Part shown: positions 1 to 64,000 of the stretch, piece after piece
Layout: the number at the start of each line of letters is the position of its first letter
Position numbering within the stretch: the first letter of the stretch is position 1
NCBI GenBank assembly: GCA_030390025.1
Contig: CM059432.1
Coordinates: forward strand, 89,468,001 to 89,532,000
Direction of reading: 5' to 3'
Origin: Squalus acanthias
Taxonomy: Eukaryota
Length of the DNA: 64,000 nt
Made by a program: the position numbers and the translations under genes
Notes under the pieces: model-generated
Database searches by the model: none
The model's input: only the letters and a program-made list of their open reading frames with translations
Told to the model about the DNA's origin: nothing

Positions 1-112
1 GCGAACTGCTTCGAAAGCTTGTAAAATTAAATAAATCTGTTGGACTATAACCTGGTGTTGTGCGACTTCTCATTTTTGTCCACCCCAGTCCAACGCCGGC
101 ATCTCCACATCA
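1..112 (+). mobile_element. 3' terminus of a Penelope-like element (partial hammerhead tail), cut by window edge
   Basis: Near-identical to the 3' ends of the Penelope copies at 30741-30842 and 52391-52452 (CGAAAGCTTGT...CTGTTGGACTATAACCTGGTGTTGTGCGACTTCTC). Confidence 0.8.
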
Positions 113-773
113 TAAAAAAAGGAAGCCAAGCACTAGGGTTTATTTCTAGAGGGATAGAATTGAAAAGTAGGGAAGTTATGCTAAACCTGTATTGAACCTT
201 GGTTAGACCACACTTAGAGTACTGTGTACAGTTCTGGTTGCCATATTATAAAAAGGATACAGAGACACTGGAGAGGGTGCAGACAAGATTTACAAGGATA
301 ATACCAGAAATGCGAGGGTATACATATCAGGAAAGGATGAACAGGCTGGGTCTCTTTTCTCTTGAAAAAAGAAGGCTGAGGGGTGACCTAATAGAGGTCT
401 TTAAAATTATGAAAGGTTTTGATAGAGTGGATACAGAGAGAATGTTTCTACTTGTGGGAAATATCATAACTAAAGGCCATCCATATAAGATAGTCACCAA
501 GAAATCCAATAGGGAATTCAGAAGAAACTTCTTTACCCAAAGAGTGGTGAGAATGTGGAACTCGCTACCACAGGGAGCGGTTTAAGTGAATAGTATAGAT
601 GCATTTAAAGGGAGGCTAGACAAGCATATGAGGGAAAAGGAAATAGAGGGCTATGCTGATAGATTTAGATGAGGAAAAACAAGAGGAGGCTCAAGTGGAG
701 CATAAACGCCAGCAGGGACTGATTGGGCCAAATGGCCTGTTTCTGTGCCGTATATCCTATGTAATCCTATGTA
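113..773 (+). mobile_element. CR1-type LINE 3' fragment (RT C-terminus plus 3' UTR and short repeat tail)
   Basis: ORF 199-585 VRPHLEYCVQFW...LFSLEKRRLRGDLIEVFKI...FFTQRVVRMWNSLP is typical CR1 ORF2 C-terminus; ends in an ATCCTATGTA repeat. Confidence 0.9.
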
Positions 774-1280
774 GTGCCCTTGCTGTTGCTTGTCAGCCAG
801 CCAGTCCCAACTGCTGCTGCCCATGTTGAGGTGGTGCAGTCTGAAGCCGGGCCTTCTAGGCTCAGAGCTGCTCGAGGTCATCCTGCAAGGCCATTTGCAG
901 TCTCCGCCACTGAAAGTCAGCAGGTTTCCACCAGCCATGCTGTAGCCTCTGGGGTAGTACGGCATAGGAGCACTAGGACAGGCAAAGGCACACGGAAGAC
1001 AGGCACTAAAGGAATGCACAAAGGTGATTAGTTGTCATTCGTATGCAATATGGTATGGTTTCATTTATAAATTTGGTTTGGAATGTTTCTTTTGTGTTGG
1101 CTTTTTTTTTGCATTGTGGCCCTTTGCACTGTGATGGTCAGTAACAGAGGGGAGGTAAGGTGTGGGACTGTTGTTGAATGTGGAATTGGAGTTGCGTTTA
1201 CTGGTATTGCAGCCAGATGAGTCAGTCACAGACAGCCCAGTCAGAAAGAGACTGTCTGGGCTGCCTCCTCCCTTCCTCTT

Positions 1281-1311
<31 letters not shown>

Positions 1312-3406
1312 TTCCTCTCCTCCTCCTCCTCCTCCTCCTCCCTTTCTCTTCCTCCTCCGCCTTACAACAGTGACTACACTCCAAAAGTACTTCATTGGCT
1401 GTAAAGCGCTTTGAGAATTCCGCTGGTCGTGAAAGACACTATATAAATGCAAGTCTTTCTTTTCTTTCTTTCCTCCTTTTTGTCCTCCTGCTCCTCAGCT
1501 GATCGCCATATGGCTGGTGGCAAGGGATGTGCCCTCATGGTGGCGAGTACTGTAGGTCTCCTTCAGAGCGGTTCAGGCAGCGGAAGGGTTGCTTCAGCAC
1601 GCCAATAACGTGCTCGATGATGTTTCGTGTGGCAGTATGGCTTTCGTTATCTGAATGCTGCCCACGTGTGCAGGAGTTGCACACTGGAATCATGAGCCAT
1701 GTTGTTAATGGATAGCCCTTGTCTCCCAGTAGCCACCCTCTGGTTTGTCATGGTGGCTCAAATGCAGATGGGACAGCGGACTGACACAGAATGAAGGCAT
1801 CATGACTGCTGCCACGATACACGCATTCACTTGCATGATTCGTTGAGTATGGTCACAAACCAGCTGGACATTGAGGGAGTGCAGTACATCTCAGAGTTGA
1901 AATGCAGTGCCTGCAAAGCAATGTGTGTGTAATCAATGGCACCCTGCACCATGGGGAGCATGCAATCCTGGCAAAGCCGTGTGCTCACTCCACCTGCTGC
2001 TCTCTGGCCAGGGAGAAGGAAATGTATTCAGCTCTCTTGGAATACAGAGCCTCAGCTACCTCCCTTATGCAACAGTGCATGGCGAACTGGGAGATGTTGC
2101 AAATATCTCCTGCTCCAGCCTGGAAGGAGCCCGATGCATAAAAGTTCATGGCGACTGTGACCTTCACAGCCACTGGCAAAGCAGCCCTTGCCCTTCTCTG
2201 AGGTTGCAGTTGTAGCTGCAGCAGGTGGTAGATTTCAGTGAGGACATCCTTGGTGAAGCGCAGACATCTGTCACACTGTGCCTGGGCGGATAGAGACTCC
2301 TGCTGAGAGCCCTTCTCCCCCTCCTCCTCCTTCCTCTGCCAGCAGCTTGTCCTGCTCTGTGTTGCCTCTGCTCATTCTCTCTGTTGTGCTGTAGGCGAAG
2401 TGGAATGCCTACTACTGCACCCATGTCTTGCAGCAAGTGGTCTACAGAGGATCCTTGAAGTCAGGATAAAGTCCCTGTAGACTCTAGCAACTTTAAATAA
2501 CTGGATAGATAAATGTATAAAGTTGGATTGGAAGGTTTGATTTGTGGTGGCTATTATTTTAGCATCGTGGCCAAGAGACGCTGTGATGGTCAGTAACAAA
2601 GGGAAGGGAAGGTGTGGGACAAATGTGGAAAAGGGAATTGAGGTGTGGTCACTGATACCGCAGGCAGATGATTCCATCCCAGATATCCCGGCCATGAAGG
2701 GATTGTCTGTGTTGCATTTTTCCTTCTGCTTCCTCCTCTTCAGCTTCTTCCTCTTCTGCGTCTTTCTCTTCCCTCTGCGAGCGGATGCTGTAAATCTGAA
2801 ATGACAGCATAAAATGCTGGAAATACTCAGCTGGTCAGATAGCATCTCAACCTGAGAAGTGAACTCTGTATCTCTCTCTACGGATGTTGCCTGACCTGCT
2901 GAGTATTTGCAGCATTTTCTGTCTTCTCAGAGGCCTTCCTTTAACATCCGAGGCCTTGCAAGCATCCAGCAGCACTCCATACACACTTAAAAAACTTTTA
3001 ACATCTATTGCAGCAAGCCACTACTTCAATAAAATAAAAAAGCTCAGTCGAAAAGCTTAAATGCAAACTTACCTGAAAGATGTGTGTGTCCCTTTGAGAG
3101 GTGCTGACATAGCCACTGTCAGCCTGCTTGCACATCAGGTTTACCTGGCGTGCTTAGAACCCAGCACTGAATTTAGTGCTAGGGTCGCAGTTCGGTGTGG
3201 TGATGTTAAGTCGGCATTGCACGCCGATTGACGTCAGCATGCTGCCATTTTTTTCCAGGGCGCTGCCAGTTATCGGCAGCGCAAAGAGAGGGAGGAATAT
3301 GGCGGCTGCCACGGGACCCGCCACCAGCTGGCGAAAGAGCGGCGGCTGCCTTTTTTTGCCATTTCATGGCGCTACAGCGTGGCGCTAAGTAGATGAATTT
3401 CTAGCC
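774..3406. mobile_element. Degenerate Harbinger/PIF transposon (end of Myb-like gene on +, transposase relic on -)
   Basis: 774-1031 ends ...KGMHKGD* exactly like the Myb-like gene in the 54351-57966 copy. Minus strand ~1500-2430 has HARBI1-like fragments ([28 protein letters not shown]). TIR-like end GAATTTCTAGCC at 3395-3406. Confidence 0.75.
1265..1360. repeat. (TCC/TTC)n microsatellite
   Basis: Directly visible; probably the poly-Glu tail of the Harbinger transposase relic read on the minus strand. Confidence 0.85.
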
Positions 3407-3454
3407 TACAATCTTTCACAGAGCGTTTATAGTTGGGAAACACCAGGAAAAGGA

Positions 3455-4020
3455 CCAATAGGATTTAGGATTTTCTAAATAGGGACATTGAATACATAAA
3501 CAAAGAAGTAATGATGAATATGTGTAAGACATTGGTTAGATCACAGTTGGAGTTCCGTTTACATTTTGGGCAGGATATTGGAGCCATAGAAAAGGTTAAT
3601 ATAGATTCAGGGATGATTTCAGGGATGAGAGGATACAGTTGTTGGGAGAGTTGTATTCATTGGAGCAGAGAAGGTTCAGGTGGATCTGATAGATGTGTTC
3701 AAGTTAAGAAAGAGTTTGAGAGGAAACTTGTGAAAGATTATTTCCACAGTTTGATGAAATCAGTAACAAGGGGCATACGTTTAGGATTAGTACTTAAAGC
3801 ACAAAGAGAGAGATTGGAAGAACTTTATTCATGCAAAGAGTTATATTACCACAAATAGCAATTGAATCAAATTCAATCTCAACACTTAGAGGGAGATAAA
3901 TAAACACTTGAAGAAGAAAAATATTCGAGAGTACAGAGAGAAAGCAGAAAATGGGATGAGTAGATATCTCTGATTTGGAGTTGGCATTGACACAGGTAGG
4001 ATGAGGTGAAATAGACTCCT
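3455..4020 (+). mobile_element. Old degenerate CR1 LINE 3' fragment
   Basis: KTLVRSQLEF remnant and CR1-like 3' end, many disruptions. Confidence 0.6.
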
Positions 4021-4891
4021 TAACTTAACTTTTTATTATCCTTTGATTCTAAATTTTATTCTGTGCCCATTACATACAACACAAGTTTTAAATTTTGACT
4101 GTAAAGCATACTCCACAACACAAGCCGCTTTGAAAAAAAATCAATGGAAATCATAATTAATACAAATTAGAATATGTGTTGTAACTAGCTTTTTTCCATG
4201 AATATTAAAATAAAATGAGATGAAAAGATCTTAATGAAGAAACAAACTCACATTTGACAAAGCATTAGCTAAAACTTGATGAATTAGTTACTGTAACAGT
4301 AAGAGTGCACAGTACAGAACAAATGCAAACAATATAGCTCTTCAGTAGAACTGAGATAGAGAGGGAGATTGTTAGGGGAAAGCCGAAAGATCCATTTAGA
4401 ATTTGAAAAAACACTAGAAATTGTATAAAAGAAGATGGATAAAATTATGTTTCTTCTATTAAAAAAAGCTCTTCTGTCAATATTGCATAAAGCTTGAAAT
4501 GTTATTTCAGCGAGCAATTTCAATTACCCACAAACCATAGATACAAAAGCCAAGGTGAACCTTGGATGCAGTTTTGTTTGGTATGGGATGTTGAAGTCAA
4601 AGTGCAACTAGGCCAAAATTTGTGACAAAATTAATTCTAGAGCATGAAAAAGTATTTCTGTTCTGCAATGTGAAAAATGTTATCATTGATTTTCTGCTGG
4701 ATTTATGCCAGGTGCAAACATACCTCCAACAGATGTGGCAGAACATTTTTCAGGAGTCAATCCATTAGCTCCATTCTCACCCCATGACTTCTGGTATCTT
4801 CCACTGCAGGTAGACAACCAAGTTTCCATTATACAGAACTGATAGAAATATGGGTAGCAATTTCCACAAAAGCAATTTTAAAAAACTGTTA

Positions 4892-7442
4892 GGGCTGGAT
4901 TTTTCCAACCTAGGCAGGTCCAGGGCGGGCGACGTCGGTGGCGTGGGGGGACCTCGCATCTGTCTCAATCCCGACCTCCAACAAGATATTCTGATGATGG
5001 GCCTTGTTAAGCCAGTCCTGCGAGGTTCCTGACCAATTAATAGAAAGCGGGTCTGATGACATCATTTCCTTAAAGGGGCCATGTCCAAATTGATTTTGAC
5101 AGTTGTGCTGTCAGTGTTCTACAGCATTGAGGTGCTGCAAACACTGACAAGCACTGCACAAAAGTGCACAGCTGCACCCAGGCTCTCCCATGACTCCCTC
5201 CATCTGCATATGGAGGGAGTCACAGCATGCAGGGAGGTTCTCTTCCCTTCCAATAGGCGGAAGACACCTCCCCAGGACACCAATGCAGCCTGGTTGCACA
5301 TTGCACAGGAGGGCACAAGCAGGGATGTCGTCAGGAGGACAAGGCTGCAGTGGCACAAACCTTACAAAGATCTCAGTAGATCACGAAACGTTACTGCCAT
5401 GCCACACTCAATCTCATCCTGCTGTGCCACTCATCACATCCCCATCACTCTGCCTTCCCTACCCTAATCCTGCACATCTTTACTCACACCAACTTATCTT
5501 GCACCTCCACCCATCCCTCTCTATCTACATTATCACTTCCCCATTTCACTAGTCACACCTCACACTCACCCTCATCCTACTGCAAGCATACCAACTAAGA
5601 ACACACAAGGGTAGGCACTTGGGTGGTTTAGCCAATGTTCAAGTAAAGTTTCTGTTAATGCGCTGTCAAACATTGAAATCTTTATTTTCAGCAGTTTGCA
5701 TTCTTGGACAGATTTGTGCACACCTTTGAAAGTGTCTTAGTGAGTTGCAGTGAATAGTGAGACATAACGGACTGGATTTTGAATGACCCATGGAGTCGGG
5801 TTTGGAGGCGTGTGGGGGATAAATTTGCGGGGTCAGGGTTTCCGACCCCATCCTGACTCCATCCCGCCTCCACGCAATTTTGACATAATCAGTCGCGGGG
5901 TTCCCGACTCCGTCCCGCCTTCAAGAGGCGGGAGAGGCCATTAAAGCCCTTAACAAGCTCTAAATTGGCTCTGTAATGCCATTTCAAAATGCTGTAGCTA
6001 GTTTAACCCTCTTCTGACGTGAAGCACGCCTGGTGTGAAACACTCCAGTGAAACCTGGCGGGAGCGCAAGTGGATAGCTGACTATCGGCTGCAGGTCCAC
6101 TATTACAACGGAGATGTGATGAAGGTAGTAGTAGTATTAGGTCTGAACATCGCCTCTGATGCTGCTGCATTGAATGTCTTCAGAGACTGCCTGGGAGGAC
6201 TTGCTTGGCAAAAAATTCTCTCTCTCTCTCTCTCTCTCCATCCACCCCCCCACTCCTCTACACCACCACCACCCATTTTTGCATCCAGGTCCACCCACAT
6301 CAAAAGCCAGGCAGGTCCTCTCTCACCAACAGTCTCTGAGACTAGCCAGTCAGCAATGATGACATCATCAGAGGCGACTTTCAGACTGAAAACACTAATT
6401 AGTTCATGGGTTCCCACATGCTCCAACTCAATTGCCCAATTAAGTGAAAATTGCATCAGGCATCCACATTAATCTAGAGTCGGGGGGGAAACACGAAATG
6501 CGGATTACACGACCCCAACCCGACCCCAAGACAAAATCCAGCCCAACGTTCCCCCCCCCCACCCCCCCAATAGTGATGAGTGTGAAAGGAATGGCTTGGG
6601 CATTGTAGGGATGCTTTATGGCGCTGGTCTGGGGTGGTGCCAACCTGGTGCATCATGTGGCAGCCAGGGTGTACAGTGTTAAGTGAAGCAAATCTGGACA
6701 TGGTGAGGCCATCGCTGGTGACCCAGGCAGCAATGTGCACGGGTGATGATGCCCTGTGTCCAGTGCAGCATCAGTTGATTGCAGAGAAGGTTGGTGTGGA
6801 TGCTGGTGCTGCTGGTGTGCCCGGTGATGCTGGTGTTGGGGCTGATCGTGTTGGGATTCTGAGGACCAAGGTGAAATTTTTTCAAGGGCACCGATGATGA
6901 TGGAATAGATGGCAGGTAAGGTTGAGATGACAGAAGTAATCTGTCAGTGTTGAGATAAGTTGTTCCAAGAGGTGACAGTGGATAGAGAGATTACTCCAAA
7001 CACTTCAAAAGTCCATAAAGCTCAAAAGTGGGTTCCAAATACTGAAGGCTGAAGCTTCTGAGATTGGAAAGTGACCAGCTGTAAAATGATAGGTTTTAAA
7101 CCACTTTTGCAGCTGTCACCTATTGAAAGAAATGAAGAGTTGTTCCGAACCCGACATACTTACCTGGTGTGATCCCCGAGTGACGGGAACCTCATGGAAA
7201 ACTTGGCAAAATGCTTTGGAACTGGGAAATGGGGATTAAATTACTTTAAACACCCTCTTAACAAGCACAGTTGAATGACCCGCCGCTTAGTGCCGTGTCT
7301 GCAACGCACAGGCAGAACCGGCACTAGGGAAACTGACAAGGAGGCGGGTTTAGAGTGGGATACCGCCCCACTGTCAATCTTTTTGATTTTGACAGCGACC
7401 CGCCTCCGAACCCGCCCTCTGAGCGCCAGCAAAATTCAGCTC
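4892..7442 (+). mobile_element. Non-autonomous Harbinger (Myb/SANT exon retained), copy A, with a nested insertion
   Basis: TIR GGGCTGGATTTT / AAAATTCAGCTC, TTA TSD on both sides. Myb-like remnant AAPRLSHDSLHLHMEGV...AWLHIAQE. Colinear with 8535-10308. Confidence 0.8.
5769..6544. mobile_element. Harbinger-type MITE nested in copy A
   Basis: TIR GGACTGGATTTTG / CAAAATCCAGCCC, AAC TSD (5766-5768, 6545-6547). Absent at the matching site of copy B (~9431). Confidence 0.85.
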
Positions 7443-8534
7443 TTAGAATTTTCTTTAAAGTTCTTCGGGCAGCACAAAGGCCATCAGCAATGCTAATTTG
7501 GCCTGCTGCAGCTGTTCTCCGCACATCCCCCAGATAAACTCGCTGGCAGGAGGCAGGGAGCCTGCAAAATTGATTCAAGTGTTAGTAAGCTGAGCAAATC
7601 AGCTAGAGTCAGGGCCATGTTTATCTTTCTTTTTTCTTTTCATATCCTTGCGTCAGGTGGAACACCCACAATTCTGATAGCATGAGACATACAATATGTC
7701 TTCCCTCAAAATTTGAATTGAAAGCTGAGCGGGGGTTATTTTAACCTAAGCCGCCAGGTGGGAAGCGGACAATCAATCGGCCACCTTGGCTTTAATGGAA
7801 AGTAAAACAGGGTATAAAACGGGAGTCCGGTCCAATCCCGGCCAGTTTCTCACTGGGCAGGTTAGGTTAAATGACCCCTGGTGAAACTCCCAGTTACCAT
7901 ATTTCATTTCATGTTTTTCTTCCTTTTTCTTCTTTAGATATCCTCAAGGGTACAGACAAGTGAGCTGCCTCCAGATTTCTTATAATGCTGATGTGCGATC
8001 AGCTGTTAGTAGGTTCATAAATACTGCTTGTGATGACTTGCCCCTCTGATTAACTCTCCTTGCCTATAGAGAGATGCCTGTTCCACTCAGACTCCTTATA
8101 TGATAGACATGGAGAAGGAATTCCATTTGGTTTATCCACTGAACAATCCAGAAAAGATCTATAGTTCCTCCCATTACAGCATATAGCTGTTACTTAAACA
8201 ATTCCATGCTATTTATCCATTCCATGTATTGATCACTCTTTGTGTGAAGAGCTCCCCAATATCAGTCCTAAATTTGGCTTTAACTAGTTTGAATCTATGC
8301 CCTCTTGTCTTACTCTCATGGTTTCATATAAAGTAATACTCTATAAAGTAAAGTAACTTCTCTATACAATTTACTAGGCTAGAAATTCTGATCAGAAAAC
8401 TTCACATATGATCATTAGTCCATCTATTGCATTCTGGTGTGCTCACTTTTTATGCTGGCATTAGCTCACTCATTGTAATTGGATTAATGTCTGCAAAAAG
8501 ATAGCATGCACAGGACTGTAGTACAAGACTTTAA

Positions 8535-10308
8535 GGGCAGGATTTTCCCTGTGGAGGCGGGATGGTGGTGGGAGAGCTGGTTAGCGGGTTCCAGTTCCGC
8601 TCCTGTCTGCAGCCGCTCTCTGGAAATAATTTTCCGCAGATTGGCTTTGTTAAGCCCAACCTGCGAGGTTCCCAGCCAATTAACAGGAAGCGGGTCTGAT
8701 GACGTCATTTGATGACGCATCATCAGCCGGTTTCCTTAAAGGGACCATGGCCACATTGATTTTGACAGTTGTGCTGTCAGTGTTCTACAGCATTGAGGTG
8801 CTGCAAACACTGACAAGCACTGCACAAAGGTGCACGGCTGCACCCAGGCCCTCCCATGACTCCCTCCATATGCTTACGGAGGGAGTCACAGCGTACAGGG
8901 AGGTTCTCTTCCCTTCCAATGGGTGGAAGAAACCTCCCCAGGACACCAACACAGCCTGGTTGCACATTGCACAGGAGGGCAAAAGCAGGGATGTTGTCAG
9001 GAGGACAGGCTGCAGTGGCGCAAACCTTTCAATGATCTCAGTAGATCACGAAATGTTACTGTCAAGCCACACTCAACCTCATCCTGCTGTGCCACTCATC
9101 ACATCCCCATCACTCTGCTTTCCCTACCCTACTCCTACACATCCTTACTCACAACAACTTACCTTGCACCTCCACCCATCCCTCTCTATCTACATTATCA
9201 CTTCCCCATCTCACTAGCCACCCCTCACACTCACCCTCATCCTAGTCCAATCATACCAACTAACAACACACAAGGGTAGGCACTTGGATGTGTTATGCAA
9301 TGTTCATGTAAATTTTCTGTTAATGTGTTGTCAAATATTGAAATCTTTATTTTCAACACTTTGCCTTATTGTACAGATCTGTGTTCACCTTTGGAAGTGT
9401 CTTTGTGAGTTGCAGTGAATGGTGGGACGTAACGATATCCCCCGCAATGGTGATGAGTGTGAAAGGAGCGGCTTGGTCATTGTAGGAATGTCTTATGGTG
9501 CTGGTGTGGGGTGGTGTTAACCTGGTGCATCTTGTGGCAGCTAGGGTGTACAGCGTCAAGTGAAGTAAATCTGGTCATGGTGATGCCATTGCTGACCTCC
9601 CGGGCAGCAATGCTGTCGGGTGCTGATGCCCTGTGTCCTGTGCAGCATCAGGTGATTGCGGAGAATGTTGGTATTGTTGTTGGTGATGTTGGTATGCCTG
9701 GTGATGTTGGTGTTGGGGCTGATCGTGGAGGGATTCAGAGGACCAAGGAGAGATTTTTTCAAGTGCACCGATGTTGCTGGAATAGATGGCAGCTGAAGTT
9801 GAGATGGCAGAAGTGATCTGTCAATGGTGAGAGAGCTTGCTCCAAGGAGGCGATAGTGCATATAGAGTTAACACTACACACTTACAGCCTCAAGACAGAA
9901 TGTGTCTCCCAAATCATGAAATCAGCAACCTCTGACATTTGAAATTGAACAGATGTGAGAGTGCAACTTTTAGACTGCAGTTGCAGCTGTGAAGTATCCA
10001 GCTCGTTAGTCGTCCCAACACACTTACCTGGCGTGATATCCGAACGGTGTGAAACCCATTGAAAATGTTGGAAAATAGGAAAAGGCTGTCCAAATTGCAA
10101 TTAACAAGCACTTAACAAGCAGTTAAGTGTCTTAAATCACTCACCCGCCGCTTGGTGTCGGGTCTGTTGTGAAATCGCAGACCCGACACTCTTGAAACTC
10201 ACACGGAGGCGGGATCGCGGCGGGTTGACAGCCCGCCGTCAATCATTTTGAATTTAACAGCTGACCTGCATCCGAACCCACCCTCTGAGCGCCGGCTAAA
10301 TCGCGGCC
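8535..10308 (+). mobile_element. Non-autonomous Harbinger (Myb/SANT exon retained), copy B
   Basis: TAA TSD; ends GGGCAGGATTTT...AAATCGCGGCC. Same Myb-like remnant (ORF 8699-9217) as copy A. Confidence 0.8.
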
Positions 10309-10534
10309 TAAGAGGTCATATGAGCAGTTCACCAAACAGAATTTCCACATTAACTTCTTATACTCCCATTGGATTGGTTAAGGCAGGGAGGGAGGGGTGG
10401 GTGGGCGGCTGTGCAGATGTGCTCTGTGCATGCATTATGGGGAAGACAGGAAGAATGGTGGTTCCTGGGAATTGTACTTAATTTGTCTGGCACACTTCCT
10501 GGGCCAGGGATTTTTTTTTTGCTAACCTATATAC

Positions 10535-10835
10535 ATATAGAAGTTACAACACAGAAACCGACAATCTGGTCCAACCAGCCCATGTCGGTATTTACCCTCA
10601 CACGAGCAAGTAGTTCTAATTTCATTTACCCACCCTGTTCCAAAATCCCTTCAACCCATTTTCCTTCATCCACATATCCAAACTAATCCTGAATGTTGAC
10701 ATAGTTTCTGCGTCCACCACTAACCCTGGAACAAACAGCCTCACAACTCTCTGTGTAAAGAAGCTTCTCTGTTCAAAATCTCTTACATTTAATCTTGTAT
10801 CCATGACCACTCATTCTGGACCCCATTACTACTGG
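10535..10835 (-). mobile_element. CR1 LINE 3' fragment
   Basis: Minus ORF contains RSFFTQRVVRL...TFRISLD. Confidence 0.65.
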
Positions 10836-11475
10836 AAATTAAGTTGAGCTAGTGTGGTCTAGCTCATAGATAAAATGGTAATAACAGAGGTGCAGTTATA
10901 AATTAATAAATTAAGGCATTATGTTGATTATTAATTGTAGTGAGGAGCTGATTGATTTATAACATTCCTTAAATATAGTAATTAATTAAATTACCATATT
11001 TAATATATTTATTTAGGAAATTTGGTGGACAAAATTTATTTCAGAAATTTATGTCCCTTTTTAGTGGACAAAATAGATGCCTATTTTATATGTCAGTAAG
11101 GATCACTGCTGTGGCTGGGGCGTACTGCATTCAATTCTGGGCACAGTTCTGTATTGGCTTATTGTTCTTGTGTTACAGTGCTCTGCCAGAGCAAGTACAG
11201 CACAGCAACTGGACCCAAACATTAAGCAAGTGCCAACCACAGATTGAAGAAACAAATTTCTGTTCTATTTATCTGTATACATTTAAACTTATACAAAAGA
11301 GTGTGATGGCCTATCTGTCCACAGCTGATTTATGCCTTTTGGACTTTTAAACAGGTAAATAAACTGTGCAAATTGAAAGCCACGCTGCCCACTGTCCTCA
11401 CTGAGACAAAAGCTGAACAAAGGAGCAGGGCCTTAACTTCTGCTGAAGAAACTTTATCAACTTGTACATATATTA

Positions 11476-11650
11476 GAACATAACATAAGAACATAAGAAA
11501 TAGGAGCAGGAGTAGGCCATTTGGCCCTTCGAGCCTGCGCCGCCATTCAATAAGATCATGGCTGATCTTCTACCTCATCTCCACTTTCCTGAACTATCCC
11601 CATATCCCTTGATTCCCTTAATATTCAAAAATCTGTCGATCTCTGTCTTG
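11476..11650 (-). mobile_element. CR1 LINE 3' UTR/tail
   Basis: (ATAAGAAC)n tail plus GGAGCAGGAGTAGGCC...CGAGCCTG motif shared with the CR1 ends at 28875 and 36268. Confidence 0.75.
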
Positions 11651-14600
11651 ATTTACAATGGCACATGTAACATATTTAGCCACTCTACCCAAACACTGCA
11701 AGTACTGCAAAACTTTAAATAAAAGCCATAAAATACTAAAGTGGTGGCTTACTTTTTTGAAATTAGAAATTTGCAGTCCTCTTCTCCCATCAATGTGAAA
11801 TTCTCAGCTCAAGCCTCAATCTACCAAAAGCTTCACCAAAACCAAACTAACAAACCACAGAGAGCTCCAAAGCCTCATTGAATGACAATGTGTCTCAACC
11901 CACTGGAATAGCAGGATGTGGAATTGGCACCGATTTTAACTGGCCCCACCTGGTGGAATCCGGATGGGCGGGCAGTTAAAATAAATGGAGTCACTTACCC
12001 CCACCGATCCCACTACATTCTCAATGTGAAGTACCACTCCATGCCTCACAAGGAAGCCATGGGCCTCCCTTGAGCCTGGCTACCCCTCTCCCCCAGATTG
12101 TGGCAAGAACCCCCCTCCCCCTGATCATGGCCCGACCTCAGCCTCCCCTCCATCTCGATCATGGCCCCTACCTCTGAAATGCCTGCCCCACTCCCCAGAT
12201 TTTGGCCCCGAGCTTTCCCCCCACACTAATTGTCGGGGACCGTCCCCACAGATCCCTGGCTGCAGCTTCATGCTGTTTTACTGAGCTCACGCCGGCCAGC
12301 TAGGCTGTCAAACTGGCTGTCTGCTGGGCGGAAGTCTGCAGCAGGCATTTAAATGAGGGCCTGCTGTTAAATCAGCAGGGCCTCAACATCCCTGGTCTTG
12401 CCAGGTTTTTCACATGCTACCACACTATCCAGCACCTCCTTTGCCTTCCCATAAATATCAAGGCCATACATTTTTCTGTGTTGAAATAGACCGCCTCCTG
12501 ATCCTCAAAACAAAAGTTTACTTGTATGTCGTCATCTGGAGAGGAAACCTGCAAAATCTGATAGCATTTTTGAACTTACTTTCTATCTATTAAAATTCAA
12601 TAAGTGGAATTTGCATTTTAGAAATCCCTGTATATTAGAGATAGGGGAACAGCATACCTGAGAAAGGAGAGTGGTAGACAGGGAGCTGGAGCCGTAATGC
12701 ATATGGTACAGTTGTAATGTTGACTCTTGTTTTATACACTGGTGGAAAGTAGAGGGATTACCTTATACATAGGTTGCCTTATATGCAAATATATGTGGGA
12801 AATAAGTTAGAGAGCTCTGATCCATCGGTATTTAGCAGCAACAACAACGGAGATGAATATAAAAATTGATGGAAAACAAGCTGGTAATATGAAACCAATG
12901 ATATTGTGATATCAGCATTGCTCCCAGGTTTCTTCCCTTTAAATATAGTGATTGGTGTTTGAATATGCTAAGTGTCAAGGCTGTTGATATCCCTAGGGTT
13001 CTTTTAACTTCACCTTTAGCTATTTTGATACCATTCAGAAATAAATGTGCGACCCATTTCTTTTCTTCCTATGGGCAATAGTTTACACTATCCATTTAAA
13101 TTTCATCTAGCTCTGTTCCACCCACGTAAGTATTTTGGCAAACTAATTTATTCTGATGACACAGCTGAGCCCAGAACTTAATTCTCTGGTGAATGGCAAT
13201 TGCAAACTCACGACACAACATGTCGGAGCTCCAACTTCACTACCCAGTCCCACTTTTAGAATTGCTTACTTTATGCTCCTATTATATTCTGCTAAGAATT
13301 GTGTTTGCTAGTCTAAATATCATAGGATAGAAATTCCAACAGCACAATAACACAACCAGAAGTGCAGTGAGGTGAAACTTCAACCTGCTCCTCGGGTCTC
13401 ATAATGACCTCAACCCAAATCCCAGAGATGGGGGTCTGACTCTAGAAATTCTGGTAAATCTCACATTGCTATCAAATCCAAGTTCTGTTACTTCATGTAC
13501 TAAAGTCTCAGCTATTAGCATTACATATTGTATGATAAGCATTGCAATGGGTCTTTCATAGCAAATGCAAATGTATTTTCTCATTGCACAATAACTTGTC
13601 TTCATACAAGTTCAAAATTCTTGCAACGTCTTATTATGGCCCACTCCTTCAGTCTATGCACAGTCCAAATGAATTAAGCAAATCTCTTTTCATTATGTGT
13701 ATTTACATTGACATTCAGAACAGTAGCAAGCGATCACATTCCATAGAGAAGGAGGTGTCTGTACAGCACGAGAAACCTAGGGGGGGAAATTGGTCTCCTG
13801 CAAAATGTGTGGTAGCAAATCAGCAGCCCATTTTACACCCAGGCCAGTTTTCTTTTCACTGACTTTACAAGCTGTTGATTTGCTGTTGCCCTTTTAGTGC
13901 TATCGCCGGAGACCAATTTCACCACCAGCAATCCACTTCTTTACTGCACCTAGATGTCCCCATTCACTTGAATCAGCTGAAGGCCATTTTTGAGGGTGGT
14001 GTCAGAGTTTCACTAGATGGTTCTAAGTTTGCTATGTCACTTCCTCCTGAAAATTCCTTCATTGAAGATTTTTCTCACAGATCCCCATAGTGTGGTGTAA
14101 AGTCTGTAAATTGTTTTATTGAAATGTTAATACACAGTATTTTAATTTTTCTACGTCAACTGTTTTTCAGTTAAATAAAATACCATTCATAGTTAAAATT
14201 TGAAATTGCATTGATTTATATTGTGTTTTAATACTTTAAGTATCTTATTGCATACAGGGATGTTTTGTTATATGAGGGGTCAATAGTTACGTAGTGGATG
14301 CAGCTTTATTTAACTTTTGCTCATGTTTTTTTTAAAGCCCTAAAAGTTTTTTCGTATTTCTCCTGTGTCTCTTTATTAAATCGAGATCTCCAAACTCACG
14401 CTTTCCAGCAGTCACTGAATAGCAATTAGGAATGAAAACCGTGACAAATATTTCTAAAGTCAGTTGTAAACCCTCTAGTTCCACCCAGGCTGAGATCAGC
14501 TAACTCAACACAGACCGGGAATAAAACTGGAGCCTTCTGGTCTGCATGCTCAGTTACACACTAGCTTTACCAATGAGTCACCAGAGGAGCTGTTGTATGA

Positions 14601-15599
14601 TTAATGAAGAATTTCTGGAATCATCTGTTTTCTGTTGTTCCATTTTATACTAGCATTCCTACCTTCATTTACATATTAACATCATTTGGATTTTATGTTT
14701 CACAAATACAGGCACATTTGTCATAACATTAAATTTTTTAAAGTACATTTTATAAAAGTGCTCTTTTTAACGTAGTTCTTTTGGGTTAACTGGATAGTTG
14801 AAATGTTGAGAAACCCTCATCATGCTTCAGATCTCCTGACCAAAGTACTAAGAAAACCACAACAGTAAACTTTTCATTTATTTAATGTTGAGTGCACACT
14901 CTGTCCCCGTAGCAACACACCCAACTTTCCAAAGCACAGAGATCTTGGCTTGGGTTGGCAAGACCCAAAGCTTTGTCACCAACAATTATTCATAGGTGTA
15001 CTTCTAAAATTTACCAGCTAAAGCCCTAATAGGCATTGGCAATCTTCCTGCTGCTTGTCTAGTTACCGCCACCCTCTCCATTTGGGCATTGCTTTACAAG
15101 GTTATCTGGAGCCAGTGGCAAGAGTCTCAGCTCCTGATGACACACCCACCCTCTAGGTCCCATCAATGAGGCAGGATGGCTGGTTTATCATCAACCATGC
15201 TCTAGAATATTACAGATCTGCTTGGCTCATTATCACAGATTGCCACAGAGGATCAATTTGGTTCAAATCCTCCATCATGTCATCCAGGGGCCATTTCAAC
15301 CCAATGGTGATCCCACTTATCTCTCCCCAAAAAGATAGGTGGTCATCATACAACTGACAAACATGGTATTGAGCGCTTGATATATGGTTCTTGATGTATC
15401 ATGTAAGAACATAAGAACATAAGAAATAGGAGCAGGAGCAGGCCAATTGCACGGCTTGCCATACAGGTACCCATATGGCAAGCCATGCAATTCAACCATA
15501 AAATGTGTGAATGAATTGACACCATTGACACCATCCTTCTGATGACAGGATGGGCACACACCATACTTCATCACCAGTTGGAGGTGCAGAGCTTCCACA

Positions 15600-17329
15600 T
15601 GTAGAATTCGCAATATATCGCGATTTTATTAATAAGGAGAAAACACAGAGTTTCGTTCAAACAGCTTTTATTTTCAGTAGAATGCTGGCAGGTTTAAAGT
15701 GGACACAAGCAGCCTGTAAAATGGCCGCCGCACCTCGTGACAGAACATTCTAGACTTTTCAACAGGCAGACAAGATGGCGTTCCAATAAACATTTGTGCA
15801 AGATCGATTAAGATTCAGCACAGTGAAGATAATACACGAGACATTATGGGTTTGCAGTATACACATAGATACTGAAATCGGTCTCCCAGGTACAAAGGAA
15901 AGCCATTGTACCGAGTAATCAAGGGCCCATCCAAAAGACATTAATATGTAAAATCCCAACGACTCTACGATGAGAGAGCCGTTAGCAGGTAGTTATACAG
16001 GACACTTGGAAGCCCCAAACCCCTCCAGGGAGAACACCGACCGATTTAACAATGGGAGAAATATTAACAGGTACTCAGACATTTACGAGTAGCCCCGAAA
16101 CCCATTAAGAACGGAGATCACCCATACAAGACATTTGAGCGCCAAACCCTAAACAAAAGAATGGACATTATAGTTGGGCGGGAAACGGAAGATTTTGCAC
16201 TATAATTGCAGGCTCCAAACCGTCCATTCTCTCTCTTGCTCTCTTGCTGCTCTTATCATCGTGGCTGCTCCTGTGCTCTTATCCGGTCGATTCGTAACCT
16301 CGTGGCTGCTCCTGTGTACTCGTAGTTGGGCTCGCTCCTGCTTGCCTGTTGCCTCTTCTGAAAAGACTGTTGAACTTTCTGATCCGTTCGGATCTACCTC
16401 GTGTCGCGTAACGAAGACCTATATTGGTAACCGGTATCGGAACCAAAAGGCCCGAGAAGAGATGAGATGAGATGAGATGAGAAGAGAGGAAGACCATATC
16501 CATCGCCACGGTCAGTAAATCCCGACCGCGCCTGTAGGTCGATTATCCAAGTTTTCCTTGCTAGGAAGACTTCTTCGAACTTATAACGAAACATATTGCA
16601 TCGATGATAACTGGACTGTGCCCAAAGTAACTGGAATGTGAAAGCCATATCGTATCGACGATATTGACAACTGTGCTCGAAGAGTACCTGTTAAACCAAC
16701 CAATATAGATCTTCATCACAGCAGACGGTCCAGCCTGCTAGCCGGAGCAGCAGAAGCAAGTAAACAAGTGGGACCAGGAGATCTCCTGACCGACACGTGG
16801 GTGCTGCGGTGAAAAACATCCGATCAGCTATTCGGAATTTCTCCGAGTTATCATGAGTGGTGAGCATGAGTCTCGAGATCCTACGAAATCTAGTTTAGGA
16901 TAGATATTGATAGGGGAGGGTTTAAGGATTAAGGATATTTGTAATGTGTGCCCCTATTTATTTTGTGCCGTTCGTTCCTCGTTTCCCTAAGATCGACTAT
17001 ATAACTGTTTGTAAGATTGTACTGTCATTAATCTGTGCTTATGACATGTATTTCATAATTTTAAGTATCATGCAATAAAGATTTTCCATTTCGTACCATT
17101 CAAACCAAGTCTACATGAGTTTTATCTCCATTACTGCTCTCGCATCTAAGTCCAGTGTCTAGAACCGTAAGGGAGAGTGATTCGAACCACTCACAGGTGT
17201 GTCTAGTGTTCCCAGACTGGCTGGAGACCAGAACAGGCAACAAGGCCTAGACCCGCACTGACATACAGGCTGCACAGAGCCGCGTGAATCTCACAGGCTG
17301 CGAGACACGCAGGGTCAGAATCCCTTACA
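15600..17329 (+). repeat. 5' LTR (~1730 bp)
   Basis: Starts TGTAG right after the CACA TSD and ends CCCTTACA before the PBS. TATA-like TATAAT at 16201 followed by a pyrimidine-rich tract; AATAAA at ~17074; CpG-rich relative to the flank. Confidence 0.75.
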
Positions 17330-17333
17330 GAAA

Positions 17334-19145
17334 ATGGCGACCGCGGCAGGACACTGGCAGCGAGAGGGTAGTGTGTTAGATTTTGGAATGACTGTACGAA
17401 ATGTTATGCAGGAAAAGATAGCGGATTATGTGTTTGGAAAGGTTAATCTAACTAAGAAATGGATAAGTGAATTGTTAGCGGATAAGAGCCCACTAGAGGC
17501 AGCTGAAAGGTGGACAGATAGTAAAGAACATAGAAAGACACTTGAGAAAGCAGTCTGGCTTATGTGTTACAAAAGGCAGGTTCAGATTTCAAACCAGACC
17601 ATTACAGCGCTAGTAGCTCGAATCAGTCATTTAGAGGGAGAAATGGAGGAGAAGGTTTCTGGAGGGGAGGTGCTCATTAAGAATTTAAATGAGTTACACC
17701 AAGAAAGCCAGGAAGTCTCCAGTCACCTTAAAACAAGGATAGATTATCTCGAGTGCCAGGTCACTGAGGCAAAATTGAATGAGAGCAGGTTAAAGGAAAG
17801 ATGTAACCGCCAAGCTGCCCAGATAAGAACTCAAGAAGAGAGCTTGACGGGGGTTAGGGCGGCATATAAGTTGGCCCTTGAGGATAAGTTTCAGGGAGCC
17901 GATCATAGCGCCTGCCAAAGGGAGATAGAGCACCTCAAAAAGGCCGTGAACAATGCGAACGGCATGGTGTGCCTTATCAATCCGTCGGCGCACCAGCCGC
18001 TAGTAAATGAGAGATTTAGAAAATCCCCACCAAATAAAGCAGAAGAAGTAGTAGCCACTGCGCCCTCCGCGCCACCCAGCTATTCAGAAACCTGGGTTAG
18101 GGAGGAAGCAATGGAAGAAACAAAAGAGCCCATTGAAAAAGAAGTAGGAAAGGGATCGTTGTATCCAGTAACGGGTATTAAAAGGGGCCCAAGCAGAAAC
18201 GGTGGGGAAGAACCGGGGGATCTCCTCGGACAGCTGGTGTTGCCTCACAGTTCACATCAGCTGAGAGCTATGATAAATCACGTACGGAAGCTGACCGAGG
18301 CAGACGACCCTTCCGTACATTTCAGAGAAGTTGAGCAAGCCGCAGCCATTAACGGCTGCGATGATGGGGAAACAGCAAAAATGCTGCTGTTCTCATTAGA
18401 CAGCTCGGTCCTTCAGTGTCTCTCAGGCGAGAGCAAGAGGGGAACCAAGAGTTATGAGGAATTAAAGAATGAGGTCCTGGAAGTGTTGGGGGCGAACGAC
18501 GAAGGTCCGTTTGCTAGAGTGGGACAGACAGTGCAGATGGAGGGAGAACCCCCGAAGGTTTTTGCCGACAGGCTGTGGCCAGTATATGAGCGCAGCTGTC
18601 TAGGTGCGCCCGAGCGCGAAGATGTGGAAGGTTTAGCTTTAACTCATTGGCTTAGGTGCATAATAGCCAACAGTTTACCAGCCGTCAGAGAGCAGGCAAA
18701 AGCATGGTTTGATCCCAATGACCCCAACATTACGGAAGAGTCGGTCTTGAATCGACTCACGTTAGGTTATCGCAATATAAGGGGTATGGCAACACGTCCC
18801 CTTAAGGGAAGAGTACATGAGGTACGACCCGCAGCCCCGTATCAAAGAGAGTGGCATCAGGAGGGTAATCGCGCCCCGCAGGCAAGTAATGCTTGTTACG
18901 GGTGTGGGAAGACAGGGCACTGGCGCAAGCATTGCAGGAACCCTTGGAAGGATTCCAAGGATAAAAATCCCGCGGTCCGAGCCCAGGCGCCTGTCCCGGC
19001 TAAGGAAGCCAAGGCACCCACCCCTCCCGACGACCTCGAAGCAGTGTTAGGAGCCATGCGCAAGCTGGTCTTGAATGCGCGTGGACAGGTGGCGGTCGCA
19101 ACCGGCCCCGTAGGTGCCGCAGGACCGTCTAATAGTACCCCATGA
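17334..19145 (+). CDS. gag: Gag polyprotein (603 aa)
   Basis: N-terminal coiled-coil region, PSAPPSY late-domain motif, MHR-like QMEGEPPKVFADRL, single CCHC knuckle CYGCGKTGHWRKHC (18894-18935). Confidence 0.9.
   Translation: MATAAGHWQREGSVLDFGMTVRNVMQEKIADYVFGKVNLTKKWISELLADKSPLEAAERWTDSKEHRKTLEKAVWLMCYKRQVQISNQTITALVARISHLEGEMEEKVSGGEVLIKNLNELHQESQEVSSHLKTRIDYLECQVTEAKLNESRLKERCNRQAAQIRTQEESLTGVRAAYKLALEDKFQGADHSACQREIEHLKKAVNNANGMVCLINPSAHQPLVNERFRKSPPNKAEEVVATAPSAPPSYSETWVREEAMEETKEPIEKEVGKGSLYPVTGIKRGPSRNGGEEPGDLLGQLVLPHSSHQLRAMINHVRKLTEADDPSVHFREVEQAAAINGCDDGETAKMLLFSLDSSVLQCLSGESKRGTKSYEELKNEVLEVLGANDEGPFARVGQTVQMEGEPPKVFADRLWPVYERSCLGAPEREDVEGLALTHWLRCIIANSLPAVREQAKAWFDPNDPNITEESVLNRLTLGYRNIRGMATRPLKGRVHEVRPAAPYQREWHQEGNRAPQASNACYGCGKTGHWRKHCRNPWKDSKDKNPAVRAQAPVPAKEAKAPTPPDDLEAVLGAMRKLVLNARGQVAVATGPVGAAGPSNSTP
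17335..17352 (+). promoter_or_regulatory. Primer-binding site, tRNA-Arg(UCG)-type
   Basis: TGGCGACCGCGGCAGGAC starts 5 nt after the LTR end and is complementary to the 3' end ...GTCCTGCCGCGGTCG-CCA that I recall for vertebrate tRNA-Arg(TCG). Confidence 0.8.
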
Positions 19146-22100
19146 CTAGAACCGGCGCAGCCCGTCTACCTGTGTCCGCTTAGCTATGATGCGTGGAGGC
19201 GACCTGTGGTGGAGATGGAGGTAGAGAAACAGAAGGGTAGTTATTTGTTGGACACGGGAGCTTCTTGCACCATAATCCATACAGATAACCCTTTTGACTC
19301 GCCGCTATCTACCAAGGTCCCATTCACGTTAGCAGGGTTCACAGGAAAAGAACAGGCTGGCACGTTTTCCCTTCCGCTATCCATTCGTTTAGGAACACTT
19401 CGCCTTAAGTGGAAGTGTATACTGATGGCATGGCAAAAGGGGGGTGGAAGAGGTATTCTCGGGTCCGATCTCCTAGCGGGACACGGGATCCTCGTGGACC
19501 TCAGAAATCACTGTCTTTGGGGGGCTAAAGGTGAAAAAGGCGAGGTAATAGTGATTCCGGGGGAGGAAGAAACAGGGGTCCTGTGTACCGTACAGCCATC
19601 CGGAGGCTACGACCTCAGGCTTATGGTCGCAGATGTCCCAACGGACATGCAAACGTACGTGTCAGATAATATGCACGCGTTTGCAACCCACAAGCACGAT
19701 TGTGGGAGAGTGGTCGGGTTTGAGGTCAGCGTAGATGGGGACCCCATGACCCGACCCCAAAAGCAGTATAACTTCCCCAAAGAAGCCGAACCCGATATGG
19801 AGACAGCAATGTCCTCCTTGGTGCAGCAGGGCATGTTGAGGCCGATAGCCACACACGTGAACTCCCCATTATGGCCGGTTAGGAAGCCGGATAATTCGTG
19901 GAGAGCCACGGTGGACTACAGAGTCCTTAACAGTAACATTCCCGCCTGCGCGCCCACAGTAGCAGCAGTTGCTGACCTAATAGGGAGCATCCCAGCGTCC
20001 GCGACCACGTTCACGGTGCTGGATATCTCGAACGGTTTTTGGTCCATCCCGCTGCGGCGAGAGGACCAGTACAAGTTTGCCTTTACTTTCAAAGGGCAAC
20101 AGTACACGTGGAACTGTCTGCCACAGGGTTTCCACAATAGCCCCAGTATTTTTCATCAGTGTATGGCAGGAAGTTTAAAGGAGTTTAGTCAGCCCAATCA
20201 GATAGTACAGTATGTGGATGATTTGCTCCTATTTACGGACTCAAGGGAGGAGCACGGACCACTACTGGACGAGTTATTGGAGCTGTTAGCGAGAAAGGGT
20301 TTTAAAATAAACCCTAAGAAAGCACGTATCGGTCAGCGGGAAGTAAAGTTCCTGGGACTGACCATACGCGCTGGGGAAAGAGCCATAGACAAAGCAAGGA
20401 GGGAGTCGGTGCAAGAATTACCGATTCCCAACAACGTAAGGGGTGTGAGGTCCTTCTTGGGACTGACCGGTTACTGCAGGGATTTTATCGAAGATTATGC
20501 GGCCACAGCGGCGCCGCTCCTCCGACTCCTCCATAAGGGGGTGGAGTGGCTTTGGGACGAGGGCTGCCAAGCAGCCTTCGAGAAGTTAAAAAGGGATCTG
20601 CAGACCGTGCCAGCCTTAGGGGCCATAGATGGGGGGAAGGAGTTTTTCCTGGAGGTAGCTGCCAGCGGAGACAGCTTAAGCGCCGTGCTGCTCCAAGAGC
20701 GTCACGGCAAGCTGAGGCCGGTTGTCTATTCATCCAGGGTATTAACGGATGTGGAGAGAAGTTTCTCCAATTGCGAAAGGCACCTTTTAGCCACGCATTG
20801 GGCTGTGAAAAGATCAGCGATCTTCACAGGGCTCTCTCCCATCACTCTCCTCACACATCACACACCAACTAAGATGCTTCTGGATGGGAGGATTAAAGAC
20901 GGGACCGTAAGCAGCGCACGCATTGCGCGTTGGACCCTTCTTCTCTCCCAGTTGGATCTTAGAGTAAAAGGTCTTTGCGAGCCAAGGCTTGCGGCCAATC
21001 TGGTATACCCCGGTACAGCCCACCGTTCGGTGGAAGGGGTGTGGGACGTCAACATAGGTTTACGGGCCGGGATACATCCCACTGGGCGCGAGATTTATGT
21101 TGATGGGTCTAGCACAGTATCTGCTGGCGAGCGACTCACAGGGTGTGGAGTTTATGACCCTGCGGCAGACCTTGCCCTGGCGATCAAGCTCCCTAGCACT
21201 ATGAGCGCGCAGCAAGCTGAGCTGTCTGCCGTGGTGTACGTTGTGACCCACCCAGACATTTTCCCAACCCCATACACGATTTGCTCGGACAGTATGTTCA
21301 CCTGCAATTCGTGTACGGAATACCTGGCCATTTGGTCCCGCCGCGGATACACCTCCGCGGACGGGCGACCTTTAACGGTGAAGCCCTTGCTGGAAAAGAT
21401 CTTAGCAGCAGCAGTAGGGGAGGAAGGAGAGATTTTCATCCATAAGGTGAAAGCTCACTCCTCCACAGAGCCCCGTGGGGAGGGCAACCGGCAGGCGGAT
21501 GCGCTAGCCAGGGAGGGTGCCCGCGACGGCACTTTCTGGAACCCCTATAGGACCGGACCCATAGCAGCGGTCCGAGGCGGGGACGGGAATCCCGGGAACC
21601 CCAGGGTAGCATTGCCCCTAGACCTTAAGACCGTCCAAGCCCAGGACCCCGCCCTAAAAGCAGTCCTAAAAACGATTGCTGAGGGGAGGCAGGTAGAAGG
21701 TCCGTACAGTACGGCAACCCTCTCAGTTAAGGAAGGCATGCTGTTCCGCGAGGAGCAGTGGGTTGTGCCGCAGCAGCACAGGAGGGAATTCCTCCAGTTG
21801 GCTCACGAGGGACCAGGGGCAGGGCACCCCGGGCCCGAGGTTACCTGGCAACGGGTAGAGCAAGCGGGATGGTGGCCAGGGCTCAGGGAACAAGTCCGCG
21901 AGTTCTGTGCAAACTGTCTTGTGTGCGCTGCAAACAACCCAGACCCCCAGAAAAGGAAGGTGCCCATGGGACACGTAAGAAGGGTAGAGGGACCATGGCA
22001 GTCGATACAGATCGACTATATAGGACCCCTGCCCACCACCCAGGGAGGTTATAAGTACTGCCTCGTCCTGGTGGATGTGTTTTCCAAGTGGGTGGAAGCC

Positions 22101-23639
22101 TTCCCTTGTCGAACAGCTACGGCACTGGGTACAGCAAAAATCTTGGTCCGGGAAGTGTTCTCGCGGTGGGGACTCCCCCGTTTTGTGGAGTCAGACCAAG
22201 GGAGTCATTTCACCGGCCAGGTGATGCAGAACACCCTCATGCTTTTGGGCATTGAAGGGAAGTGGCACGTAGCACACAATCCCCAGTCATCCGGGATTGT
22301 TGAACGTATGAACCGGACCCTGAAGGAGAAATTGAGGAAAGAGACTAGGAACTCGCCCCAAAAATGGGCGGAAGTTCTGCCTTTAGTCCTCATGGGGGTC
22401 CGGGCCAGTCAGTCAAAAAGTACGGGGTACTCCCCGCACGAGGTAATGACTGGCAGGCTCATGCGAACCCCCACCCATGTGCTAGCCCCGGTGCTCACTG
22501 AGGGTCAGCTCCAGGAGATAAGCAGGGACAAGTTCGCCCAGACTCTCTTGGAGTGCCTGAAGCAGGTTTATGAGCAGGCGGCTGGGAACATGGGAAGGCA
22601 GCATCAGGGCAATCGCTTGTTGCTGGAACCCCGCAAAACACGGGAGTGGGAAGTGGGAGACCAGGTCATGGTCAGAAACTACGCCAGAGTAGGGAGTCTG
22701 GAACCACTGTATATGGGACCCTACAACATTGTAGACAAGGCGAGTCCCATGGTTTACGCCGTAAAAGTACCTCGGCGCACTAAGTGGTTCCACATAAACC
22801 AATGCAAACTGTACCAGCCAGGTGTGCAGGGGAAAACTACAGGGGTAAATCCCGCCAATGGGAAAGCACAGCCCCAGGTAGGACCACAAGGCACACAGGC
22901 AGGCATAGCAGCTTGCATCAGGGGAAGGGACATCCCGGACGATCATGCAGCGTTTTTCTGGAATTGGGGGTTAGATGAGGAAGAATTCAGGGTACCCGGG
23001 TCAGATGAGGATAGTGCAGATGAGGATAGTGATGACGACGGGTGGTTTCGGAGGAACGGTCCCTTTTACGATATGGAGGGGACGGGGGCTGCAGGTAGAG
23101 ATCCACACAGGGTGGACACACGAGCTGCAGGTCCCGAAGACAGGAGGGAGGAGCTAGAGGAGGCGGGGCCAGCCGCGATGGGAGCACAGAGAGTACCGGT
23201 GTGGCTCCCAGAGATGTGGCCGCCCGCTTTGAACGTCCAGTCCTCAGGGGAGGCAGAGATCACGAGTGAAGGGCCGCCTGCTGGGCCGAGCAGGGCGGAG
23301 CCACGAACTGCCAGCCCCGAGGTTAGGGAGGCGGAGTCAGCGGAGGCGGAGCCAGCGACTGTGATGGAACCCCAGGTCATCCCGATGGAAGTCTCGGAAC
23401 CCGGTCCGTCCGTCACGGAAACCCCGCCCATAGCAACTCCCCGTAGGTCAAGTAGAGAACCCCAGCCCAGGAGGATGTGGTCATGTCCCCAGACTGCCCC
23501 AAGGCGAAAATTTAAGGTTAAGATAACCCAGATACAGACCGGTCACATCGCAGCAGTAACAGGCTGCGGCAGATCAGAGGGAAGGGTCAGTGCCCTCCCA
23601 CCGTCGGGAAGAGCTCGCAGCAGCCTTCTCAGAATTTAA
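19146..23639 (+). CDS. pol: Pol (protease-RT-tether-RNase H-integrase plus C-terminal extension), in frame with gag after one TGA
   Basis: LLDTGAS (D at 19251); LPQGF and YVDD (20211); degenerate RNase H; second RNase H YVDGSS/QQAEL/SDS/NRQAD; HHCC zinc finger; IDYIGP...SDQG...IVERMNRTLK; GPY. Frame is open from 19146. Confidence 0.95.
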   Translation, partial: LEPAQPVYLCPLSYDAWRRPVVEMEVEKQKGSYLLDTGASCTIIHTDNPFDSPLSTKVPFTLAGFTGKEQAGTFSLPLSIRLGTLRLKWKCILMAWQKGGGRGILGSDLLAGHGILVDLRNHCLWGAKGEKGEVIVIPGEEETGVLCTVQPSGGYDLRLMVADVPTDMQTYVSDNMHAFATHKHDCGRVVGFEVSVDGDPMTRPQKQYNFPKEAEPDMETAMSSLVQQGMLRPIATHVNSPLWPVRKPDNSWRATVDYRVLNSNIPACAPTVAAVADLIGSIPASATTFTVLDISNGFWSIPLRREDQYKFAFTFKGQQYTWNCLPQGFHNSPSIFHQCMAGSLKEFSQPNQIVQYVDDLLLFTDSREEHGPLLDELLELLARKGFKINPKKARIGQREVKFLGLTIRAGERAIDKARRESVQELPIPNNVRGVRSFLGLTGYCRDFIEDYAATAAPLLRLLHKGVEWLWDEGCQAAFEKLKRDLQTVPALGAIDGGKEFFLEVAASGDSLSAVLLQERHGKLRPVVYSSRVLTDVERSFSNCERHLLATHWAVKRSAIFTGLSPITLLTHHTPTKMLLDGRIKDGTVSSARIARWTLLLSQLDLRVKGLCEPRLAANLVYPGTAHRSVEGVWDVNIGLRAGIHPTGREIYVDGSSTVSAGERLTGCGVYDPAADLALAIKLPSTMSAQQAELSAVVYVVTHPDIFPTPYTICSDSMFTCNSCTEYLAIWSRRGYTSADGRPLTVKPLLEKILAAAVGEEGEIFIHKVKAHSSTEPRGEGNRQADALAREGARDGTFWNPYRTGPIAAVRGGDGNPGNPRVALPLDLKTVQAQDPALKAVLKTIAEGRQVEGPYSTATLSVKEGMLFREEQWVVPQQHRREFLQLAHEGPGAGHPGPEVTWQRVEQAGWWPGLREQVREFCANCLVCAANNPDPQKRKVPMGHVRRVEGPWQSIQIDYIGPLPTTQGGYKYCLVLVDVFSKWVEAFPCRTATALGTAKILVREVFSRWGLPRFVESDQGSHFTGQVMQNTLMLLGIEGKWHVAHNPQSSGIVERMNRTLKEKLRKETRNSPQKWAEVLPLVLMGVRASQSKSTGYSPHEVMTGRLMRTPTHVLAPVLTEGQLQEISRDKFAQTLLECLKQVYEQAAGNMGRQHQGNRLLLEPRKTREWEVGDQVMVRNYARVGSLEPLYMGPYNIVDKASPMVYAVKVPRRTKWFHINQCKLYQPGVQGKTTGVNPANGKAQPQVGPQGTQAGIAACIRGRDIPDDHAAFFWNWGLDEEEFRVPGSDEDSADEDSDDDGWFRRNGPFYDMEGTGAAGRDPHRVDTRAAGPEDRREELEEAGPAAMGAQRVPVWLPEMWPPALNVQSSGEAEITSEGPPAGPSRAEPRTASPEVREAESAEAEPATVMEPQVIPMEVSEPGPSVTETPPIATPRRSSREPQPRRMWSCPQTAPRRKFKVKITQIQTGHIAAVTGCGRSEGRVSALPPSGRARSSLLRI

Positions 23640-23669
23640 AGGGGCCGCCCTGAGAACGGGCGGCACTGT

Positions 23670-23765
23670 AAAGTTATAGTTCTAAGTTTTAAGTTTATAG
23701 TTCAAGGTTAAGTTTTAAGTTTATAGTTCAAGGTTAAGTTTTATGTTTTATTAAGGTTAAGTTTG
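23670..23765. repeat. Imperfect ~26-bp AT-rich tandem repeat between pol and env
   Basis: GTTTTAAGTTTATAGTTCAAGGTTAA twice plus degenerate copies. Confidence 0.8.
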
Positions 23766-23950
23766 TAGTGTTTTTAACAGAAAACGATAAAATGATGGGA
23801 GTTTTAAAGATAGGTTTAGTTGAAGTTTATTCAGCGAACGTTGAAGTTTACGTGAGGCGAGGTCAGGGGACCCGCTCACCCTTCACAAAAGCCAGAGACT
23901 CTTGCGAGGCTGGCTACCTCATTCTATCTGATCACAGGAACCAAGGAAGG

Positions 23951-26302
23951 ATGGAACGAATTCTAGTATTGCTCGCGGCAATCGGATGTGGATTGGCCTA
24001 TCGAGGCCGCACCAAGGATGTCGTGGTGTTTGGATGTTCCGGGGACACGGCCCCCATCGCGGTGGATGGGACCGGAAGACGGGAGGCAGAGGAGACCAGC
24101 ACCTATTTCCACAAGGGAAGGTGGCCAGGATGGCTGGGAACGAACTCAACGGAGTATTCCAGCACATCGGGGTTTGCCTACCAAGAGACTTCTTTACTGT
24201 GCCCCAAAGTAAGGATCATCGCACCCAGGATCAGCGTCACCGTCGGCAAACGGATTTGTTTGACTTGTAGTGGGAAGGTCCCATTGAGCCGATGGTGGTG
24301 GCTGCGAAAGCTGAGCAAAACTATGAGGAACTCTTCGGTCGAGTGGGAACGACTGGGTAATAATACCCATCGGACAATTACGGGGACAGACGGACAAGTG
24401 AAAGTCTGTTGGGACAAATGGTGGGAACCGGATGAGGGAATTTATGTATGTATGTGGGGGTCAAAGTACGTTTGCCCCAAAGGCATCTCCATATTTTTTA
24501 TTAATCAATGGCAGGATAACGGACAGGGGATGAGGTGGGATGCGAGCACCAGGGGGTGCGGAGCCCCATTCTCCCCGATCCCAGTAAATGCCACTGAGCT
24601 CATTACGCGCCCACGCAAAGCCCCGCCCACGATTCCGGTGGTTCTAGCTGAGGAAGAAGGGTGCCCTAAAACTAGTAAGGGACCCGGGAATGGTTTGGTA
24701 CTGGTCCCCACAGACCAGATACTATTTCAGGGGGTACATTACGCGGTGGCCTCGGAGATTTTAAATCTCACTGAGGTGCGGTTACCAGAGTGGTGCCCCA
24801 AAAAGATGGAACAGTTGTACCAGGTCCTGTTGACCAAGATGTTCAGACAATTTTACGAATTCGATTTCGCGGAAATTGATAAAACAAGTTTGTACACCGC
24901 ACCACAGGAAGTTTTGGATCAAGTAGGGAGGCAAAGAAGGGGTTTGGTGAACGATGCGTTCACTGCTTTTAACACAGGTACATCTGTGGTCAACGCTCTA
25001 GACAGTGTGGAGCTGCAGACCCAGATTAATGGTTTAAAGACACAATTAAAGGACATTCTAACAGATGAGAATAAAGTGGTAGGGTCGGGTCTACACGAGG
25101 ACCAAGCCATGACCCTCCATTTAAAGGAAATTATAGCAGAGTTGGAGAAACATGCAAAGACGGTAAATGCCCTGATTAGGGAAGATCGGAATGCATCCGA
25201 TCAAGCTGCGCAGAACGAGGTGTGCGTGCTTTACGGGGCGTGGTTACTGGGCGAGGGCCGCAGTAATTTGGAAGATTTAAAACAAGGTTTGGTTCCGTCC
25301 TGGATAAGTAACAAACACCTGCGGGCGCTCCACCCTTTTCAGAACGCATTAAGCCCGTGCCAGCTCAGGCTAGCTTCAGAAGCATACCCAGTCCCCGTGG
25401 ACTGTGGACGATCAAACCATACCATCATGGGTATAGTTTTACGTATGCCGGTTTTGGGCGACACAGCAAAGCCCGCCCCGGTATATCGGGTAGAGAACAT
25501 TGGTGTCATTCAGGGGGGAGCCCACATTCGTTATGCAGCGGTTCCACCTTATGTCATCCGCTGGGAGCAAACGATGACAGGTACAGATCTCTCTGGTTGT
25601 CGTGGCAGGGGAGCACACATAATACTGTGCCCCCAGCACTTGAATGCCTTTTTAACACCACAGTGCGGGTTCAGAACGACTGGCGCCAAGTCCATGAATT
25701 GCACCATGGAGGCAATGGCACAAGATCATGTGCCTCCGCAGGTAGCATACATCGGGGGTGGAACATATTGTGTTACCACTGCAGCGCAACACTACCAGCA
25801 TGGAAACCGTAGCCGGTGTCCGGTGAGTGACAGCAGTTTCTGTTTTAAACCCAGGGCGGAAGTTCAAGTAGCACAACAGCGAATTATCCCAATCCCTGAA
25901 CCATCCACTGTTCATCTCACAGTAAAAGAGAATTTCACCGACTTGCAGCGATTCGTCGCGCATTTTGGATACCTCATTCCCCCTCTCCCTGAACACCTCA
26001 CCAAGCTTTTGAAAGCCGTCGCGGTGTCACAGAAACATTTTTATACATTAGAGCAGAAAACTGTCGAAATAGGAACAGACATTCTGGATATAGTAGTTCC
26101 ACCGTGGTGGAATCTATTCACCAATATTGAAGTACCTTCATGGATCAGAATAGCCTCCCACATTTTAGTCGTATGCCAAGTTTTCATTGTAGTGTACCTA
26201 TTGGTTGTACATTGTAAAAGAGACAAACGCCTCACCAAGCATGAAAACACGGGAGAGTGGCGAGAACGTTACGTGCGCGTGCACGATGAGAGCACCGTGT
26301 AA
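23951..26302 (+). CDS. env: Env glycoprotein (~783 aa): signal peptide, Ig-like domain, F-type class I fusion protein
   Basis: AGGATGG start; MERILVLLAAIGCGLA signal; furin site RQRR (24929-24940) followed by GLVNDAFTAFNTGTSVVNAL; heptad repeats; Cys-rich region; TM ILVVCQVFIVVYLLVV; short tail. The ORF is open from 23768. Confidence 0.88.
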   Translation: MERILVLLAAIGCGLAYRGRTKDVVVFGCSGDTAPIAVDGTGRREAEETSTYFHKGRWPGWLGTNSTEYSSTSGFAYQETSLLCPKVRIIAPRISVTVGKRICLTCSGKVPLSRWWWLRKLSKTMRNSSVEWERLGNNTHRTITGTDGQVKVCWDKWWEPDEGIYVCMWGSKYVCPKGISIFFINQWQDNGQGMRWDASTRGCGAPFSPIPVNATELITRPRKAPPTIPVVLAEEEGCPKTSKGPGNGLVLVPTDQILFQGVHYAVASEILNLTEVRLPEWCPKKMEQLYQVLLTKMFRQFYEFDFAEIDKTSLYTAPQEVLDQVGRQRRGLVNDAFTAFNTGTSVVNALDSVELQTQINGLKTQLKDILTDENKVVGSGLHEDQAMTLHLKEIIAELEKHAKTVNALIREDRNASDQAAQNEVCVLYGAWLLGEGRSNLEDLKQGLVPSWISNKHLRALHPFQNALSPCQLRLASEAYPVPVDCGRSNHTIMGIVLRMPVLGDTAKPAPVYRVENIGVIQGGAHIRYAAVPPYVIRWEQTMTGTDLSGCRGRGAHIILCPQHLNAFLTPQCGFRTTGAKSMNCTMEAMAQDHVPPQVAYIGGGTYCVTTAAQHYQHGNRSRCPVSDSSFCFKPRAEVQVAQQRIIPIPEPSTVHLTVKENFTDLQRFVAHFGYLIPPLPEHLTKLLKAVAVSQKHFYTLEQKTVEIGTDILDIVVPPWWNLFTNIEVPSWIRIASHILVVCQVFIVVYLLVVHCKRDKRLTKHENTGEWRERYVRVHDESTV

Positions 26303-26584
26303 TCGGAAAATGGCGTCACTCCCGCTCGCCACGTGCGCCGCGGAAGCCTGTACTCATATAAGATTTTCAGAGATTGTAAATACGTTGGGAACTCGACATG
26401 TTTTAAGAGTTGGTGTTGATTATTTTGGTGATGGTGTTACAGTTAAAAATGATTGTTTGGTTTTGGGTTCTGTTTCTCCTTTCCCTGAATAAAAGATGAA
26501 TATACAGGTGATACGAGAGGCATCGGCCTGGTTACGCCGGGAAGGAAAACAAGTGGTGTAAGTTTAAGGGCAAATAATGCCTAC

Positions 26585-26995
26585 GGTTTAAGGATTAAGG
26601 ATATTTGTAATGTGTGCCCCTATTTATTTTGTGCCGTTCGTTCCTCGTTTCCCTAAGATCGACTATATAACTGTTTGTAAGATTGTACTGTCATTAATCT
26701 GTGCTTATGACATGTATTTCATAATTTTAAGTATCATGCAATAAAGATTTTCCATTTCGTACCATTCAAACCAAGTCTACATGAGTTTTATCTCCATTAC
26801 TGCTCTCGCATCTAAGTCCAGTGTCTAGAACCGTAAGGGAGAGTGATTCGAACCACTCACAGGTGTGTCTAGTGTTCCCAGACTGGCTGGAGACCAGAAC
26901 AGGCAACAAGGCCTAGACCCGCACTGACATACAGGCTGCACAGAGCCGCGTGAATCTCACAGGCTGCGAGACACGCAGGGTCAGAATCCCTTACA
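26585..26995 (+). repeat. Truncated 3' LTR (last 411 bp only)
   Basis: Matches 16919-17329 base for base by eye; no copy of 15600-16918 upstream of it. Confidence 0.9.
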
Positions 26996-27109
26996 CACAG
27001 CAACTGCTTGGCTTTATGTAGCATAATCAAGATAGGCACCAATCCCTGATTATAGGAGTGCATGTTCCAGCAGCTCTTTGTTTCAAACCTTACAGTTTCC
27101 TTCTCAGTT

Positions 27110-27250
27110 AAATCAAGGATATGGGGATAGTGCAGGAAAGTGGAGATGAGGTAGAAGATCAGCCATGATCTTATTGAATGGCAGAGCAGGCTCGAAGGGC
27201 CAATTGGCCTGCTCCTGCTCCTATTTCTTATGTTCTTATGTTCTTACGTG
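27110..27250 (+). mobile_element. CR1 3' UTR/tail
   Basis: GGCTCGAAGGGCC...CCTGCTCCTATTTCTTATGTTCTTATG tail. Confidence 0.75.
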
Positions 27251-27351
27251 ATACATCAAGAACCAGATCATGTTTCATTCCTTCTCAGAGTGTTCCACAA
27301 GAACTATGCCGAAGCTAATGCTGGCATCCACTAGAAACCCAAGTACCAATA

Positions 27352-27731
27352 TAGAATCATAGAATCATAGAAATTTACAGCACAGAAGGGGGCCATTCAG
27401 CCCATCGTGTCGGCGCCGGTCGAAAAAGAGCTATCCAGCTTAATCCCACTTTCCAGCTCTTGGTCCGTAGCCTTGTAGGTTACGGCACTTCAAGTGCATA
27501 TCCAAGTACTTTTTAAATGCGATGAGGGTTTCTGCCTCTACCACCCTTTCAGGCAGTGAGTTCCAGACCACCACCACCCTCTGGGTGAAAAAAGTTCTCC
27601 TCAACTCCCCTCTAATCCTTCTAGCAATTACTTTAAATCTATGCCTCCTTGTTATTGACCTCTCTGCTAAGGGAAATAGGTCCTTCCTATCCACTCTATC
27701 TAGGCCCCTCATAATTTTATACACCTCAATT
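27352..27731 (-). mobile_element. CR1 LINE 3' fragment
   Basis: ORF 27440-27724 YKIMRGLDRV...FFTQRVVVVWNSLP; (ATAGAATC)n tail. Confidence 0.9.
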
Positions 27732-29258
27732 ATCTGACATGCACTGGTTGAGGGTGGAGCCCTGCTGGCAGTATGGGACCTCTTATGAAATGGTATATTT
27801 GGGGGGGGGGGGGGGCACGGGGAAGATACCTTTACTGCATTTTAAACCTGTTCAGACTAGTTCTAAATTCCATCAGTGACAGAAGAGATGATAAAGTCAT
27901 AGTGAATGATCGCATCAACTCACAAGCTGATTAAATCTCCCAGCTAAATTGGTGAATTTTAATACTGTGTGGAAAGATTTCTGCCCATGTAACCATGAGC
28001 CAGATAATTCACATGGCCAGAAATCACATGGCCAAAATTCAATTTCCCACCAGGTGGAGAGCTGGTGGGAATTTTACTGATGCACGGAACTATGTACTGA
28101 AAAAGAGACTTTTACAGAAAATAAAAATCACTTTCATTTGGTAGTATATTTCCTATAACAAGTGAAGAACCAGTGAAAGACAAACCTGCCAAAATTGTAA
28201 CAGATTTGTAGTATCCATGGGTTTTTGATAAGGTAACATATAGGAACAAAAAGTGAATCTCCAAACAATCTGTACCTTCTTTTGACTGTTTGCGCCTCCG
28301 AGAATATTTCACTGGCAGGATGTGGAAGAGCTAAGCGTTTTTTTCTTCTTTAATCCCTGCTCAGTTTCCTTCTGCTTTGAATTACTGTGTTCATCTCAGC
28401 CTGTAGTACTCTGTCCAGAGGGGAAACAAAACTCTCTTGGTTTCATTGAACCAGACTCATTCAAGTACTCTGATGTCCTGCTGTACTGCAGGTAAAAGCA
28501 AACTTTGGCAAATATAGATCCCAATCCTTACAATTTTCATTCAGATAGGCTGTGTTAATCCTGCTATTTCTATTTACCATTTTGGTAGGATTTTATTGAT
28601 GATGATAGACTGTTGTACATTTGGATTCTTACTCCCTGGATCCTACAAAATGTTCCTCGAGGTAATCTGGAGACGGTTTCCTTTCCAATGAAAATTTCAG
28701 ACAGCCTCACAGAAAAAAAATCTCTATCTTTGAACTTCTTAACCATTACCTTTGTGGCAGCTTTCTCAAAGGAAATAACAAACCTCCCACCAGCAAATCC
28801 ATTGTAACATTGCTTGCTGAAAGAGAGAGGTTTCACAAGTGTACAATCAGTGTGTGCCAAGATTCTGCCACATATAAGAACGTAAGAAATAGGAGCAGGA
28901 GTAGGCCATACGGCCCCTCGAGCCTGCTCCGCCATTCAATAAGATCATGGCTGATCAGCGACCTCAACTCCACTTTCCTGCCCAATCTCCATATCCCTTG
29001 ATTCCCCTAGAGTCCAAAAATCTATCTCAGCCTTGAATAAACGTAATGACTCAGCATCCACAGCCCTCTGGGGCAGAGAAGTCCAAAGATTCACAACCCT
29101 CTGAGTGAAGAAATTCCTCTTCATCTCAGTCTTAAATGGCTGACCCCTTAGTTCTAGACACTCCAACCAGGGGAAACAACCTCTCAGCATCTACCCTGTC
29201 AATCCCCTTCAGAATCTTGTATGTTTCAATGAGATCACCTCTCATTCTTCTAAACTCG

Positions 29259-30398
29259 TTCGAGCAAGACTTCTTCGCTGCACAGGACCTTCAGCCAACG
29301 CTGTACACCAGATACATCGACGACATTTTCTTCCTTTGGACCCACGGCGAAGGATCACTGAAAAGACTACACGATAACATCAACAAGTTCCATCCCACCA
29401 TCAAACTCACCATGGACTACTCCTCAGAATCGGTTTCATTCCTGGACACACGAATCTCCATCAAAGACGGACACCTCAGCACTTTACTCTACCGCAAGCC
29501 CACGGACAACCTCACGATGCTCCACTTCTCCAGCTTCCACCCTAACCACGTTAAAGAAGCCATCCCCTATGGACAAGCCCTGCGAATACACAGGATCTGC
29601 TCAGACGAGGAGGAACGCGATGGACACCTACGGACGCTGAAAAACGCCCTCGTAAGAACGGGATATGACGCTCGACTCATCGATCGACAGTTCCAACGGG
29701 CCACAGCGAAAAATCGCATAGACCTCCTCAGAAGGCAAACACGGGACACAACCAACAGGGTACCCTACGTCGTCCAGTACTTCCCCGGAGCGGAGAAACT
29801 ACGCCATGTTCTTTGCAGCCTTCAACATGTCATCGATGACGACGAATACCTCGCTAAGGCCATCCCCACGCCTCCACTACTTGCCTTCAAACAGCCGCCT
29901 AACCTCAGAAGTACCATCGTTCGCAGCAAATTACCCAGCTTTCAGGATAACAGCGACCACGACACCACACAACCCTGCCACGGCAACCTCTGCAAGACAT
30001 GCCAGATCATCAACACAGATACCATCATCACACGTGAGGACACTACTCACCAGGTACATGGTACATACTCATGTGACTCGGCCAACGTTGTCTACCTGAT
30101 ACGTTGCAGGAAAGAATGCACCGCAGCATGGTACATCGGCGAGACCATGCAGACACTGAGACAACGTATGAACGGACACCGTGCAACAATCGCCAGGCAG
30201 GATTGTTACCTCCCAGTCGGGGAACACTTCAGCAGTCAAGGACACTCAGCCTCGGATCTGCGGGTAAGCGTTCTCCAAGGCAGCCTTAGAGACACACGAC
30301 AACGCAAACTCATCGAGCAGAAACTGATAGCCAAGTTCCGCACTCATGAGGACGGCCTCAACCGGGATCTTGGGTTCATGTCACGATACATGACGTAG
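29259..30398 (+). pseudogene. Penelope RT C-terminal half plus GIY-YIG endonuclease (open but 5'-truncated)
   Basis: RYIDDIFF, FLD, YRKPT, CxxxxCxxC, NVVYLIRC...WYIGETMQTLRQRMNGHR, GLN. Confidence 0.9.
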
Positions 30399-30714
30399 AG
30401 TCATCCAGACTCGAGTCGTCGTTGGCTTGTTCAGATGTGATTTCCAGTAAAAATAAGTAAAAATTTTTAAAGTTTATCGTTTTACATACCGACTGCAGCT
30501 TTTGACACATTAGACCCCCTGTAACCCCACCTCATTGTCTCAGTTGTATCTTGCTATGTCTTTGATGTGGTGCCTTCCTGGCTGACTTGATTGTTTATCT
30601 GCCGAGGTGTGACAAAAGGCAGTCAGGAGGATTAAATGTAGTCGTCTGCCATTGTACGCTACACATGCATTATTCTCTATCTATATATGCTTTGTCGATT
30701 TGTATTCCTTTACT

Positions 30715-30752
30715 TCACCTGACGAAGGAGCAGCCGCTCCGAAAGCTTGTGA
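30715..30752 (+). ncRNA. Minimal type I hammerhead ribozyme motif
   Basis: TCAC-CTGACGA-A-GGAGC(AGCC)GCTCC-GAAA-GCTT-GTGA. Confidence 0.8.
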
Positions 30753-33021
30753 TTTCAAATAAAACTGTTGGACTATAACCTGGTGTTGTGCGACTTCTCA
30801 CTTTTGTCCACCCCAGTCCAACACCGGCATCTCCGCATCATGTCTTCTAAACTCCAGAGAGTATAGGCCCATTCGACACAATCTCTCATCATAGGACAGC
30901 CCTCTCATCCCAGGAATCAATCTAGTGAACCTTCATTGCACCGCCTCCAAGGCAAGTATATCCTTCCTTAGATAAGGAGACCAAAACTGTGCACAGTACT
31001 CCAGGTGTGGTCTCACCAAGGCCCTGTACAATTGTAGCAAGACTTCCTTACTCTTATACTCCAACCCCCTTTCAATAAAGGCCAACAAGCCATTTGCCTT
31101 CCTTATTGCTTGCTGTACCTGCATGCTAGCTTTCTGTGTTTCTTGCACGAGGACACCCAAATCTCTCTGAACACCAACATTTAAAAGTTTCTTTCCATTT
31201 AAAAAATATTCTGTTTTTGTATTCTTCCTACCAAAGTGAATAACCTCACATTTCCCTAAATTATACTCCATCTGCCACCTTACTGCCCACTCTACCTTAG
31301 GGGAGCCCATAGACACTGCTTAAGTGTTAGACTCTTGGTGTTCTCCTCACAGCTTACTGTCCCACCTAGCTTTGTATCGTCAGCAAACTTGGATACATTA
31401 CACTCGGTCCCTTCATCTACATCATTGATGTAGATTGTAAAGAGCTAAGGCCCCAGCACTGATCCTTGCAGCACCCCACTAGTTACAGCCTGCCAACCTG
31501 AAAAAGACCCGTTTATCCCTACTCTCTGTTTTCTGTCCGTTAACCAATCCTCTATCCATGCTACTATATTACCCCCAACCCCGTGAGCCCTTATCTTGTG
31601 TAATAACCTATTATGTGGCACCTTATCTAATGCTTTTTGGAAATCCAAATATACTACATCCACTGGTTCCCCTTTATCTACCCTGCTAGTTACATCCTCA
31701 AAAAACTCGAATAAATTTGTCAAATATGATTTCCCTTTCATAAAATCATGTTGACTCTGTCTAATCATGTTATGGTTTTCTAAGTGCCCTGATACCACTT
31801 CCTTAACAAGGGATTCCAGCATTTTCCTGATGATCAATGTCAGTTCCCCGTTTTCTCTCTCCCTCCTTTCTTGAATAGCATTTGCTACCTTCCAATCCGC
31901 TGGGACCGTTCTAGAATCTAGGGAATTTTGGAACATCAAAACCAATGCAAAGGTACAAAATGCTTTGGTATAGTTGGTGTACATTGGGATGATTTCTAAC
32001 ACTTAAACAGTGTCTATGGGCTCCCCTAAGGTAAAGCAAAAACAAATAAATACAAGTTGAACTCAAAGAACTGATTGTTTCTGAAAAGTAATTTGTTTCA
32101 CCACAATGTTTAACTAACTGTATGTTGTAGAGGAAATATAGCTTGCAATGCTGAAGTTATATTATTTTACCTGTAAACACTGTAAAATCATAATCTTGAA
32201 AGGAAGTATTCATTTACAGCTTTTACAGTCAGTTATTTGATTGACATGAATTAATATGATGGTGGTCATTTTAAGTTTCGCCGATGGTGTGAAACGGGTG
32301 ATATAGGATCGGCGGACCGTTGTATGCCCCGCTTGATTTTACTTTTCATTATACCTGCATTTGTTGGCCACTCATGGACTCCTCTTCCCTATCTCGATTG
32401 TGCCACGCATTCAGAACTTCCAAATAAATACCCTGTTTGTAAGCTGTTAAATGCCAGCAGCAATCAAGAATAAGAAGAGTTTTGCCAAAATAAAAGCTAA
32501 AAGTGGAGAATTAACCAACTCAATCAAAAAAATACATGGAGTAAAATGTAGCAAGAGGTAAGTGAAAATTGGCATTTTGTTTTTAACTGGACTGGAACAG
32601 AATCCATTATCTGCCCTTTAGAAGCCTACTTGTGTAAACCAGGTCCTGGAACTTGTGATGCATCGTTTTTTATCGGCAAGGCTCACTCTATCAGGGAAAC
32701 CTTGCTCAAAGATTTGAAACTTAGCAGGGAACATTTTAACAGATAATTTAAATATTGAAATGAGACCACACTTGCTGGTTTTGTGGCATAAATCTTTGCC
32801 TCCAAATCGCCTGTCAGAAGCTTGGGTGCCCTGTAAATCGATTGCAGGAGATTGGGGGAATATTTTTTAACCCATGCTCCCTGCAAGTTGCCTCAGCCCC
32901 ACACAAAGGGCTGTTCTCAATTCACTTCTTTCAATACCCATCAACCAGCCTCATTCAAAAAATAACAGGATCTCATATCTATAACTGAACTAATCACAAA
33001 GTCTGCACATATTGGAGATAT

Positions 33022-35431
33022 TCAGCATGCGCCTCACAATTAACCTGACGACTCCCAGTGATTCAAAGACACAGAGTGTTCACAGCGCCTGGTCTGCACT
33101 CAAGGCCTCCATAATCAGCACCTGTGAAGAGACGCTCGGTCACTCGACCAGGAAACACCAAGTGTGGTTCGACAAGAACGACCAGGAGATCCAGGAGCTA
33201 ATAAGCCGCAAGCGCAAGGCATTCCTGATCTGGAAACAGCAACAGAACTCGAGAGCAAGAAAGCAGCTCTACAGACGCCTGAAGGCCAAGGTCCAACAAA
33301 AAACTCATGACCTAAAGAACAGATGGTGGGTGGCGAAAGCGCAGGAGATCCAGCAGCTAGCCGACAACCACGACATGCGTGGATTCTTTAGCGCAGTCAA
33401 GACCACTTACGGCCCAAGCACCCAAGGTCCTACACCACTGTGGGCCAAGAACGGAGAGGTACTCATCAAGGACAGAGAGGCAGTCAGTGCCCGCTGGAAG
33501 GAGCATTTCGAAGATCTCCTTAACCGAGACTCCGTCTTCGACGCGAGTGTCCTCAACTCCATCCTGCAGCATGCTACCCGCCACCACCTCAGCACAACCC
33601 CAACCTGGCATAAGGTTGAAAAGGCCATCCGACAACTCAAGAACAACAAGGCCTCAGGAGCAGATGGAATCCCCGCCGAGGTGCTAAAACATGGCGGAGA
33701 AGCACTATTGGCGCGAATACATGAACTAATTTCTCTTATTTGGAAGGAGGAGAGCATGCCAGGGGATCTCAGAGAGCCGTAATCGTGACCATCTTCAAGA
33801 AAGATGACAAGTCCAATTGCAGTAATTACAGAGGAGTTTCCCTGCTGTCTGCCACAGGGAAAATCATCGCAAGAATCCTCCTCAATTGCCTTCTCCCAGT
33901 GGCTGAAGAGCTCCTCCCAGAGTCGCAATGTGGATTCTGCCCACTAAAGGGCACAATGGACATGATTTTCACCACGCGTCAACTACAAGAGAAATGCAGG
34001 GAACAGCACCAACCGCTGTGACATAAGAAAACTACTAGGCACTTGGTCTGAGTATTAAACAAGGCTTTAATCAACTGCTTTCCAACATGGAGATCTAGTT
34101 GTGTCCTTCACTTGTTCCTGTTAAAGAATGTCCTGAGCAAGCTGGGCCCATGCCCGAGTATTTATACTCTCCCTGGACAGCACCACCAGCAAGCCACCCA
34201 GTATTATTTCATAAGTAATTTCCACATGAATGACAAGATTCATGTCACTCTGTACATGGCCTTCTTTGACCTCACAAACGTCTTCGACACCATCAACTGT
34301 GAGGGATTATGGAGTGTCCTCCTCAAATTCGGCTGCCCTCAAAAGTTTGTCACCATCCTCCGCCTGCTTCACGATGACATGCAAGCCACGATCCTGACCA
34401 GATCCAAGGTCGTCCCATCCTCTGTCATTGAATTACAGTATGCAGATGACGCGAGCTCTGAGGCCGAACTCCAAACCATCGTCAACACCTTCACCGAAGC
34501 GTACGAGAGCATGGGCCTTACACTAAACATCTAGAAGACAAAGGTCCTCTACCAACCTGCCACCGCCACACAGTACTGCTCCCCGATTATCAAAATCCAT
34601 GACGAGGCCTTGGACAACGTGGACCACTTTCCATATCTCGGGAGCCTACTGTCAACAAGGGCAGACGTCAATGACGAAGTCCAACACCGCCTTCAGTGTG
34701 CCAGTGCAGCCTTTGGTCGCCTGAGGAAGAGAGTGTTTGAAGACCAGGACCTCAAACCCAGCACCAAGCTCATGGTCTACAGGGCAGTAGTGATAGCTGC
34801 CCTCCTGTATGCTTCCGAGACATCGACCATGTACAGCAGGCACCTCAAAGCACTGGAGAGGTACCACCAACGCTGCCTCCACAAGATCCTGCAAATCCAT
34901 TGGCAGGATAGGCGCACCAACGTATCAGTGTTCTGGCTCAGGCCAACATCCCCAGCATTGAAGCTTTGACTACGCTCAATCAGCTCCAATGGACGGGTCA
35001 CATCGTCCGCATGCCCGATACGAGACTTCCAAAACAAGCGGTCTACTTGGAGCTCCGACACGGCAAGAGAGCCCCAGGTGGGCAAGGGAAATGCGTCAAG
35101 GAAAACCTCAAAGCCTCCTTGAAAAAGTGCAACATCCCCACCGACACCTGGGAATCCCTGGCCCAAGACTGCACAAAGTGGAGGAGAAGCATCCGGGAAC
35201 GCGCCGAACACCTTGAGTCTCTTCACCGGGAGCAAGCGGAAGCCAAGCGCAAACAGCGGAAGTAGCGCACGTCAACCCAAGCACCCCACACACCCGCCCC
35301 TTCAACCACCGTCTGCCCCACCTGTGACAGAGACTGTAAGTCCCGCATTGGACTCATCAGTCACCTGAGAACTCATTTTTAGTGTGGAAGCAAGTCATCC
35401 TCGGTTCCGAGGGACTGCCTAAGAAGAAGAT
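33022..35431 (+). mobile_element. RTE-clade LINE, 5'-truncated and disrupted
   Basis: RTE RT motifs (KASGADGIPAE, NYRGVSLLS, ESQCGF, LQYADD, FPYLGS); (AAG)n tail; ~13-bp TSD ATATTGGAG(A/T)TAT. Confidence 0.88.
34019..34247 (-). mobile_element. Short solo LTR inserted in the RTE
   Basis: TGACAT...ATGTCA ends; 5-bp TSD C(G/T)CTG; TATAAA and ATTAAA on the minus strand. Removing it restores RTE QHQPLYMAFFD. Confidence 0.7.
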
Positions 35432-36267
35432 ATATTGGAGTTATGTGTCAGACTTTCTCTCAAGCCTGTTACCAGGGAGACGAAAGCAGCAAACTTTGCA
35501 ACATATGTAATAACATAGGCTGGGGCAGTGCAGGTGTCTTTTACACTCTTATTAATTACGCCTGATTTAAAGACAGCTACCAAACAAAAACAAGACAGAC
35601 CTGCTTTATATTTGTCAAAGTCCACCAATATCAATCTTAAGATTTACAGTCTTACCATTTGTCTTCAAGTTTACCTGTTATGATTTGTCTGTGTCATTAT
35701 CATACATAACTGATCCAAAGAAGAATGACCCCTGATCATGTGATTTATCACTGGTGATCACTGCCGTAATAAACAGCCTATTTCAAAATGCCCTGTCTCA
35801 TTACATTTCCTACATCTTTGATTTTGCACTGTGCAATTAACTTAACCGTGTCTGTGATTACTGTGTGTTCAGGGAGCAAGTCGCTTCTGGCTTATCACCG
35901 GCCTGACTATGGTAGTTAGAAACTCTGGCACCCGGCAGAACTTGCCACCGCCCCTTCCCAAACCCTGGTCACGGTCTTTGTAGCCCTCTATGTAAAGGGG
36001 CTGATCTTTTTGTTCGGGGTCCAGGCCATTTCTCTGGTGGGGCCGACATTTGTATTTCTGGAAGCTGGTACGCCTCAACTCACTCAGCATAGCAGCCTCC
36101 ATTAAAATGTCAGGTCATGACTGAGCCAAAGGAATAGGCAATCCGCCCTTCGGGAGTCCCCTTTCCCTAGCCTCACCCCTTTCTGTGATTTGTCTTGTAA
36201 GTGGTAGGAAGCTCCCAGAAACAGTGGACTCCCAATGCAACATGGTCCATGCCATTTTCTAGAAGGT

Positions 36268-38237
36268 TACATAGAAACATAGAAGATAGGAGCAGGAGTA
36301 GGCCATTCGGCCCCTCGAGCCTGCTCCGCCATTCGATGAGATCATGGCTGATCATCTAAACTCAGTACCCTGTACCTGCCTTCTCTCCATATCCCTGGAT
36401 ACCTTTAGCTTTAAGAAATATATCTAACTCATCCTTGACTATATTTAATGACTTCGCCTCAACTACCTTCTGTGGTAGAGAATTCCACAGGTTCACCATT
36501 CTCTGGGTGAAGAAATTCTTCCTCATTTCTGTCCTAAATGGTTTACCCGTTATCCGTAGATTATGACCCCTGGTTCTGGACTCTCCGAACATCGGGAACA
36601 TTCTTCCTGCATCTAGTTTGTCCAGACCTGTCAGAATTTTATATGTTTCGATGAGATCCCCTCTCATTCTTCTATACTCCAGTGAGTATAAGCCCAATCG
36701 ACCCAATCTCTCCTCATATGTCATTCCTGCCATCCCAGGTATCAGCCTTGTGAATCTTCGCTGAACTCCTTCCATGGCAAGAACATCCTTCCTCAGATAA
36801 GGTGACCAAAACTGCACACAGTACTCAAGGTGTGGTCTCACCAAGGCCCTGTACAACTGCAGCAGGACATCCCTGTTCCTATACTCAAACCCTTTCGCTA
36901 TGAAGGCCAACATACCATTTGCCTTCTTCACCGCCTGCTGCACCTGCATGCTTACTTTCAGCGACTGGTGCACAAGGACACCCAGGTCTCGTTGCACTTC
37001 CCCTTCTCCCAATCTATTGCCATTCAGATAATAGTCTGCCTTTCTGTTTTTGCCACCAAAGTGGATAACCTCGCACTTATACACGTTATATTGCATCTGC
37101 CACGCTTCTGCCCACTCACCCAACCTGTCCAGATCATCCTGGAGTTTCTCGCTATCCTCCTCGCTGCACACACTTCCACCCAGCTTTGTGTCATCTGCAA
37201 ACTTGGAGATATTACATTTAATTCCCTTATCTAGATCATTAATGTATATTGTGAATAGCTGGGGTCCAAGGACCGATCCCTGCGGTACCCCACTAGTCAC
37301 TGCTTGCCACTCGGAAAAAGACCCATTAATTCCTACTCGCTGCTTTCTGTCCGCCAACCAGTTCTCTATCCAAGTCAATACCTTGCCCCCAATCCCATGT
37401 GCCTTAACTTTACCCGCTAATCTCTTATGCGGGACCTTATCGAAAGCCTTTTGAAAGTCCAAATACACCACATCTACTGGTTCTCCCTTATCTATTTTCC
37501 CAGTTACATCCTCAAAAAATTCCAGTAGATTAGTCAAGCACGATTTACCTTTTGTAAATCCATGTTGACTTTGTCCGATCCTGTCACTGTTTTTCAAATG
37601 CTCAGCTATTACATCCTTTATAATGGACTCTAGCATTTCCCCCACTACCGATGTCAGGCTTACCGGTCTGTAATTCCCCGCTTTCTCTCTACCACCCTTT
37701 TTAAATAGTGGGGTAACATTAGCTACCCTCCAATCCATGGGTACAGTTCCAGATTCCATCGAATGTTGGAAGATGATCAGCAATGCATCTACTATTTCTA
37801 GGGCCACTTCCTTAAGTACCCTAGGATGTATATTATCAGGCCCTGGGGATTTATCAGCCTTCAATCCCGTCAATTTCCCTAACACCATTTCCCTGCAAAT
37901 ACTGATTTCTTTCAGTTCCTCCCTTTCATCAGACCGTATGTTCTCCAACATCTCTGGGAGGTTATTTGTGTCCTCCTTTGTGAAAACAGAACCAAAATAT
38001 GCATTTAATTGGGCTGCCATTTCTTTGTTCCCCATTATAACTTCCCCCGCTTCTGACTGCAAGGGACCTACACTTGATTTCACTAATCTTTTTCTCTTCA
38101 CATATCTATAAAAGCTCTTACAGTCAGTTTTTATGTTCCCAGCAAGCTTACTTTCATATTCTATTTTCCCCTTCTTAATTAATCCCTTTGTCCTCCTTTG
38201 TTGAATCCTAAACTGTTCCCAATCCTCAGGGCTACAG
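36268..38237 (-). mobile_element. Young CR1 LINE, 5'-truncated, with open RT frame
   Basis: 656-aa ORF 36362-38332 (N-terminal ~30 aa not LINE-derived) with NYRPVSLTS, GVPQGSVLGP, KFADD; intact 3' tail. Confidence 0.95.
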
Positions 38238-38634
38238 GTTCTGCTGGTCTCCTGAGTTAGGGCAAGAAACCGGTCAAAACGCTGAGCAATTTTAGCTCCA
38301 TTGTATTTACAGGAAAAGGCCACTAGGCCCAAACCAGCCTGTATCTTTTTCTCAGACCAACGTCACTTGCCCACGACTTCACGAGACCCTTTGAACTTTC
38401 TCTCAAGAAAGATATCTATTTGTCGCTTCAATCCATTTATACGGCCCACTTCAACAGCTTTCCCTGCTAACTTATTCCACAATTCTATTACCTTCTGGGT
38501 GAGAAAGTTCCTCCTGATTTCCTTTTTAGATTTTAACTTCCTAATTTTTAACATGTGTCCTCTGGTATTTGAAGTCTTCACTATAGTAAACAATTTGTTT
38601 TGGTCAATTTTATCAATTCCTTCCCTAATTTTTT

Positions 38635-39630
38635 CGTTTCGATCATGGGATGTGGACATATTTCCCATCCCTAATTGCCCTTGACAAGATGGTGGTGAGC
38701 CCGCTTCTTGAACCGCTGCAGTCCGTGAGCTGTTAGGTAGGGAGTTCCAGGTTTTTGACCCAGCGACGATGAATGAACGGCGATATATTTTGAAATCAGG
38801 ATGGTGTGTGACTTGGAGGGGAACTTGGAGGTGATGGTGTTCCCATGCGCCTGCTGCCCTTGTCCTTCTAGATGGTAGAGGTTGCGGGTTTGGGAGGTGC
38901 TGTCGAAGAAGCCTTGGTGAGTTGCTGCAGTGCATCTTGTAGATGGTACACACTGTAGCCACGGTGCAACAGTGGTGGAGGGAGTGAATGTTTAAGGTGG
39001 TGGATGGGGTGCCAATCAAGCAGGCTGCTTTGTCTTGGATGGTGTTGAGCTTCTTGAGTGTTGTTGGAGCTGCACTCATTTAGGTAAGTGGAGAGTATGC
39101 CATCACTTTCCTGAATTGTGCCTTGTAGATGGTGGAAGGGCTTTGGGAAGTCAGGAGGTGAGACACTCGCCACAGAATAACCAGCCTCTGACTCGCTCTT
39201 GTAGCCACAGTATTTATGTGGCTGGTCCAGTTAAGTTACTGGTCAATGGCGACCCCCAGGATGTTGATGGTGGGGGATTCGGCAATGGTAATGCCGTTGA
39301 ATGTCATGGGGTGGTGGTTTAGACTCTCGCTTGTTGGAGATAATAATTGCCTGGCACTTGTGTGGCGCAAATGTTACATGCCATGTATCAGCCTAAGCCT
39401 GAATGTTGTCCAGGTCTTGTTGCATGCGGGCTCGGACTGCTACATTAACTGAGGAGTTACGAATGGAACTGAACACTGTGCAATCATCAGCAAACATCCC
39501 CATTTCTGACCCTATGATGGAGGGAAGGTCATTGATGAAGCAGCTGAAGATGGTTGGGCCTAGGGCACTGCCCTGAGGAACTCCTGCAGCAATGTCCTGG
39601 GGCTGAGATGTTTGACCTCCAACAACCACA
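38635..39630 (-). mobile_element. CR1/L2-group LINE fragment of a second family, inside an older CR1 relic
   Basis: GVPQGSALGPTIFSCFINDLPS...MFADD; related to 40563-41690. Confidence 0.8.
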
Positions 39631-39783
39631 ACTATAATGTTAGAAACTTATATTAGATCATCTTAACTTTTCCATTTTCCAAAGAAAACAAGCCTAATTT
39701 CATTAATCTTTCTTCTGAGTTTAAATACCTGACACACAAAATTATTGTTGTTGCTTCTTTCTGTATCCCTCAATAGCAATGTA

Positions 39784-40530
39784 GGTCTGGAATTTGCGGT
39801 GGGTAATAACAGCAAACGAACAGCGTTCGCTGTTATTACCCCTTGAAACTGACCGCAACTTCAGGATTGAGCGCATGCGCTTCCTAACGCGGAAATCCTG
39901 AAGTTGCGCTAAGTCATTCACTGCTCCGACACTGGCTCCGCTGTGGCCACACCCCACTCACAGCTGGAAATCAGTGTGATCAGTGAAATCAGGGAAACTA
40001 ACGAAAGCTTCTGCTATTCCGCAGTAATACCGCTGTTAAATACCCCATTAAAAGTTAGACAAGGTGTAACTGGGGTTTCAGCAGCATATTGACTGCTAAA
40101 CAAACACTATCCCTGAAAAACTAATTTTAATTTTATGGAGTGTCAAATTTATCCATTTTAATAAAAATTACAATTTTTAAGAAACTAATGTTTTAATTTT
40201 TTTTTAAAGTTTGTTCATCTTTATTTCAGGTAACCTTTTCCCCATGTGAGAGCCCCAATCCTTGTTTTGCTCTCTAACATTTTGAAAAAGTCAGAATAAA
40301 AGGAGCTTCTTCACTTCCTGGTTCCCGGTTTGTGAGAATTCTGCATTGCGATTGGCTGCTTCGACAGCTTGTAGACATCACAGCAGCTCGTACATTAACG
40401 TACACTGATCTAAGCTAAACGTCAGAAAAGCCCAACTTCTCGCCACAGAGAGCGCGAGGTCTTTGTGGGAAGCTTACTTTGGGGTCAGCAGTGAACGCCT
40501 TTGCTTCGCTGCTGACTGCAAATTACGGGC
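39784..40530. mobile_element. Harbinger-type MITE
   Basis: Imperfect TIR GGTCTGGAATTTGC / GCAAATTACGGGCC; CpG-rich ends with AT-rich core. Confidence 0.55.
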
Positions 40531-40562
40531 CATTATCCTTTGTATAATTAGATGTCCCAGTA

Positions 40563-41690
40563 CAGCTGCAACACCAGCATCTATCCGATGCGGAAAACTG
40601 CCTAAGTATGTCCTGTCCACAAAAAGCAGCACAAATCCAATCCGGCCAATTACCGCCCCATCAGTCTACTCTCAATCATCAGCAAAGTGATGGAAGGTGT
40701 CATCGACAGTGCTATCAAGCGGCACTTACTCACCAATAACCTGCTCACAGGTGCCCAGTTTGGGTTCCGCCAAGACCACTCAGCTCCCGAACTCATTACA
40801 GCTTTGGTTCAAACATGGACAAAAGAGCTGAATTCCAGAGGTGAGGCAAGAGTGACTGCCCTTGATATCAAGGCAGCATTTGACAGAGGGTGGCATCAAG
40901 GAGCCCTAGTAAAACTGAAGTCAATGGGAATTGGGGGGAAAACTCTCCACTGGCTGGAGTCATACCTAGCACAAAGGAAGATGGTTGCGGTGGTTGAAGG
41001 TCAATCATCACAGCCCCAGGACATCGCTGCAGGAGTTCCTCAGGGCAGTGTCCTAGACCAACCATCTTCAGCTGCTTCGTCAATGACCTTCCCTCCAACA
41101 TAAGGTCAGAAATGGGAATGTTCGCTGATGACTGCACAGTGTTCAGTGCTATTCACAACTCCTCAGATAATGAAGCAGTCCATGCCCGCTTGCAACAACA
41201 CCTGGACAACATTCAGGCTTGGGCTGATAAGTGACGGGTAACATTCACGCCACACAAGTGCCAGGCAATGACTATCTCCAACAAGCGAGAGTCTAACCAT
41301 CGCCCCATGATATTCAACTGCATTACCATCACTGAATCCCCCACCATCAACATCCTGGGGGGTCACTATTGACCAGAAACATAACTGGACCAGCCACATA
41401 AATACTGTGGCAACAAGAGCAGGTCAGAAGCTAGGTATTCTGTGGCGAGTATCTCACCTCCTGACTCCCCAAAGCCTTTCCACCATCTACAAGGCACAAG
41501 TAAGGAGTGTAATGGAATACTCTCCACTTGCCTGGATGAATGCAGTTAACAGCACTGTGGGAGTACCTTCACCACACGGACTGCAGCTGTTCAAGGCGGC
41601 GGCTCACTACCACCTTCTGAAGGGCAATTAGGGATGGGCAATAAATGCTGGCTTTGCCAGCGACACCCACATCCCATAAATGAATTTTTT
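40563..41690 (+). mobile_element. CR1/L2-group LINE RT fragment
   Basis: QFGFR...ALDIKAAFD...GVPQGSVL, FADD, then 3' end. Confidence 0.85.
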
Positions 41691-41814
41691 TTAAATGACA
41701 AGAATTGCACTATTCTGGATATGGGCTGACCAATGCCTTATGCACCAATAACACCTCTTCAGAGTAAAAGCCACCCGGTACCTTATACATTTTTCTTACT
41801 ACAGTTAATCAAGG

Positions 41815-42200
41815 TGAAAAGAAAAGAAAGACCTGCATTGATATAGCGCCTTTCACGACCACCAGACATCCCACAGCAAGCTCCCACAAACAGCAATGTG
41901 ATAATGACCAAATAATTTGTTTTTTGATGTTGATTGAGTGATAAACATTGGCCAGGATACTGGGGATAACTCTCCTACGAAATATTGCCACGGCATCTTT
42001 TACGTCTACCTGAGAGAGCAGACGGGGCCTCGGTTTAACATCTCATTTGATCTGATCTGAAAGAAGGCACCTCCGTCAGTGCATCAGTACCGCACTGGAG
42101 TATCAGCCTAGATTTTTGTGCTCAAGTTTCTGGAGTGGGCCTTGAACCCACAACTTTCAGGCGCGAGAGTGCTACCAACTGTGCCACAGCTGACACTGTG
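41815..42200 (-). mobile_element. SINE of a tRNA-head type, degenerate
   Basis: tRNA-like head on minus strand (GTGGCACAGTTGGTAGCAC...GGGTTCAAG); related to 52670-53925 and 62760-62858. Confidence 0.6.
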
Positions 42201-42598
42201 CTGATGGTTTCCTAGAATTAAGCACTCTATACCACCCCCCTCACCCCTGCTCCCACAACCACCACCACCACCATCACCTCAAGCACCCCAGTCACAGTAC
42301 CACTGTTCCATTTAACATATATTCCCTTTTTGCTCCCATATAAATTATTTTACACTTCACGACACCGAATTTCATCGTGCTTCATATTGGATTGATTGGC
42401 TAAAAGCTGTAAATCTTTCTGAATCTGGTTAGATTATTCCTTCTTATTTGCCTTGCTTTGTATTTTATCCATTTGGAGCTTTTGTTCTCTCCATTCTTCT
42501 CCTAAGTCAACTAGATATCAAGAATAACAAGGCCAACTGCTGGGGGACCTCCCAGTCATGCTTTTGGGTTGTACAGTAGATATTTTCTCGGATTCAGT

Positions 42599-43317
42599 GG
42601 CCCTGAAATTCCGTTCCCTACGGGTGTGTACGCGCTGTGTACTCACCCGTGGGGCCAACGGAAGTGCCGGTTTTGCGCATGCGCTGGAAACCGGAACTTC
42701 TGTTCTCTTGAAGGAAGGGGTTCACAGGTCAACCGCGTGCGCCGGAGAGGCAGCGCGTACGCATCGAACTTCCGGTTTTTTCTCAGTTGATGCAGTGCGG
42801 GTAAGTCCCTAGCAGCTGCGCTTGGAAAAAGCAGGCACAAGGCCTGCATTTAACAAGGTAAGAGATGAAGAAAGTAAAAGTAAAACATTTTTTCCACAGG
42901 TTTATCATTTTAAAATACTTTAAAGAAAGGTAAGTTTATTTTTAGCCCTGTTAAAAACTTTAAAGTAGTTAATTTATGTAATTTATAGTTATTTTAAAAA
43001 TGTGATATAAAAAAAAAAATTATTTGAAGTTTTAGTTAGGTTTTGGGGCCGATCTCTATTCATAGATTTGACAGGTCTTCCTGTCAAATCTATGAATGGA
43101 GATTCCCTGCTCCGATTGGCTCCCCATGGCCCACGTGATCCCAGGGATGCTGCGAACTAGCTGCACCCCTGGGATACGCCTGCCCTGCACACCAACAGCT
43201 GGAGCAGGCACTGGAACGGAATTCTGCGCGGGCCCAGAGCATAACGGTAGGCGCGCTTCTTAAGTGCAGGTCGGGGGCTTGCGCCCGCGGGAAGCCTCCA
43301 ACCGGAATTTCTGGGCC
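42599..43317. mobile_element. Harbinger-type MITE
   Basis: TIR GGCCCTGAAATTCCG / CGGAATTTCTGGGCC (14/15), AGT TSD. Confidence 0.85.
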
Positions 43318-43877
43318 AGTGTTGATGGTCACTCCTGTAAGCAGACCTCGATCCATTCGATCGTGCATTCGATCCAGAGTGCACCTTTCTTTTCCAATAT
43401 CTAGATAAATGATAACATGACCCAGGGATTATAACAAAGAAATATTACTCTGCACACTGCTTACAGGAATGTACCATGTGCTGCCACATGATTCTCCTTT
43501 CTTTGAAAAGAGAACTGGAGATGCATACTTATCAAACTGAGATGCAGGCTTTGGACCACTAATTTAGTTATGTAAGATAGATAATTGACCAGTAAACTGT
43601 ATAACACAGTGAGATATAATTGTCTATCCTCCTTGGTACATAAAAAACAAGGAAGCCACACATTCTTTCTCTAAAAATAAGCTTTAAACTCAGTCTAGCC
43701 TGACTCCTCAGCTATACAAGCAATTACTTTAAAAACACAATTTAGCTATTGGTTATGAGACTGACTCAGGCAAATAGGCTTTTCACAGGAATACCATCCA
43801 CACTCCTTTGAAGTATACAGAACCAAAGGCAAAAGAAGGCTGAATCTCTCTTACTTACACCAGAGCAGCAGCTATTC

Positions 43878-44186
43878 ACAGAATCACAGAATCCCCACAG
43901 TGCAGATAGAGGCCATTTCAGCCCATCGAGCCTGCACCGACACATATCCCATCCTATCCCCGTAACCCCATGTATTTAATCCCCCTAACACTAAGGGTCA
44001 ATTTATCATAGCCAAATCAACCTAACCCGCACATCATTGGACTGTGGGAGGAAACCGGAGCACCCGGAGGAAACCCACGCAGACAATGTGCAAACTCCAC
44101 ACAGACAGTCACCCGAGGCCGGATTCGAAACCGGGTCCCTGGCGCTGTGAGGCAACAGTGCTAACCACTATGCCACCGTGTTGCCC
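43878..44186 (-). mobile_element. V-SINE (HE1-like elasmobranch SINE)
   Basis: Minus strand GGGCAACACGGTGGCATAGTGGTTAGCACTG...TGTGTGGAGTTTGCAC...CTCCGGTTTCCTCCCACAGTCC (V-domain) with a CR1-type tail. Confidence 0.8.
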
Positions 44187-44249
44187 TATTCTCTGGTTAC
44201 CAATTGCTTTGAATGTTTTAGTGGAGAATGCTGACTTCTAATAGTCTAA

Positions 44250-46890
44250 AACAAAAGTAAAATACTGTGGATGCTGGAAATCTGAAATAAAAACAGAAAA
44301 CACTGGAAACATTCAGCAGGTCAGGCAGCATCAGTGGAGAGAGAAACAGTGTGAACGGCCACGAATTTGCCGGCACTCAGGGGGCGGGTTTAGAGGCAGG
44401 TCAGAGGTTAAAGTCATTATGATTGACAGCGGGAAGGAAACCCGCTGCCAACCCGCCTCCACGCGAGTCTCCCAGGTGTCGGGTCTGTCAGCGGAGAACT
44501 GACCCGACACCAAGCAGCGGGGGATACAATTGAGCTCATTAAATGTCTTATTAAGAGCCAATTTAATACTATTTTGAGGCTTCCTTCCAATTTTACATTC
44601 TCTCCCACAGGTTACTTGCTGTTCGGGGAACACGCCAGCTCAACCTGGCGTGATTAGAGTTTGCTCTGATGTTTCTGAAAAGCTGACAGCTGCAGAAGTG
44701 GTGTAAAGGATGCCATGTTGCAGATGTTCAGTTTCAGAGTGCAGAAATATTTGGTTACTTCATTTGTAATACTTACAGAGATTTCTTTAGCTTGCAAGTG
44801 TTTAGGGACAACTGTATGTCCAGTGCCACCTCACTGGAACAAACTCTCTCACCATTGACAGATCGCTTCTGTCATCTCACCTGCAGCTGCCATCTATTCC
44901 AGCAACATCGGTGCCCTTGAAACAATCAGACCTTGGTCCTCTGAATCCTTCCACGATCAGCCCCAACACCAACATCATCAGGCACACCAACATCACCAAC
45001 AACATCACCAAACTTCTCCGCCATCACCTGATGCTGCACTGGACACAGGGCATCAGCCCCTGACAACATTGCTGCCCCAGAGGCCAGCGATGGCATCACC
45101 ATGGCCAGATTTACTGCACTTGACGCTGTAAACCCTGGCTGCCACATGATGCGCCAGGTTGACACCATCCCACACCAGCACCATGAAGCATCCCTTTAAT
45201 ATCCAAGCCATTCCATGCACACTCATCACTATAGCAGGGGCTGGGGGAGAAGTTATGTCTCAACATTCACTGGAACTCAGTAAGACACTTCTCAATGTGT
45301 GCTCAGATCTGTCCAATAAGGGGCAGTGTTGAAAAAATTGATTTCACCGTATGACACCACATTACCAGAAACTTCACATGGACATTGGCTAAACCTCTCA
45401 AGTGCCTACCCTTGTGTGTTGTTAGTTGGTATGCTTGCAGTAGGATGAGGGTGAGTGTGAGGGGTGGCTAGTGAGATGGGAAAGTGATAAAGTAGATAGA
45501 GCGGGTTGGGTGGAGTTGCAAGGTAAGTTGGTGTGAGTAAGGATGTGCAGGAGAAGGGTATGGAAGGCAGAGTGATGGGGATGTGTTGAGTGGCACAGCA
45601 GGGTGAGTTTGAGTGTGGCTTTGCAGTAACGTTTCATGATCCACTGAGATCATTGAAAGGCTGGCGCCACTGAAACCAGGGACCCCTGACGACATTCCTG
45701 CTTGTGCCCTCCTGTGCAATGTGCAACCAGGCTGCATTGGTGTCCTGGGGAGGTCTCTTCCACTCTTGGAAGGGAAGAGAACCTCCCTGTGTGCTGTGAC
45801 TCCCTCCATAAGCATATGGAGGGAGTCATTGGAGAGCCTGGGTGCAAGCGTCCACCTTTATGCAGTGATTGTCAGTGTTTACAGCACCTCAATGCTGTCA
45901 AACACTGACAGAACAACTGTCAAACTCAATGTAGCTGTGGTCCCTTTAAGGAAACCGGCTGATGACGTGTCATCAAATGACATCTTCAGACCCGCTTCCT
46001 GTTAATTGGCCGGGAAGCCTGCAGGGCAGGCTTAACAAAGCCAATCAAGGGAAAATCCCTTTGACAGAGTGGCTGCAGCCGGAAACATGACTGAAACCCA
46101 GAAACCAGCTCTCCCGCCACCATCCCAACACTGCTGGGAAATTCGCAGCCAACGTTTCAGGTCGATTACCTTTTATCAGAACTGAAAAATGTTACAGATG
46201 TAACAGAGTTTAAGCAAGTACAGAGGCAGGGAAAGGGGGGAGGGGAGGAAAGAACAAAAGGGAAGGTCTATGATAGGATGGAAGGCAGGAGCGGTTAAGT
46301 GACAAAAGGGATGATGGTGCAAGGCAAAAAGGGTGGTAATGGGACAAGTAAAGAAATAAAAGATGGGTCTAGAAGAGGTGTAAATGGGAATAGCAGAATC
46401 ATTGCCAGCACCTGCTGTTCAGTTGTTGAACTCAATGTTGAGGCCGGAAGGTTGTAAAGTACCTAATCGAAAGATGAGGTGCTATTCCTTGAACTTGCGT
46501 TGAGCTTCATTGGAATAGTGTAGGAGGCTAAGGACACAGAGATCAGCGAGGGAGTGGGATGGAGAATTAAAGTGGCAAGCGACTGGTAGCTCAGGGTGAT
46601 GTTTGCAAACTACATGGATGTGTTCAGCAAAGTGATCATACAATCTGCGTTTGGTCTCCCCAATGTAGAGGAGACCGCATCGTGATCAGCGAATACAATA
46701 TAGTAAATTGGAAGAAGTACACGTAAATCGCTGTTTCACCTGGAAAGAATGTTTGGGGCCCACAACGGTGAGCAGGGAGGAGGTGAATGGGCAGGTGTTG
46801 CATCTCCTGCGCTTGCATGGAAAGGTGCCGTGGGAAGTGGAGCAGGTGTTGGGGGTGATGGAAGAGTGAACCAGGGTGTCGCGGAGAGAT
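44250..46890 (-). mobile_element. Degenerate Penelope-like element (second family) interrupted by Harbinger copy C
   Basis: Minus ~46645-46710 reads NLLYCIR*SRCGLLYIGETKRRL (GIY-YIG). Its 3' region carries a hammerhead-like motif split at 44356/46151. Confidence 0.7.
44357..46150 (-). mobile_element. Non-autonomous Harbinger (Myb/SANT exon retained), copy C
   Basis: AAC TSD; ends GGCCACGAATTT...AAATTCGCAGCC; reverse-complement homolog of copies A and B. Confidence 0.82.
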
Positions 46891-46899
46891 TTAATAAAC

Positions 46900-48175
46900 A
46901 GGGATCTATCCTTGGCCCATTCCTATTTCTCCACTGTCTCTCCACTGTCTTTAAATTGTCAGACTATTTGTCTTACATCCAGTTCTGGATGAGCAGAAAT
47001 TTCCTCCAAATAAATATTGGGAAGACCGAAGTCATTGTTTTTGGTCCGCGCCACAAACTCCGTTCCCGAGCCACTGACTCCATCCCTCTCCCTGACCACT
47101 ACCTGAGGCTGAACTAGACAGTTCACAACCTTGGTATCATATTTGATCCCCAGATGAGCTTCTGACCACATATCCGCGCCATCACTAAGACCGCCTATTT
47201 CCACCTCCGTAACATCGCCAAACTCCGCCCCTGCTCTGTTCATCTGCTGCTGAAACCCTCATTCATGCCTTTGTTACCTCTAGGCTTTACTATTCCATTG
47301 CACGCCTGGCCGGCCTCCCACATTCTACCCTCCGTAATCTTGAGGTCATCCAAAACTCTCCTGCCCATGCCTTAATTCGCACCAAGTCCCATTCACCCAT
47401 CACCTCTGTGCTCCCTGACATATATTGGCTCCTGGTTAAACAATGCCCCGATTTTAAAATTCTCACCCTTGTTTTCAAATCCCTCTATGTCCTCGCTCCT
47501 CCCTATCTCTGTAATCTCCTCCAGCCCTACAACCCCCCGAGATATCTGCGTTCCTCCAATTCTGGCCTCTTGAGCATCCCCGATTATAATCGCACCACCA
47601 TTGGCAGCCATGCCTTCAGCTACTAAAGCCCTAACCTCTGGAATTCCCTCCCTAAACCGCTCCAGCTCTCTACCTCTCTTTCCTCCTTTAAGATGCTCCT
47701 TAAAACCTTCCTCAGCTGCCCTAATATCTTACAAAAGCAAAATACTGCAGATGCAGGAAATCTGAAATAAAAACAGAAAATTCTGGAAATTCTCAGCAGG
47801 TCAGGCAGCATCTGTGGAGAGAAACAAAATTAACGCTTCAGGTCGATGACCTTTCGTCAGAACTGGAAAAAGTTAGAGATGCAACAGATTTTAAGCAAGT
47901 GCAGGGGCAAGGAAAGGTGGGAGGGGAAGAAAGAACAAAATGGAAGTTCTGTAATGGGGTGGAAAGCAGGAGTGATTAAATGACAAAAGGTATGATTGTA
48001 CAAAGCTCCACAGATGCTGCCTGACCTGATGAGTATTTCCAGCATTTTCTGTTTTTATGCCCTAATATCTTCTTATGTGGCTCAGTGTCAAATTTTGTTT
48101 GGTAACACTCCTGTGAAGCACCTTGGAATGTTTTACTATGGTAAAGGGGCTATATAAATGCATGTTGTTGTTGTT
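46900..48175 (+). mobile_element. L2-type LINE 3' part
   Basis: QGSILGP...WMSRNFLQINIGKTE...HWL...FKIL remnants; tail TATAAATGCATGTTGTTGTTG. Confidence 0.75.
47731..48057. mobile_element. Short Penelope-terminus insertion with internal inversion
   Basis: 14-bp TSD TGCCCTAATATCTT; arms CAGCAGGTCAGGCAGCATCTGTGGAG and CTCCACAGATGCTGCCTGACCTG are inverted; hammerhead-like motif at 47829-47863 (-). Confidence 0.7.
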
Positions 48176-48252
48176 AACATAATAATCGAATAGTTTGATT
48201 TTCTTTGTACCAGGCTGGATGAATTGAATAAAATGACACCTTTAGCAGCAAA

Positions 48253-49098
48253 GGGCTGGATTTTATGAATGGAGACATGTTGGAGGTGGGACTGCTGCTT
48301 GCCGGGTTTCAATTCCCGCCTCCATCAGCTTCTGGCCAACCAGCGGGATTTTCCCCTGATTGACCTTGTTAAGCCCGCCCGGCGGGCTCAGCAGGCCAAT
48401 TAGGGGGAAGTCAGTGACAGAGCACATCAACGTATGACGTGTCACCTGTCAAGAACTTTTGAAAGAAGAAATGTCATCGTTTGACAGCTCTGTGAAGCTG
48501 TCAAACACTGATATTCTGTGTAGCTTGATGAGTCCCTGTGTTCAGGACTCATCAAACCTTTCTACTTTGCAGAAATCAGCTGGCTGTTGTATCGGAGGAT
48601 GCAACAGCCAGTCTGTGATATCTACAATGGAGATGTCGGGGACTCCGGCTCCACAGCGGCTGAAGGCTGTAGGTAGAAACAAAGGTAAGTGAACATTTTC
48701 TAACACTTTACACTCACCTCATACTTACCACTCCACACTTGCACCCATCACTCACCTCTACATCGCACTTTCAGACCCCTCTGACCCCCTGCAGACCCAC
48801 TGCCCGCCTCCTACACCCCGGTGGGGTTCCCCCAGATCAGGAAGCCCGCATTTCAGGACGAAAAATGGGGATAATCTTATTTTCTGCCTGTTAACTACCT
48901 GTTAACAAGCAGTTAATAGTCTTTAATCCCTTCCCGCCTCCAAGGAGACAGGACCCGGGGCAGGACGGCTTCCTACCTCCTGGCAAGAGGGCACGGAGGC
49001 GGGTTGGGGGCGGGTTTGCCACCTGCCCCCAAATTCTGCCACTTTCCTGGCAGTCCCGCCTCCATACCCGCCTCCACGGGGCTGGTAAAATCCAGCCC
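48253..49098. mobile_element. Harbinger-type MITE
   Basis: Perfect TIR GGGCTGGATTTTA / TAAAATCCAGCCC; TSD imperfect. Confidence 0.78.
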
Positions 49099-51594
49099 TT
49101 AAGTGTCTGAAAGTGCATCTGAGGAACAGTATAGGTAATCTTTGACAATGACAGGGCTGTTTATCCATCAAGTTGACCTATCTGTTATATCTAGACCTGA
49201 ATGTCTCACATCCAACCTGCATTAATATGTGAGAACACCTCTGCTTCAGGTACCACCAGCCTGATGCATATCAATTGAAGTTGTGCAATGCATACCAGAG
49301 TTAATGATTGGAGTATATACCATGCCAACTTTTAAGAATAGGTTAAATAGTAGGTTGATGGGAAGGTGGATAAAGGGATATGGGAACAGGGTGGCCACGT
49401 GTGATTAGGACTACAGCTTTTGTGGAGGATAAAGACTGGACGAGTTGGGTCAAACGGCCTTTTCCATGTTGTAATTTCTACTTAAATCTATGCATGGTGA
49501 GGGAGGGGGGGCGCATGCACGAAGTGTCTGCCTCACTTCTGGCAGAATTTTGGAGTGCACAAAAAAAGGTGGAGATCCAGCAGAGCTGGATCCCATGCCA
49601 AAATCGAGCTGGCATACCGCTAATTTGCCACAAATACACCCTGCTCCCCACCCCAGGAATTCTGTGCCTCGCCTTTCTTTCCTGAATCCAGTTATGTTTT
49701 TCCAAATATTCACCCACTGGAGCTATCAAGATCTTTTCAGAAACTTTCTCTATTGATCTTACACCCACATGAAAGATTGCACAAAGATAGACTGTAAAAT
49801 GGAACTTTTTTTGGGGGCAGGTTTTATTTAATTGTTTTCACATTTTCTATTTTCTCAGAAAAAAGTCTACAGCAAAAATGTTAGAAATAAATTTCCACAA
49901 ACTACTACAGAATGCTATATTAAGACTGTTTATAGTCCTCCAAGTCATAAACATGATCAAAATTAATGCAACATTTCTAACAATGATGAATGTGTTATAG
50001 TGCCGTACAGTACAGTATCAACCAATGCACAGATAATGGCATTATCCTAATTAAAATGAAACTAAAGTACTGTTCCAGTCGTGAAAAATACAGCAGTACA
50101 TATTTTAATATTTTCAGTGTGAGATTTAGTGCTGCCATTTCAAATCACTTTACAGCACGATTATGTTCACTTTTCACACAAGAGCCAATTATGTGGTCAT
50201 GTGCTCCTGCAATACCGATGTCAATCGGGTGAATAGGGATGGAGAATAGGGCTGCCAACTCTGGCTGGACATATTCCTGGAGGTGTCATCTGATGATCTC
50301 TTGCCTCCAACCGGCCTGCCCAGTCAAACAACCTTTTTTCTCTATTTCCAATATTTCTATAACTAATAAACAAAAATGTTGAAAGAAAATGAAAAAAACT
50401 GTGTTTTAATGCCCCTGTGATGTTTCTCCTGGATTACTCGCAGCAGTGTCCAGTAAATTAATCTTCAATTTCTAGAGACTCCAGGGCACTCCTGTAGGGT
50501 TGGCAACCCTAGTGGAGAATCGAGTGAGCAGGCCTTTGGCCTGCTTACTGTCCAATGCACAGAAATCAATATGCGGCGGTCAGGCTGTGATCATATTACA
50601 AAGGATGATCGCAATCATCATGTGGTACACTCATTAAGAGGTAACAAATTACGTGAATTGACTAGGGGCACCGCTTCCTAAGTTTAGTACCAGGAATGTG
50701 TCAAAGTCATTGAGCACCCATTTAAAATGAACACTGCATTGATGGCACCTTCAGCTAGTTTAAAGGGGATTGTCGTCAGTAGCTGGAGAATTTTGTTTTG
50801 CTGCAGCAATTACCAGGTGAACTCTCTGAACACAGTTGAAATAAAATAAACCCATTTATTCTCCCTTATACTATGAGATGCATGTGTGTTTAGTGTGTTT
50901 TACAGAGTACTTTCCATTTGTGAAAGTGTATGGTGCATGTCTCCTACCAGCTAACCTAGTGCAGCTTATAAACGATTCCCCGGTACAGGAAATGTGTTGG
51001 CTGGCTGCTGGATGTTAGTGTGCACCTTTCAGCACAGAGGCGCTCCTTGTGCTAGGACATGAGAAGGCCCTGCAAATGCTGCCATCACATCTAATGCTGC
51101 TGTCTACAGCATAGCACATCATGAATCATTTGAGAGGGGAGGCTGGGTGGGGCGATGTAGTGTTGCCCTGAGAGACGGTTCCAACATCCATGCCAGCTCT
51201 TGCTATTCTTCTGCTGCTGAGGACTCTCTCAACATGTCCAGTGATCTGTGTGGGAGTGGACTAAGGGGCAGAAATGAATTTATTGAAGCCCTGCATTATA
51301 GTTTCCTCAATCCGATTCTCCAGCATATTGAGAGGCTTCTGTATATTGGAGCCCAAGGAGTCTTTAAGGCTTGTCAGGGCTTTCAGTAAAGGAACTGAGG
51401 CTGGGCCTGGGACTTCAGTCGATGGATACTCTCTTCAAGCATGCAGTTTGATTGTCGTCTTCAACTATAACCACCGCAGCCGATGCCATGACCTGAATCT
51501 ACTGTTGCTTCTATGCCTAGGCAAAATAGGCTGAAAAAAAATGGTTTATCAGAAATTCAGGTGCGTGCTCCCCAGGCTTTCCATTTATTAATTG

Positions 51595-52452
51595 CCATCC
51601 CCACGCCTCCACTACTCACCTTCAAGCAGCCGCCTAACCTCAAAAGTACCATCGTTCGCAGCAGATTACCCATCTTTCAGGAGAACAGCAACCAAGACAC
51701 CACACAACCCTGCCACAGCAACCTCTGCAAGACATGCCAAATCATGGACACAGATACCATCATCACACGTGAGGACACTACCCACCAGGTACACGGTACA
51801 TACTCATGTGACTCAGCCAACGTTGTCTACCTGATACGTTGCAGTAAAGGATGCTCCAGAGCATGGTACATCGGCGAGACCATGCAGACACTGAGACAAC
51901 GTATGAACGGACACCGCGCAACAATCGCCAGGCAGGAGGGTTCCCTCCCAGTCGGGGAACACTTCAGCAGCCAGGGGCATTCAGCCTCGGATCTGCGGGT
52001 AAGCGTTCTCCAGGGCGGCCTTCGGGATACACGACAGCGCAAAATCATAGAGCAGAAACTGATAGCCAAGTTCCGCACTCATGAGGATGGCCTCAATCGC
52101 GATATCGGGTTCATGTCACGATACAGAACGTGACTTGACATCATGGCCGGTCTTCCCAGGTGTTTTTTTTTTAAAAGACTAGCACAAGAACCAACACAAA
52201 TTGACAGGATATGCAGCCAGCAGGTGGTTTGACACGTTGGACCCCCTGGGACACATCTCATTGTCTTGGCTGTGCTCTTAGTGTGTCTTTGATGTAGGGA
52301 AATATTTGAATAGATTTTGTCTGTGTTTAAATTGTGAATTCTGGGAGATTTTCTCACTGCTAACTTACCTGAGGAAGGAGCGACAGCTCCGAAAGCTTGT
52401 AAAATTAAATAAATCTGTTGGACTATAACCTGGTGTTGTGCGACTTCTCATT
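51595..52452 (+). mobile_element. 5'-truncated Penelope-like element (GIY-YIG only)
   Basis: Highly similar to 29860-30398; TSD-like CATTTATTAATTG on both sides; hammerhead at 52365-52402. Confidence 0.9.
52365..52402 (+). ncRNA. Minimal type I hammerhead ribozyme motif
   Basis: TTAC-CTGAGGA-A-GGAGC(GACA)GCTCC-GAAA-GCTT-GTAA. Confidence 0.78.
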
Positions 52453-52985
52453 TATTAATTGTAATGGAAAGAAAATTGTGAGTGGGTGCATGGCTGTGTT
52501 TCCAATATGCACTCCCAGTGGGTAAAGCTCCACGCCAGGAACACAAATTAATATTGAATGAGTGCTAAGTGTGTCTACTGAGTTTGCTTTGTAGCCTTTC
52601 TAAGTAAATGTACTTCTTCTCACCTTGTGTCTATATGCCTGTGGAAATGTCCTCTGTGTTTCACCTCAAAGAAAAGAAATAACTTGAATTTATATAGCAC
52701 CATTCATGACCTCTGGCCATCCCAAAGTGCTTTACAGCCAATAAAGTACTTTTGAAGTGTATTCACCATTGTAATACAGAAAATGGGGTAGCCAATTTGC
52801 ACACAGCATAATTTCACAAACAGCAATGAGATAAATGACCAGATCATCTGTTTTAGATGTTGCTTGAAGGATAAACGTTGGCCAGGACACCAGGCAAACT
52901 CTCCTATACTTCTTATAGTATAGTGGGATCTTTTACATCCACCTGAGGCAGCAGACTTGGTTTAACATTTCATCTAAAAGACTTT

Positions 52986-53849
52986 GGGCTGGATTTTACC
53001 AGCCCTGAGCAGGCGAGTTTGGAGTCGGGACTGCTGGGAAAGTCAAAAAGAATGGGAGCGACACCCGAACCCGCTCCCAACCAGCCTCCAACCAATCTTC
53101 CCGGGAGTCGGGACCCAATTTGCACAGGGATCCGACTCCTAGCGGCGGAAGAGGATTATAGCCACTTAACTGCCTGTTAACAGGTAGTTAACAGGCAGTT
53201 AAGAGGCTTTTCCCAATTTTTCGACTGCTGCTGCCGGCTTCCCAACGTCGGGGAACCCCGCCAGGGTAAGTGAGGCATGCTGTGGGTCTGTTGTTATGAT
53301 GGTGTTTGGATGACAGCTGCAGAAGTGGTGTGAAGGATGCAATGGGACAATGGTTAGTATCAGAGGTAAGGAAATGTTGGGAAAGTAATTTTTAATGTGG
53401 ATGATATTTCTGCAGGTGACAAGCTGTGAAGTGTTTGTGTGGCCTCACCTCATCAGGAGAAGTGACAGATGGCTTCTGCAATCTCAGCTACAGCTGCCAT
53501 CTGTTTTATTCTAAGGAGAGAGTAATTGGAGAGCCTGGGTGAAAAGGCTCACCGGTGTACAGTGATTGTCAGTATTTGACAGCACCTCAATGCTGTCAAA
53601 CACTGACAATTCATCTGTCAAACAAGTGCGGGGCATATGCCTTTAAGAAAACCGGCAGATGAAGCGTCATCAACTGATGTCATCTGACACTGGCTTTCCC
53701 TTAATTGCCCGGCAAGCCCGCAGGGCAGGCTTAACAAGGCCAATCAGGGCAAAATAGCGTCTGTTCATCAGACGTCGCTGGGGGTGGGACTAGAACCCGG
53801 AAGGCAGCAGTCCCACCCCCAACTCGCCTCGGTAAGTAAAATCCAGCCC
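52986..53849. mobile_element. Harbinger-type MITE inserted in a SINE (SINE ~52670-53925)
   Basis: TIR GGGCTGGATTTTAC / GTAAAATCCAGCCC; TSD TTT/TTC. Confidence 0.78.
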
Positions 53850-54642
53850 TTCATCTCCAACAGTGCAGCAATCTCTCAGTACTGCACAACAATGCCAGCC
53901 TAGATTATAGGCTCAAGTCATTGGAAGTCACTCTCACTTTGAAGGCCAGCTATTGACTTCCATAGCTATCTGTCATTCTGTTCACTTTTTCTCACATCTT
54001 CCACTGCAACTTAACTCTTGTCCCTTCCAGAAGCCATTGATTCTTAACTCTGCAGGAATCATTGGTTACCAATCAGGAATGGAACTCCGCTGATTTTCTC
54101 TTCCCTAACCCAGGAGGGCTTGGGCAACCGTAGTGTCCCTATTGCTGTCTGAGCTAAGATCAGCTAATTCAGTACAGACACATTCACATATATGTGGCAG
54201 TTGAGTATATTGTTCAATAAATAACAACAATAAGGGCGTTAATATCCACCGCGCAGAAAATCACCTGCTGAGAAACTACATCGAGCTCATATGACCCATA
54301 TCCACATAGCTTTTTGTGCATTTTGTTTGAACCAATAAAGTTGTGGCAGTGGCCTAGAAATTGGTTAAGGCCCGAAAACGGGCACAGGCAGTGCGAAGCG
54401 CTATGTGCCCGCACCCGTTCAAAGTGGTGCAGACAGCACGCAAAATTCGTGCTGCCTGCTCATTATAATGATTGCAGCGCTGATCCCAGCGCTAAACGCG
54501 TCACGGATTGGCTTAGCACTGAAAGGGGGACCAATATCGGGTGTAGTCTACTGGCCAATAAAGTTTGGCCGAGGTGCTCTGCACTACTTAAAGGGGAGGT
54601 GCTTTGTTACAGAAGCTCCTCATTGCCATTGTGGAGAAAGCC

Positions 54643-56221
54643 ATGGTCCAACAGCCGAGAGTGGGCGATGAGATTTTCAGATGCAGCACTGGAGGCCTTG
54701 ATCCTGGGGGTTTAAAGACGCTGTCAGGTCCTCTAGCCACAGTGGGGCAGGAGGCCTTCAAGGCAGAACAGCAGAAGGCTGTGGGAGGAGATCGCTGAAG
54801 CAGTCAGTGCCAGGACCTGGATCCAGAGCCGCAAAAAGTTTAATGATCCCACAAGAGTGGTCAAGGTGAATGAATGCATCATCAAATGCCATATCCCACC
54901 ATCTGCACCTCTAGCCTTACACACTGCTCCATGCACCACACCCCCAGCACTCACCTACCAACAATCTCTAGCAATCACCACTCATACCTCACAATCATAG
55001 TTTCACTTCACCCTCACACACTTACCACTCCCGCAAGCCTCACACCGACATCTCACACCTTGCACACACTGCCAGCTATTCAACCACGGCACAGTACCAA
55101 ACACATTGCACCACACTCACTGACACACTTCCCTTTCTCTTGCAGGCAAAGGTAGCTCATCACCGCCGGGAGCAGCAGCAGACGGGTGATGGTGAAGCCC
55201 GTCTGCAGAATCTGACGGAGCTGGAGGAAGCTGTGCTGGGCATCATTGGAGGGGCCATCACAGAGTCCGTGGCGAGTGGGGAAGTTGAAAGCATTGCTGA
55301 TGATGACGGTATGCTCATACCTAATCCTTCTTCTCACATCCCACTTCCCCCTCATCCCACAATCACTTTTCACTTACAAGCTGCTGAAGATGTTTACAAG
55401 TGTGGAAAGGGACTTTTTTTTATTCGTTCATGGGATGTGGGCGTCACAGCATTTATTGCCCATCCCTAATTGCCCTTGAGAATTTGGTGGTGAGACGACT
55501 TCTTGAACCGTTGCAGTCTCCGTAGCAGTTTGTTACAACTGAGTGGCTTGCTAGGCCATTTCAGAGGGCAATTAAGAGTCAATCACAATTCTGTGGGTCT
55601 AGAGTCACATATAAGCCATACCGGGTAAGGACGGCAGATTTCCTTCCCTAAAGGACATTAGTGAACCAGATGGGTTTTTACAACAATCCGATAGTTTCAT
55701 GGTTACCATTACTGATACTAGCTTTTTAATGCCAGATTTATTTAATTAACTGAATTTAAATTCCCAGCTCCGGTGGCAGGATTTGAACTCATGTCTCTGG
55801 ATCATTAGTCCAGGCCTCTGGATTACTAGCAATCTGTCCCCCAACAGATGGCTGGGAATGCTGAGGCGCCGCCCCGAGGAGTGGCAGTGGCTCTGTGGAG
55901 CAAGAACCTGCTGTCCTCTCTCAGGATGACAGTATTGTTACTCCCACCAATGCCACTCCACCAGTGCCCTTGCTGCTGTCTGTCATCCAGCCAATCCAGA
56001 CTGCTGCCGCCCATGCCGAGGTGGTGCAGTCTACAGCCGGGCCTTCTAGGCCCAGAGCTGCTCGAGGTCATCCTCCAAGGCTATCTGCAGTCTCCCCCAC
56101 TGAAAGTCAGCAGCCTTCCACCAGCCATGCTGCAGCCACTGGGGGAGCACTTCACAGGAGCTCTAGAGTAGGAAAAGGAACACGAAAGATAGACACTAAG
56201 GGAATGCACAAGGGTGATTAG
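54643..56221 (+). pseudogene. Harbinger Myb/SANT-like DNA-binding gene (spliced, disrupted)
   Basis: RFSDAALEAL...WEEIAEAVSA...RKKFND; GT-AG intron 54866-55145; exon 2 AKVAHHRREQQQTGDG; ends KGMHKGD*. Confidence 0.75.
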
Positions 56222-56388
56222 TTGACGTTGTTGTTTTGATTTGGAAATCGATAAATTTATAAATTATGTTTCACAAGTTTGTTTTGTGGTGGCTCTCATT
56301 TCAGCATTGTGCCCAGGAGGACGCTGTGGTGTTACGTGACAGAGGGATGGTAAGGTGGGGAAGTGGTGAGCAACGGGGATCTGGGCTT

Positions 56389-57491
56389 TCATTCATTGAA
56401 ACCGAAGTCTGATGAGGCTCTCACAGACAGCCCATCTGGAACAGGGATTTGCTGCCTGCCTCCTCCTCTTCCTCTTCCTTCTCCTCCGGAACCTGTGGTG
56501 GCAGGAGCTGCGCCCTCATGATGGCCAAGTTGTGGAGGATGCAGCAATCCACCATGAAATGTGACACCCACACTGGCGAGTACTGGAGGGCTCCTCCTGA
56601 GGCAGTGGAACCGTTGCTTGAGCATCCCGATGGTCTGCTCGATGAGGTTCCTCGTGGCAGCATGGCTCTTATTATATGACTACTGGCCAGGAATGGTGGG
56701 GTTGCGGAGGGGAGTTATCAGCCAGGTGCAGACCGTATAGCCCTTGTCAAAAAAGCAGTCATCCTCGGATTTGACATGGTGGCTCTAAGATTGCTGGCAC
56801 ACCGGACTGACGCAGGATGAAGGCATCATGAGTGCTGCCAGAATATCGGGCATTCACCATCATCATTATGCACTGGGTGTGATTACACACCAACTACACA
56901 TTAAGTTAGTGGAACGGAACATCTCAGATTGGTATGCAATGCCCGCATAGCCATGTGTGTGCAGTCGATGGCTCCCTGCAACATGGGGAAGCCCGATATC
57001 CTGGCAAAGCCACATCTGCGCTCATCCTGCTTCTCTCTGTTCAGAGAGAAGACAATTAAGTCCCTTCTCCTGGAGTACAGAGCCTCTGTGACCTCCCGAA
57101 TGCAGCGATGGGCAGCGAACTACAAGATGTTAGCTATGAATCCTGCTCCAGACTGGAAAGATCTGGTGGCAAAAATATTGAGGGCCACGGTGACCTTGAG
57201 GACCACTGGGAGTGCCATGGTCACTCTGCTCTGAGGCTGTAGGTCTGGTTGCAGGAGGTGACAGAGTTCTGTGACCACCTCCTTGGTGAAGTGGAGCCTC
57301 CGAATACACTACTCCTGGATTAAGTGCAGGTAGGAGACGTGCTCCTTGAAGACCCTAGGTGGGTAAGGCCTCCTGCTGAGAGCCCTCCTGCCCCTCCTCC
57401 TCCTCCCTTTGCTAGCAATTTGTTCTCTTCTTCGCTGCCTCTGCACCATCTCCCTGTCGAGCGCGATGGGGACTGCAAGTAGAGCCCCCAT
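56389..57491 (-). pseudogene. Harbinger DDE transposase (HARBI1-like), frameshifted
   Basis: RRPYPPRVF..., IDCTH, DKGY, LKQRF, GGALQYSP, CCILHNLA, acidic tail. Confidence 0.8.
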
Positions 57492-58472
57492 GACTGGGAG
57501 CCAGTGGTGTGAGCAGAACCCTTTAAATCAGAAGCAAGTCGTTCTCCACTTGCAGCAACACTCCCTGTCACCTCAGTAACTTTAAATAACTGTACAAAGC
57601 TCCAAACAGTTGCACAAACTTACACAGAGCCAGTAAAAATCAAAAAGCAAGTCGGCTGCAACTTGTTGCTGATACCTTTAAATAATGCTGGTGTGGGGGT
57701 CCTTCCTGTTGCCAAACTCGTGTTCAGCTGTTCGTGATTGGGAGAGGGCGATAAATGGAGCAGCGACGTCCAACATGGCAGATCGTGAGTCACGATCTGC
57801 CTCATTTCCATTTCTGCAGCAAGCGCTGGCAATGGCAGCGCTGCAGACCTGCCCAAAATGATGGCCGTCGCAGGACCCGCCAGAAGTGGGCGGAAGCGAG
57901 GCGGCCGCCATTTTTTCTTCCAAACCGGCCTTAACAGCTGGGGCAAATGGGTCCAATTTCCCGGCCAGTATTAATGGCAGTGACACTTGAGGCCACAGTC
58001 ATGTGCTGGTTCACAGTGAAAATAAAGGGCAAGGTTTGCAGATGGTTACACGGAGATACCAGCAGATCTACTCCATAGTGAAATGACTTACTGGTTCCAA
58101 AGTGATAAATCAGAGCTCTATTTAGTATGTTTAAAAGGGATGTCAGTTGTTTTAAGGATGCTTGGCTTGGCTTGAATCCGTAAATTCAAGTAATCAAAGT
58201 AATAAACAACTACTGATTTTGATCTGTTGCCCAAAAGTTTAATTAATTTATATCAATAATTTTTGGTGAATGATTTACAGCCTGTTTATCAGGTACGTAA
58301 ATTCTAACTTACTAAATAAACATTTAATAATTAAGTTTCTTTCATTCTTTTTCTTCAGTTAGGTTTTTGCCACTTTGAGGCCGATCAAAACATTCACCAT
58401 AAATGAAATCTGAGCAGGTAGCCAAGCAACCAACTCCAAGGCCTTTGACAACCCCAGTCTTAAGCAGGTGGC

Positions 58473-58547
58473 AAAGTGGTGGTGCTCCCTGTGGTAAAGT
58501 GGTGGTGCTCCCTGTGGTAAAGTGGTGGTGCTCCCTGTGGTAAAGTG
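58473..58547. repeat. 23-bp minisatellite, 3 perfect copies plus a partial
   Basis: (AAAGTGGTGGTGCTCCCTGTGGT)x3 AAAGTG. Confidence 0.9.
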
Positions 58548-58829
58548 TCTCCTTGCTGACATTAAGAACTGGAGATGTGAGAAATTGCAGGTATGGGGGT
58601 AACTTTTGACTTTGGTGGGGCGGGAAACTGGTGGTATTGGATGGGTTGCCCATTTTATACCATGAGAAGATTTTGGAAGTTGGAGCAATTCCAACCTTTC
58701 ACTGCAGTGGGCCAGCCAGCAATGAACCGAAGCAGTCTGCAGTTCCTCACAAATAGGCCTTCCCAATGAATCGCCTGTGCAAAACAGGGCCTCTGGAAAA
58801 TGAAGCAATAGAAGAAAACAACAGCAAGA

Positions 58830-61330
58830 AGAACAACAACATCTAGCACCTTTAATATAGAAAAACAACTTAAAGTGCTTCACAGAAGTGTGATCAAAAA
58901 AATTTGTGCTGAGCCAAAAAGCAGAGATTAGGAAAGTTGACAAAAAGCTTGGTCAAAGAGTTAGTTTTTAAGTACATTCTTAAAAGAGGAGAGGAAGGTG
59001 GAGTGTTAGCAGGGTTTACAGAGGGAATTTCAGACTATGGGGCCTAGGCAGTTAAAGGCACCGCCAATGGTGGGTCAAAGGGAGGGAGAGACACACAAGA
59101 GGACAGAGTCAAAGGAACAGAGAGTTTGTAGGAATAGAGGAGGTTACAGAGTTAGGTTGAGAATTTTTCATTTGAGACATTGGGGGACTGTTGGATGGTC
59201 AGCAGTTTAGTAGGAGTGAGATCAAGGGAGTGGAAGAGGGGTCTTATCGATGAGATAAGATCAAAGGAGGTTGGAAAAGAAACTAGAGAGAGATCGGGGT
59301 TCAGGATCAGGGCAAGGGGGGTTCTGGAAGGAGAACCTGTTGCATCTGTAACATTTTCCAGTTCTCACGTAAGGTCACTGACCTGAAACATAAGAACATA
59401 AGAAATAGGAGCTGGAGTAGGCCATTTTCTCTCTCCACAGATGCTGCCTGACAAGCTGAGTATTTCCACCATTTTCTGTTTATATTTTAGATTTTCAGCA
59501 TCCGCAGTATTCTGCTTTTCAGGTTCTGGAAGGAGGTTTAGCTTGGTGGGCAAGAGCAATAGGGGTAAGCAGCAAAGGCAGTGAAACTGATGGTCTACAT
59601 CTTGGTGACAAAATCCATGAGCTCCTCGTGCTTATTGTTTATGGTGAGGGTGGGGGGAGCAAGGGGGGGTGGGATTTAAGAAGTCCAGAGATTATCTTTG
59701 CTCTCCAGGATGATTCTACAGTAGTGGGTGTTTTTAACAGAGGAGACTGAGACTCGATAGAGCATCCTGTGGTCCAGCCAGATCTGGTGACTGATAGTTA
59801 AGCCAGGTATGCTCAAGTCTGCACCCATTGGTCATTAAGGAGTGAAGTTAGGGGGATAAACCAGGGGGAATGATCGGGATGGGAGATAGTTAAGGTTTTT
59901 CTAGAGACAAGGGCAACAAAGTGGAAGGTGAGGAAGTGGTTGAGCAAATTGATAGCTCCAGAAGTATCGTGGTGAATGCAGGACTAAAAGCTAGTTACTT
60001 GGGTGTATGAAAATACAGTTGTAACAGACTTTGGACAGAGTTTTTTCCTGAGGTGGACGCAAAAGGAAGAGGGTAGGATGTAGGTAGTGAGGGATACAAC
60101 AAAATGGTCAGAGATAGTCTTGTCAGTGATTAAAACTACTGGGGGGGAAAATTCGGTTGCTTTGCGCCTCCCGTTAGCACCCTAAGAGGGAGGTAATGGG
60201 GTGCAAAGCAACTAGTGCCCGGGCACGGCACCGCCAACGCCTCCCGCGAAATTCAGCAGGAGGTTAGCGGCGGCGGTAACTGTTAGTGGCACTGCGCCGC
60301 CGGCGATGACGTCATCGCCATGCGCAGCGCCCCTCTCGTGCCCCGGCCGCGATCTTCGTTAGCGCCCCCTGACTTACTGCCAGACGCTATGTCCGACGGG
60401 GTCAGGGGGGCCTACCTACGGCCGGGGCGGTGCTAATTAAAGGCGAGATGCCGGGGGGCCACTTTTGTTGCTGGTCGTCTGCCAGCACCTGCCCCCGTTG
60501 CCATCCCCGGCCTCCTGACCAGCCCCCCCGCGGAGTGCCGGCCGCATTCCGTGAGCCCGGCACTTCTCTTGAGTGCCGGGCTCTTTTGCCGGCACTCCGA
60601 TCCTTGGTGGCCCAGCTGGGCCCCGGGTCACACTGCGCAAGGCCCCTCCCCTTTAAGAAGGGGAGGAAGGCCTGCAGTACCATGGCACAACATGCCACAG
60701 CGCATGGCGCTGCAGCATGTAGTGCCGTGATATTCCCTCGCTGCGCCCCATGAGGGAGGTGGGGCGCTTCCAGTAACGCCCCGCTTCCCTCTTGGGGCAC
60801 TACCGATGAATTTCGGCCGCGGGGGTGCTAATGTTTCCGGGGTGCTAAAAGTAGTGCCCCGGCGAAGTTAGCGCCCCAAAGGGGGCGTGACTCCATTTTT
60901 CCCCCCTGGCATAGTGAGGCCATGGTAGATGTCAAGTGTGGGATGGTCACCATGAATATGATTAGGAGAGTTTATTTTGACAAAGAGGTTTAGAGAGGAC
61001 AGGTATTCAGATGAGAGTGGGAAGGGGCTGCTGAGATAGAGATTGAAATGATTGAGGTTGAAGAGTTGCTCAGTGCAAAGGTTGAGGGAGGATATCTCAG
61101 AGAAGAAGTCGGGATCAGGCTGGGAGAAGTCCAGACAACGAGAATTGTAAAGTCGAGGCAAGAGAGGTGGAACTGAGTGGGATACTTGAAGGAGGGGAAG
61201 TGGTGAAGGGGACCAAGGAGTGAGCTGATGATATGGGCCACGCTACCACCATGGTGGTTTGGCCGGGGGAGGTAGTGGAAAGCATAGCCAGGCAGAAAGG
61301 CTTTGGTAAGGGGCAACATGTCACCACCTG
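58830..61330 (-). mobile_element. Old L2-type LINE relic with nested insertions
   Basis: L2-like 3' tail at ~58830-58890; endonuclease-like remnants (PRPNHHGGSVA, HIHGDHPTLD) on the minus strand. Confidence 0.6.
60142..60906. mobile_element. CpG-rich Harbinger-type MITE
   Basis: TIR GGGGGGAAAA / TTTTCCCCCC with 3-bp TSD (CTG or TGG); sharp GC/CpG-rich block inside the L2 relic. Confidence 0.7.
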
Positions 61331-61642
61331 TGAGTCAGATTTCTGTCAAATCCAGGATGTCACTTCAATCATCCACAATAAGGTTGGCAAGGGCTTTTAT
61401 TGCGAGTGAACAACAAGCAGTAATCCCTGCTTTAGTCCATTTAATTGGTTTAATGCATGATTTGAGTGTAACAACCACTGCAGCCGCTTCCTCATTGCAG
61501 CAATTTGGTCGCGATAGCAACACAAGATTTAATTGTGTGCTTTAGAGCACTTGAAAGTTGTTGTTTATTAATGCTGAAATATTGCAGGTATTAACTCTAA
61601 CACCTACAGTAATTTCTACCATCCAGTATTATCAGAGACTTA

Positions 61643-64000
61643 GGCCGGAATTTTCCTGTTGCCGAGCGTGCGGGTTTGGGGGCGGGTCAGCAGTAAAAAT
61701 CCCAGAAATAGTAGGTGCGTCAGGAATCCGCCATCTCGTGGCTTTGAAGGCACGATAAGGATCCGATCGGCAGAGGTGTGCGACCTCATTAAAATCATTA
61801 AGTTCTTGTTGAGAGACCCGTAAGAGTGATTTTAACGCCAACTTTTGACTTTAACTGCAGGAGCACGGGATTCACGAAGCTCGGGTACCTCACCTGTGAA
61901 GGAGAAGTGGACGCTCAGTGGCCATTGGCAAGTTCATTCATTGAGAGCTGGGTAAAGCACATAAATACTGCAACATTACACCTCATTACTTGCCTCATGG
62001 AAAGGTTCTTGCTCATTCCATTCTGTCCACAGATTTCGGTGTCTGCAGCTTGCAGGCCATTTTTGAAACCTCGGAAGCCACTCTCACCACATTGCTACTC
62101 ACTATCACAACATTGAGGGGTTGGCCCTCTGATCACCACTTTATCTGCCATCTACTATATCAGCATGGGTGCTGCTTATACTGTCTCACCTTGGTCCTCA
62201 GAATCGGACCAAGATGAGCCCCACCACAAACAACACCAGCAGCACCAGCAGCAACAGCAACAACCACAACAGCAGCATTTTCTTCAACTACCTGATGCTC
62301 CACAGGAGAGAGGGGTAATCACAGGGCCTCAGCGCACTGGAGGCGATACCCCCAACACAGGGTATACAGGCAGAGGATGAGCTTCCTCAACATGACTGAG
62401 CAGCAGTGCTTCAGGAGGCTCAGGCTATCGCATCAGGTCATCGCCGACGTTTGTAGTTTGCTGGAACAAGACCTGCTACCCAGAGGTCCTGGTGGACACT
62501 CCTTACCAGTGGCTGTCAAAGTCACCACTGCCGTCAACTTCTTCACCTCAGGCTCCTTCCAGAGATCTGCAGCAGACACTTGCAGGATTTCGCAGTTGGC
62601 TGCACACAGATGCATCAGCCAGGTGAGCGATGCCACATTTCACAAGTCAGCCAATTATATCAACTTTGCCACTGATGAGGCCAGTGTGCTGAGCGGGCGC
62701 TCGGCTTTGCGGCTCTGACTGACTTCCCACAGGTGCAGGGCGTCATCGACTGCACACAAGAAAGAAAGAAAGACCTTTCACGACCACCGGACGTCTCAAA
62801 GCGCTTTACAGCCAATGAAGTACTTTTGAAGTGGAGTCACTGTTGTAATGTGGGACACATGTGGCCATGAAGGCACCCCTTCATCACCCAGGAGTGTTCA
62901 AAGGGCTTCCACCCCCTCAATGTGCAGCTCATCTGCAACCAAAGAAAGATGACTATACATGTGTGCATCAGATTCCCTGGCAGCTGTCATGACTCTTTCA
63001 TTCTGCACCAGTCCACCCTCCCTCAGCTCTTCACACCTCCAAACAGACTTACCGGCTAGCTGCTTGGAGACAAGGGCTATCCACTGAAGATGTGGCTCAT
63101 GACACCCTTGAGGACGCCAAGTACTGAGGCTGAGGACCATTATAATGAGAGCCACATCTCCACCAGATGTGTCATAGAGCAAACAATAGGCATGCTGAAG
63201 ATGAGCTTCAGATGCCTTGACAGATCTGGAAGAGCCCTTCAATACAGGCCAGCCAGGGTCTCCAGAATCATCATTGTCTGCTGCACGCTGCACAACATGG
63301 CACAGCTGTGAGGATTGGAGCTGCAGGAGAAGCAAGGCGCACAGCACTCAGCATCTTCAGAGGAGGAGGAGGAACAGTTGGAAGACGAGGAGGAGGAGGA
63401 GGAGGAGGAACCTGAGGTGGAGATGTCACCAGCAGTGGCACACATTGCTGCCTGGGAGGCCCGCGATGGTTTCATCATGGCCAGATTTACTTAACTTGCT
63501 CCAATGCAGCCACATGGCTACGACATGCTGTACTTCGAACCCCCCAACCCCACCCCCGCCCAACAACACCATAAAGCATCCCTACAAAGACCAAGCCATT
63601 CCTCTCACCCAAAGCCCTAATGCTTGAGATTAAGTAATGTCTCACCATTCACTCCAAGTGACAAAGCCACTTCCAAGGTTTGAGGCAAAAATGGACAAGA
63701 TCCGAAAGTGGTGCAAAGAAAAACATTTCTGTGTGTAATCAAAATAACTGAAACTTACCACGAACATTTTTTGATACATATATGTGCATACCCTTGTGCA
63801 TCTACTTTTGTGTCATTTTTCTTTTCCGAGTGCTTCTACAAGGTGCAACCTCTGAGGTAGAGGCAGGCTGCTCACTTCCCTGCTGCGACTGGTTAGACTC
63901 TTTTGGCGGACGTCCTCTGGGTTTTGGAGCCTGTGATGGCCCCGCCAAAGTCTGCTCCTCTTGCAACTGTGGAGGGGCAGATTCGGCCATCGGGATCTGA
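61643..64000. mobile_element. Two-gene Harbinger transposon, runs off window
   Basis: Left end TTA|GGCCGGAATTTT; transposase on +; end of a Myb-like gene on - (63802-63990, resembles the Myb-gene C-termini of the other copies). Confidence 0.8.
62165..63493 (+). pseudogene. Harbinger DDE transposase (HARBI1-like), disrupted, with SINE fragment at ~62760-62858
   Basis: [85 protein letters not shown]. Confidence 0.85.

Follow-up and report, generated by a model that had tools for sequence, protein, structure and literature searches.

The window, a 64,000-nucleotide stretch of the Squalus acanthias genome, holds at position 15600 a long element in which gag, pol and an env-like open frame lie between two LTRs (Table 1). 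Judged from its sequence, this is probably an endogenous retrovirus related to snakehead retrovirus (SnRV). In a tree that contained no named SnRV row, its reverse transcriptase (RT) clusters with elements of amphibians and coelacanth, and it looks similar to SnRV in a published alignment; because the tree had no named references and the likeness was judged by eye, "SnRV-like" should be read as a likely kinship. The nearest named Gag is a skate protein (51% identity). The last 20 bases of the LTR occur 1661 times in the genome as exact matches.

The 3' LTR of this copy measures 411 bp, with the upstream 1.3 kb missing. Split-LTR replication, in which only 411 bp would be repeated at the 3' end, was considered and rejected. 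Other copies of the element in the same genome keep long 3' LTRs, and the short one is therefore a local truncation. At the end of gag, the TGA is followed by CTAG (19143–19149) in frame with pol, a context that we take to be a read-through signal. The env-like frame gave no significant match to Pfam, the PDB or the named Atlas clusters. Identity as a lokiretrovirus is unsupported: its Env gave no match to PF00523 (paramyxovirus fusion protein) at E values up to 10, a weak negative. An immunoglobulin-like match in the N-terminal part of the env-like protein is weak (E 0.51), and an acceptor-like site lies at 23780, by the start of the frame.

Table 1. Features of the element at 15600 and of its predicted U5 domain
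Feature	Position	Strand	Remarks
5' LTR (TG...CA), 1730 bp	15600..17329	+	4-bp target-site duplication CACA at 15596–99 and 26996–99
TATA-like box TATAATT	16201..16207	+	putative transcription start near 16230
Splice-donor-like G/GTGAG in predicted R	16860..16865	+	about 213 nt before poly(A) signal; putative donor
AATAAA poly(A) signal	17074..17079	+	U5 would start at about 17100; signal common to distant families
P0, 5' strand (U5-leader-stem equivalent)	17152..17160	+	absent from the first-pass annotation
Linker GAACC	17162..17166	+	invariant, unpaired; complementary to tRNA-Arg positions 52–56 (TPsiC arm), with which it may pair
P1, 5' strand (U5-IR-stem equivalent)	17167..17174	+	closing stem of the first-pass annotation
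Hairpin H1, GAGTG/CACTC	17175..17192	+	8-nt loop conserved in sequence; dispensable in cis
Variable arm	17197..17266	+	best-supported pairing 17197–203/17260–66 and 17205–09/17255–59, enclosing AGGC/GCCT
Family-specific hairpins GGCT/AGCC and GCGTG/CACGC with TCTC/GAGA	17268..17310	+	absent or different in related families
P1, 3' strand	17321..17328	+	LTR end (integrase attachment site)
gag ATG	17334..17336	+	strong context, with A at -3 and G at +4; the PBS begins with its T and G
gag	17334..19145	+	TGA end in frame with pol
PBS, 18 nt	17335..17352	+	directly after LTR; complementary to 3' end of host tRNA-Arg(TCG)
P0, 3' strand	17349..17357	+	last 4 PBS bases and 5 gag bases (codons 6–8)
pol	19146..23639	+	protease, RT, RNase H-like tether, RNase H, integrase
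env-like open frame	23738..26302	+
3' LTR remnant	26585..26995	+	identical to 16919–17329; carries second copy of U5 domain

Predicted Helices P0 and P1

The first-pass annotation had described a densely folded U5 domain that closes 5 nt before the gag ATG. That spacing is right (17328 is the last base of the stem and 17334 the first of the ATG), and every complementary segment that it listed lies where it had been placed. The domain extends further than described, however, since the 5' end of U5 can form a second, outer helix with sequence behind the ATG. The predicted helices P0 (outer) and P1 (inner) form a bracket around the AUG and PBS, and the unpaired GAACC linker separates the two helices. 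Their predicted probabilities are 0.99 for P0 and 0.97 for P1, and both also form in a 1250-nt context. Pairing of U5 with the AUG itself was rejected; it occurs in folds that start too late and is replaced by P0 once the region is extended.

The comparison of U5 covered families within the S. acanthias genome. Four groups have the ATG inside a tRNA-Arg PBS, and we refer to them as families A (that of the element at 15600), B, C and F. Their Gag proteins are 63–69% (B), about 40–46% (C) and 40–45% (F) identical to that of family A, and the PBS of family C matches tRNA-Arg(ACG). The ATG is found at the PBS in 126 of 128 junctions. P0 can form with at least seven pairs in all 128 anchored junctions (37 of A, 39 of B, 28 of C and 24 of F), a count that leaves out three junctions, L138 and L221 because they did not fit the anchor and L169 because it did not fit the PBS pattern. 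At least six P1 pairs are found in 126 of the 128, with extensions that are specific to each family. With the AUG lying inside the PBS, gag codons 6–8 hold the 3' strand of P0, and the residues that they encode change with the helix; the first Gag residues are thus dictated by RNA structure.

Changes on the two strands of P0 match. For five P0 types, the strand from the same type was the best partner in 5/5 cases by row and by column, and the true matching tops the 120 permutations. A test set was chosen by the 3' strand alone, after a U5 variant had been noticed in family-F LTRs. Of its family-F copies, those with the 3' variant show the U5 change predicted to match it (3/3), and those with the common 3' form have the common U5 partner in 16/17 (one unresolved). 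The three variant copies are one lineage and therefore count as one event. In the family B test copies, pairing is kept through G-U in 9/9. GAACC is present in 30/30 test-set loci, and family C has GAACT, which would pair through a G-U; a linker census over the anchored junctions is partly circular, as the anchor itself demanded GAA(C/T)(C/T).

Covariation had been proposed as a check on the U5 domain, and it supports a conserved structure beside the gag AUG across the four families. In an alignment of 18 sequences, which are related, represent few independent events and have the family C rows out of register, the outer five pairs of P0 together with H1 were 90.9% paired versus 83.8 ± 1.1% in shuffles, and slid partners gave 21–45%. 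The covariation score was 0.241 versus 0.133. Both the paired cells and the covariation score lay above all 500 shuffles; pairs changed on both sides numbered three, which is not above shuffles (289/500). H1 has one U-A to C-G swap.

Some loci differ in what surrounds the PBS. PBS forms alternate within a family at L035-L064 and L065-L094, matching different tRNA-Arg genes, and Gag residues 3–6 change. Two LTR ends 10.9 kb apart (L005 and L006) share the same non-PBS sequence after base 1520 of the oriented loci, perhaps reflecting a PBS insertion or a tandem arrangement. In related families with ordinary leaders (L155, L163, L156 and L174), U5 is also predicted to pair at the PBS or with bases behind it.

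The Interior of the U5 Domain

Dense pairing, as first described, holds up in outline: the earlier model pairs 92 of 162 nt (57%), but several of its inner pairings are probably wrong and it cut the domain short. It has a folding energy of -50.9 kcal/mol, versus -58.5 kcal/mol for an alternative interior with an equal number of pairs, a gap of 7.6 kcal/mol. Within the ensemble of 17150–17359, pair probabilities were high for the closing stem (0.97), GCGTG/CACGC (0.97), TCTC/GAGA (0.93) and GGCT/AGCC (0.87), intermediate for CCAG/CTGG (0.52) and GAGTG/CACTC (0.41), and low for GTCTAG/CTAGAC (0.16), CTGAC/GTCAG (0.06) and TGTTC/GAACA (0.0). GTCTAG/CTAGAC is disrupted in 8 of 56 close copies, and in the same eight the disrupting change is linked to one that strengthens the alternative helix. 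TGTTC/GAACA is disrupted in 22 of the 56 (13 deletions and 9 mismatches). The earlier register is predicted in a subfamily with a 12-nt deletion (L130), and the interior may therefore fold in more than one way.

The predicted excess of folding stability was found for the 162 nt as delimited (-59.5 kcal/mol, z = -3.21, matched by 2 of 200 shuffles), but it depends on the ends chosen: 162-nt windows slid over the U5 domain in 40-nt steps gave z values of -1.3 and -0.8. Since moving the ends brings z to about -1, stability on its own carries modest weight. Two windows in U3 (15760–16041) gave z values of -4.4 and -3.3 (30 shuffles each).

Much of the interior is dispensable. The distance from linker to PBS is 141–171 nt in family A, 116–151 nt in B, 103–107 nt in C and 39–80 nt in F, and the topology in between differs by family. 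A subfamily comprising 13 of the 56 close copies has lost one arm. One family-F variant is missing the 3' half of H1 together with the hairpin that follows, and retains P0, GAACC, P1 as a plain hairpin and the PBS. Its LTR has 71 exact matches on many contigs; the variant is present in both LTRs at two loci, with a target-site duplication at one, and has different flanks at four. The U5 regions of both LTRs are copied from one RNA end, so a variant found in both has been packaged, reverse transcribed and integrated. Since it propagated, packaging does not require the interior in cis. The proposal that the multibranch interior is an IRES or packaging signal is thus unsupported, given an interior that ranges from 39 to 171 nt, a 71-copy variant without it and the Rfam result given below.

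A Candidate Primer-Docking Domain

We think it likely, on the strength of the predicted folds and their conservation, that the U5 stretch is one half of a primer-binding domain that positions tRNA-Arg and aids the start of reverse transcription. The tRNA would anneal to the 18-nt PBS and displace four of the nine P0 pairs. The freed TPsiC strand of the tRNA (positions 52–56) could then pair with GAACC, in the manner proposed for avian sarcoma virus and for the HIV primer activation signal (PAS). P1 would be the first template copied, and the hairpins stacked on it would be family-specific additions, unneeded in cis.

The linker contact is conjectural. The tRNA positions that match the linker are near positions 59–76, which pair with the PBS. 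The match is 5 bp only, is one of 15 U5–tRNA matches of at least 5 nt, and is blind to covariation, as all primers share GGTTC. In H1, TCGAACC (17182–88) is complementary to tRNA 52–58. Two-strand folds with the tRNA lose P0 and pair the bases behind the PBS with the tRNA 5' end, by a method that cannot draw the linker contact. Passages of PMC3185550 describe a U5–TPsiC contact as proposed for avian sarcoma virus and place the PAS within HIV helix 1; the same source notes that the PAS model is disputed for HIV.

A bolder extension, to which we attach a low probability, starts from a gag AUG that lies in the PBS and within the outer helix, and would make the primer tRNA a switch from translation to packaging and copying. 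A core of less than 90 nt (two stems, 5-nt linker and PBS), rendered genome-specific by the splice donor in R, would then replace the whole leader, packaging signal included.

The 5' Untranslated Region

The first reading had assumed a 5' untranslated region (UTR) of about 1.1 kb with several upstream ATGs and no leader after the PBS. The sequence is consistent with this layout, in which transcription would start near 16230. The TATAATT box has a counterpart in five of seven family-F LTRs examined; a second TATA-like site near 16998, which would give a short 5' UTR, was rejected for want of a family-F counterpart. One raw RNA run yielded 0 reads for the region, and in contigs from runs of uncertain kind no joint resembling an intron appeared across 15560–17800; neither result counts as evidence on start site or splicing. 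Upstream ATGs number 13, versus 21 expected by composition, and all of their frames are of 44 codons or fewer. Four of the 13 come from a (GAGAT)n repeat in R (16455–16495). An in-frame Met at codon 25 (17406–17408) is common to the four families and the skate Gag and is a possible second gag start; the constant 24-codon spacing favors use of the first ATG.

Weighing the Alternatives

Two of the alternatives assign U5 a role in translation. The first-pass annotation favored an IRES that loads ribosomes onto the gag AUG past the 1.1-kb 5' UTR, and the 13 upstream ATGs and the strong AUG 5 nt behind the stem are what such an element would serve. Dual use has a precedent in the HIV-1 IRES that overlaps the PBS region, according to passages of PMC6337239, and the deletion variant is silent on translation, since proteins can act in trans. 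Nevertheless, no IRES was matched in Rfam at E values up to 5 over 15500–17500, where three weak unrelated matches were found, and an interior of 39–171 nt with family-specific topology offers no conserved multi-domain fold. Family F would have to manage with about 75 nt, whereas the HIV-1 element in its minimal form takes up about 225 nt according to the same passages of PMC6337239. The AUG, moreover, is enclosed by P0 rather than free behind the structure. An IRES is unlikely, and as an account of the whole domain we give it only a slim chance. U5 could mainly govern gag translation by some other route: shunting or reinitiation, a spliced gag RNA, or a primer that hides the AUG. The short upstream frames would suit a shunt, one of them ending at 17163 beside P1, and passages of PMC5035957 describe a shunt for foamy virus gag. 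That frame is not conserved in family B, where its ATG is missing, and a shunt by way of it was discarded. The LTR end and next base form an acceptor-like CAG in families A, B and C (17322–17330 reads CCCTTACAG, 3 nt before the ATG), but there is no AG at that place in 24/24 family-F junctions. The primer does cover two bases of the AUG. That the domain mainly governs gag translation by a route other than an IRES is, in our view, highly improbable.

The other two alternatives concern packaging and the nature of the signal itself. With no leader behind the PBS, U5 could hold a packaging or dimerization signal, which could also act together with primer docking; we regard this as doubtful. The GGTGAG motif upstream of the poly(A) signal, present in 124/128 junction loci across the four families, is placed as in foamy viruses (passages of PMC3694450 and PMC5035957), and splicing from a donor in R would leave U5 out of the env message, so that only genomic RNA would carry it. 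In this foamy-virus-like arrangement, GGTGAG may also suppress 5' polyadenylation. (A GTAAGG within P1 was rejected as a splice donor, families C and F having no GT there.) Also in favor of packaging are a TCGA palindrome in the H1 loop of A, B and F, and the lack of H1 and of this type of P1 in three related families with ordinary leaders (two loci each, a single contrast). Against it, the variant without H1 and the inner arms has been packaged, copied and integrated many times, one arm is lost in the 13 close copies noted above, and the palindrome reads TTCGAA in families A and F, shrinks to TCGA in B and is broken in C. Room for a required signal is left only in the small core or early gag, and a packaging role may be open to the P0–linker–P1 core, not to the arms. 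Finally, the pairings could have arisen by chance in the GC-rich end of an LTR or could be a signal at the DNA level, as might be argued from the z values near -1 with shifted ends, the lack of support for several inner helices, and variation of the H1 loop in A, B and F at the two free B-box positions (by eye). The two-strand matching changes, in P0 over a spacing of 90–190 nt and in H1, speak against this; the B box is broken in family C, and no matching A box was seen by eye. For P0 and P1 the chance or DNA-level reading appears largely refuted, and we consider it extremely improbable overall. On its plus strand, the H1 loop (17178–17188) reads as the complement of a tRNA T loop and, on its minus strand, as a Pol III B box.

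Comparison with Known Systems

The docking arrangement that we favor resembles that of avian sarcoma/leukosis virus, in which a U5-leader stem, a U5-IR stem and a U5–TPsiC contact with tRNA-Trp are combined; this layout was reportedly worked out by Aiyar et al. in 1992 and Morris et al. in 2002. In both, two stems bracket the PBS, and the stretch of U5 lying between these stems complements the TPsiC arm of the primer. The shark element differs in using tRNA-Arg, in placing the "leader" strand of the outer stem in gag codons and in the overlap of AUG and PBS. Its inner stem bears a variable multibranch cap, and its complementary segment is of 5 nt, whereas that of the avian virus is of 7 nt.

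SnRV, said to have been described by Hart et al. in 1996, reportedly has a tRNA-Arg primer and a coiled-coil Gag. Its LTR spans 518 bp, and non-coding sequence separates its PBS from gag; the shark LTR is 1730 bp, and gag runs from the PBS. Shared with SnRV and the SnRV-like ERV clade, to the extent that passages of PMC12193657 describe it, are the RT likeness seen by eye and a double RNase H.

As in HIV-1 helix 1, U5 pairs just 3' of the PBS, and an additional U5–tRNA contact has been proposed; according to passages of PMC3185550 and PMC1865047, the HIV PAS is 8 nt long and buried in helix 1, whereas the shark candidate is unpaired. In HIV, DIS, SD and Psi lie behind the PBS, and the shark element is without such a leader. 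Likenesses to prototype foamy virus, as far as passages of PMC3694450 and PMC5035957 go, are the donor in R before the poly(A) signal, a long 5' UTR with short frames, and cis signals spread over R–U5, PBS and early gag. In the same passages, foamy virus is unlike the shark element in its tRNA-Lys1,2 primer, its leader with a dimer palindrome and the making of Pol from its own RNA. In the shark element, unlike foamy virus, pol follows gag in the same frame after a single TGA, and Gag has a zinc-knuckle-like motif.

The frame around the primer site is a variant of a known retroviral device and not a new kind of element or a new IRES. Mutagenesis of avian retroviruses and HIV had already revealed such a two-stem frame; the extra tRNA contact remains under debate. 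What the natural families add is compensatory changes and a propagated deletion, which define the minimal frame in a distant retroviral lineage; this suggests that the two-stem primer-site design is old. In the literature covered, older primary papers and preprint supplements excepted, we found no description of such a U5 structure in SnRV-like or cartilaginous-fish ERVs. The minimal frame is a small RNA suited to probing. Elsewhere in the window, on the minus strand at 36362–38362, a separate 666-amino-acid frame with a reverse-transcriptase domain probably belongs to a LINE.

Follow-up and report, generated by a model that had tools for sequence, protein, structure and literature searches.

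Fernandez et al. (2024, PMC11468914) describe the F-type fusogen as a core that paramyxo-, pneumo-, corona- and foamy viruses have in common and onto which receptor-binding modules can be added, its N terminus being one place for them, and in that account the foamy virus envelope protein (Env; PDB 8rm0, 8rm1) itself has an F-type core. The Env of lokiretroviruses is also of F type (Wang and Han 2020, PMC7947760); the main text of that paper does not name chondrichthyans as Loki hosts. In gamma-type Env an N-terminal immunoglobulin (Ig)-like receptor-binding domain (RBD) is followed by a proline-rich region, as in MLV/FeLV RBD-C and EnvP(b)1, and Env-Dbi carries an IgV domain captured from host SIRP (Hotzel 2024, 10.1101/2024.03.17.585361). 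An Ig-superfamily sequence can also stand at the env position of an endogenous retrovirus (ERV) by itself, as in CrocERV31 (Chong et al. 2014, PMC4299795).

Here we analyse a 64,000-nt stretch of the Squalus acanthias genome (contig CM059432.1, positions 89,468,001 to 89,532,000, forward strand), referred to below as the window, in which an ERV carries an intact env gene (Table 1). The explanation that we favour, and consider moderately probable, is a one-chain Env that starts with a signal peptide, continues with an Ig-like head borne by a Pro-rich stalk and ends in a class Ib F body, so that a putative attachment function would be built in. The layout, the F fold, and the conservation and purifying selection of the head were computed directly; the Ig-like head probably gives the fusion protein its own putative cell-binding part. 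What appears to be new is the pairing of the two halves, each of which is already known from other retroviruses. No paper on an Ig domain joined to an F-type retroviral Env was found in the literature searched, which covered few subscription papers. The initial annotation did not know the combination from retroviral Envs, and this stands for the pairing but not for an F-type Env or an Ig-like RBD taken separately.

Table 1. Features of the element and segments of its Env, in window coordinates
Feature	Coordinates	Strand	Details
5' LTR	15600..17329	+	~1.73 kb, TG...CA ends; edges set from other copies that carry the same stretch at both termini
Primer-binding site	17335..17352	+	18 nt, pairs with the 3' end of host tRNA-Arg(TCG) plus CCA
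gag	17334..19145	+	603 aa; N-terminal coiled coil, CCHC zinc knuckle
pol	19146..23639	+	in frame with gag; protease, RT, tether, RNase H, integrase, long low-complexity tail
env	23951..26302	+	783 aa, intact
Signal peptide	23951..23998	+	~aa 1-16, from hydropathy; putative cleavage site
N-terminal arm	23999..24199	+	aa 17-83; family-conserved, beta strands in model
Probable Ig-like beta-sandwich	24200..24502	+	aa 84-184; Cys106, Trp115-117, Cys167
Linker with Pro/Thr-rich stalk	24503..24661	+	aa 185-237
F2-like subunit	24662..24940	+	aa 238-330; GLVLVPT at start, furin site RQRR at end
Predicted furin site RQRR	24929-24940	+	aa 327-330; single luminal furin site
F1-like subunit	24941..26299	+	aa 331-783; putative fusion peptide, helical repeats, Cys-rich beta domains, stalk helix, TM, short tail
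TM helix	26150-26206	+	aa 734-752; one; Kyte-Doolittle 2.55
3' LTR	26585..26995	+	truncated in this copy: last 411 nt alone, identical to 16919-17329

The host element is a recently amplified ERV of a cartilaginous fish, with at least 57 near-identical full-length env copies in the genome and a 4-bp target-site duplication in all four copies checked, the window copy included. The primer-binding site was assigned from tRNA-Arg(tcg) as found by ARAGORN at both loci scanned, with the register set by eye. Codon differences within the family (73 synonymous and 8 non-synonymous, from 14 of 19 copies, five having been dropped for anchor mismatch) were set aside as evidence, because the copies had been picked by protein similarity. 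Judged by its sequence, Pol is that of a retrovirus proper whose closest Pol relatives are frog and coelacanth elements; the trees were built without a snakehead retrovirus (SnRV) sequence. SnRV is primed by tRNA-Arg. The zinc knuckle of Gag is a weak Pfam match to zf-CCHC (E 0.29), and the gag stop is a TGA within UGACUAG, which PMC13517186 treats as a context of readthrough type.

Several known groups could be rejected as a home for the element. A lokiretrovirus it is not: an RT branch with 99/99 support separates the window from four Loki-like rows, themselves labelled by motif match to published Loki (AU p 0.0215). It does share with Loki an Env similar to Mononegavirales F, together with the tether and the new RNase H, but the latter two are common to all retroviruses and hence not diagnostic. 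Loki Env resembles the window Env in its signal peptide, RxKR site, fusion peptide, coiled coil, TM and similarity to paramyxo/pneumovirus F, as well as in the short GP-x-x-G-hydrophobic start of F2 and some later motifs, which were recognised by eye. However, 22 of the 23 published entries pass directly from signal peptide to F2 (the 23rd is without its N terminus), and none has a 200-aa arm like that of the window Env. Foamy-like ERVs, for which PMC5210030 reports a Gag devoid of the Cys-His zinc finger and a primer that is mostly tRNA-Lys, are at odds with the CCHC knuckle and the tRNA-Arg primer-binding site found here, and foamy viruses differ further from the window element with its gag-pol in one frame with a stop. 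At the level of Env there is indeed a likeness, since both would be retroviral Envs in which a receptor-binding module has been added to an F-type core, but the foamy RBD as reported by Fernandez et al. is a novel fold placed between the subunits, whereas the window module is Ig-like and N-terminal. ERV4 has a 5-bp target-site duplication and no zinc finger (Chong et al. 2014), and the window element has a 4-bp duplication and a zinc knuckle. A gamma-type Env is contradicted by a pattern search of the 783-aa protein, which, in agreement with the initial annotation, found neither CX6CC nor an ISD-like motif; its sole CXXC, Cys103/Cys106, lies within the Ig B strand.

All Env features listed in the initial annotation are indeed present in the open reading frame at 23951-26302, namely the Cys, Trp and DxGxYxC landmarks, the Pro-rich linker (9 Pro in aa 204-245, with 5.7% Pro overall), GLVLVPT, RQRR, the Cys-rich block (Cys550-631) and the TM. 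The putative fusion peptide is weakly hydrophobic (mean 0.68 over 20 aa) and falls in a low-confidence region of the F-body model. Where heptads may be expected, that model has long helices at aa 353-444 and 679-712.

A fold of paramyxovirus F type is strongly supported for aa 245-651 by the AlphaFold2 model (pLDDT 68.8). Its best Foldseek match is hPIV3 F (E 2.7e-12), and all the matches listed are paramyxo- or pneumovirus F proteins. VIA has F proteins or foamy Env in its first 16 rows (Z 11.3-6.0), ahead of an unrelated row at Z 5.0; matches in a viral structure library include baculovirus F and feline foamy Env, and a profile of the Env alignment matches foamy Env 8rm1 (E 0.0017). The predicted model has the structural core of paramyxo/pneumovirus F (domains I-III), and the sequence has the class Ib features of a signal peptide, a furin site ahead of a putative fusion peptide and a C-terminal TM. 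The proposal that an F-type fusogen follows the Ig part is therefore well borne out by these structure comparisons. Fold and domain order of this region are those of paramyxovirus/pneumovirus F (PF00523) and baculovirus/errantivirus F (PF12259, PF07253), but identity is only ~9-14% and the window Env has no Pfam match to these families by sequence. The body also matches the BFVD predicted structure of the Env of an exogenous fish retrovirus, walleye epidermal hyperplasia virus 1 (Q9WHI8, E 4.5e-11), which differs in its length of 1317 aa and is 14% identical. Paramyxovirus F has, to our knowledge, no N-terminal head. Paramyxoviruses attach through a separate attachment protein.

In the explanation that we favour, furin would cut the precursor at RQRR, the head would remain on the F2-like subunit of the trimer and would bind a cell-surface partner, which would unite attachment and fusion in one protein; binding of the partner, or endosomal uptake, might then trigger refolding of F. 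The head occupies the same slot as the Ig-like RBD of gamma-type Env, N-terminal and ahead of a proline-rich region. The order of an Ig-like domain, a proline-rich region and fusion machinery is common to both, and in gamma-type Env too RBDs have been exchanged between lineages, but there the Ig-like RBD sits on SU/TM, whereas the window Env folds as F.

The N termini of related Envs were compared, as the initial annotation had suggested. Distant relatives in sharks, frogs and the coelacanth have the same F body with other Ig-like heads, with unrelated heads or with none. In P0039 and P0048 the signal peptide is followed directly by F2, and such head-less relatives show that some lineages can do without a head. 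The heads of the relatives do not align with the window head nor, with few exceptions, with one another; hhalign links P0019 to P0047 (E 3.6e-16) and P0013 to L073 (E 3.3e-6) and L076 (E 2.7e-5). Against the window head E values range from 0.013 to 0.78, and for two of nine heads (P0013 and P0019) the match is better than in all 25 shuffles. Pfam searches with nine other heads or relatives gave nothing except a V-set match for P0053 (E 0.045). One head type, in frogs, looks I/C2-like, and that of P0036 looks V-set-like with no B-strand Cys and has no PDB match at E 1. It is tempting to see here a widespread vertebrate retrovirus lineage (sharks, skates, frogs, coelacanth) that uses the F scaffold as a plug-in platform, its attachment head having been taken more than once from host Ig-superfamily genes, as the window type and these two types, and swapped or lost, but in our opinion this wider reading is rather doubtful. 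If it were true, the Ig-like receptor-binding domains of gamma-type Env would have their counterpart on an F-type body, and this Env would be a natural F protein that combines attachment and fusion in a single chain, on a plan comparable to that of the coronavirus spike.

The head could instead be Ig-like but structural or regulatory, capping, stabilising or shielding the prefusion F trimer while the F body does the attachment. Three of the four N-glycan sequons ahead of F2 (65, 127, 137 and 213) lie in the arm and the Ig part, which would suit a shield, and the head-less relatives, like Loki Env, must attach without a head. The head is also highly conserved, with many invariant Trp and Cys in the family alignment. 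Against five older subfamily copies it gives pN 0.21-0.24 and pS 0.70-0.79 (saturated) and is under purifying selection; its identity to them is 56-65%, that of F2 64-72%, and we see in the head no excess variation over F2 and therefore no clear arms-race signal. On the other hand, the Pro-rich stalk separates head from F2 as it does in independently folding receptor-binding domains, and the wholesale swap for unrelated heads in sister lineages is better explained by a specificity module. We regard such a structural or regulatory role as unlikely.

Both the attachment reading that we prefer and its structural counterpart speak of an Ig-like head, and residues ~84-184 probably do form an Ig sandwich. 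The B-strand Cys106 stands in a GxxVxLxC-type context, with a second Cys at 103, and 60 residues separate it from Cys167, at which DxGxYxC ends; together with the C-strand Trp these landmarks are largely conserved in the family. The spaced L-x-C / W / D-x-G-x-Y-x-C pattern arises in 1 of 20,000 shuffles of aa 1-240 and in 0 of 20,000 of the whole protein, a significance that is somewhat overstated because the pattern was composed after the sequence had been inspected. Of 27 family members, 20 match Pfam Ig_3 with E no higher than 0.1 (best 8.3e-4), and no other Pfam family is matched by more than one; the window head itself scores 15.1 bits, far below the curated cut-off of 30. Nine of the ten best named matches in Atlas belong to the Ig clan, at scores of 0.87-0.89 (values <0.9 being leads only). 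The model of the head has a mean pLDDT of 51.5 (34.5-51.5 across five models), and with this weak model the 50 VIA matches listed are all Ig-fold so far as title and chain size show (49 Ig-superfamily, one titin FnIII), mostly with rmsd 2.2-3.1 A over 82-98 residues; their Z of 6.1-7.1 lies below 8, a range in which, by the tool's own scale, an arrangement may simply be a common one. With Foldseek the head model had no match at E <=0.001 (best 4.6e-3). Gammaretroviral RBD structures are not among the fold matches listed, and absence from such a list excludes nothing. The arm may supply the sandwich with its first strand, though the model is of low confidence here, and an extra Cys103-Cys153 bond is possible. 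The Ig domain of the initial annotation is upheld by its landmarks, the Ig_3 matches, the Ig-fold neighbours and the purifying selection on the head, while model confidence, Z, the Pfam score and Foldseek stop short of confirming it.

That this domain had been captured found no backing in a host donor, at the level of either sequence or structure. We looked for the closest host Ig-superfamily domain: phmmer with the complete Env, run on 1.84 billion representatives, yielded 51 matches at E <=0.001, none of them a host Ig; among PDB sequences neither the Env protein nor two profiles had a match for the head, no Ig came up with the family profile, and a phmmer match to JAM-A stood at no better than E 1.5. 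When the S. acanthias genome was searched with the head, ERV copies made up all 150 of the scored matches listed. Against a profile built from 25 V domains of the host genome, the family profile aligned over no more than 17 columns (E 0.041) and every head tried aligned weakly; the best blastp match to these domains had E 0.62. Env-Dbi differs in this respect, its SIRP IgV having a clear donor. Given that the head is common to skate and sawshark relatives, any capture must be old. Capture of the domain is thus putative, and ancient if it took place; a host origin in the end is likely, with a donor that can no longer be traced. As part of the explanation that we favour, and held with no more than middling confidence, the head would be an old, exchangeable part of this Env family rather than a recent one-off capture.

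The missing donor, the weak profile alignment to host V domains, the JAM-A match, the low model confidence and the Z below 8 would also be expected of a virus-made, disulfide-bonded beta domain, Ig-like by convergence or by default of the predictor. This we judge slightly less likely still than the structural role, as three canonical Ig landmarks stand in the right order and spacing, sequence profiles, language-model features and the predicted fold agree on Ig, and a bamboo-shark relative was independently auto-named 'Ig-like domain-containing protein'. An immune decoy or modulator, mimicking a host Ig-superfamily receptor on virions or infected cells, has in its favour the fold, top structural neighbours that include immune and adhesion receptors (embigin, LAG3, CD8, TREM, CD79b) and the precedents of nectin3 replacing env in crocodilian ERV4 and of the SIRP-like IgV on Env-Dbi, but is improbable, since mimics usually stay recognisably similar to their host model, as these two do, while the head is 8-21% identical to any structural match and its matches are tied across unrelated Ig families. 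CrocERV31 differs also in that a whole host nectin3 mRNA, ~76% identical to the host, has replaced env, whereas the window Env has kept an intact fusogen, to which its Ig-like part is joined.

To return to the head as a putative built-in attachment part, the window Env offers a natural F-type case with an N-terminal Ig-like module, from a retrovirus lineage distinct from both Loki and foamy viruses, and among its relatives one F body occurs with such a module, with a replacement or with no head at all. The surprise is lessened by earlier publications on each half and on the idea that an Env can capture an Ig domain. The case is relevant to the questions of how receptor-binding domains came to be part of retroviral Env and whether heads of the Ig-like kind have arisen more than once. 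Copies of the family are very young and numerous in the host, so this Env may still be expressed and may matter to host biology.

The feature is real: the Env of this element is an F-type protein with a probable Ig-like head, the F half being secure. All motifs named by the initial annotation are indeed present in it, namely Cys106, Trp115-117, a DxGxYxC signature ending at Cys167, the Pro-rich stretch, RQRR at 327-330, the Cys-rich block and a TM at 734-752; a pattern search of Env found neither CX6CC nor ISD, as had been stated. When aa 1-240 were shuffled, the spaced Ig pattern turned up once in 20,000 trials, a figure for a pattern that was defined post hoc on a sequence already seen. Hydrophobicity of the putative fusion peptide is low (0.68); the range is 0.39-0.84 in the four relatives that the pattern registered correctly, two others being mis-registered.

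Pfam gives no match for the C-terminal body on the Env sequence. By language-model features, aa 240-783 lie closest to clusters of gypsy/baculovirus F and of paramyxovirus F0 (0.93-0.95), and a 61-row profile matches foamy virus Env (8rm1, E 0.0017). For the model of aa 232-783 (mean pLDDT 68.8; below 50 at aa 314-395), the Foldseek matches listed are all paramyxovirus or pneumovirus F, the best at E 2.7e-12. The top 16 rows in VIA-align are F or foamy Env chains (Z 11.3-6.0, unrelated rows 5.0), with a large rmsd because hinge and conformation differ. Matches in a viral structure library are lispivirus-type glycoproteins, baculovirus F and feline foamy Env, and also the Env of walleye epidermal hyperplasia virus 1 (E 4.5e-11). 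The Foldseek and VIA-align comparisons bear out the F-type fusogen proposed earlier, and the predicted fold of the body is securely of this type.

The head (aa ~84-184) probably has an Ig fold. Of 27 family rows 20 match Pfam Ig_3 (best E 8.3e-4) and no other family competes, the Atlas neighbours belong nearly all to the Ig clan (0.87-0.89), and the 50 VIA matches listed are all Ig-fold chains at Z 6.1-7.1 (49 Ig-superfamily and one FnIII, as classed by titles and sizes). The Foldseek matches listed are Ig domains, mainly antibody V, with E from 4.6e-3 and none at E 0.001 or better. The earlier claim of an Ig domain is supported by the landmarks, the Ig_3 profile and the Ig-only fold lists, but the head model has a low pLDDT (51.5), its VIA Z stays below 8, and the Pfam bits of the window head are half of the cut-off. 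The head family profile has no Ig match among PDB sequences, and it aligns with a host V-domain profile over only 17 columns. Many head alignments begin at aa 31, and therefore the N-terminal arm (aa 17-83) may, tentatively, give the first Ig strand around an insertion. Cys103 and Cys153 are invariant across 27 rows and would fit outward-facing positions on strands B and E, which suggests an extra disulfide between them.

What the analysis shows is the layout of Env, its F fold and its conservation. As to function, we lean towards a mechanism in which furin would cut the Env precursor, the Ig-like head would ride on the F2-like subunit via the Pro-rich stalk and bind a surface partner, and the F1 part would then refold and bring about membrane fusion. 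By binding such a partner, the head would do the work of the attachment protein that paramyxoviruses make separately. That the head is a structural cap or glycan shield is, in our opinion, rather improbable. Slightly less probable again is that it is not a true Ig domain, a reading which the low model confidence would permit and the Ig-only fold lists speak against. The immune decoy, initially offered beside receptor binding, is the least likely of all.

In the literature searched, with subscription papers, bioRxiv supplements and Repbase outside reach, no paper came up that describes an F-type retroviral Env bearing an Ig domain. The available part of Wang and Han 2020 (PMC7947760; 23 Env protein entries) presents the lokiretrovirus Env as F-like, as here, but without a head. 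The F core is also that of foamy Env, according to the accessible text of Fernandez et al. 2024 (PMC11468914), and it can take up receptor-binding modules either N-terminally or between its subunits. The portion available of Hotzel 2024 (10.1101/2024.03.17.585361) describes RBD transfer, the capture of a SIRP IgV by a gamma-type Env, and gamma-type Envs with an Ig-like RBD and a proline-rich region; the window Env, with its probable Ig-like head and Pro-rich linker, is similar in order, but its body is F-type. Chong et al. 2014 report, in the part available, an env replaced by nectin3 (PMC4299795).

Parts of the proviral element, all on the forward strand
Feature	Window position	Remarks
Proviral element	15600-26995	carries env
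5' LTR	15600-17329	
Primer-binding site	17335-17352	tRNA-Arg(TCG)
gag	17334-19145	followed by in-frame TGA
pol	19146-23639	protease, RT, tether, RNase H, integrase
env	23951-26302	783 aa
3' LTR	26585-26995	only the last 411 nt in the window copy

The element family is young and abundant. In the 3.7-Gb genome all 57 env copies scored, a lower bound from 12,889 candidates, are full-length, without stops and 99-100% identical, and 150 of 150 head matches scored are at least 99% identical. Other copies have a full LTR of ~1.7 kb and a purine-rich tract downstream of env; LTR pairs of three of them are 99.4-99.9% identical, and a 4-bp target duplication was seen in all four copies checked. The gag stop (19143-19149) sits in a UGACUAG context, described in the available text of PMC13517186 as a motif that permits a basal level of readthrough, both in animal viruses and in human genes.

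Several side observations were made as well. The first ATG of gag, a candidate start, overlaps the primer-binding site 4 nt past the LTR end (17334-17352). The pol frame stays open for ~260 codons beyond integrase as an acidic, Pro-rich tail (22900-23639), which is retained in pol-deleted copies. Such derivatives (L021-L023, G000:C16:35630000-35660000) lack window 19178-22794, replaced by ~245 nt of other sequence with one open frame; they retain gag and intact env and lie head-to-tail in ~7.7 kb arrays with shared LTRs. Units containing tRNA-Arg(TCG) form long tandem arrays of 1.62-kb period (G000:C26:38.9-42.2 Mb), and the 22-nt pattern has 424 exact matches genome-wide. By its motifs, a 420-aa ORF downstream (29136-30398) resembles the C-terminal region of a Penelope-like RT that bears an endonuclease of the GIY-YIG type.

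A 99/99 branch places the window RT with the retroviruses proper in a careful tree of 35 chosen rows, with which a quick tree of 120 listed matches agrees. The RT groups there with proteins of frogs and coelacanth that carry the annotation NYNRIN-like (90/96; 43-54% identity). In these trees Loki-like rows were labelled by motif match to published sequences and other groups by Pfam content, and no named SnRV or foamy sequence is among the rows. A lokiretrovirus was our first suspicion; forcing the window RT with four Loki-like rows was rejected (AU p 0.0215). The zinc knuckle, 4-bp duplication and tRNA-Arg primer fit neither foamy-like ERVs nor ERV4, as far as their features are given in the available parts of PMC5210030 and PMC4299795.

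Env has its nearest relatives in skate, sawshark, smoothhound and bamboo shark, from which we take the host to be a cartilaginous fish; head identities are 72-74% to skate relatives and 49-59% to others. In the own genome at least 150 older head-bearing copies were scored; against five of them the head has pN 0.21-0.24, with pS saturated at 0.70-0.79, and identity is 56-65% in the Ig part, 64-72% in F2, 74-86% in the F1 helices and 45-53% in the linker. No host Ig donor was found among the sequence representatives, PDB sequences and host V domains compared, and therefore we infer, rather than observe, the capture that the initial annotation had proposed. Pieces of window-type env also occur in two annotated sawshark host proteins, P0003 (Niban-1-like) and P0004 (ZFP2-like), and in the host protein P0040, with an F-box-like motif by eye; this probably reflects faulty gene models or ERV fragments that became exons.

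In more distant Envs the F body is shared, starting at the first Cys-Pro, but the part upstream differs, and in pairwise comparison most of their heads fail to align. The bamboo-shark P0013 is auto-named Ig-like and has relatives in the own genome, the frog proteins P0019 and P0047 have an Ig B-strand motif, and P0036 has a weak V-set match (E 0.045) with the B-strand Cys absent. P0012, P0024, L064 and L062 have Cys-rich heads without Ig motifs; P0039 and the coelacanth P0048 have no head at all. In an F-part tree of 19 rows, without P0013, the window Env group is sister to non-Ig-looking heads (99/98), and head-less P0039 to V-set-like P0036 (99/97). This could mean that a single ancient Ig has changed until it is no longer recognisable, with occasional replacement or loss, or else that heads were acquired on several occasions.

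Among the loci compared, L115, L116 and L119, the Env group nearest the window F body, have non-Ig-looking heads, and their pol scores best with an epsilon-like Astyanax protein in three of three cases (by small margins). In L114, L117, L118 and L120, with Ig-motif heads, pol scores best with the window/frog/coelacanth group in four of four. This difference in pol affinity makes an env exchange between retroviral lineages possible. The boldest reading, that an unnamed lineage of vertebrate retroviruses repeatedly captured Ig heads from its hosts and set them on an F scaffold, we regard as unlikely, if worth stating. The head itself is old, selected and exchangeable.
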